The notes under the pieces: generated by a model | Databases searched by the model: none | Told to the model about the DNA's origin: nothing | What the model saw: the letters and a program-made list of their open reading frames with translations, nothing else | IMG/VR virus record: IMGVR_UViG_3300032216_000506 | Coordinates: 1 to 38,480 of that record | DNA: 38,480 nucleotides | Direction: 5' to 3' (one strand) | Source of the DNA: a virus | Taxonomy: Duplodnaviria > Caudoviricetes | Made by a program: the position numbers and the translations under genes | Shown: in pieces, positions 1 through 38,480 of the stretch | Layout of the letters: each line of letters opens with the position of its first letter | Numbering within the stretch: the first letter of the stretch is position 1

Positions 1-123
1 GCGACAAACGGATAATCAACTTTAGTTGATTGACGGGTGGGGCTAGGGCAACCTAGCCTCATCAGTAAGTTCACTAAGGAGAACTAATGGCATACACGGC
101 AACAACACCTTGGGAGTACCAAA
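1..123. repeat. Terminal direct repeat copy 1 (identical to 38358-38480); circular-assembly overlap
   Basis: Exact 123-bp identity of window start and end; the repeat cuts through the capsid 3' end and the next gene. Confidence 0.95.
13..63 (+). terminator. Tandem hairpins after the major capsid stop (attenuator or mRNA-stability element)
   Basis: taatcaac/gttgattg (13-20/25-32) and a 12-bp stem 36-47/52-63 with a GCAA tetraloop; G-U pairs form only on +; no U-tract. Confidence 0.6.
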
Positions 124-413
124 CCTGGGGTGCATCAGAACCTTGGCCAGATAAATACACACGCCTATCACAGCGTCGTATTACTGGTGGTACAACTACT
201 GGTGCTATTAACCCATTCCTTACTGACATCGCTCGTGGTGTAACTCTTATTGTAAAGAACGGTAGCGTTGAGGCAACCCTGTATCCATATCAGGACACCT
301 TGGCAGATGCAGACTTTTATATACTAGGTGGGCATACACAAACAATTACAGATGCGCAGGCAGCAATCCTTATTGCTGCAGGCTATGGAGATTATGTGAG
401 TCCAATAGTATGA
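87..413 (+). CDS. Putative virion (head-associated) protein
   Basis: 108-aa ORF with AAGGAG RBS, first gene after the capsid. Confidence 0.7.
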   Translation: MAYTATTPWEYQTWGASEPWPDKYTRLSQRRITGGTTTGAINPFLTDIARGVTLIVKNGSVEATLYPYQDTLADADFYILGGHTQTITDAQAAILIAAGYGDYVSPIV

Positions 414-670
414 GTAAGCACCGCAGAGAGATACACCCAGTAGAAGTAGATGGTTGTTTCGGTTGCAAGATTAGTGGCCTTCAACTATCTGTAGGAGCAG
501 CACGCAACGATGGCATTCCTACAGCCAAAGCACACGATAAAGAATTAGGTTCCTACTATGACGCAATCCGTCAAGGAATCGAACCGGTATCTACTAAGCA
601 AAAAGATATCGATGCTGCAGTCCGACTCAGCAATGACACAGGTGTTGCCTTTGATGGCAACAAACTATAA
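410..670 (+). CDS. Hypothetical protein with H..H/CxxC motif
   Basis: ATGA overlap with the previous gene; HRREIHP...CFGCK. Confidence 0.75.
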   Translation: MSKHRREIHPVEVDGCFGCKISGLQLSVGAARNDGIPTAKAHDKELGSYYDAIRQGIEPVSTKQKDIDAAVRLSNDTGVAFDGNKL

Positions 671-681
671 AGGAGAAACAA

Positions 682-843
682 ATGGCAGATACAGGCGACA
701 AAGCGCAGTCAACTGACTTTGTTCCATTCGACAGAGTAAACAAGGGTGGGATCACTCCTTCAATGCCTGCTGGTGGACAGACAGCTATGACTAAGGGAAA
801 TACAGCGACATTCGCTGCTGGTAAGAAGTCGGTGAGCAAGTAA
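682..843 (+). CDS. Small hypothetical protein (53 aa, MADTGDKAQS...)
   Basis: Translated by eye; AAGGAG RBS; TAATG coupling to the next ORF. Confidence 0.75.
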   Translation: MADTGDKAQSTDFVPFDRVNKGGITPSMPAGGQTAMTKGNTATFAAGKKSVSK

Positions 844-956
844 TGTGCGCCGTATGTGGTTGCGGTTATGCAACATACGATGACATTGAGACGGGTGCTC
901 CGGCAAACGAAATGGGATACACAAACGAACTTACCGAAAAGACGGAGATTGAATAA
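843..956 (+). CDS. Small acidic peptide with N-terminal MCxxCGC motif (37 aa)
   Basis: MCAVCGCGYATYDDIETG...; TAATG-coupled on both sides. Confidence 0.65.
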   Translation: MCAVCGCGYATYDDIETGAPANEMGYTNELTEKTEIE

Positions 957-1132
957 TGAAGAAGCATCCAGGATTCAAGGCGGTAGCAAAGAAAGTTGCT
1001 GCAAAGCAAGGTGTCTCAATGGAACGTGCGGGTGCAATAGTTGCTGCGGGTGCGAGGAAAGCTTCCCCGGCTGCAGTCAAGGCCAATCCAAACCTTAAGA
1101 AGGTTTCTGGTATGAAGAAGAAGATGGGCTAA
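956..1132 (+). CDS. Small Lys/Ala-rich basic protein (58 aa)
   Basis: MKKHPGFKAVAKKVAAKQG...; TAATG-coupled on both sides. Confidence 0.8.
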   Translation: MKKHPGFKAVAKKVAAKQGVSMERAGAIVAAGARKASPAAVKANPNLKKVSGMKKKMG

Positions 1133-1320
1133 TGGCTCGTCAGCTTTATACTGAAAAGGGTGACGCTAAGGTAGATAAGAAGATGGTTGCAAAACTATCC
1201 CCTGCCCAAAAGAAAGCCTTTGAAGCGCAAGATAAGAAGCACAAGAAGGTTAAGTTTCAGGATCAAGATAACGCTATTGATAAGAAGATTATCAAGGGTA
1301 TTAAAAAGAAAGTAAAGTAA
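1132..1320 (+). CDS. Small Lys-rich basic protein
   Basis: 62-aa ORF, stop/start coupled. Confidence 0.75.
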   Translation: MARQLYTEKGDAKVDKKMVAKLSPAQKKAFEAQDKKHKKVKFQDQDNAIDKKIIKGIKKKVK

Positions 1321-1622
1321 TGGCTTCTCCAGCTTGGCAAACTAAAAAAGGTCAAAACCCAAAGGGTGGACTTAACGCAGCAGGTCGTGCATCTGCTAAA
1401 GCAGAAGGACATAACCTAAAGCCGCCAGTTAAGTCTGGAGATAACCCACGCAGAGCATCATTCCTTGCTCGTATGGGTAACTCTGCAGGACCTGAGCGCA
1501 AGCCTAATGGGGAACCAACTCGCTTGCTGTTATCGCTACAAGCGTGGGGTGCATCTAGCAAAGCTGATGCTAAAAAGAAAGCGGCAGCAATATCTGCTCG
1601 CAATAAAAATAAGAAGAAGTGA
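1320..1622 (+). CDS. Basic phage protein (DUF6321-like)
   Basis: KGQNPKGGLNAAGRAS...RRASFLARM motif; family recalled from memory. Confidence 0.7.
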   Translation: MASPAWQTKKGQNPKGGLNAAGRASAKAEGHNLKPPVKSGDNPRRASFLARMGNSAGPERKPNGEPTRLLLSLQAWGASSKADAKKKAAAISARNKNKKK

Positions 1623-1629
1623 GGCATAG

Positions 1630-1919
1630 GTGTCATACGGTACATACGGATCAACTCTTAATGACGAATTGAATCGTCTTGCAAACGGTGGCACCTATCC
1701 TGCACGTCAGGATTACAAAGACCAAGCGGGAGCAGCACAGGCTTGGGCTGCAGCTAAAAGCATCAGTCTTGCCGGTCAGGTAACAGACCTTGTTGGAGTT
1801 CTTAACTACATCAATGGTGTTACTAACCGCGCTCTAATGCTAGACCTAGCAGGAGTCTGCAACTCACTTGCTGGTACAACTCAGCTTGAACCTGCAGCAG
1901 CGCTGCGCGAGGTGGCTAA

Positions 1920-1923
<4 letters not shown>
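1630..1923 (+). CDS. Hypothetical virion protein
   Basis: 97-aa ORF in the structural operon. Confidence 0.7.
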
Positions 1924-3745
<1,822 letters not shown>

Positions 3746-3748
<3 letters not shown>

Positions 3749-3757
3749 ACTTTAGCA
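3746..3757 (+). promoter_or_regulatory. Candidate leaderless promoter (-10 TAGACT, 6 nt, ATG)
   Basis: TAGACT 3746-3751, then ttagca, then ATG 3758; no clear SD. Confidence 0.5.
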
Positions 3758-4828
3758 ATGAAAATTGCTATATATACCATTTGTCGGAATGAGGAGAAAA
3801 CAGTTGAGCGCTGGTATGAATCAACCAGAGATGCTGACTACCACATCCTCACAGACACAGGGTCAACCGACAACACAGTTGAGCTTGCTAGAAGTCTTGG
3901 TATCACGGTCCATCAGATTGCTCTCAATCCCTTTAGGTTTGATGACGCGAGAAATGCGTCGCTGAATCTAGTACCAGCAGATGTTGATTACTGCGTAGCG
4001 TTGGATGCAGATGAAGTGCTTGCACCAGGTTGGCGTGAGGCTTTAGAGAAAGCGCACGAAGCAAGAATTGATAGACCAACCTATCGCCGCATTGAAGCAT
4101 TCAATGAAGATGGATCTGTAGCTACAGAGTTTAATGGTTTTAAGGTACACCGCAGATTTGGTATCAGATGGCATTACCCAATACACGAAGTACCACACTG
4201 GTACTCAACAGAAGTTGAAAAGTCTGAGTTTATCCAAGGCTTTGAAGTACATCATCACCAAAACAAGGAAACATCTAGGGCACAGTACTTACCGCTACTA
4301 GAGATGGCAGTCAAGGAAAACCCTGACGCTAGAAACTTGTACTACTTAGGACGAGAACTGTCCTACTACAAGCAGTTTGATAGATGTACTGAAATACTCA
4401 AGCAGTATTTAGAGAAGTCAATCTTTCAGCAAGAGCGTAGCGCAGCTTGTCGAATACTAGGGCAAGCAGAACCTGATAAGGCAGAAGATTGGTTTATGAA
4501 GTCCATTGAAGAATGGCCTAGTCGTGAATCATATCTAGCGCTAGCAAACTATTACTACCTGCGTAAAGACTGGGATGAGTGCCACCTTGTAGCAAAGGCT
4601 GCACTGGACTACGACACAAAGCCGATGGAGTTCTTAGCCGAAGCGTGGGCGTGGGGACATATGGCAGATGACTTAGTTGCAGTCAGTGCGTGGCAACTAG
4701 GAGATTTTGAAACAGCACTGAAGCACGGAGTTAAGGCGCTAGAGATATCGCCTAACGATGAAAGATTACAAAGCAATGTGGAATACTACCGAGGGAAAAT
4801 AGATGGCAACATTCAGCCAACTGGTTAA
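3758..4828 (+). CDS. GT2-family glycosyltransferase with TPR-like C-terminus
   Basis: IYTICRNEE, DTGSTD, LDADE (DxD) and IHE motifs; helical repeats in the C-terminal half. Confidence 0.9.
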   Translation: MKIAIYTICRNEEKTVERWYESTRDADYHILTDTGSTDNTVELARSLGITVHQIALNPFRFDDARNASLNLVPADVDYCVALDADEVLAPGWREALEKAHEARIDRPTYRRIEAFNEDGSVATEFNGFKVHRRFGIRWHYPIHEVPHWYSTEVEKSEFIQGFEVHHHQNKETSRAQYLPLLEMAVKENPDARNLYYLGRELSYYKQFDRCTEILKQYLEKSIFQQERSAACRILGQAEPDKAEDWFMKSIEEWPSRESYLALANYYYLRKDWDECHLVAKAALDYDTKPMEFLAEAWAWGHMADDLVAVSAWQLGDFETALKHGVKALEISPNDERLQSNVEYYRGKIDGNIQPTG

Positions 4829-5705
4829 TGAAGTACAGACTAACCTGCAAGGTTACACCCTGCGCCAAGATCGTATTACTAACTTGGCTAACTCCGGTGG
4901 CATCTCTGCTACTGACCTATCTATCAAGATTGGTTCAGCAGATAACCTTGCTAAAGGCATCATCCAGATTGACGATGAACTTATCTGGGTTAACTCCTTT
5001 GACCGACAGAACCTTGTCCTTAACGTAATACCAGGCTTTGGTCGTGGCTATATGGGTACAACACCAAGCCCACACGCTGAGAATGCTCGCATCATTCTGA
5101 CTCCTACATTCCCAGTAAATATGATTCAGCAGGCTATCAACGATTCAATTAACTCATTGTATCCAAAGTTATTCCAAGTAGCCTCAACCACCTTTACCTT
5201 TAACGCAGCACAGATTGCGTACCCACTACCAGATGATGCACGCGACTTGCTCTTTATCTCGTGGCAAACACCTGGTCCATCTAAAGAATGGCTACCAGTA
5301 AACCACTGGCGCATTGACCGAATGGCAAATGTCTCTGCATTTAATACTAACAAGACGGTGAATATCTATGAAAAGATTGTCCCTGGTCGTACGGTCCAAG
5401 TCTATTATTCCACTATCCCAAGTAACCTCACTAACAGTAATGATGACTTTGCTGGCGTTACAGGCTTACCGGCATCGTCAAGAGATGTCGTTACTCTTGG
5501 AGCTGCGTACAGACTCCTCTCTTACGTTGATACTGGTCGTATTAACCTCTCAAGCGCTGAAGCAGATTTAGCAGATACCAAGCTTCCATCTACTGCAGGT
5601 GCATCTGCTTCCAAGTATGTCTTTGCTCTATACCAGCAACGCCTACAAGAAGAATCAAACAAGCTTCAAGACCGCTTTCCGATACGAATTCACTATACCA
5701 AGTAA
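4803..5705 (+). CDS. Tail tubular/adaptor protein (podovirus-type)
   Basis: 300 aa; position and AINDSIN...YPLP pattern; function inferred. Confidence 0.55.
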   Translation: MATFSQLVNEVQTNLQGYTLRQDRITNLANSGGISATDLSIKIGSADNLAKGIIQIDDELIWVNSFDRQNLVLNVIPGFGRGYMGTTPSPHAENARIILTPTFPVNMIQQAINDSINSLYPKLFQVASTTFTFNAAQIAYPLPDDARDLLFISWQTPGPSKEWLPVNHWRIDRMANVSAFNTNKTVNIYEKIVPGRTVQVYYSTIPSNLTNSNDDFAGVTGLPASSRDVVTLGAAYRLLSYVDTGRINLSSAEADLADTKLPSTAGASASKYVFALYQQRLQEESNKLQDRFPIRIHYTK

Positions 5706-5720
5706 AGAAAAGGCAGCATA

Positions 5721-6572
5721 ATGACTCGGTTATATTCCAGCATCTCGGTTGAGACAATCCTCTCGGCCAGTATTACAAGCTCACAGACATCTATGGCTGT
5801 TACTACCGGTACTGGGTCTTCACTCCTTGGCGGTGTCACACTTGCTGCAGGTAACGTAGATCAGTTCACTATCGCTATTGACCCTGATACTACCAACGAA
5901 GAGATTTGCTTTATCACAGCAAACTCTGGTGATACCTTTACAATCGTAAGAGGTCGAGCAGGTACTACAGCAATTACCCACGCATCAGGAGCAGCAGTAC
6001 GACACGTACTGACCTCAGATGATTTGATTTACTTTAACGGTGCAGTGCAGCCATCAACGCTGACTACTAAGGGCGATACCTATGTGGCAACGGCTGCAAG
6101 CACAGTCACACGTCTTGGCGTAGGAACCGATGGTCAGGTGCTGACAGCAGATAGCACACAGACAAAGGGTATGAAGTGGGCTACGCCTTCATCGCTTCCA
6201 TCACAGACTGGTAACTCTGGCAAGTATCTCACAACTGATGGTTCTACTACATCGTGGGGAACTGCAGTATCTACGCTAACTATTCCAATCAACGCGCAAA
6301 CTGGTACTGCCTACACGCTTGTAGGAACAGATGCGACCAAGTTGGTTACTTTGACTAATGCAAACCCTATTACATTAACTGTGCCTAATGGGATATTTAC
6401 TGCAGGGCAGTACATTGACTTGCAGCAATCTGGCGCTGGACAGGTCACGGTTCAATCAGATGGAACTACAGTGATTACTGGTACTGGTACTAAGACTCGT
6501 GCTCAGTACTCAGCAGCAACCTTAGTTTGTACCTCAACTAACAACTTCACCTTGATTGGGGATATCGCTTAA
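5721..6572 (+). CDS. Tail fibre protein
   Basis: TTKGD..RLGVGTDGQVLTADS and LPSQTGNSGKYLTTDG fibre motifs; C-terminal adaptor domain. Confidence 0.8.
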   Translation: MTRLYSSISVETILSASITSSQTSMAVTTGTGSSLLGGVTLAAGNVDQFTIAIDPDTTNEEICFITANSGDTFTIVRGRAGTTAITHASGAAVRHVLTSDDLIYFNGAVQPSTLTTKGDTYVATAASTVTRLGVGTDGQVLTADSTQTKGMKWATPSSLPSQTGNSGKYLTTDGSTTSWGTAVSTLTIPINAQTGTAYTLVGTDATKLVTLTNANPITLTVPNGIFTAGQYIDLQQSGAGQVTVQSDGTTVITGTGTKTRAQYSAATLVCTSTNNFTLIGDIA

Positions 6573-6904
6573 TGGCAACCGTATATAAAGTACTAGGGCA
6601 GTCGGCTCCTACGGCAGCAACAGCAACATCGTTGTATACCGTACCAGCTGCTACCTCAACAGTAGTATCTACAATCAATGTGGTTAACACTGCTGCTTCT
6701 GCAGCAGATACAATCCGTATTGCAGTCCGTCCAGCAGGTGCTGCTCTTGCTACACAGCACTACATCGTATACGGAGTCAGCTTATCAGCAGGCTCAACCT
6801 TTACATACACAGGTGGTATTACGCTGGCAACAACTGATGTTGTAACAATTTATTCAGCAAATGGCACAAGTTCATTTAACGCATTCGGATCGGAGATTGC
6901 ATAA
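6572..6904 (+). CDS. Small tail-fibre-associated beta protein
   Basis: MATVYKVLGQ..LYTVP; TAATG-coupled. Confidence 0.7.
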   Translation: MATVYKVLGQSAPTAATATSLYTVPAATSTVVSTINVVNTAASAADTIRIAVRPAGAALATQHYIVYGVSLSAGSTFTYTGGITLATTDVVTIYSANGTSSFNAFGSEIA

Positions 6905-7320
6905 TGGCTGTTGATATAACTCCCAATCCTAACGTCGTAGGTCCTACAGGACCGACTGGCCCTACTGGGCCAACAGGTGCTACCGGCGCTACAGGCGCAG
7001 CAGGCGGTGGCATCTCAGGCTTTAACGCTCAGACAGGCACTACCTATACTTTAGTATCAAGTGATGTTAATAGACTTGTTACGGAATCTAATGCTTCTGG
7101 TATTACAGTAACAGTTCCACCTTCAGTATTTTCTGCTAATGATGTTATTAACGTGCAACAGATTGGTGCAGGACAAGTTACTTTTGCTGCAGGATCTGGT
7201 GTAACTATTACATCTAATGGTGCTACCTCAGCAGCACCAAAGATTAGAGCGCAGTACTCAGCCTGCTCAGTTATCTGTACAGCAAGCAATACGTTTACGA
7301 TTGTGGGGGACATCAGCTAA
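6904..7320 (+). CDS. Short collagen + adaptor-domain tail protein
   Basis: GPT repeats, then a domain paralogous to the C-terminus of 5721-6572. Confidence 0.75.
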   Translation: MAVDITPNPNVVGPTGPTGPTGPTGATGATGAAGGGISGFNAQTGTTYTLVSSDVNRLVTESNASGITVTVPPSVFSANDVINVQQIGAGQVTFAAGSGVTITSNGATSAAPKIRAQYSACSVICTASNTFTIVGDIS

Positions 7321-7907
7321 TGCCTATTCTTGGAATTATTGCTTCGCAAATCTCAGGCCATCTTTATCCAACAACAGGATTTGTATCTATTGCTACGCAA
7401 ACTGTAGGTTCAGGCGGGGCAGCATCTGTTGAATTTACAAACATTCCTAATGTATATAAGCACCTTCAAATTCGTTGTTTGTCTCGTATGACTTCAACTT
7501 CAATTCGTGTAAATATGCAAGTAGGAAATACAACTATTGATACAGGGTCTAATTACAACTGGCACTCACTTGGCGGTGACGGAGTTTCTGCTTTTGGCTA
7601 CACTCCAGGTCCTAATCTTAACTACATACAAGCTAATTCGTCAGTTCAAAGTTCAGAAATTGCAAATGCTTTTGGTGTTGGTATAATCGATATTCTTGAT
7701 TACGCATCAACCAACAAAAATAAAACTTTTAGAATGCTGACAGGAACAGATTTGAATTCATATGCAGGTGGAAATTATTTTGTTGGATTAAATTCTGGTG
7801 CTTGGTTTAGCACTTCTGCAATAGATAGAATTAAACTTTATCCAAATGGCGCTGGAAACATTGCGCAATATAGTCAATTCGCACTTTACGGAATTCAGGG
7901 GGCTTAA
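7320..7907 (+). CDS. Putative receptor-binding subunit, paralogue 1
   Basis: IATQTVGSGGAASVEFTNIP...LYGI shared with the next two genes. Confidence 0.65.
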   Translation: MPILGIIASQISGHLYPTTGFVSIATQTVGSGGAASVEFTNIPNVYKHLQIRCLSRMTSTSIRVNMQVGNTTIDTGSNYNWHSLGGDGVSAFGYTPGPNLNYIQANSSVQSSEIANAFGVGIIDILDYASTNKNKTFRMLTGTDLNSYAGGNYFVGLNSGAWFSTSAIDRIKLYPNGAGNIAQYSQFALYGIQGA

Positions 7908-7911
7908 TTAA

Positions 7912-8397
7912 ATGGCAGCCACACAAACTTACGAACCGATTGCTACGCAAACACTTGGTAGCGCAACTGCATCAGTAACATTTTCTTCAATTCCTAGCAC
8001 TTATACAGATTTAATTTGTGTGATTTCTGGAGCTTGTGATGCACCAAGAAACGTACACACTCAAATTAACACCGATTCGGGTACAAACTATTCTTTTACA
8101 GGTTTATATGGAAATGGAACTACTGCTGGATCACAACAATTAACCGGAGAATCAGTTTGGCGTATGACCGCACTCTATACAGCACAAGCAAATCTTATAT
8201 ATCATTTTATGAATTACTCAAACACAACAACATATAAAACTGCTCTTGCTAGAGAAAATAATGCAAACAATGAAATCAAAGCAGCAGTTGGACTTTGGCG
8301 TAGCACTGCAGCAATTAACAGAATTGACTGGCTTTTAAGTGGTGGAACATATAACGCTGGAACAATGTTTACGCTCTACGGAATTAAGGCGGCATAA
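7912..8397 (+). CDS. Putative receptor-binding subunit, paralogue 2
   Basis: IATQTLGSATASVTFSSIP...LYGIK. Confidence 0.65.
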   Translation: MAATQTYEPIATQTLGSATASVTFSSIPSTYTDLICVISGACDAPRNVHTQINTDSGTNYSFTGLYGNGTTAGSQQLTGESVWRMTALYTAQANLIYHFMNYSNTTTYKTALARENNANNEIKAAVGLWRSTAAINRIDWLLSGGTYNAGTMFTLYGIKAA

Positions 8398-8400
8398 CCT

Positions 8401-8901
8401 ATGGCAAATACATATACACTTATCGCTTCTAGCACAGTTGGTTCAGGTGGGGCTGCAACAATTACATTTAGTTCTATTGCATCTACATACACAGACTTAA
8501 AAGTTGTAGTTTCGGGTCGTAATTCGACATCATCCACATCTGATTTAATTCTAAAATTTAATGGAAGTTCTAGTGGGTACACTCAAAAATACATTATTGG
8601 TACTGGTGTTAGTGCAGTTTCTGGTTCTCAAACTTATGGACAAATTGGTATTATGGCTGGAAATTCTACAGCAAATACTTTTGCTACAAATGAGACATAT
8701 ATTCCTAATTATGCATCTTCAAACTATAAATCTTTTTCATCAGATGATGCATATGAAAATAATGCTACGCAAGCGTACGCATCATTCTGGGCAAATTTAT
8801 GGTCAAATACGGCAGCAATTACATCTATTGAATTAAGTAGCGGAACTGGTAATTTTGTTCAATACTCAACTGCTTACCTTTACGGAATCAAGAACTCATA
8901 A
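8401..8901 (+). CDS. Putative receptor-binding subunit, paralogue 3
   Basis: IASSTVGSGGAATITFSSIA...LYGIK. Confidence 0.65.
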   Translation: MANTYTLIASSTVGSGGAATITFSSIASTYTDLKVVVSGRNSTSSTSDLILKFNGSSSGYTQKYIIGTGVSAVSGSQTYGQIGIMAGNSTANTFATNETYIPNYASSNYKSFSSDDAYENNATQAYASFWANLWSNTAAITSIELSSGTGNFVQYSTAYLYGIKNS

Positions 8902-8936
8902 TGGCACTATTCGATAAACTACTAGGGAGAACCACA

Positions 8937-9167
8937 ATGACACGTCCAACACGTATTGAGATTGACTGCTCAACTGGCGTTGAAAGCATCATCGAACTTA
9001 CAGATGCTGAGATTGCACAGATGGAAGCAGATGCTCAGGCAGCAGAGGCTCGCAAGGCTGAGGAAGATGCAGCAGTACAGGCTGCAGCAGATGCTAAGGC
9101 ATCAGCCCAAGCAAAGTTAACAGCACTTGGCTTAACAGCAGATGAGATTGCAGCGCTTACTAAGTAG
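8937..9167 (+). CDS. Tail-fibre assembly chaperone-like coiled-coil protein
   Basis: AGGGAGA RBS before ATG 8937 (alternative start 8901); AKLTALGLTADEIAAL C-terminus. Confidence 0.65.
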   Translation: MTRPTRIEIDCSTGVESIIELTDAEIAQMEADAQAAEARKAEEDAAVQAAADAKASAQAKLTALGLTADEIAALTK

Positions 9168-9274
9168 CTGATCTTGTACAAGTGCGCCATCGTTAACTGC
9201 ACTGCCTACGCTGTCATCAAGGGAATGTGCCTTGAATGCGATAAGAAATTCCGTAAACAATTTAAGGAGAAGTA

Positions 9275-11440
9275 ATGCCTTTTGGTTCAGATATCACGGA
9301 GCCTATCCCGTATGCACTGTCTAACCCTGCAGGATCACAGTCCTATGCTGGTAGCACCGTTGCTTATGACGTAGCTTTTGGTGGTATCCCGTTCTTCCTT
9401 AGCACCAGTGACGAAAGTCCTTATCGCCGTACAACTGCCCAGTATCGTAAGCAACAGATTGATATGAGCCGTGAACCTGGTGAGCAGACAATCACCGGTT
9501 GGTGGCTACGCTCACAGTCAACCTTTCACTTAGGTCAAGGCGTTAAGTTCTTTGAGCCAGCCCAAGATGAAACCCTGCGCTACCAGTACACCTACAGCAA
9601 GGGTCTTAACATTTGGGAAAAGGGTCAGGCAACCCTTCTTAATGATGTGGATAACTACCACTACACAGAAGGTAACTTGCAGCCTAATAAGCGCCCATTC
9701 CAGATTACTCGATCTATTAGACCTAACTGGACTATCACCAATAAGGCGCTTACCTCCAACGTGGCAACGCTTACTATTGGTAGCCACAAACTTACTGTCG
9801 GCTCAACTATCAATGTTGATAACGTAGACTCCACATTTAACGGCACCTTTGTGCTGACAGCAGTGGCTGCTACAACAATCTCTTATGCTTTAACTGCAGC
9901 CGATGTGACTTCAGTTGCATCAACGGGATCTGTCACACAAGATGCCATATTGCTCTGGGATAAGTATGACGTAGACAAGATTGATATTGGTGGCAAGTTA
10001 ACCCACTTCCAAGATGCTACACCAGACCCAGTATATTCCATCTGCGATGATGGCACCTATGCCTACTGGGTAACTAACGTAGTCTCAGGAACAAGCAAGC
10101 TGCACGTATTTAAGAAGTTGTTGACAGATGATGACACCGTATCGCCTACCCTGATGTTCAACGCTACAGGTATTGTAGTTACCAACGCAGTCATTGAGTT
10201 CACCAAAGAGCGTTTGGTTATGGCAGTTAACAACTCAATCTATGAGTTTGCTACATCAGCAACTGCGCTACCTACAGCAGTCTATAGCCACCCTAACGCA
10301 TCCTTTACCTACACCAGCATCACATCATCCGGCGCTGCTATCTACCTATCTGGATTTAACGGCATCCAGTCAACTATCCAGAAATTTACTTTGAGCACAT
10401 CTGGTTCTATGCCTACGCTGACATCTGCTATTACTGCAGCTGAACTGCCAGTAGGAGAAGTTGTCTATAAGATTTATTACTACCTTGGCTTTATGGCTAT
10501 TGGTACAAACCTTGGTCTTCGTATTGCTGAAGTATCAGTCAGCGATGGTTCTATTGCCTACGGCCCATTACTCTTTAAGACAGATCAACCTGTCTACGAT
10601 GTGGCCGGATATAACCAGTACCTCTGGGCAGCAACTGGCGTTGATGGTAACCCAGGATTGACCCGCGTAAATCTAGGTCAGCAGGTTGGAACTAACCTAG
10701 TCTTTGCCTACGCTTGGGACTTGTATGACCCAACAACTACAGGCTTTATCACAACATCGTGTTCTTTTGCAGGCAATACAGACCGCCTAGTATTTTGTAC
10801 AGCAAACAATGGAGTATCCAATGGTAAGAACTACATTGAGACAGCTACACGCCTCACACCTACAGGCACTATGCGTACTGCCTTTGTTCGCTACAACACC
10901 CTTGAAAATAAAATCTTTAAGTTCTTACAGCCACGCTATGAATCAATCAATGGCTCACTTGCTATCTACTCTGTAGATGCTTACAACAACGAGTATTCAA
11001 TCGGTTACTTTGACCAAGGCGCAGACATTACCCAGATTGGTATTTCATACCCTGCTACACCTCAGCAGTATCTAGGCTTTAAGTTCATAATGAATCGCTC
11101 TACTACTGATAGCAGTAAGGGGCCACTCTTTACTGGCTACCAGATACGAGTACTGCCATCTGTACCGCGTCAGCGCCTTATCCAGTACCCAGTAGAACTC
11201 TACGATCACGCAATGGATAAGTTTAGTAACCCGTCTGGTTATGAGAACTCAGCATATGACCGCTTAACCACTATGCAAACTCTTGAAAACCTTGGTGACT
11301 TAATCAAGGTAGAAGACTTCCGTACTGGTGAGTCATACCTTGGACTCATTGAAGAGATGGACTTTATCAACCGCACACCAACTGATAAGCGATACTCCGG
11401 ATACGGTGGTCTATTGCTTATTACTATTCGCACCGCATAG
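9275..11440 (+). CDS. Large tail protein (nozzle/tail tubular B-like, beta-rich)
   Basis: 721 aa, beta-propeller-like composition, AAGGAG RBS, last structural gene before lysis. Confidence 0.65.
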   Translation: MPFGSDITEPIPYALSNPAGSQSYAGSTVAYDVAFGGIPFFLSTSDESPYRRTTAQYRKQQIDMSREPGEQTITGWWLRSQSTFHLGQGVKFFEPAQDETLRYQYTYSKGLNIWEKGQATLLNDVDNYHYTEGNLQPNKRPFQITRSIRPNWTITNKALTSNVATLTIGSHKLTVGSTINVDNVDSTFNGTFVLTAVAATTISYALTAADVTSVASTGSVTQDAILLWDKYDVDKIDIGGKLTHFQDATPDPVYSICDDGTYAYWVTNVVSGTSKLHVFKKLLTDDDTVSPTLMFNATGIVVTNAVIEFTKERLVMAVNNSIYEFATSATALPTAVYSHPNASFTYTSITSSGAAIYLSGFNGIQSTIQKFTLSTSGSMPTLTSAITAAELPVGEVVYKIYYYLGFMAIGTNLGLRIAEVSVSDGSIAYGPLLFKTDQPVYDVAGYNQYLWAATGVDGNPGLTRVNLGQQVGTNLVFAYAWDLYDPTTTGFITTSCSFAGNTDRLVFCTANNGVSNGKNYIETATRLTPTGTMRTAFVRYNTLENKIFKFLQPRYESINGSLAIYSVDAYNNEYSIGYFDQGADITQIGISYPATPQQYLGFKFIMNRSTTDSSKGPLFTGYQIRVLPSVPRQRLIQYPVELYDHAMDKFSNPSGYENSAYDRLTTMQTLENLGDLIKVEDFRTGESYLGLIEEMDFINRTPTDKRYSGYGGLLLITIRTA

Positions 11441-11450
11441 GAGAGATATC

Positions 11451-11723
11451 TTGTCACCGGCAGACTGGTCAGGCATTGTCTATGCCTACTTCTTCGTAGG
11501 AACAGCAACAGTATACGGACTCTTTAGAGCGTTTCATCACGCTATTAAAGCAGCCATTGAGATTGCTGTATCCCCTATTTGTGAGGACCTGCAGAAGATT
11601 AAGTACCAGTTGTATAACAATGGTGGTGAGTCTATGAAGGATGCGATTGACCGCATCGAGCGTGACGCTATTGAACTCAAAATTAACCAAGCAATCATCA
11701 AAGCAAAGCTGGAGAGCCAATGA
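11451..11723 (+). CDS. Membrane protein with coiled-coil tail (holin-like/lysis accessory)
   Basis: TTG start after GGAG; one hydrophobic helix, then LYNNGGESMKDAIDRIE. Confidence 0.65.
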   Translation: MSPADWSGIVYAYFFVGTATVYGLFRAFHHAIKAAIEIAVSPICEDLQKIKYQLYNNGGESMKDAIDRIERDAIELKINQAIIKAKLESQ

Positions 11724-12220
11724 GCCAGCGTGCAGATTTTGTAGCGGTAGCACAGAAAGAAATTGGAACAGTTGAAGGACCAAAGGATAATGAGACAAAA
11801 TATGGCGCGTTTACTAAAGCGAATTACCTACCTTGGTGCGGCAGTTTTGTTATGTGGTGTGCTAATCAGGTTGGTCTTAAGATTCCAAATGTCGTAAGTA
11901 CAGTAGCTGGTGTAGCAAAGTTTCAAGGCACAGGTGCTTGGTCTAATGCAGCCACTGCCAAGCCCAAGCCTGGCGACATCGTATTCTTTGACTTCGCACC
12001 AGGCGGTGCTCCAGTAGAGCACGTTGGTATTGTGCTCAAAGATAACCTTGATGGAACTGTTACAACCATCGAGGGCAATACTTCACCTGAGCATAAGACA
12101 TCAGGTTCACAGGCAAACGGTGGAGAAGTAGCAGAGCGCATCCGCGCTTACAAGAAAGATAATAAGCGCAAACTCACAGCATTTATTGTTGGCTTCGGGT
12201 CACCGAAGTTCAAAGACTAA
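11720..12220 (+). CDS. CHAP-domain endolysin
   Basis: PWCGSFVMW, PGDIVFF, HVGIV and TIEGNT motifs. Confidence 0.9.
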   Translation: MSQRADFVAVAQKEIGTVEGPKDNETKYGAFTKANYLPWCGSFVMWCANQVGLKIPNVVSTVAGVAKFQGTGAWSNAATAKPKPGDIVFFDFAPGGAPVEHVGIVLKDNLDGTVTTIEGNTSPEHKTSGSQANGGEVAERIRAYKKDNKRKLTAFIVGFGSPKFKD

Positions 12221-12229
12221 GGAGATACA

Positions 12230-12439
12230 ATGAAGTTCAATCACAAAGTAACAGAGATGTGGGCCAAATGGTTCGTATCTAATGCACTTACTGCAGTAGT
12301 AATTCTCGGTAAGTCACCACTAGATTTCTCAGGATCAGATTGGAAGCACGCAGCTAATACGCTATGGCTTGCAATCGTCCCAGTAGTTATCGCTTGGGCT
12401 AACCCTAAGCACGATTTAACAATGACCACAGCAAAGTAA
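12230..12439 (+). CDS. Holin (two hydrophobic segments)
   Basis: 69 aa after the endolysin; AAGGAG RBS; WANPK end motif. Confidence 0.7.
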   Translation: MKFNHKVTEMWAKWFVSNALTAVVILGKSPLDFSGSDWKHAANTLWLAIVPVVIAWANPKHDLTMTTAK

Positions 12440-12458
12440 AGTTTGACTGCGAGGCCAA

Positions 12459-12498
12459 AGCCCTCGGTTCCCTAACGGGAATCGGGGGCTGTTTTTTT
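12459..12498 (+). terminator. Intrinsic terminator of the late operon
   Basis: 14-bp stem 12459-72/12477-90 followed by a T7 run. Confidence 0.9.
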
Positions 12499-12504
12499 AT
12501 GCCT

Positions 12505-12548
12505 AAAATAAACAAGACCCCTGTAGCTAGTCGGTTACAGGGGTCTTG
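12505..12548 (-). terminator. Intrinsic terminator for the convergent HNH operon
   Basis: caagacccctgta/tacaggggtcttg stem preceded by aaaataaa (U-tract on -). Confidence 0.75.
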
Positions 12549-12571
12549 CTGTCGCATTTTCGGGAATGCGG

Positions 12572-12928
12572 TTAAAAGATACCAGAGTTTGAATCATTGT
12601 TCAAGTGGGTTTTGAGGCGGTGGCAGTTAGCACAGAGCGTCTGTAGGTTAGACGGGTTGTTATCCCATCTGTCTCCGTTGATGTGGTCAACGTCAAGTTG
12701 ACTGATGTGGACTGGCTTGAAGCCACAGTGCTCACAGTAATCTTTCTTGTGGACTGCATACGGGTATAAGAGTTTGTTGTATGCCTTGATGTAGACGGCC
12801 TTGCACTTGTATCTACCGCCAAGGGTTGCTCGTTTAGCATCTCTAAGTTTGATTCTAACTGGACCACAGACTGAGCATATACCAGTCCGGTCCTGCTCGT
12901 TAATCGCAGTAAGGCTGTGCTTCATCAC
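12572..12928 (-). CDS. HNH endonuclease
   Basis: CEHCG...LDVDHING...NNPSNLQTLCANCH. Confidence 0.9.
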   Translation of the reverse strand: MMKHSLTAINEQDRTGICSVCGPVRIKLRDAKRATLGGRYKCKAVYIKAYNKLLYPYAVHKKDYCEHCGFKPVHISQLDVDHINGDRWDNNPSNLQTLCANCHRLKTHLNNDSNSGIF

Positions 12929-13166
12929 GATCTGGTGGGCAGGGTAGTTTGACTAGGTTGCCACAACTGACGCAACTTCCGTCTAGGAAATACCAGACTA
13001 GCTCGTAGTCATCAAAGGATACCATAGCGTTGAAGACCTGCGACCCACACGTACAGACGTGGATAGGACCTAAGCCCCGCAAATCGGCTCCTGCGACCTC
13101 TGGTAACCCTTGTAGCGGGTTCCTATGGCGTAATCTTGGCAGGGTTGGTAGACGGGGACGGCGCAC
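12900..13166 (-). CDS. Zinc-finger protein (CxC...CxxC)
   Basis: AGGAGG RBS before GTG; HVCTCGS...CVSCG. Confidence 0.75.
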   Translation of the reverse strand: MRRPRLPTLPRLRHRNPLQGLPEVAGADLRGLGPIHVCTCGSQVFNAMVSFDDYELVWYFLDGSCVSCGNLVKLPCPPDRDEAQPYCD

Positions 13167-13227
13167 TGTCGGGCCTCCTACCTCTCGGCCCGTGAGGGCC
13201 GCCTACTGTTATTCGCCTACGGCTCAT

Positions 13228-13286
13228 ATTGTAGACACCCTATGCCTAGTATGTGTCTTGCGACACGCCGTGATAAGATGCCCAGT
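13228..13286. promoter_or_regulatory. Divergent promoter pair with GACAC boxes
   Basis: + strand: GACAC 13262-66 and TGaTAAGAT 13271-79, ATG at 13287. - strand: TACAAT at 13233-13228. Inverted GTGTC-N4-GACAC. Confidence 0.65.
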
Positions 13287-13841
13287 ATGACAACACTCGT
13301 AGGAATCCAAGGTAACGACTTCGTAGTTCTTGCGGCTGACTCGCAAATCACGGACGGAGATCAACGTATCATTTCCGTTGAGACACCCAAGATAGTCAAC
13401 ACTGGTAAATACTTACTCGGTCTTACTGGTGACTCACGCCCAGGTGACATCCTTGCCTACGCGTGGAAGCCACCGCTATATCGCGGTGAAGAGCCAACGC
13501 GCTTTATGGGTAGCAAAGTACTGCCTAGTATCTCAGCTGCGTTCAAAGAAAATAACTACGAGATTGATAACAAGGAGATGAACTTCTCATTCCTTATCGC
13601 GTTCAACACAAACCTGTTCTCCATCGGTGGCGACCTATCGTTTAACACATCTGAGCGTGGCCTATTCTCGGCAGGTTCCGGTGGAAATTATGCCCTTGGG
13701 TACTTGTATTCCTTACCACAGTCAAATTACAATAAGCTCGTGACAGCAAGTGTGATAGCAAAGAAGGCAGTTGAGTTGTCAGCCTTACTTGATATAAATA
13801 CGTGTCCACCAGTTCAAGTTATTTCACAGACAAGGATATAA
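13287..13841 (+). CDS. Proteasome-beta/HslV-like N-terminal threonine (Ntn) hydrolase
   Basis: M-TTLVGI...AADSQIT...K34...AGSGG matches the Thr1/Asp17/Lys33/GSG signature. Confidence 0.85.
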   Translation: MTTLVGIQGNDFVVLAADSQITDGDQRIISVETPKIVNTGKYLLGLTGDSRPGDILAYAWKPPLYRGEEPTRFMGSKVLPSISAAFKENNYEIDNKEMNFSFLIAFNTNLFSIGGDLSFNTSERGLFSAGSGGNYALGYLYSLPQSNYNKLVTASVIAKKAVELSALLDINTCPPVQVISQTRI

Positions 13842-13842
13842 A

Positions 13843-13950
13843 ATGAAAGAGTTGATTGCGATTGGTTTGATTTGTTTTTTACTGGGATTTGTAGGAGCCT
13901 ACGGCTTTGATACCTGGCTAACCTGGAGGGATGACCGCAAGTGGCGATAG
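13843..13950 (+). CDS. Small single-TM protein (35 aa)
   Basis: MKELIAIGLICFLLGFVGAYG...; fills the gap between two genes. Confidence 0.6.
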   Translation: MKELIAIGLICFLLGFVGAYGFDTWLTWRDDRKWR

Positions 13951-14900
13951 AAGATCCAAAGGAATTACTACTGCACGTACTGCATTCTAAAGATGCAAGT
14001 CGTGACAGAAGTATGCAGACAGAAGTTGGTCCATCAGAGATTGGTAGTTGCAAGCGCAAGGTCTGGTACAGACTCAATGCTCAGCCACATACCAACGATA
14101 ACCAATCAAAGCTTGCTGCCATTATGGGTACTGCTATTCACGCAGCCATTGAAGATGCTATCGGTGCTATCGATCCTGAAGGCAAAGAGTATTTAGTTGA
14201 GACTGAAGTTGCTTATGGTGATATGAAAGCGCACGTGGATTTATTTGTGCCATCAACCGGTGCTGTCATTGACTGGAAGACATCTAAGATTAAGAACCTA
14301 TCCTACTTTCCATCAAAGCAACAGAGGTGGCAAGTACAGGTCTATGGGTATCTACTATCTAAGAACGGCTACGATGTTAAGACAGTTAACCTTGTAGCGA
14401 TAGCACGCGATGGAGCTGAGAAAGATGTCAAGGTCCATAGCGAACCTTACGATGAGGCTATTGCACTTGAGGCATTTGCTTGGCTTGCATCCGTCAAGGC
14501 ATCAACAACATTGCCGGAGCCAGAGAAAGAAGCAAGCTTTTGTAAGGACTACTGCCAGTACTACGATGCAACAGAGCAGATGGGTTGCGGTGGCTTAAAG
14601 AAAGAACGTATCGTCCTTAGTGAAGTCGTGATTGAGGACGAAGAAGTTGACAAGCACGCACTGCACTACCTACAGTTAGATAGCAAGATCAAAGAGCTGG
14701 AGAAAGAACGCGAGTCTTTGAAGGCATCTTTAGAAGGAGCAACCGGTACTACTAGAAGCGGTATCGAAATCAGTTGGACAACAGTCAAAGGTCGTGAGAC
14801 AGTTGACAGCAAAGAGGTTGAGAAACTTCTTGGGTTCGTACCGAAGGTTGTCGGTAATGAATCAACAAGGTTAAACATCAAAACTATCGGAGGAAAGTAA
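13941..14900 (+). CDS. Cas4/AddB-like PD-(D/E)XK exonuclease with C-terminal coiled coil
   Basis: PSEIGSC, GTAIH, HVD, DWKT, QxxxY and three late Cys. Confidence 0.85.
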   Translation: MAIEDPKELLLHVLHSKDASRDRSMQTEVGPSEIGSCKRKVWYRLNAQPHTNDNQSKLAAIMGTAIHAAIEDAIGAIDPEGKEYLVETEVAYGDMKAHVDLFVPSTGAVIDWKTSKIKNLSYFPSKQQRWQVQVYGYLLSKNGYDVKTVNLVAIARDGAEKDVKVHSEPYDEAIALEAFAWLASVKASTTLPEPEKEASFCKDYCQYYDATEQMGCGGLKKERIVLSEVVIEDEEVDKHALHYLQLDSKIKELEKERESLKASLEGATGTTRSGIEISWTTVKGRETVDSKEVEKLLGFVPKVVGNESTRLNIKTIGGK

Positions 14901-15272
14901 ATGGCTGCAAACGAAAACACAAAGTTCCAAATCAACTACAAGTTAGCTGACGGAACTCTTATCAATCTTTACGCATCAGATGTAAAGGATCTTGAGACAG
15001 GTCTTAATGACCTTGGTATGGTGGCTGCTCTTATCAGAGCAACATCGGCTGACCTATCAGGTGGCGCTACTGCTGCTGCAGTATCAAACATTCAGGCACA
15101 GTTCGCTGCAACACCAGTTGCTGCTCCTGCTGAACAGCCTGGTACTAAGAACTGCAAGCACGGCGTGATGGCATTTAAGACAGGTACATCAGCACGTGGT
15201 CCTTGGCAGGGTTATATGTGCGCAGCACCTAAAGGTGCAGCAGATAAGTGCGAGACTATCTGGGTTCGTTAA
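14901..15272 (+). CDS. Hypothetical protein with C-terminal CxH...C...C zinc finger
   Basis: NCKHG...YMC...KCETIW. Confidence 0.7.
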   Translation: MAANENTKFQINYKLADGTLINLYASDVKDLETGLNDLGMVAALIRATSADLSGGATAAAVSNIQAQFAATPVAAPAEQPGTKNCKHGVMAFKTGTSARGPWQGYMCAAPKGAADKCETIWVR

Positions 15273-15275
15273 TGT

Positions 15276-15539
15276 ATGCGAGGACCCTGGGAGTTTGAGG
15301 ATCCAAGTTGTAAGGGCATAGATACCGAGATGTACTACCCAGTAGAACAGAGTAGTTCGTTTCCAGAAAAGAAACTTATTACTTCTATCTGCGGTAGCTG
15401 TGTTCATAAAGAAGAGTGTGCAGACTGGGGCGTTAGACACGAACGCTTTGGTATTTGGGGCGGGTTAACTGAATACCAGCGCAAAGATATACGCCGACAA
15501 AAGAATATCGTACTTCCGTTTGGAGAATTCTGTGCTTGA
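15276..15539 (+). CDS. whiB: WhiB-family transcription factor
   Basis: Four Cys (C...CGSC...C) and FGIWGGLT. Confidence 0.95.
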   Translation: MRGPWEFEDPSCKGIDTEMYYPVEQSSSFPEKKLITSICGSCVHKEECADWGVRHERFGIWGGLTEYQRKDIRRQKNIVLPFGEFCA

Positions 15540-16410
15540 TTTACAGCGTGCGTGGGGGACTGTGCTTACCAAAGCAACGCCTCTTCCTGACGTATGGATT
15601 GCACTAGCAGAGAAGCAGATTAAGTTCCGTAGGGGACAGGTCTGTATGGTAGCTGCGGCTCCAAACGCTGGTAAATCTATGTTTGCACTGATCTATGCAG
15701 TCAAAGCAAAGGTACCAACGCTGTTCTTCTCAGCAGATACAGACACTACAACTGTAATGCTGCGAGCAGCAGCGCACGTATCCGGACATAACCAAGTGAA
15801 TGTAGAGCAACGCTTATCTTCTGATAACCACTTCTACGATAAATCATTTGATAAGTTAAAACATATCAAGTGGGTCTTTGACTCCAATCCGTCACTCGAT
15901 GATATCGAGTTGGAGATAAAGGCATATGTAGAGTTGTACGGCCAAGCCCCTGAGTTGATCATCATAGATAACCTTATGAATGTAGCTGCTGAGACAGACA
16001 ACGAATGGGCGGGGCTTCGTGCAATTATGATGGAGCTTCACGATATGGCACGCAAGACTGAAGCCTGTGTACTGGTACTGCACCACGTCTCTGAGCAGTC
16101 AGAGTATGGCTCACCTACTGAGCCACCAGCACGGCGTGCCATTCACGGAAAGGTAAGCCAGTTACCGGCGTTGATTCTAACCCTGGGCTACAACCCTGAG
16201 TACAATGAACTCAAGATTGCAGCAGTAAAGAACCGCTTTGGTCCACACGCAGCCGATGGAAAGGATTATGCAATGCTCAGTGTCAGCTATGGCAACTGTC
16301 AGATATCAGATAAGAACGCCTATGGTGCTATGTTTGCACGCGATGCGCGTGCTGGTTACTCTGGCGATATTATTCCAGAGGATGAGTACGGACACGAGGT
16401 GGCAGTCTGA
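15532..16410 (+). CDS. DnaB-like (SF4) helicase, ATPase domain only
   Basis: AAPNAGKS Walker A, IIIDNL Walker B, KNRFG; GTG start after GGAGA. Confidence 0.85.
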   Translation: MLDLQRAWGTVLTKATPLPDVWIALAEKQIKFRRGQVCMVAAAPNAGKSMFALIYAVKAKVPTLFFSADTDTTTVMLRAAAHVSGHNQVNVEQRLSSDNHFYDKSFDKLKHIKWVFDSNPSLDDIELEIKAYVELYGQAPELIIIDNLMNVAAETDNEWAGLRAIMMELHDMARKTEACVLVLHHVSEQSEYGSPTEPPARRAIHGKVSQLPALILTLGYNPEYNELKIAAVKNRFGPHAADGKDYAMLSVSYGNCQISDKNAYGAMFARDARAGYSGDIIPEDEYGHEVAV

Positions 16411-16580
16411 TGGCAAATACAGAGATTCAGTATCTTAAGAATGAGATTAAACAACTCAAGTCTGATATGGCTAACCTGATTATGGCGCTGATTGAGTTGA
16501 AGATATTTAAGATTAAGATTGATGAGAACGGCAACGCCATCTATGACACAGGTAAAGATGGCAAGTCCGAAGTACAATAA
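16410..16580 (+). CDS. Small coiled-coil protein (56 aa)
   Basis: MANTEIQYLKNEIKQLK...; TGATG coupling. Confidence 0.7.
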   Translation: MANTEIQYLKNEIKQLKSDMANLIMALIELKIFKIKIDENGNAIYDTGKDGKSEVQ

Positions 16581-16914
16581 AGTAAAAGGCGCAGCCTTTG
16601 AGATTGATGTAATGAAATGGCTACGATCTATGGGTCAAGTAGCAGACCGCTTACGTCTAGCGGGTAAAGATGACGAAGGAGATTTAGTTGTAGTTGTTTC
16701 GGGACAGACCTACATACTAGAACTCAAGAACACTGTGCGGCTAGACCTGCCGGAGTTCTGGAGGCAAGCAGAAGTTGAGGCGCTTAACTACGCTAAGGCT
16801 CGTGGTATCGGGGAAGTGCCACTGCATTATGTTGTAGTTAAGCGTCGCAACGCTGGCATAGAGAAGGCTTGGGTGGTCCAAGACTTAACACAATGGTTAA
16901 AGGAAAAGCAATGA
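16558..16914 (+). CDS. Holliday junction resolvase (Hjc-like PD-(D/E)XK)
   Basis: NKVKGAAFE, DEGDL and ILELKN. Confidence 0.8.
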   Translation: MASPKYNKVKGAAFEIDVMKWLRSMGQVADRLRLAGKDDEGDLVVVVSGQTYILELKNTVRLDLPEFWRQAEVEALNYAKARGIGEVPLHYVVVKRRNAGIEKAWVVQDLTQWLKEKQ

Positions 16915-17069
16915 CACCAGTACCAGAAGGAATTATCAGCACATCAACAGGCCCAGTAGACCCAAGTGAGTCACTGATTGAAGAGGCAATTCTTGAAGCT
17001 GACGCAGAAGAAGCAGAACCATCTGAGTTTGACCCAGATATGGATGACCCATACGAGGACCAAGCGTGA
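16911..17069 (+). CDS. Small highly acidic protein
   Basis: ATGA overlap, AAGGA RBS; E/D-rich C-terminus. Confidence 0.65.
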   Translation: MTPVPEGIISTSTGPVDPSESLIEEAILEADAEEAEPSEFDPDMDDPYEDQA

Positions 17070-17245
17070 TCTGCTCAGACTGCGTTAAGGCAGGTGAAGA
17101 GAACAAGGCTAACCATTTCAAGCGTGCTGCACAGTGGCACGATAAGTGCAGTGTGAAGGGGTGTGTATGCCAGCACAGGACTGGAACAGGGTACGTAAAG
17201 GTGGCAAGTTCAAAGGCGCAGTTGACGCCAACGACATCCCCATAG
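17066..17245 (+). CDS. Small Cys/His zinc-binding protein (59 aa)
   Basis: MICSDC...HDKC...CVCQH; GTGA overlap. Confidence 0.7.
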   Translation: MICSDCVKAGEENKANHFKRAAQWHDKCSVKGCVCQHRTGTGYVKVASSKAQLTPTTSP

Positions 17246-17544
17246 ATGCCATAGTTAAATTCTTTGGCGGTGAAGTAAGGCAAGGTAAGTCAGCCAGTGT
17301 CCGGTGCTGCTTACATACAGACAGTAGACGATCTGCTGTTATCAACACATACGATAATTTGTACTACTGCCATACCTGCGGTAAGGGTGGCAATGCAGCA
17401 AACCTAGTGTGCATACTAGAGAACTTGGAGTTTAACGATGGCCTCAAACGTGCAATCGAAATTGCAGCTGGAAGCGGCGCAGAGATACGCACAGCAAATA
17501 AGTCCAGAGGCAATCGTCGCGCTAGCAGAACGTGGGATATCTGA
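17167..17544 (+). CDS. Primase zinc-binding domain (CHC2) as a separate ORF
   Basis: CCLH.D...SA...YYCHTCGKGGN. Confidence 0.85.
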   Translation: MPAQDWNRVRKGGKFKGAVDANDIPIDAIVKFFGGEVRQGKSASVRCCLHTDSRRSAVINTYDNLYYCHTCGKGGNAANLVCILENLEFNDGLKRAIEIAAGSGAEIRTANKSRGNRRASRTWDI

Positions 17545-18088
17545 AGAGGTAGCTGCGCTCTATATGCTAGGCAGTGTGGTCGATCCTATGAATGGCCACG
17601 AGATGCACGATGGCTGGCTATCTATTCCATACATTACTGCAATGAACTATTGCGTAGGTTTTAAGTTTCGCAGGTTAGATGATGGTAAGCCTAAGTACGG
17701 CAGCCCTACTGGGCAGAAGGCACACCTATACAATGTAGTTGATACTACTATCCTGAGTAAGCACATCATTGTCTGTGAAGGTGAGCTTGATACCGTTGTG
17801 GTATCAGGTGTCCTTGGTATTCCAGCAGTAGGCGTACCCGGAGTACAGGCTTGGAAGCCACACTTTGCCAAGCTACTCAATGGTTATGACACTGTCTATG
17901 TGGTGGGCGATAATGATGTGAAAGAAGATGGCTCTAACCCAGGCGCTGAGTTTTCTAAGCGCGTGGCGAGCGAAGTATTAAACAGTGTAATAGTAACATT
18001 ACCACCTAATATGGACATCAACGACTACTACTTGGCTCACGGCGCAGATGCGACTAAAGCCTTGCTAGTAGGTGAGCAGATTGGATAA
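17438..18088 (+). CDS. Primase TOPRIM catalytic domain
   Basis: KFR, KYGSP, VCEGELD and GDND. Confidence 0.9.
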   Translation: MASNVQSKLQLEAAQRYAQQISPEAIVALAERGISEEVAALYMLGSVVDPMNGHEMHDGWLSIPYITAMNYCVGFKFRRLDDGKPKYGSPTGQKAHLYNVVDTTILSKHIIVCEGELDTVVVSGVLGIPAVGVPGVQAWKPHFAKLLNGYDTVYVVGDNDVKEDGSNPGAEFSKRVASEVLNSVIVTLPPNMDINDYYLAHGADATKALLVGEQIG

Positions 18089-18197
18089 GGCAGAATGGCA
18101 GCAGATGATACAGACTTTGCATACTATGGGCTTTCAGATCCTCGAAGTGGATATGGAAACAGAGATCTTAGTAGTGCGGCCTATACCGACAAGGTAG
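18072..18197 (+). CDS. Small hypothetical protein overlapping the next gene (41 aa)
   Basis: MSRLDKAEWQQMIQTLHTMGFQILEVD...; helix-then-strand pattern. Confidence 0.45.
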   Translation: MSRLDKAEWQQMIQTLHTMGFQILEVDMETEILVVRPIPTR

Positions 18198-18496
18198 ATG
18201 ATGCCTTTGTTGCAGATGTCTGGCGCATTATGGATACTGCTGGCAATTTACTTATCCGCAAGCATCACGATTACGGCCCAAAGAATATCGCGCACTCACC
18301 AGGTGGACCGCTTAATGGTTTACGAGTTCGGATGTGGGACAAGATTGCACGGATTAACAACCTATTAGATTCAGGTGTTAGACCTAGCAATGAGTCACTG
18401 CGTGATTCCTATTTAGATTTACTTAACTACTCCGCTATCGCAATGATGGTACTCGATGGCGTATGGCCAGAAGTACCTGTGAATGACTGTGACTGA
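18095..18496 (+). CDS. Nucleotide-modification-associated domain protein (Nmad1/DUF1599-like, MazG-like helical fold)
   Basis: KHHDYG...RMWDKIARI...ESLRDSYLDLLNY. Confidence 0.75.
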   Translation: MAADDTDFAYYGLSDPRSGYGNRDLSSAAYTDKVDDAFVADVWRIMDTAGNLLIRKHHDYGPKNIAHSPGGPLNGLRVRMWDKIARINNLLDSGVRPSNESLRDSYLDLLNYSAIAMMVLDGVWPEVPVNDCD

Positions 18497-19121
18497 ACTA
18501 CACCCATCTATCTATGACATAGTACCGAGCGTTGCTAAGACTGTACATAAGCAGTACAGAACTTATGTTGAACGCGACGATGTTAAACAAGAATGTTTGC
18601 AGTGGGCTTTCGCACGCGCTGAATATATCAACACCCAATTAGGTGAAGAGAATACAGAACAGCGCAGACATAACGAACAGAAGATTGCGTGGCAGATGTC
18701 AAGAGCTGCTGAGCGATACTGTCGTAAAGAAAAGGCTGCTAAGTCTGGCTATCAGCTAGCAGATGAGGCGTACTACCAGACTGCAACTCTTGGACAATTA
18801 CTGCCCTTTGTTATTGCCTCCATCATAGATGGCACTGTGCTTGAGCAAGCGCAAGAGATGATTCGTGACGGGCAACCTAAAGGTTCATCGTCTCCTGCAG
18901 AAGGTGGCAACCTGCTTGCAATGTTGATTGATATTAAGAAGTCCTACGCTAGGTTAGATGAAGAGGATCAGCGCATACTTGTACTGCGCTACCACGAGAA
19001 CCTTACCCTTACACAGATAGGTGAGATACTTGGCTGTCACCACAGTACCGCAGACCGCAGGTGTACTCACGCTCTGCGTGAACTTAACATCCTACTGGGA
19101 GGACCAAGTCCGTACCAGTGA
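18483..19121 (+). CDS. Sigma-70-like factor (regions 2 and 4)
   Basis: ERDDVKQE in the N-terminal part; LDEEDQRILVLRY..LTLTQIGEILG HTH. Confidence 0.8.
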   Translation: MTVTELHPSIYDIVPSVAKTVHKQYRTYVERDDVKQECLQWAFARAEYINTQLGEENTEQRRHNEQKIAWQMSRAAERYCRKEKAAKSGYQLADEAYYQTATLGQLLPFVIASIIDGTVLEQAQEMIRDGQPKGSSSPAEGGNLLAMLIDIKKSYARLDEEDQRILVLRYHENLTLTQIGEILGCHHSTADRRCTHALRELNILLGGPSPYQ

Positions 19122-19501
19122 ACGAGTTAATTCTTTTTGACTTTCTTAAACTTAATCTTTACCCAGACTTAGAGCGAGCGCCTGGTATCTACGATGCCTT
19201 CGATTGCACCAGCGCCAAGGCCGGTCACTTCATTGAGTTGAAGTGTCGCCAAACCCATTATTCTACGCTACTTATAGAGCAGATGAAGTACCGCAAGCTG
19301 ATTGAGCAAGCCTACCACCGCGACCTTCTGCCTTTCTATATCAACAGCACGCCTCTTGGTATCTACTCCTTTGATCTGACAGAGATAGATGAGCCAGAGT
19401 GGTTTGTCCACGAGATGCCAGCGACTACAGAGTTTGAGAACAACAACAAGGTAGATAAGATAGTGGGCTACCTAGATACAGAGGAGGCTATCAAGCTATG
19501 A
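19118..19501 (+). CDS. PD-(D/E)XK nuclease-like protein
   Basis: FDC...IELKCR motif. Confidence 0.65.
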   Translation: MNELILFDFLKLNLYPDLERAPGIYDAFDCTSAKAGHFIELKCRQTHYSTLLIEQMKYRKLIEQAYHRDLLPFYINSTPLGIYSFDLTEIDEPEWFVHEMPATTEFENNNKVDKIVGYLDTEEAIKL

Positions 19502-19674
19502 CATATGAATATGAGTGTCCAGGGTGTGGTGATGTTCGCACGATTGAACGCAAGATGACCGACCCCGAAGAGACATATATCTGCACGCAGTGTGATACAG
19601 AGTTCAGACGCAAGTGGTCTGCTCCAAGCGTAGTCTTTAATGGTTCTGGATTTTATAGCACGGATAATAAATGA
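19498..19674 (+). CDS. FmdB-family zinc-ribbon protein (58 aa)
   Basis: MTYEYECPGCG...CTQC...VVFNGSGFYSTD; ATGA overlaps at both ends. Confidence 0.85.
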   Translation: MTYEYECPGCGDVRTIERKMTDPEETYICTQCDTEFRRKWSAPSVVFNGSGFYSTDNK

Positions 19675-20249
19675 CTGAGTATCCTAATTGGTTTGGCGTT
19701 ACAGCACAGCATAACTTTGAGCAGTTCCTTACTCCACTAGCAGGGCAAGATGACCTTAAGTTCTTGCAGCTTGGTGTATTTACTGGAGATGCCAGCGTGT
19801 GGATAGTTGAGAATATCTTTACTGGTATCTGCTGTTGGCTTATAGATGTAGATACGTGGCAAGGTAGCGATGAACCTGACCACGAGCCTATGAACTTCGA
19901 TGATGTGTACTCCACCTATCTTGCAAAGATAGAGCCATACAAAGATAAGGTTTGCCACTTTAAGTCCACTACTACTTGGCACTTATCAAGCGTGCGCCGT
20001 GAACCCAGTTATGATTTTATTTATATTGACGCAGACCATACAACTGTCGGTGTCATACTTGATGCTGAGTTAGCGTGGCCACAGTTAAAGTCTGGTGGCA
20101 TTATGGCCTTTGATGATTACACTTGGCAGCACGCTAGCGGTGATCCTCGCCTTGCACCGCAGGTTGGTATCGACCTCTTTCTCCACCGCCATCAGAGCGA
20201 CTATGAATTACTGGCTAAAAATAATCAGGTGTGGATTAGAAAGCGCTAA
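19671..20249 (+). CDS. Class I SAM-dependent methyltransferase (Methyltransf_24-like)
   Basis: LQLGVFTG, VDTW, DFIYIDADH and LKSGGIMAFDDY. Confidence 0.85.
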   Translation: MTEYPNWFGVTAQHNFEQFLTPLAGQDDLKFLQLGVFTGDASVWIVENIFTGICCWLIDVDTWQGSDEPDHEPMNFDDVYSTYLAKIEPYKDKVCHFKSTTTWHLSSVRREPSYDFIYIDADHTTVGVILDAELAWPQLKSGGIMAFDDYTWQHASGDPRLAPQVGIDLFLHRHQSDYELLAKNNQVWIRKR

Positions 20250-20310
20250 CCCCCACCGGCGAAAGAGGTAAACTCCGGTGAGGGCTAGTTGTGCTTCGAA
20301 AGGAAGGCGT
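20238..20310 (-). ncRNA. Candidate small RNA with two anti-Shine-Dalgarno-like elements (may double as terminator)
   Basis: Extended -10 at 20323-20315; 14-bp stem fully paired only on -; loop AGUUUACCUCUUUCG; 5' arm CCUUCCUUUCG. Confidence 0.55.
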
Positions 20311-20314
20311 CTAA

Positions 20315-20323
20315 ACTATAGCA
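20315..20323 (-). promoter_or_regulatory. Extended -10 element TGcTATAGT
   Basis: Reverse complement of actatagca; no ORF downstream on this strand. Confidence 0.6.
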
Positions 20324-20624
20324 TACCTTCCTCAGTACCAGTTGTGTCGTCTGTGCCAAGCGAGAGCACGGCACGCAGATTTTCGATAGCGAGCGTCAAG
20401 GTATCTAATGCCGTGTAGTATTTGGATTCTAGGATCGCTACTTCGCTCTCCAAGGAGTTGAGCAATTCCATAAGCCGTGCTTCTTGGTTTGCCCTGAAGA
20501 TTTCTTGGGCGAGCAAAGTGGTCGAAGCGGGATTCAGTGGCCCAAAGGGTGATGAGGCACCCTGTCTCTCGGTTCGTATATCCGAGAGCTTGACTATATT
20601 CTCGAACTGTTCGTCTATTTTCAC
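20316..20624 (-). CDS. Possible overprinted acidic coiled-coil protein
   Basis: 102-aa ORF, GTGA-coupled to the upstream stop with GGAGGAG RBS; lies within the SLT gene in another frame. Confidence 0.45.
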   Translation of the reverse strand: MKIDEQFENIVKLSDIRTERQGASSPFGPLNPASTTLLAQEIFRANQEARLMELLNSLESEVAILESKYYTALDTLTLAIENLRAVLSLGTDDTTGTEEGML

Positions 20625-20766
20625 GCTTCTCCTCCATCGTTGCTTTTGTTTGGGCTGTTATTACTGGCTGAGAAATCAACCCAGCCTTCTCCCTCTCGTA
20701 CTGGTAAAACAGTAGCGCTAGTAGTGCCGTCAATATCAAGCCACTTACGACCTTGTGCTTCGTCAT
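20332..20766 (-). CDS. Membrane-anchored lytic transglycosylase (SLT/Rpf-like)
   Basis: N-terminal TM; CLITLWATES, AYGIAQLL, QILHGIRYLDARY and terminal NWY. Confidence 0.85.
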   Translation of the reverse strand: MTKHKVVSGLILTALLALLFYQYEREKAGLISQPVITAQTKATMEEKRENRRTVREYSQALGYTNRETGCLITLWATESRFDHFARPRNLQGKPRSTAYGIAQLLGERSSDPRIQILHGIRYLDARYRKSACRALAWHRRHNWY

Positions 20767-20908
20767 TCGCCTTCTCCCTCTCCAGTAACTCTGTATAAGT
20801 TTCCGGATATAGTTGTGCTAGTTTGACAAGAGCACGATCTCGCGCCCGTCTGTAGTTTCTTTGGCGTACTGCCATATTCTTTGCAGCCGCCACCCTTCTC
20901 TCGTTCAC
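20621..20908 (-). CDS. Hypothetical basic protein
   Basis: GTGA-coupled start; RNYRRARDRALVKLA helix. Confidence 0.7.
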   Translation of the reverse strand: MNERRVAAAKNMAVRQRNYRRARDRALVKLAQLYPETYTELLEREKANDEAQGRKWLDIDGTTSATVLPVREGEGWVDFSASNNSPNKSNDGGEA

Positions 20909-20988
20909 TCGTTCACCCTCTCCTCTATGCGGATAAGGCAATAGGTTACCAGCATTACTGCGCTGATCCCTAACCAGTATGTAATCAC
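20905..20988 (-). CDS. 27-aa hydrophobic peptide
   Basis: MITYWLGISAVMLVTYCLIRIEERVNE; GTGA overlaps at both ends. Confidence 0.5.
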   Translation of the reverse strand: MITYWLGISAVMLVTYCLIRIEERVNE

Positions 20989-21140
20989 TCTCTCTCCTTC
21001 CAATCTCCAGAATCTAGGTATTTATAGGTGCGCTCGCAGACCGAGCAGTAGCCACATTGGACACACGCAGTACCGGTAAAGGTAATGCAATTAGGGCAGT
21101 AAAGGCTCTCTCCCTCTTGCTTACACTCACCGCAGATCAT
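20985..21140 (-). CDS. Cys-rich microprotein (four CxxC)
   Basis: MICGECK...CPNC...CVQC.YCSVC; ATGA overlap. Confidence 0.7.
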   Translation of the reverse strand: MICGECKQEGESLYCPNCITFTGTACVQCGYCSVCERTYKYLDSGDWKERE

Positions 21141-21379
21141 CGGCTAGCCTCTCTCACGATAGGCGTAATGTCTATCGGTTGCCCTACAAGGTAGGCGTCA
21201 TCGTCATCGGTAGTCCAACCGGAGACAAGGATACGCTTAGCGGTAGGTGAATTGGCTATCCACGCAAGAGCTTCTCTCTCACTATTGCCACCCCACTCAG
21301 CGTTACCGGTGGCGTCTACCACTTCATAGAGCAGCACTAGGTCGCATTGCTTAGGGTGAAAGGCTATGACATTACTCAT
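21137..21379 (-). CDS. Hypothetical early protein
   Basis: AAGGAGGT RBS; 80 aa. Confidence 0.8.
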   Translation of the reverse strand: MSNVIAFHPKQCDLVLLYEVVDATGNAEWGGNSEREALAWIANSPTAKRILVSGWTTDDDDAYLVGQPIDITPIVREASR

Positions 21380-21482
21380 TAGACACCTCCTTAAATACTC
21401 CTTCCCAACAACCCATAGACACCCAATAATCTTTCTGTTCTTGAGTAAAAATTCTTTCTGAACTGTCTGTCCAATTACTCAT
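21372..21482 (-). CDS. Microprotein (36 aa)
   Basis: MSNWTDSSERIF...; overlaps both neighbours. Confidence 0.55.
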   Translation of the reverse strand: MSNWTDSSERIFTQEQKDYWVSMGCWEGVFKEVSNE

Positions 21483-21591
21483 CGTCTCCCTCGCCTTCTT
21501 CTGTATCTTTTACATACTCTAAAGCGTCAGCGTAGTTATCTGCCTCTACTTCATAAGAGTAATCGCCTTCTATAATTTGGTAGTTAGGCAT
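21475..21591 (-). CDS. Acidic microprotein (38 aa)
   Basis: MPNYQIIEGDYSYEVEADNYADAL...; purine-rich RBS. Confidence 0.65.
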   Translation of the reverse strand: MPNYQIIEGDYSYEVEADNYADALEYVKDTEEGEGDDE

Positions 21592-21703
21592 TTTCTTCCT
21601 CTTCTCCCTCTTCTGTGTTAAATACACGCGATAGCGCACTATTGGCACGCATAAGCATAGCGATAGCACGCTCTTGCTTTTCTTTCTCGGTTAGGTCACT
21701 CAT
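21584..21703 (-). CDS. Microprotein (39 aa)
   Basis: MSDLTEKEKQERAIAML...; ATGA overlap. Confidence 0.6.
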   Translation of the reverse strand: MSDLTEKEKQERAIAMLMRANSALSRVFNTEEGEEEENA

Positions 21704-21849
21704 AGGTCTACCCTTTCATATACATCGTTAAGAGTCGCGCCTTGCCACTCTCCACAGCCCTCGCAGACTATGTCACCAATACCTATATTTAGCACCATAT
21801 AATCACCGGTGCCACACTTAATGCAGAAGCCTAGCTTTTCATCACTCAT
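21700..21849 (-). CDS. Zinc-ribbon microprotein (49 aa)
   Basis: FCIKCG...IVCEGCG; ATGA overlaps. Confidence 0.7.
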   Translation of the reverse strand: MSDEKLGFCIKCGTGDYMVLNIGIGDIVCEGCGEWQGATLNDVYERVDL

Positions 21850-22001
21850 AGCTGGCACCCACACTCTTTAACGGGTACTAGGTGATCGCCACAGATAATT
21901 TCGTTATCCCATTCGCAGCAGCTACCGCAGAATTGGTTATTGCACTTATCGCAACCCTCTCCCTCAATCACAATTACATCATCACATTGCTTACATTTCA
22001 T
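21846..22001 (-). CDS. Cys-rich microprotein (51 aa)
   Basis: MKCKQC...CDKC...CGSCC...; GAAAGAGGGAG RBS. Confidence 0.7.
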   Translation of the reverse strand: MKCKQCDDVIVIEGEGCDKCNNQFCGSCCEWDNEIICGDHLVPVKECGCQL

Positions 22002-22037
22002 TCGCTCTCTCCCTCTTTCGTATTCTGCCCTACCGAT

Positions 22038-22092
22038 TAGGTGCAGACTACCGTAGCCTACCGTATAGATAGGCCACGATAGTACGCAACTA
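22038..22092 (-). promoter_or_regulatory. Intergenic long hairpin, copy C
   Basis: ACUAUC-[stem-loop]-GGUAGU core, related to copies A and B. Confidence 0.55.
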
Positions 22093-22221
22093 TTCCGCGT
22101 ATTTAGGATAGCACTCTTCACACAATAGCTGCACGCCATATTGGTGCACGTATCCGGCCTTTAGATCCGTTACCGGATAAAAGTAATCGCACGCTAGGCA
22201 AGCTCTCTTTTCTAATAGCAT
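22090..22221 (-). CDS. Zinc-finger microprotein (43 aa)
   Basis: CLAC...LCEECY; TAATG coupling. Confidence 0.65.
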   Translation of the reverse strand: MLLEKRACLACDYFYPVTDLKAGYVHQYGVQLLCEECYPKYAE

Positions 22222-22367
22222 TACTTTTCACCCTCTCTCATATAAGTACGGAATAACCGCACCGCGTCTCTTTTCGTGTAGCCATAATAGCTGCGGGTAA
22301 TTAGATACCCGTCTCTCCCGCTTGCGTAGATTACCCACGCTCCCTCTCTATTCTTTTCGATATTCAC
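22221..22367 (-). CDS. Microprotein (48 aa)
   Basis: MNIEKNREGAWVI...YYGYTKRDAVRLFR; strong RBS. Confidence 0.7.
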   Translation of the reverse strand: MNIEKNREGAWVIYASGRDGYLITRSYYGYTKRDAVRLFRTYMREGEK

Positions 22368-22387
22368 TTTCTCCCTCTTTCTCTCTT

Positions 22388-22449
22388 ATCCGGCTAGGTA
22401 CCGGCCACCGGCCATCGCCTAACACGATGGCCGATAGTCTCGCACCTAG
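22388..22449 (-). promoter_or_regulatory. Intergenic long hairpin, copy B
   Basis: CUAGGU..GAGACUAUC-GGCCAUCG/CGAUGGCC-GGUGGCCGG.ACCUAG. Confidence 0.7.
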
Positions 22450-22451
22450 AC

Positions 22452-23063
22452 TTAGGCCTTACGCATAGGCATAAGTAGAGCTGCCCATTTAATAGAATCG
22501 TGCGGAATCGTTACCTTAATCGGCTTACGCTCACCGGAGAATTCCATAGTGAGCATAGCGCCGGCCATATTAGAGCAGGGTACCTTAGCGAAATCGGCCA
22601 TAAATGCAGGGTTAAAGGAGATACCCTCAACCGCCACGCTCTCATTAGGGATTAGGTGCTCATAAGGTGGAAAGGTACCGGTGCCTAGTTGCACAGTAAG
22701 GCTAGTGCCACCGATGGCCACGCTTAGGCTATCGCCGGCGCGTGTGAAAGTAATCTCGCGCTGGTACTTCTCGCTCTTAATAGCTGCAAGAATATTCTTT
22801 AGGTCACCTAATCGGATCGCGCTAGGTGAGAGCTCACCTTCTCCCTCTCCCTCTCCCTCTAACACGCCGGCAATTAAGCGATAGCGGTCGCTAGCAGCAG
22901 CGGTAATCGTGCCACCGGTGGCCGATAGATAGACCGCTGCCAGCGCGTCAATAGCTTTCTTACCCTTATCCGCTGCCACGCTAGCGCCGGTGAGTAGGTC
23001 TGCAATATCGCTAGCCTTAGCGGTGAGCGTCTGCAGGGTAGTTTCTTTCATTACTGTATCCAT
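22452..23063 (-). CDS. Truncated DNA polymerase III beta-clamp-like protein
   Basis: ASDRYRL, GTFPPYEHLIP, ISFNP and LLMPMR resemble DnaN motifs; only 203 aa. Confidence 0.8.
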   Translation of the reverse strand: MDTVMKETTLQTLTAKASDIADLLTGASVAADKGKKAIDALAAVYLSATGGTITAAASDRYRLIAGVLEGEGEGEGELSPSAIRLGDLKNILAAIKSEKYQREITFTRAGDSLSVAIGGTSLTVQLGTGTFPPYEHLIPNESVAVEGISFNPAFMADFAKVPCSNMAGAMLTMEFSGERKPIKVTIPHDSIKWAALLMPMRKA

Positions 23064-23088
23064 ATTCTTATTCTCTCTTTTCTATGTA

Positions 23089-23152
23089 ATCCGGCCTAGA
23101 CGCCGGCCACCGCGCAGGGAATCGCTGCCCTGCGCGATAGTCTCCCGTCTAG
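23089..23152 (-). promoter_or_regulatory. Intergenic long hairpin, copy A
   Basis: CUAGACG.GAGACUAUC-GCGCAGGG/CCCUGCGC-GGUGGCCGG-CGUCUAG. Confidence 0.7.
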
Positions 23153-23280
23153 TACTCTCGCTTAGTTATCTTGCAGAATATCCAATAGGCCAGCTCTACA
23201 CCCTGCCATAAGAGATAGCCGGCCACCCCGTAAGCGGTTAGGCATAAGAGCACGCTAAGTAAGTAAAGCAGCTCACTCAT
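23149..23280 (-). CDS. Small membrane protein (43 aa)
   Basis: MSELLYLLSVLLCLTAYGVAGYLLW...; TAATG coupling. Confidence 0.65.
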   Translation of the reverse strand: MSELLYLLSVLLCLTAYGVAGYLLWQGVELAYWIFCKITKREY

Positions 23281-23654
23281 TAGAGCCACCGGTGCGAGAG
23301 CTTGTAGCCGGCTCTATCTTCACCGGCGAAAAGTACGTTTGAGAGGCCGTAAACTAGGTGGAAACCCATATCCATACCGCAACCGTGCACGCGTATCGCG
23401 TCGCTACCGTTGCGAGAGACTAATCTATCGCCGGCAGCTTTCGCAGCACTGTAGTTAATATGGTAAGGCTCACCATTCTTAATATAAATTAGAGAGATAT
23501 CCCGCGACATTCCGGAAGAGCTAACGTGTCGCAGCACTGTATAGATAACCGGCTTAGGGTCACCGGCTAGCAGCTTTCGCAGCGTCTCAATACTTTCGCT
23601 CTTTTCTAGTGCTGCAAGAGCTTTCTTAGATAGTGGCTTTTCTAGTGTAGTCAT
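23280..23654 (-). CDS. Conserved-looking early phage protein
   Basis: 124 aa, GAGGAG RBS; HVSSSGMSR and GCGMDMGFHLVY motifs. Confidence 0.8.
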   Translation of the reverse strand: MTTLEKPLSKKALAALEKSESIETLRKLLAGDPKPVIYTVLRHVSSSGMSRDISLIYIKNGEPYHINYSAAKAAGDRLVSRNGSDAIRVHGCGMDMGFHLVYGLSNVLFAGEDRAGYKLSHRWL

Positions 23655-23825
23655 TTACTTATTCTCCTCTTCATTAAATATCTCGTTACCTACTACATTG
23701 ATAACATTGATTAAGCGATTAGCTAAGTCACCGATACGATAAATAGCGGTGTAATGCGTTAAGTCAATTTCATTTATATCGTGCGCGATAATCTCCAATA
23801 GCTCTTTAGAATTCTGCTTACTCAC
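23655..23825 (-). CDS. First early-operon protein (56 aa)
   Basis: GTG start after GCGAAAGAGAG; MSKQNSKELLEIIAHD...; abuts the next ATG. Confidence 0.65.
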   Translation of the reverse strand: MSKQNSKELLEIIAHDINEIDLTHYTAIYRIGDLANRLINVINVVGNEIFNEEENK

Positions 23826-23873
23826 AATCTTTACTCTCTTTCGCAGCGGGGTTAGGTAGTCGCTACAGGGATA

Positions 23874-23904
23874 ACTATAGGGGTGCCTACCCTATCTATG
23901 TCAA
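23874..23904 (-). promoter_or_regulatory. Early host-sigma promoter TTGACA-N19-TATAGT
   Basis: Perfect -35 and near-consensus -10 directly upstream of the leftward operon; spacer is long. Confidence 0.7.
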
Positions 23905-24300
23905 TTCTATCGGCCACAATTCGCCGGCAATTCTTAGGTGTCGCGCCGGTTATTAGAATCGGATCTAGTACCTATTTAAGAGCCGGCCGGCTATCCGGTG
24001 GCCGGTGGCAGGGTAGGCCGGCGGGTAGCTGCGAGGGTGAGCCGGTTAGCCGGTGGCCTATCGGTTAGCGGGTAGAGCTGCACCGGTTAGAGCTGCTTAT
24101 CGCTAGGCGTTTAATCGGTTAGACATATGGTGAGCGCGTGTCTATGGGTGCCGTTAGTTTAGTATCCGCACCCACCGCCCCCCACTACGCCCCACTTTCG
24201 GCTTGCTTTGCTTTCATCTGCAGGGCATAGGGCTGGCAATTGCCCGCGTGGCGCAAAAGTCAAACCCCCCATAGTTAAACGCGCGCGCGACACGGGGTAT
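23905..24300. other. Non-coding GC-rich region with short repeats; candidate genome end or origin
   Basis: No credible ORF; CGGTTAG x4, dense CCGG, and a G-rich to C-rich switch near 24160. Confidence 0.45.
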
Positions 24301-24372
24301 AGTCCCCAGAAAAATATATTTGCTAAAGTGAAGCCAGATCTGATATAGCATCTGACCAGCACTTATACTGTA

Positions 24373-24443
24373 TGTGTTACACATCACAGCAGTAAATAAC
24401 TGCAAAACGCGAAATGAGTTAATTTTCGCGCCTTATATATAGT
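24373..24443 (+). promoter_or_regulatory. Late promoter region: CRP-like box, inverted repeat and -10 TATAGT
   Basis: TGTGT-N6-TCACA 24373-88; CGCGAAA-N9-TTTCGCG 24408-30; TATAGT 24438-43. Confidence 0.5.
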
Positions 24444-24675
24444 AGGGGAGTAAAGCGGGGAAGTAGTCCGGTTTACGACCCGTACGCTACGGGTGAAACC
24501 CTTCGCGTAGCCCCCTAGGGCGAAGCGAGCTGTACCGCTAAACTATGGGATAGGTCTATCTAAATGTAGATCACTAGTATCTCATTATATGAGAAAATTC
24601 TAGCCCAGTAAAAACTCAACTTCCCTAGTATAAATGAAATCCAATCACGGCCGATTTTACTATTAGGAGCATTAC

Positions 24676-26535
24676 GTGGCAGAGAACTCAGCAGATATAG
24701 CTAAGAGGATTATCCTCGGCTGTGTGGCAGAAGGTATGACCATTGACGCCGCGTGCGGTTCAGCCGGTAAGTCAATGAAGACGTATGAGTACTACCGTCG
24801 CACCGATAAGGTATTTGCAGATAAGGTAGATCGTACAAGGCTCGGACTTAAAGACAAAGCCTTTGCCTCCGGTGATGTTCACGATATTGACTTCGTGACA
24901 TTCCGTGAAAAGTTTCTCCACTCTAAGACTTTCCCACATCAGATAAATCTGATTGATGTGATTGAAGGACGTGAGCCTAGCTGGCTACATCCCAGTATGA
25001 AGTTTGAACCAGGGCTGGCATCTAACCGAGTCCTGATTAACATACCGCCCAACCACGCTAAGTCCATTACGGTCACCGTAGACTACGTAACGTGGAAGGT
25101 AGCCCAGAACCCAAACTTCAGAGTTCTAATTGTATCCCAGACGCAGCAACTAGCCGCCGACTTTCTCTACGCCATCAAGCAAAGACTAACGCATCCTATG
25201 TATGCAGACTTGCAAAGCGCTTATGCTGCTGGTGTAGGGTTTAACTCTAAGACCGCTTCGTGGCAGGCAACCCGTGTCACCTTTGGTGATGAGCTTCGTG
25301 AATCTTCTGAAAAAGATCCAAACATCGAAGCCGTCGGTATTGGCGGTCAGATTTACGGCAAGCGCGCCGATATGATTATCGTTGATGACGCGGTCACACT
25401 TAAGAACGCTAACGAGTTTGAGAAGCAGATACGCTGGCTAACGCAAGACGTACGAAGCCGTCTTAACCCAACCGGTAAGCTGGTAGTCATCGGTACCCGT
25501 GTAGCCTCAGTAGATTTATATAAAGAGCTACGTAACGAAGACCGCTACCCAGGTGGGCAGGTTCCTTGGAAGTATCTGGCGATGCCAGCCCTTCTTGAGA
25601 TAGATGAGAACCCCGACAAGTGGGTTACCTTATGGCCAGCATCCGATGCCCCATTTGATGGGCAAGAAGAAGCCGATAAGAACGAAGACGGTCTATATCC
25701 TAGATGGTCTGGTCGTAACCTATATAACGAGCGCCAAGCGATGGATGCCAGTACGTGGGCGCTAGTTTACCAGCAGCAGGACGTATCTGAGAACGCTGCC
25801 TTTGACCCAGTATGTGTTCGTGGCTCTATTGACGGTATGCGCAAAGCAGGTCGTCTTGAGATGGGCCACCCAGGGCATCCAAAAGATTTAACAGGCTTTA
25901 GCTTTATCTGCGGTATGGACCCAGCGATTGTCGGCGATACTGCCGCAGTCTGCTACGCCATTGATCGTAATACTAGTAAGCGATACATCGCAGATGTTAT
26001 CAAGATTACTAAACCTAGCCCACAGCAAATCCGCGACATCATTATCAACTGGACACAGCTCTACAGTCCGTCCGAGTGGATTATTGAGAAGAACGCATTC
26101 CAGGCATTCTTAACGCAGGATGAAGGCATTCGCCAGTTCCTTGCAGGACGCGGCGTTGTACTGCGTGAGCACCATACTGGTTCTAATAAGTGGGACTCAG
26201 GCTTCGGTGTTGCCTCTATGGCAACGCTCTTTGGTACTAAGCAGGCCGACGGCAAGCACCACCGCGATAATCTGATTCATCTACCTAGTGATCAGACAGA
26301 AAATATCAAGGCTCTAATCGAGCAGTTGATTACGTGGACGCCTACGACTAAAGGCAAGACCGATATCGTGATGGCTCTTTGGTTCTGTGAGATTCGAGCA
26401 CGTGAGATGCTCAACTACGGCCAGTACGCCACGCACCATCTAAAGAATCCTTTCCTATCTCGCGCTGAGCTAGGAAGACGCGTCGTCATCAACATTGATG
26501 AGGCGCTAGCACAGCAGAAAACAACATTCGTTTAG
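24676..26535 (+). CDS. terL: Terminase large subunit with N-terminal HTH extension
   Basis: PPNHAKS Walker A, IIVDD Walker B, IGTR, GMDPA and IEKNAFQ nuclease motifs. Confidence 0.92.
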   Translation: MAENSADIAKRIILGCVAEGMTIDAACGSAGKSMKTYEYYRRTDKVFADKVDRTRLGLKDKAFASGDVHDIDFVTFREKFLHSKTFPHQINLIDVIEGREPSWLHPSMKFEPGLASNRVLINIPPNHAKSITVTVDYVTWKVAQNPNFRVLIVSQTQQLAADFLYAIKQRLTHPMYADLQSAYAAGVGFNSKTASWQATRVTFGDELRESSEKDPNIEAVGIGGQIYGKRADMIIVDDAVTLKNANEFEKQIRWLTQDVRSRLNPTGKLVVIGTRVASVDLYKELRNEDRYPGGQVPWKYLAMPALLEIDENPDKWVTLWPASDAPFDGQEEADKNEDGLYPRWSGRNLYNERQAMDASTWALVYQQQDVSENAAFDPVCVRGSIDGMRKAGRLEMGHPGHPKDLTGFSFICGMDPAIVGDTAAVCYAIDRNTSKRYIADVIKITKPSPQQIRDIIINWTQLYSPSEWIIEKNAFQAFLTQDEGIRQFLAGRGVVLREHHTGSNKWDSGFGVASMATLFGTKQADGKHHRDNLIHLPSDQTENIKALIEQLITWTPTTKGKTDIVMALWFCEIRAREMLNYGQYATHHLKNPFLSRAELGRRVVINIDEALAQQKTTFV

Positions 26536-26543
26536 GAGATAAA

Positions 26544-26720
26544 ATGATTACACCAAGTTGGAAACCAGAACTTGTTGAAGAAGAATACATTGATAAGGGT
26601 GCAGTAACTATGCCCCAGATGAACCCAGAAGTAGACCGCAAGTATTCAGAAGGCAAGGCAGAAGCGCTAGCAAAAGACTACGTTGAATGGCCAACACAAG
26701 TACACGGCTTGGAGTACTAG
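26544..26720 (+). CDS. Small hypothetical protein (58 aa)
   Basis: AGGAG RBS; MITPSWKPELVEEEY... Confidence 0.7.
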   Translation: MITPSWKPELVEEEYIDKGAVTMPQMNPEVDRKYSEGKAEALAKDYVEWPTQVHGLEY

Positions 26721-26721
26721 T

Positions 26722-27189
26722 ATGCCAAAGCAAAACCCAAGTGCAGGTAATGGTGGCGGCGCACCAATTTCTGGTGGACGCGCTCAAGTAGAATCTTTTT
26801 CATATCGTGGTTCTGAAATGCGTCCAGCAGAACGTCGTGCAGTTTCTGCACAAAATATGGCAGCTAAATCTGGTATGAGCAAGAATCTTGATAGAGTAGA
26901 TAGTGGCGCTAAAGCAGCTGAAACACGTATGAATAATCAACTTGCTAAAGAAGATTATGCCCATAGTGTAGGAATGGCAAAAGGCAAAATTATTGGTGGA
27001 GCAGCAGGAATTGCTGCAGGAGTTGCAGCTGATGAACTAGCACGTGCGGCAGCATCAAAGCCTAAAGGTACACAGGCAGATCACCACGTAACTGATTCAG
27101 ATAATCATACTCGTCCACTTCCAAAGGACCAGCAAGCGATAGTAGATGTTGCACAACGTCTTGGTAGCGCTGATAAAAAATCTAAGTAA
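26722..27189 (+). CDS. Ala/Gly-rich hypothetical protein
   Basis: GGAG before ATG 26722; GKIIGGAAGIAAGVAA glycine-zipper-like segment. Confidence 0.7.
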   Translation: MPKQNPSAGNGGGAPISGGRAQVESFSYRGSEMRPAERRAVSAQNMAAKSGMSKNLDRVDSGAKAAETRMNNQLAKEDYAHSVGMAKGKIIGGAAGIAAGVAADELARAAASKPKGTQADHHVTDSDNHTRPLPKDQQAIVDVAQRLGSADKKSK

Positions 27190-27197
27190 GGAATTCA

Positions 27198-28955
27198 ATG
27201 CTAACAATTAAAGAGGTTACCGCTAAGGTATCTCGCTTACAGACCAAGTACGCAGCGCGTGACGGTCGTATGCGTGACGTCCTTGCTGTGCGTCAGGGTG
27301 ATATCTCTAAGGTATACCCATCTATGTTTTCTGATGAGTACCCAAAGCCACTCGTCGCTAACATCATTGACGTCGCAGCACGTGACCTTGCAGAATCTAT
27401 GGCACCACTGCCATCATTTAACTGTTCAGCATCTAATACTGTTTCCGATACAGCCCGTCGTGCTGCAGACCTTCGTGGTCGTATTGCAAACTTCTATGTA
27501 GACCGTTCAGAACTAGGCGTACAGATGTATACCGGTGCTGACTGGTATAACACTTATGGAATGTTGATTGGTCGCGTTGAACTCGATTACGAGAACGACA
27601 ACCCAATCATTAAGATGATTAACCCTTTCGGTTCTTATCCAGAGATTGACCGTTTTGGGCGTTGTTTATCTCTTACACAGATCGTAGGTATGGATGCACA
27701 GACTTTGGCTTCTATGTACCCTGAGTTCTACAACGAAATCGTTGGACGAAACCAGTACACGCCAGGTTCTCCTTATCTATCTCTGGTCAGATACCACGAC
27801 AAAGACCAAGATCTTATTTACCTACCTGAGCGCAAAGACTTAGTTCTATCCAATACGCCCAACCCAGTTGGTGAATGTATGGTCCGTGTGGCAATGCGCC
27901 CATCTATTGATGGTGAAGCGCGTGGCCAATACGATGATGTACTAGGAGTTCAGCTTGCTCGTGCTCGTATGGCAGTACTACAGATTCAAGCAGCTGAGAA
28001 ATCTATTATGGCACCTATTGCTATCCCACAGGATGTGCAAGAACTTGCTCTCGGTCCAGATTCAATTATGCGTTCTGCTAACCCACAAGGTATTCGTCGC
28101 GTTCCGCTTGAACTTCCAGCCGGTGTATTTGGTGAAGCAAGCGTACTAGAGCGTGAACTACGTACAGGTGCTCGCTATCCAGAGACACGTGGCGGTAACT
28201 CAGATGCTTCTATCGTTACAGGTCGTGGCGTTCAAGCACTACAGGCTGGCTTTGATACACAGATTAAAGCAGCGCAGTCACACTTTGCTCGTATGTTTGT
28301 TGAGCTTATTGGTCTTTGCTTTAAGACTGATGAAAAGATATTTGACCACAAGGTTAAAGAAATTCGTGGCGTCGATGACGGCACACCATATGTTCTTAAG
28401 TACAGCCCTGCTAAAGCAATCAACGGTGACTACACTGTAGATGTTCGCTACGGCATTATGTCTGGTATGAACCCAAACAATGCAACTGTGGCTTTGCTAC
28501 AGATGCGTAGCGATAAACTTGTTTCACGCGACTACGTACGCCGTGAACTTCCTATTGAAATCAATGTTGGCCAAGAAGAACAAAAGGTTGACATTGAAGA
28601 AATGCGCGACGCTCTACGTGCTGCGATTGGACAAACCGCTCTTGCAATTCCACAGATGGTTGCGCAAGGTCAAGACCCTTCAAAGATTCTAGGATCATTC
28701 GCAGATATGATTAAGAATCGTCAAAAGGGTATGAGTATTGAAAGTGTTGTGGAGAAGGCGTTTACGCCAGAAGCACAGCCTGAGACAGCAGCGATGCAGC
28801 CTCAGCCCCCAGTAGCAGGTATGGCTCCCGCCTCTGCCTCGCAGCCAAGTATGGTACAACCTGGCGGTGCAGCCCCTGCTGCTGGCGGTCCACAAGCCCC
28901 TCAAGGCAAACCAGATATCGCATCATTGCTCGCATCAATCGGCGGCGCGGCATAA
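27198..28955 (+). CDS. Portal protein
   Basis: 585 aa after the terminase; helical, with a Pro/Gln/Ala-rich tail. Confidence 0.85.
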   Translation: MLTIKEVTAKVSRLQTKYAARDGRMRDVLAVRQGDISKVYPSMFSDEYPKPLVANIIDVAARDLAESMAPLPSFNCSASNTVSDTARRAADLRGRIANFYVDRSELGVQMYTGADWYNTYGMLIGRVELDYENDNPIIKMINPFGSYPEIDRFGRCLSLTQIVGMDAQTLASMYPEFYNEIVGRNQYTPGSPYLSLVRYHDKDQDLIYLPERKDLVLSNTPNPVGECMVRVAMRPSIDGEARGQYDDVLGVQLARARMAVLQIQAAEKSIMAPIAIPQDVQELALGPDSIMRSANPQGIRRVPLELPAGVFGEASVLERELRTGARYPETRGGNSDASIVTGRGVQALQAGFDTQIKAAQSHFARMFVELIGLCFKTDEKIFDHKVKEIRGVDDGTPYVLKYSPAKAINGDYTVDVRYGIMSGMNPNNATVALLQMRSDKLVSRDYVRRELPIEINVGQEEQKVDIEEMRDALRAAIGQTALAIPQMVAQGQDPSKILGSFADMIKNRQKGMSIESVVEKAFTPEAQPETAAMQPQPPVAGMAPASASQPSMVQPGGAAPAAGGPQAPQGKPDIASLLASIGGAA

Positions 28956-28973
28956 CTTCTAAGGGGGTGAAAT

Positions 28974-29111
28974 ATGAAAAAAGGAACACAGGCACCAGCT
29001 TCTATGATTAAGCCAGTTGAAGGCAGCAAAGAAGGTTCTGTACAGCCAGCAGGCAAGAAGTTGCTTCCATTCGCTGGAGCACCAAAGCCAGGCAAGATGG
29101 TAAAGAAGTAA
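28974..29111 (+). CDS. Small basic protein (45 aa)
   Basis: AAGGGGGTGA RBS; MKKGTQAPASM... Confidence 0.7.
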   Translation: MKKGTQAPASMIKPVEGSKEGSVQPAGKKLLPFAGAPKPGKMVKK

Positions 29112-29130
29112 ATAACTTTGACAAAGCGGG

Positions 29131-29355
29131 GTGTACTGGATGGATCATAAAGTTCGCCGTCCAGTACGCTTTGCTGACTTCTTAGTAGTAGGCGCGGAAC
29201 TTGTATATAACATAATGCAAGTATTTACAGCAGCCACAGAAGATTTATTAGAGTTATCTATCTATAATGCTAACCGAGCAACAGAATTAAATAAAGTCTG
29301 GGAAGACTTTGCTACAGATTTAGAAACTATTCAGGAGGATACAGATGGCGCTTGA
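29131..29355 (+). CDS. Hypothetical protein
   Basis: 74-aa ORF filling the operon gap; start may be ATG 29140. Confidence 0.65.
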   Translation: MYWMDHKVRRPVRFADFLVVGAELVYNIMQVFTAATEDLLELSIYNANRATELNKVWEDFATDLETIQEDTDGA

Positions 29356-29782
29356 AGACGCTAAGAACCCTATGCAGGGTGTATCTGGTCCTGGACCATA
29401 CGCTAAGCGTACGGATTTGCAATACAAGCCAGATGCTTATGGCGAAGGTGTTGCATATGATGCAGCCAAGTCCGGCGCTCCGCTAGCAACAGCACCAAAA
29501 AATCCAATGCTTTCACAAGCCCCACAAGTTCCTGTATCGCAAGCTTCAACTACAGGATTGTATGAACCAACGCAACGTCCTAATGAGCCAGTAACACACG
29601 GTACTGCTATAGGACCAGGTGCGGGACCAGAGGTATTGATGATGAATCAATCACAAGATACTCCTGAAGATAAAACACGTTTACTTTCATACCTTCCAGC
29701 GCTTGAAGATGCAGCATCACAGCCAGATTCTTCTCAAGCATTTCGTAACTATGTGAGAGTGCTAAGGGCTAATCTTCTATGA
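29345..29782 (+). CDS. Pro-rich hypothetical virion protein
   Basis: AGGAGG RBS; GVSGPGPYAKRTD and PTQRPNEPVT motifs. Confidence 0.75.
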   Translation: MALEDAKNPMQGVSGPGPYAKRTDLQYKPDAYGEGVAYDAAKSGAPLATAPKNPMLSQAPQVPVSQASTTGLYEPTQRPNEPVTHGTAIGPGAGPEVLMMNQSQDTPEDKTRLLSYLPALEDAASQPDSSQAFRNYVRVLRANLL

Positions 29783-32700
29783 CAGAAAAGAACCCTTCGG
29801 CTTTTGACGTTATGGGTGCTTTTAATGACCATTACAATAATGGACCCGTACCTTCATCTCTTGCTGTAACTGCTGATTATGGAAAATCAGTTCCTGCCAG
29901 CGCTCATATAGATGCAATGCAGTATTTAATGCAACCAGTCCCTGCGCCAACTCCTGCCCTTAAGCCAATAACTTCAGCAACGGCAACCGCTTTAATGCCG
30001 ACCCCTACTGGGCCTCTTACTGTAGGTGGTGTTCAACCTAAACCACAAAGTTCTTTCTTTACCAAAGTACTTAATGGTATGGAAACAGCCTATAATTTTT
30101 CTGCACAAGCAGCATCATTTGCATTACTTCTTGACGATAAAAATAACCCATTACGTAAAGGTTTAACTCCAGAAAATCTTACAAAATCTTGGGATGCGGC
30201 ACGTCAAATTTCACCTGGTCGCGCTTTCATAGCAAAAGCAGTTGGCAATCCATTGCAGCAACTTGATACTGGTCTAAAGGATTTAACAGGTGGCAAAGTA
30301 GGTCTTCCTAAAGAAGGCCTTAAAGAGCACCTTGCATTTGCTGCGCCAGATTTTAATATCTATGATCCTGCTCAAGCAGATAAAGCATTTCGTCAACAGA
30401 ATGTAGGGCGCTTTACATCGTGGGGCGCAGACGTTGTTGCTCGATTTACTATTGACCCAACTATTCTTGCCGGTAAAGCAGTCAAAGCATATAAGGTTGC
30501 AGGCGTTGCAGTAAAGGGTATTACTGAACTTAAGTCAATTCTTGCTGGAGAAAAGACAGGTCTTACAGCAAATCGTGTTAAAGCGAATTTTAATCAATTT
30601 GTTACTAAGACTGACGGTATGGAAGCAGCGGATTTATTCCGCGTTAAGGCCATTCGTGAATCTTCTAACCCAGGTTCATTTGCTGAAGTACTAGCTGATG
30701 CTAATAAGATTGAAGATAAAACTCTTCGTCACCAGACTAAGTCAGATATTGTCCTATGGGCAATGGGCGACCCAGATGCAGCAGTTCGTTTAATGAACGA
30801 TAATAAGATGATTGCATCTAAGATTGGTAATCTTCAAGATGAAATTGCAGAAGCAAAGCATTTAGGTTCAGCAGTAGATAAAGCAACTGGTCAGTTGACT
30901 ATGGATCTTGTTAACTCTGGTGAAAACCTTCAAAAGAACCTAGACCTTGCAGCACAATATGAAAAAGAACTTGCAGATAACTACAAATCTTTAAGCGTTG
31001 AAGGCTCTCTTAGCCCTAAGCAAGTCCCTGCGTTAGATTTTCTTTCAAGTGTTCGCCGTGAAATTTCTAATAGTCAAGCATTTATTGACATTCGTGGCAA
31101 AGGTGGACTAGGTGCAGCTTATGCTGCATACCCAGTTCGCTTGCTTTCTGGTTTTGCCTATAAGCGCCCTAAAGGTTGGATTGATTTTACTGATAATCAG
31201 TCTGTTCAAACCCTTGATAATATGCTTAGCCGTGTTCGTGGTATCAATGATCAACGTATAGATTTCTATAATGGGAAAATTGAACAGATTGATAATCAAC
31301 TAAAGGCTGGCGTTAAGGATGAAGCCGAGCGTGAAGTCTTGGTTAACCAGCGCAACTCAATCAAAGAAGACCTTAAGACTGCCACCTTTACAGTTGATCG
31401 TAAAAATGAACTCTTTAATAAGTACATTTCAGCACTTGACCCAACACAACGCGCAAATGTGTATCAAGAAATTGAACAAGAACTATTTAATACAGTCGCT
31501 CGCCAGTTTGGTTACAATACCGATGAGGTTCGCAGCGCTTGGGCTATGTTTTCAGATGGTCGCGCTAAGGCACATAACCTTATTCGTGAACGCGCTTACA
31601 CGGCAGCTATTGACCCAGTAACCGGTGGCCCTGTTGGTGGAAAGATTACACCTATTATGGGCCTTGATGGCACATCACTCGTAGTTCCGCTACCTTTGAA
31701 TGAAACTCAATTAGTTAAACAACTTCCAACGCTTGATGTTGACTCTATGTATCGTGCTCTTAACAAGTACACACGCGCTCAGCGCTTTGAGAAGCAAGGT
31801 CCAGTACTACGTACTCTTGGTCGTGGTCGACTACAAGCCGGACAGATTACCAATGAACTTACAGATGGCCTGGATTCAATCATCAAGTTTGAAGTTCTTG
31901 CTCGTCTTGGTTACCCAGTGCGTAACGTAGGCGAAGGTATGCTTCGCATTATGCAGGTTGCAGGACCTATGGCAATTCTTGCTCGTGCTGGTACTGCTGT
32001 AAAAAATACTATTGGTACTCGCTTTAAGTCAGCAACTGCAAAAGATATGTTTGACTGGTCTAATAGAGTTAAGCTTGAAACATACAAGGCTCAACTTCAA
32101 GCAAGTCTAAATGTGGCAGATGATGCTTCAGCTGTTGAGCGTCAAATTGCAGAAATTGACGGTATGCTTGATGGAAGCCGCAAGATGGTTGATAAGTTTG
32201 GTGTAGGTCTAAATCAGATTCAAGTGGGTAATGAACTTATTACCTATGAAGATGCACTAGGTGCAACAGCTGAGAAGGCTCAATATATCCAAGATAAGTT
32301 TATTAACAATGCTGCTCAAATTGTTGATAGTCACTTTGGAGAAAGCAGCAAGCAACTTCGCAATGCTTTTGAAACCAATGGTGACTTTGTTATTGTCAAG
32401 GGTAATGATCCACAATGGGAAGATTCTTACCTGCGTGTAATTAACCGCCAAGTTCGTAACTCTAAGTTAACATCAATCCTATTACAGAATAAACCTCGTG
32501 AGCAGGTTGTTAAAGAAGCGCAAAATTTCCTTCTTAAGACAGATGATGGTCGCAAGATTCTTCAAAATTTAGCACTAGGCCGTGATGTAGAATCTATCGT
32601 TGAAGCAAATATGCAAAACGTAGAATCGCTTTTCCCTAATTGGATTAGTCCACAACTTAAGGCTATTGCCTCAAAGCGCAATCTTACATCTGAAGACCTT

Positions 32701-34494
32701 AAGAAGTATTTTGGTACAGCCGGTAATAATCGCCCAGATGTAAACGGCGCTCAAGTTGCTTTGGCTAATGGAACTTCAGCAGTTTCTCGTGGACTTTCTA
32801 ATTTCCTTAACCATTTCTATAACATAATGGGTGAAATTCCAGAAGCACAGTTAGTGCGTAACCCGTTATTCGTTGACTTATATCGCAAGCGTATGGTTGC
32901 ATCTGTTGAAAACGCTATTGCTACTTATCCAGGTAAAGATATTCCAGCAGAATATATTCGCAAGGTTGAGTACCAAGCCCGTCAATGGGCAAGAGCAGAG
33001 ATGCGCCGCACTCTTTACGATACATCAGAGCGTGTTGATGCAGCACATATGCTCAAGTATGTATTCCCATTCTTTGGAGCTTGGGCTGACGTTACTGAAA
33101 AGTGGGGTCGTATGATCCTAGATGACCCATCTGTTTTCCGTAAGCTGCAAACAACATATGCTTCTCCAGACCGTACAGGTATTACTGAAGAGCGTGACGG
33201 CATTAGTTACATCAATATCCCTGGCTCTTGGGGTAAGCGTCTTGGTCTAGGTGACCGACCACTTGCAATTCCAAAGCCATCACTTAACCTTATCTTCCAA
33301 GGTGGAGCGTGGTGGAACCCAGGCGCAGGTTGGTTCGTACAGTACCCAATGTCTAAACTTCTTAAGCGTGTTGATGGCTTAGAAAAGAATAGCTTAGTAA
33401 AGCAAATTCTTCCTTATGGAGCAGATGGAACTGGATGGCAAGATTTGCTTATTCAGTCTTCAGCAGCACGACGTGCTATGGCTTTATTTGATGAGAACAA
33501 CCCAGTGCGTAAAAGCGCAACAGTGCTTATTGCTATGGAAGAAAACCATAAGTATGATATGGGCGAGCGCGATACACCGCCAACTGCTAAAGAAATCAAT
33601 GACAAGGTAAAGAAGATTCTTGCCCTTGAAATTGCAACTCGATTGACACTTCCTTTTGCAACCAATACTCGTTCTCCGTATCAGTTCTATATTGATGAGT
33701 ACCACCGTATGCGTCAAGAAGATCCTGAGAATGCTGCTAAGAACTTCTATGATAAGTATGGAGATAAGTACTTTATCTTTACAACTAACCTTTCAAAGAA
33801 TAATACTGGTATTGCAGCAACAGTAGAGGCTAATAAGCGTACAAAACAATATTCAGATTTGATTGCCTCAAACCCTCAATATGGTTGGTTTGTTGTTGGT
33901 GATGCAAATGCTGGAGAATTTTCCCCTACTGTTTATCAAGTCCAACGCGAGACACCAGTAGCACCTGGCAGTCCTACTAAAATGCGTGAATCTCAAGACC
34001 CATTATCTGCTATTAAAGAAACCAATGCTAATAAAGGCTGGACTCTTTACAACAAGGGTATGGATTTGATTGAATCAATTCGCATCAAGCGTGGTCTTAC
34101 CAGCTTGCAGGCTAAAGGTGCTGAAGACCTTAAGGCAGCAAAAGATGCTTTTGTTACTAGCATAGAACAATCAAACCCAGACTGGGCTGAAGTTCGTGGC
34201 AAGATGGATACTGGCAAAGTAATGAACTTCCTAAAGTTTGCACAGAAGGCAACACAAGACCCACGCCTTGCTAATCGTCCAGATATACAAACTATGTCTG
34301 AGTATCTTAAAGGACGCCAAATGCTTGTTGATGTACTTGCTAAGCGTAAGTCTCATTCTTTGGACAACAAAGCAAATACAGATCTCAAAGAAGTTTGGGA
34401 TACATTTACTGGATTACTTATTGATAAAGATGTTACTTTCAATAGAGTGTATACACGCATTCTTGAAAAAGATGACCTTAGGAAAGGCTTGTAA
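29779..34494 (+). CDS. Large internal virion/ejection protein
   Basis: 1571 aa, mostly helical, no tape-measure periodicity seen; function inferred. Confidence 0.6.
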   Translation: MTEKNPSAFDVMGAFNDHYNNGPVPSSLAVTADYGKSVPASAHIDAMQYLMQPVPAPTPALKPITSATATALMPTPTGPLTVGGVQPKPQSSFFTKVLNGMETAYNFSAQAASFALLLDDKNNPLRKGLTPENLTKSWDAARQISPGRAFIAKAVGNPLQQLDTGLKDLTGGKVGLPKEGLKEHLAFAAPDFNIYDPAQADKAFRQQNVGRFTSWGADVVARFTIDPTILAGKAVKAYKVAGVAVKGITELKSILAGEKTGLTANRVKANFNQFVTKTDGMEAADLFRVKAIRESSNPGSFAEVLADANKIEDKTLRHQTKSDIVLWAMGDPDAAVRLMNDNKMIASKIGNLQDEIAEAKHLGSAVDKATGQLTMDLVNSGENLQKNLDLAAQYEKELADNYKSLSVEGSLSPKQVPALDFLSSVRREISNSQAFIDIRGKGGLGAAYAAYPVRLLSGFAYKRPKGWIDFTDNQSVQTLDNMLSRVRGINDQRIDFYNGKIEQIDNQLKAGVKDEAEREVLVNQRNSIKEDLKTATFTVDRKNELFNKYISALDPTQRANVYQEIEQELFNTVARQFGYNTDEVRSAWAMFSDGRAKAHNLIRERAYTAAIDPVTGGPVGGKITPIMGLDGTSLVVPLPLNETQLVKQLPTLDVDSMYRALNKYTRAQRFEKQGPVLRTLGRGRLQAGQITNELTDGLDSIIKFEVLARLGYPVRNVGEGMLRIMQVAGPMAILARAGTAVKNTIGTRFKSATAKDMFDWSNRVKLETYKAQLQASLNVADDASAVERQIAEIDGMLDGSRKMVDKFGVGLNQIQVGNELITYEDALGATAEKAQYIQDKFINNAAQIVDSHFGESSKQLRNAFETNGDFVIVKGNDPQWEDSYLRVINRQVRNSKLTSILLQNKPREQVVKEAQNFLLKTDDGRKILQNLALGRDVESIVEANMQNVESLFPNWISPQLKAIASKRNLTSEDLKKYFGTAGNNRPDVNGAQVALANGTSAVSRGLSNFLNHFYNIMGEIPEAQLVRNPLFVDLYRKRMVASVENAIATYPGKDIPAEYIRKVEYQARQWARAEMRRTLYDTSERVDAAHMLKYVFPFFGAWADVTEKWGRMILDDPSVFRKLQTTYASPDRTGITEERDGISYINIPGSWGKRLGLGDRPLAIPKPSLNLIFQGGAWWNPGAGWFVQYPMSKLLKRVDGLEKNSLVKQILPYGADGTGWQDLLIQSSAARRAMALFDENNPVRKSATVLIAMEENHKYDMGERDTPPTAKEINDKVKKILALEIATRLTLPFATNTRSPYQFYIDEYHRMRQEDPENAAKNFYDKYGDKYFIFTTNLSKNNTGIAATVEANKRTKQYSDLIASNPQYGWFVVGDANAGEFSPTVYQVQRETPVAPGSPTKMRESQDPLSAIKETNANKGWTLYNKGMDLIESIRIKRGLTSLQAKGAEDLKAAKDAFVTSIEQSNPDWAEVRGKMDTGKVMNFLKFAQKATQDPRLANRPDIQTMSEYLKGRQMLVDVLAKRKSHSLDNKANTDLKEVWDTFTGLLIDKDVTFNRVYTRILEKDDLRKGL

Positions 34495-35642
34495 TGACGT
34501 TACCTACTGTACCAACACCTAAACAGGTAACTGATCCTTTTGCAATTCTTGCAGATAAACTCAGCAAGATTTCTACAACACCAGTAACTACTGGAGCTAA
34601 ACTTCCTACTACTCTTTATCCTAGTGTATATGGTAATACTCAAGCAAAAGCAAAAATCAATGATGTCTTTCAAACATTACTTAAGCGCGATGCAACAAAT
34701 GCTGAACTTAAAATTTGGATTCCTAAACTTCAGGATGCACAAAGAGCTAACCCTGGTGAGCAAACAGTAAAAGTTGTTAATGGCAAGAATGTAGTCTCGT
34801 CTATCAGCGGTCTTGATGAGACACAGTGGCTTACAGATACTATCAATGCTGATAAAACTCTTCAAGCGGAAGCACAAAACATAGCGCTTACTGACCCAGT
34901 ATTAGTTAAGCGTAGTAGTGAAAAGAAAATTTATGATGCTGCTATTAGCGCAGCAGCTGGTGACCCAGAAAAAGTAGCCAAAGTTGAACAAGTTACAGCC
35001 TATGGTCAAAACCTTAAAGCAATTAAAGATGCTATTAAACAATCTGCTTTTGAAGCAGGAGCAACTATTGGCGATGATATTATTGCTACTGCTGCTCAAG
35101 AAGCATACGATAAAGGACTAGACCAGTCTAAAGATACATTTAATAATTTTGTTAAAAGCAAGTTTAAGTTTGGGGCTACAGGGCTTAAAGGAGCAGCAGG
35201 GGATACTCTTGCTACGCTCACAAAAACAGCCGCTGCAAATGGAATTGATTTGCAGAAAGCATTTGGTTCTCAAATTGGCGATTGGGTTTCATCTGTTAAT
35301 AAAGGTGAATCTATTGATACCTATAAGCGTTTGATTAGAGATACTGCCAAAATTGGTATGCCAGATAATGTTAAAAAACTTATTGATAATGGCGTAGACC
35401 TTGAGGCAATCTATACACCATATAAGAATCTTATGGCTAGTACACTAGAAATTAACCCAGAGACTATTACTCTTAATGATCCAACATTGCGTTCTGCAAT
35501 TACATCAGATAAAGAAATTCCTCTCTATGATTTTGAGCGCCAACTCCGTAAGGATAATCGCTGGCAGTACACAAACCAAGCTAAAAGTGAAGTCTCAAGT
35601 GCAGCACAACAGGTGCTCAAAGACTTCGGATTTATGGGGTAA
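34494..35642 (+). CDS. Putative internal virion/ejection protein
   Basis: 382 aa, helical, TAATG-coupled. Confidence 0.55.
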   Translation: MTLPTVPTPKQVTDPFAILADKLSKISTTPVTTGAKLPTTLYPSVYGNTQAKAKINDVFQTLLKRDATNAELKIWIPKLQDAQRANPGEQTVKVVNGKNVVSSISGLDETQWLTDTINADKTLQAEAQNIALTDPVLVKRSSEKKIYDAAISAAAGDPEKVAKVEQVTAYGQNLKAIKDAIKQSAFEAGATIGDDIIATAAQEAYDKGLDQSKDTFNNFVKSKFKFGATGLKGAAGDTLATLTKTAAANGIDLQKAFGSQIGDWVSSVNKGESIDTYKRLIRDTAKIGMPDNVKKLIDNGVDLEAIYTPYKNLMASTLEINPETITLNDPTLRSAITSDKEIPLYDFERQLRKDNRWQYTNQAKSEVSSAAQQVLKDFGFMG

Positions 35643-35645
35643 CTG

Positions 35646-36824
35646 ATGGCAGTATCATATAATCCGCTTACAGGACTTTCATACAATCCTAATGAAGCCC
35701 TTTCAGAAGTACCGGCAACTTTTAGTCCTGGTAATTTCCGTAAAGCAGAAGAAGCATCTAATCAACCTTTCTATGAAGCAAACCCTGGATATGTAGAAGA
35801 GTTAATGCGTGGCCCAGTAGAACCTAGCGGACCTACTGGCCCAACAGGTCCTACCAACCCTACAGGTCCTACTGGCCCTACAGGCACAGGTCCAACTCTT
35901 GGTGACCTTCTTCTTAAACAACAGTTGCAAGCGCAAGAAGATGCAAAACTTCAAGAGCGTCAGTCTGCTTATGACCTTCTCTATAACGAGTTTAATAAAT
36001 ATGGACTAGGTAGTTTGGTAGAAGGTATTAAAGGTTTGATTCAATCAAACGTATCACCTTCTCAATTTGCGATTGAACTACAAAATACAGATGCGTATAA
36101 AAAACGTTTTGCTGCAAACCAAGACCGCATTAAGTCAGGACTTCGCGCACTTACTCCAGCAGAATATATTGGACTTGAAGACCAGTACCAAAATGTTATG
36201 CGTAACTATGGACTTCCAAATTCTTATTACACACCAGATTCTACTGGTACACAATCAGGATTCCAAAAACTTCTTGCTAGTGATGTATCAGCATCTGAAC
36301 TAGAAGACCGTATTGCTACAGCACAGCAAAGAGTTATTAACTCTAATCCAGAAGTTCTCAAGGCGCTACGTCAGTTCTATCCTGATATTAACAATGCAGA
36401 TATCCTTGCTTATACACTTGATCCTAAGAATGGCCTTGACAACATTCACCGCAAGGTAACAGCAGCAGAAATTGGTGGCGCAGCCCTTGCCCAAGGCCTA
36501 CAGGCTAATGGAGGTACTGCAGAATCTTTAGCAGGACAAGGCATTACTAAGGCTCAAGCACAACAGGGTTATGCAAATGTGGCTGAGATGGTGCCACGTG
36601 GTTCACAACTTGCTGATATTTATGGTCAGACACCATACACACAGGGAACAGCAGAAGCAGAAGTATTTAATACTGCAGGCTCAGCAGCAGCAACTGCTAA
36701 GCGCAAGAAGTTAACATCACTTGAGACTGCACAGTTCAGTGGTTCATCAGGTGTCGGCTCACTTAACCGTGACCGCCCAGTATCAAACTATATGTTAGGA
36801 CAGCCAGGAGCTGGTTCCTACTAA
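35646..36824 (+). CDS. Putative internal virion/ejection protein with GPT linker
   Basis: 392 aa, Ala/Gln-rich; GPT repeat at 35829-35897. Confidence 0.55.
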   Translation: MAVSYNPLTGLSYNPNEALSEVPATFSPGNFRKAEEASNQPFYEANPGYVEELMRGPVEPSGPTGPTGPTNPTGPTGPTGTGPTLGDLLLKQQLQAQEDAKLQERQSAYDLLYNEFNKYGLGSLVEGIKGLIQSNVSPSQFAIELQNTDAYKKRFAANQDRIKSGLRALTPAEYIGLEDQYQNVMRNYGLPNSYYTPDSTGTQSGFQKLLASDVSASELEDRIATAQQRVINSNPEVLKALRQFYPDINNADILAYTLDPKNGLDNIHRKVTAAEIGGAALAQGLQANGGTAESLAGQGITKAQAQQGYANVAEMVPRGSQLADIYGQTPYTQGTAEAEVFNTAGSAAATAKRKKLTSLETAQFSGSSGVGSLNRDRPVSNYMLGQPGAGSY

Positions 36825-36834
36825 TTAAAGCCTG

Positions 36835-36919
36835 CCAACGAGACGACTGGTGCGTTGGAGTGTAGTAAATCCAGTAGTGGAAGCCATATGGGTAATCCCC
36901 AGAACCATATGAGGTCCGC
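36835..36919 (+). ncRNA. Candidate cis-acting structured RNA (H-type pseudoknot + hairpin)
   Basis: ccaacg/cgttgg stem; loop actgg pairs with ccagt; gtgga/tccgc and catatgg/ccatatg hairpin. Confidence 0.55.
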
Positions 36920-36946
36920 GATTAACTAATGAATGGGAGATGGACT

Positions 36947-37417
36947 ATGTCCAATTTCGAGTATGAGGATGACGAAGACGATATCACTACAAGTGATACA
37001 TCAAATGATCTCGTCAAACAGTTGCGTAAAGCAAATAAGCAAAAGGAAAAAGAACTCGCTGACCTTAAAGTTCAGTTCGAGGGACTTTCAAAAGCGCAGA
37101 GAGAACGAGCCATTAAGGACGTCCTTGAATCTCGCGGAGTAAATGGCAAGATTGCTAAATTTATTCCATCGGACTTAGACCCAACTGAGGAGTCTTTGTC
37201 TAAGTGGCTAGACGATAACGGAGACGTTTTCGGTTTTACAGCCACTGATTCCAACCAGCCTGTCGTCGATCCAGCCCAAGCTGCAGCGTACAAGAAGATG
37301 AATAATGTTACAGATCAGGGTTTAACTCCTGATTCACACGATGACATTATGCGTCGCCTTATGTCTGCTAACAGCAAGGAAGAACTGGACGAAGTAATTA
37401 GACAGTCTGGACTCTAA
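36947..37417 (+). CDS. Capsid scaffolding protein
   Basis: Acidic N-terminus and coiled coil, directly before the capsid; GGGAGA RBS before ATG 36947. Confidence 0.8.
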   Translation: MSNFEYEDDEDDITTSDTSNDLVKQLRKANKQKEKELADLKVQFEGLSKAQRERAIKDVLESRGVNGKIAKFIPSDLDPTEESLSKWLDDNGDVFGFTATDSNQPVVDPAQAAAYKKMNNVTDQGLTPDSHDDIMRRLMSANSKEELDEVIRQSGL

Positions 37418-37442
37418 CCAACTAACCGAAAGGCAAACCTAA

Positions 37443-38372
37443 ATGGCAATTCCAACAGGTACGCTTACCGGCACATCCGCAATTAGCAACCTAGTCCAAA
37501 CAGCGTACGATCAGTACGTTCGTATGGCACTTCGTAGCATTCCAGTAATGCGCGCTCTTGCAGATGTCAAGCCAGTACAGCAAGCAATGCCAGGTTCATC
37601 AGTTGTATTCTCAATCTATTCAGACCTAGCTCAGGCTACTTCTACATTGACAGAATCTTCAGATGTATCTTCTATTGCTCTTGGTAATCCAAACCAGATT
37701 ACCGTTACACTGAACGAATACGGTTCAGCAGTAACAACAACAAAGAAGTTGAACCTCACTTCTTTCAACGATGTTGATACAGCACTCGCTGACATCATCG
37801 CTTACAACGCTGCAGACTCTATTGATGCTGTAGTTGCTTCAGTTCTTACATCAGGCACTAACATTGTCTACGCAGGAACAGCAACATCAACGAACACAAT
37901 TACTTCAGCAATGAAGATTTCTGTTCAGGACATCCGTGAGGCTGTTACAGAACTTCGCACAAACAAGGCTTTGCCTCGTATTGGTGAACTCTACGCAGCT
38001 TACCTACACCCACGTCAGACAGCCGACCTCCGTGCTGAAACTGGTACAGGTGGATTCCAGGCTCTCACACAGTACGTTGACCGCACACCATTCGTGGCTG
38101 GTGCAGTTGGCGTAATCGAAGGTGCGTTCGTAGTTGAAACACCTCGTGTGCCTTACGCTGCTAACTCAGGATCAGTCAACGTCTATAAGGCGGTTATTGC
38201 TGGTCGTGAAGCACTTGCAGAAGCTCAGGGACAGGACATCTCAACAGTTGTCGGTCCACAGATTGACGCACTCCGTCGTTACCACACCATCGGTTGGTAC
38301 TACTTCGGTGGCTTCAACATCCTTCGTACAGCGGCTCTTTACCAGATCCAGTCTGCTGCGACAAACGGATAA
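37443..38372 (+). CDS. Major capsid protein
   Basis: 309 aa after the scaffold; GAAAGG RBS; TLNEYG, HPRQTADLR and GVIEG.FVVET motifs. Confidence 0.9.
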   Translation: MAIPTGTLTGTSAISNLVQTAYDQYVRMALRSIPVMRALADVKPVQQAMPGSSVVFSIYSDLAQATSTLTESSDVSSIALGNPNQITVTLNEYGSAVTTTKKLNLTSFNDVDTALADIIAYNAADSIDAVVASVLTSGTNIVYAGTATSTNTITSAMKISVQDIREAVTELRTNKALPRIGELYAAYLHPRQTADLRAETGTGGFQALTQYVDRTPFVAGAVGVIEGAFVVETPRVPYAANSGSVNVYKAVIAGREALAEAQGQDISTVVGPQIDALRRYHTIGWYYFGGFNILRTAALYQIQSAATNG

Positions 38373-38480
38373 TCAACTTTAGTTGATTGACGGGTGGGGC
38401 TAGGGCAACCTAGCCTCATCAGTAAGTTCACTAAGGAGAACTAATGGCATACACGGCAACAACACCTTGGGAGTACCAAA
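38358..38480. repeat. Terminal direct repeat copy 2
   Basis: Identical to 1-123. Confidence 0.95.

Follow-up and report, generated by a model that had tools for sequence, protein, structure and literature searches.

A candidate small RNA at the end of a phage early gene block with loops complementary to the phage's own early ribosome-binding sites

Introduction

The 6C RNA is built from two hairpins that contain runs of six C. It is encoded on the chromosome of high-GC Gram-positive bacteria, exposes pyrimidine-rich loops and acts on multiple host mRNAs, reportedly in a chaperone-independent manner (PMC6486639). Base-pairing RNAs are also encoded by phages: the C4 RNA of P1 and P7 represses the phage's own genes and controls one operon (c4-icd-ant) for lysogeny (PMC8198154), and sar, OOP and STnc6030 inhibit phage translation, each being encoded opposite one target, with STnc6030 mediating superinfection exclusion (PMC12197685). 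In phage T4, the early mRNAs are inactivated class-wide via a Shine-Dalgarno (SD) motif by RegB, a protein nuclease which needs S1 (PMC1702504). Cluster K mycobacteriophages carry a phage-specific extended ribosome-binding site (RBS), termed start-associated sequence (SAS), at many non-structural genes. This strict 13-mer was described with its function left open, and a single reverse copy in cluster K1 phages was noted by Pope et al. (PMC3203893). The function of SAS is still treated as unverified (PMC12699233), and the passages dealing with SAS in three publications identify no antisense RNA (PMC3203893, PMC12699233, PMC11373665).

Here, we describe a hairpin unit at the far end of the putative early gene block of an IMG/VR phage, which a sequence-only reading had proposed to be a trans-acting RNA directed against early RBSs, and compare it with these systems.

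Results

Genome layout and host

The window (the whole stretch of DNA analysed, 38,480 nucleotides; IMG/VR record IMGVR_UViG_3300032216_000506) represents a complete phage record of ~38 kb with a terminal overlap of 123 nt. The plus strand encodes the structural genes plus an operon with WhiB-, helicase-, primase- and sigma-like genes. The minus strand holds a putative early block (20332..23825) of small genes with long purine-rich RBSs, in which a transglycosylase (SLT) gene comes last; the classes 'early', 'middle' and 'late' are assigned throughout from gene order and content. A putative early promoter (TTGACA, 19 nt, TATAGT; 23874..23904, minus strand) was read from the sequence and was not called by a promoter scan allowing spacers of 16-18 nt. 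Convergent with the early block, a methyltransferase-like gene (19671..20249, plus strand; phrog_2675) forms the end of the replication (middle) operon.

The nearest named terminases are those of Streptomyces cluster-BF phages, which are 42-44% identical. Based on these relatives, the presence of WhiB and the gene content, the host is likely an actinobacterium. No relative of the terminase occurred among the genome contigs searched for the host, and a nucleotide search of GenBank phages returned terminase patches only. A PHROGs scan of 61 ORFs yielded no match to an integrase, repressor or anti-repressor, many small ORFs being unannotated.

Several further features of the window were observed. 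Between the early promoter and the terminase, a GC-rich stretch without coding sequence (23910-24676) contains numerous short inverted repeats and, by analogy with the cluster-BF layout, probably holds the physical genome end or the origin. Another region, non-coding on the plus strand (12440-13240), separates the lysis genes from the middle promoter and contains two strong hairpins; the minus-strand ORFs 12572-12928, which has CxxC motifs, and 12900-13166 are unannotated. The middle operon (plus strand, ~13262-13287) likely begins with a leaderless ATG 7 nt after TGATAAGAT, itself preceded by GACACGCCG, an arrangement shared by 23 of the 25 homologues printed. Here, GACAC may represent a WhiA/WhiB-type site. 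Finally, a 102-codon ORF with a strong SD (20316-20624, minus strand) overlaps the SLT gene in another frame. The alternative same-strand frame over SLT is open for at least 85 codons in 59 of 62 SLT loci, which suggests that this ORF is a real overprinted gene.

A predicted small RNA at the convergent junction

The hairpin unit occupies positions 20238-20323 of the minus strand, and all coordinates previously given for the unit and its pairing sites were correct on re-check. It begins with an extended -10 motif, TGcTATAGT (TGCTATAGT; 20323-20315), for which no -35 was seen and which would place the +1 near 20309; the stop codon of the 102-codon ORF falls within the -10 hexamer. The predicted non-coding RNA of ~70 nt (20238..20309) consists of a 5' single-stranded pyrimidine segment (CGCCUUCCUUUCG; 20297..20309; unpaired in the MFE structure), the 5' arm of a 14-bp stem (20275..20288), a loop of type B (see below; AGUUUACCUCUUUCG, 20260..20274), the 3' arm (20246..20259), which overlaps the stop codon of the methyltransferase-like gene, and a weak U-rich tail (GCUUUCU; 20238..20245) as putative terminator end. 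The loop is the candidate main seed and the 5' segment a second one.

Within the stem, exactly two A-C/C-A mismatches on the plus strand become G-U pairs on the minus strand. Folding of 20238-20310 gave z = -4.17 for the minus strand, with none of 200 shuffles as stable, and z = -1.0 for the plus strand. Rfam 15, which includes C4 and 6C, returned no match at gathering score in the window and none at E<=10 in 20100-20500. The unit was not called by a terminator scan of the window, having a 15-nt loop and a weak tail, nor was 20323-20315 listed by the promoter scan, which requires a -35. The idea of a separate minus-strand RNA unit, with a putative promoter and terminator of its own and a weak U-tail, is supported by comparison with related phages, in which the extended -10 is conserved, the stem covaries and the strands are asymmetric.

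Conservation among related phages

Eighty IMG/VR loci were chosen by SLT protein alone and subjected to a profile search for the unit, which was present in 71 of them (66 at E<1e-3, five at E 0.002-0.025). Among the remaining nine loci, four end <1 kb from the SLT stop, two have a different element and three have none. The unit remains at the convergent junction where other genes intervene after SLT. In an enlarged locus set it was matched in 279 of 355, a number which is no measure of loop conservation as many of these loci were fetched by loop-containing patterns.

The stem was paired in 99.3% of 611 cells, with two-sided changes at 9 of 13 pairs (47 sequences out of 104), and 99 of 104 unique hairpins were more stable on the early strand. 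Loops average 83% pyrimidine, and 5-10 T occur within 14 nt past the stem core in 79/79 homologues. A conserved structure with an exposed seed, as in trans-encoded base-pairing sRNAs, is thus present; the homologue L208 is without the 5' segment.

Using the hairpin only as anchor in protein-selected loci, we obtained 136 matches, which were classed by eye as 85 early-strand junction hairpins, 16 opposite-strand readings of the same hairpins and 35 unrelated hairpins. The motif TGnTAnnnT was located 25-65 nt upstream of the stem in 79/85 junction hairpins versus 0/16 opposite-strand readings (background 3.8%). A by-product of TGA stop codons was considered as its origin and rejected, as such a stop is impossible for 25 of these 79 motifs. 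A conserved -35 was not found, TTGWCW being at -35 in 2 of 98 phages.

In the sister clade (terminase 44-48% identical), model R1 run over 39 sources matched the window and two marginal sites only, with no match at a junction. These phages often share the early motif ACAGGAG, but when 23 of them were scanned, the stretch examined held no loop to match it in the majority. In four distant-clade loci (L490, L509, L494, L482), candidate pyrimidine loops matching the phage's own early starts were observed at other positions. Separately, relatives of the window have conserved stem-loops that lie either within the early leader or between two early genes (L008:3680, L017:1836, L055:1964, L362 and L384).

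Predicted targets in the window

The pairing proposed for the RBS of the first early gene (GCGAAAGAGAGUAAA; 23830..23844, minus strand), 14 pairs with one bulge, was reproduced, as were the loop sites at the early-gene RBSs CGAAAGAGG (22012..22020, minus strand) and GAAAGAGG (22374..22381, minus strand). When the early region was dinucleotide-shuffled 200 times, every shuffle fell short of the match to the first early gene (maximum 12). Of the 709 hairpin loops predicted across the two strands of the window, this one has the highest complementarity to 13 early start regions. A further predicted target is the early-gene RBS UGAAAGGGUAGACC (21705..21718, minus strand; -10.3 kcal/mol). For the 5' segment, the SLT gene start is the best target in the window, with predicted pairing to its RBS at 20767..20781 (minus strand; -15.4 kcal/mol).

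An accessibility-corrected energy of <= -8 kcal/mol was reached at 11/14 early, 2/15 middle and 1/30 late starts of the window, counts in which a few start coordinates are off by one codon and one is wrong. The sequence-only reading had further suggested that early messages are silenced while leaderless ones escape. The phage's own early RBSs are indeed predicted targets, and the sequence at 13287 fits leaderless initiation, but late genes led by an SD are predicted to be poor targets as well. The capsid RBS had also been named as a target. The complementary CGAAAGG is present at 37427-33, but the pairing is unremarkable (7 nt, -6.8 kcal/mol), its predicted energy lying within the range of other late genes, and the capsid RBS was rejected as special target. 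Since any pyrimidine-rich RNA would favour purine-rich early starts, the weight rests on tests of the cognate match between phages.

Loops and early start motifs change together

Among the homologues, two main loop types were distinguished, A (ACCCUUCC) and B (CCUCUUUC, the type of the window). Comparing 103 phages after dereplication (47 of type A, 50 of type B, six others), we found GGAAGGG at 103/698 early starts in A versus 4/684 in B, and conversely GAAAGAGG at 2/698 in A versus 70/684 in B, with either motif at no more than 1/736 middle starts. Extra loop types came from terminase-selected loci. L076 has the loop UUACUUGUCCUUUCA and three starts matching over 11-12 nt, L077 the loop CUCCAUC and three GAUGGAG starts, L361 the loop UACCCCUU and five AAGGGGUA starts, and L221/L228 the loop UAACCCUUUC with GAAAGGGUUA. 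The terminases of L076 and L077 are almost identical, and their loops and early motifs differ. A different host anti-SD as cause of the A/B shift was judged unlikely, as the middle starts are unshifted and L076 and L077 differ.

A formal test was based on 125 dereplicated loci with terminase and middle gene, of which 98 were retained; 23 distant-clade loci and four without usable element (L075, L233, L381, L408) were left out. The boundaries of 15 RNAs were set by hand, gene starts came from a simple SD-weighted caller, and the loop types were assigned by eye, not blind, some of the matches being already apparent at that point. The match of the RNA to its cognate early starts was above expectation in 83/98 phages and in 12/15 loop types (P=0.0009 by Wilcoxon test, P<=0.002 by permutation at the level of types). 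As controls in the 98 phages we used middle starts and early starts read in antisense, and neither gave a cognate signal. On a terminase tree of the 80/98 phages with sufficiently long sequences, the cognate match exceeded the swapped one in 11 of 12 disjoint nearest different-type pairs, with one tie (P=0.001). Matches of >=7 nt end mostly 4-10 nt ahead of the start codon. The 5' segment also displayed a cognate bias (62/96; within type A P=0.0003). Within types, the signal was modest by exact match (A P=0.0002, B P=0.038) and not significant by duplex energy on the loops (P about 0.33) or for the type B terminal loop alone (P=0.18).

No cognate advantage was found for three of the 15 types (H, J and N), and 15/98 phages scored <=0. 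The nearest terminase neighbour of the window, L156, carries a type-H loop and has no 8-mer target in its fetched locus. The type-H loops (UUUUGU(G/U)CAUUU; L156:4225-4272, L397, L401, L402) show complementarity to start codons in an AAAUG context and occur in two distant terminase clades, with an own early target only in L401. Such a loop may have its target in the host or in a foreign phage, or may have been swapped. Apart from types H, J and N and the weak signal within types, the covariation check across related phages that had been put forward shows loop and early RBS changing together, as expected for the seed and targets of a trans-encoded sRNA.

The RNA had also been interpreted as a mimic of the 16S tail, a notion that is not borne out for the loop: CCUCC is present in 0/98 terminal loops, and together with the cognate early matches this indicates that the loop tracks the phage's own early SD motif and not the 16S tail. 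Judged by these sequence comparisons, a more fitting description is that of an antisense RNA directed against extended SD motifs peculiar to each phage. Its 5' segment contains CCUCC in 39/98 phages and equals the 16S tail CCUCCUUUC in 30/98; that of the window, CCUUCCUUUC, is inexact. Many genomes of Actinomycetota carry CACCUCCUUUCU as their 16S tail. The second seed may reach canonical sites too, host ones included.

Parallels in cultured phages

Model R1 found no match in the cultured-phage parallels, which have no sequence homology to the family of the window. The motif CAAGGG(G/A)GAGAG recurs at many early starts of the cluster-BF phages WRightOn and FlowerPower, and a long intergenic hairpin with the loop UGCCUCUCUCCC is located where the block bearing this motif ends (L355:15845-15925 in WRightOn, minus strand; also L523:10040-10120, L648 and L649). 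Its loop is complementary to the early-start motif GGGAGAGAG and came out first of the sense-strand loops when 935 hairpins of WRightOn and 705 of FlowerPower were ranked. The hairpin occurs in 29 Streptomyces phage records, and in Dennebes and Olicious the loop is kept while the stem changes. A second conserved, highly structured intergenic element of ~190 nt was observed in WRightOn and FlowerPower upstream of the last motif-bearing early gene (L355:16376-16570 and L523:10612-10800, minus strand).

In the cluster K phage Adephagia, the reverse SAS sits in the loop of a long stem on the sense strand between genes 92 and 93 (L513:33683-33695; JF704105 58682-58694), with further cases at L514:427, L522:427 and L647:251-277. 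Late transcription of Adephagia begins in the intergenic region that holds this loop (PMC11373665). Near the Adephagia site, the loop was intact in 3/10 records examined, variant in one and absent from six, and it is missing from the homologous stem in 4/8 aligned phages (Keshu, MacnCheese, Yuna, KiSi). The 32-nt loop region was matched in 144 Mycobacterium phage records, and in Miryou the loop is found in a separate hairpin near the left end.

Discussion

We consider it rather probable that the unit gives rise to a trans-acting small RNA which pairs over the phage's own early RBSs and represses early translation as a group. This reading builds on the sequence of the unit, its conservation, the stem covariation, the strand preference, the enrichment of the promoter motif and the cognate match to early, not middle, starts, and it predicts transcription, pairing in vivo, repression and timing. 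The ~70-nt RNA would have an extended -10 promoter to itself, located where the early block ends, and would accumulate. It would be made by a host SigA-type polymerase, to which read-through from the early promoter possibly adds. Loop and 5' segment would then bind 7-14 nt over the early SDs, free of a chaperone as for the 6C RNA loops, and the binding would block 30S entry and expose the message to decay. Middle and late genes, with their short AGGAG-type sites or leaderless starts, would be poor pairing partners, and the outcome may thus be a hand-over from early to middle and late expression. The promoter looks constitutive and would not account for the timing of the switch.

The same hairpin could instead be a cis-acting 3' element that ends the early mRNA, with a loop folding back on starts of the same molecule or acting after 3' UTR cleavage and with the -10 being secondary. 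Such an element would yield the same covariation, and its location on the strand of the early genes and directly downstream of them would suit it, as would the cluster-BF hairpin, which lies between genes with no obvious promoter ahead. However, the extended -10 is kept at a near-fixed distance in 79/85 homologues whatever gene is upstream, 25 of these motifs not being stop codons, and many sites on one molecule are beyond the reach of one cis loop, so that we regard a cis element as unlikely. A bidirectional terminator, with the loop as a functionless relic inverted copy of an early RBS, would account for the convergent junction, the A-rich flank, the T-tail and the stem covariation, and local duplication could produce short loops. 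That the hairpin may simply terminate had been raised as a caveat; the covariation of the loop with early start regions far away from it, in which loop and early motif change jointly in many lineages, makes this explanation very unlikely, and neither the conserved promoter motif, the second pyrimidine segment outside the terminator nor the pyrimidine content of the loops fits it.

Three further explanations concern what the RNA acts on and in which direction. A host-directed 16S-tail mimic that blocks canonical SDs of the host (host shut-off), the phage matches being a by-product, would be in line with the 30 phages whose 5' segment equals CCUCCUUUC and with the type-H loops, which match the AAAUG context in two distant clades and have little or no own target. 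Against it stand the lack of CCUCC in all 98 loops, the tracking of phage-specific motifs and the cognate bias displayed also by the 5' segment, and we hold it to be quite improbable. Pairing with early starts might also activate or stabilise the messages by blocking 5' decay or opening structure, since complementarity alone leaves the sign of regulation undefined and the SD motifs of the early genes do not have the form typical of pairing with the 16S tail; yet the pairing covers the SD itself, at 4-10 nt before the start codon, and pairing across the SD normally excludes the 30S subunit. We would give very little credence to activation. Finally, the functional molecule could be the plus-strand 3' end of the middle operon, its purine loop titrating a protein that binds early RBSs. 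The plus-strand loop reproduces the early motif in sense orientation, but minus-strand folding is favoured in 99/104 hairpins and the promoter motif is found on the minus side only, which makes titration extremely improbable.

For the preferred reading, repression of early genes by a trans-acting RNA, timing alone hardly explains why loop and tag have been re-coded again and again, a pattern suggestive of conflict among relatives that co-infect a cell. As a tentative and somewhat doubtful extension, each actinobacterial phage lineage may use an address code, tagging its early genes with its own extended SD and encoding the matching antisense loop. One RNA would then shut off the early class and silence co-infecting relatives with the same tag, which would drive the formation of immunity-group-like types. 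If true, such a code would explain the cluster K SAS, unexplained since 2011, and as the design appears in tractable cultured phages (Streptomyces BF, mycobacterial K), the role of SAS becomes experimentally testable. Compact orthogonal RNA/RBS pairs for actinobacteria would also be on offer.

In the literature searched, no description of the hairpin RNA was found. Six short motifs had no match in 3/6 supplements of PMC10690425, and the unit may still be among the 10,006 candidates of that study. The unit likely represents a previously unannotated RNA family with trans-acting phage antisense control, and its relation to the described systems is one of partial likeness. With C4 it shares phage-encoded repression of the phage's own genes by base pairing; however, many unrelated early genes share the site here, in contrast to the one operon controlled by C4 (PMC8198154), and in the window neither an Rfam match nor, among the 61 ORFs scanned, a sign of the anti-repressor operon of a temperate phage that marks C4/CI immunity RNAs was found. 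The pyrimidine-rich exposed loops, the multiple mRNA targets and probably the host phylum are reminiscent of 6C, but that RNA is encoded by the chromosome, has runs of C in its loops and acts on the host (PMC6486639), while the unit is phage-borne, has at least 15 loop types, none of them placing it in the 6C family, and lacks an Rfam match. The early tags resemble SAS as phage-specific extended RBSs on many genes, but are looser than the strict 13-mer and without homology to it (PMC3203893, PMC12699233, PMC11373665). Like sar, OOP and STnc6030, the unit would be a phage RNA inhibiting phage translation, but it lies on the same strand as its many targets, up to 3.5 kb away, and not opposite a single one (PMC12197685). 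The proposal comes close to T4 RegB in that early mRNAs would be inactivated class-wide via an SD motif, with the difference that the predicted agent is an RNA and not a protein nuclease (PMC1702504). If true, a single small RNA would govern a whole temporal class of genes in a very common freshwater phage group, as the RNA equivalent of T4 RegB, and its seed-target pair would have re-coded itself repeatedly in evolution.
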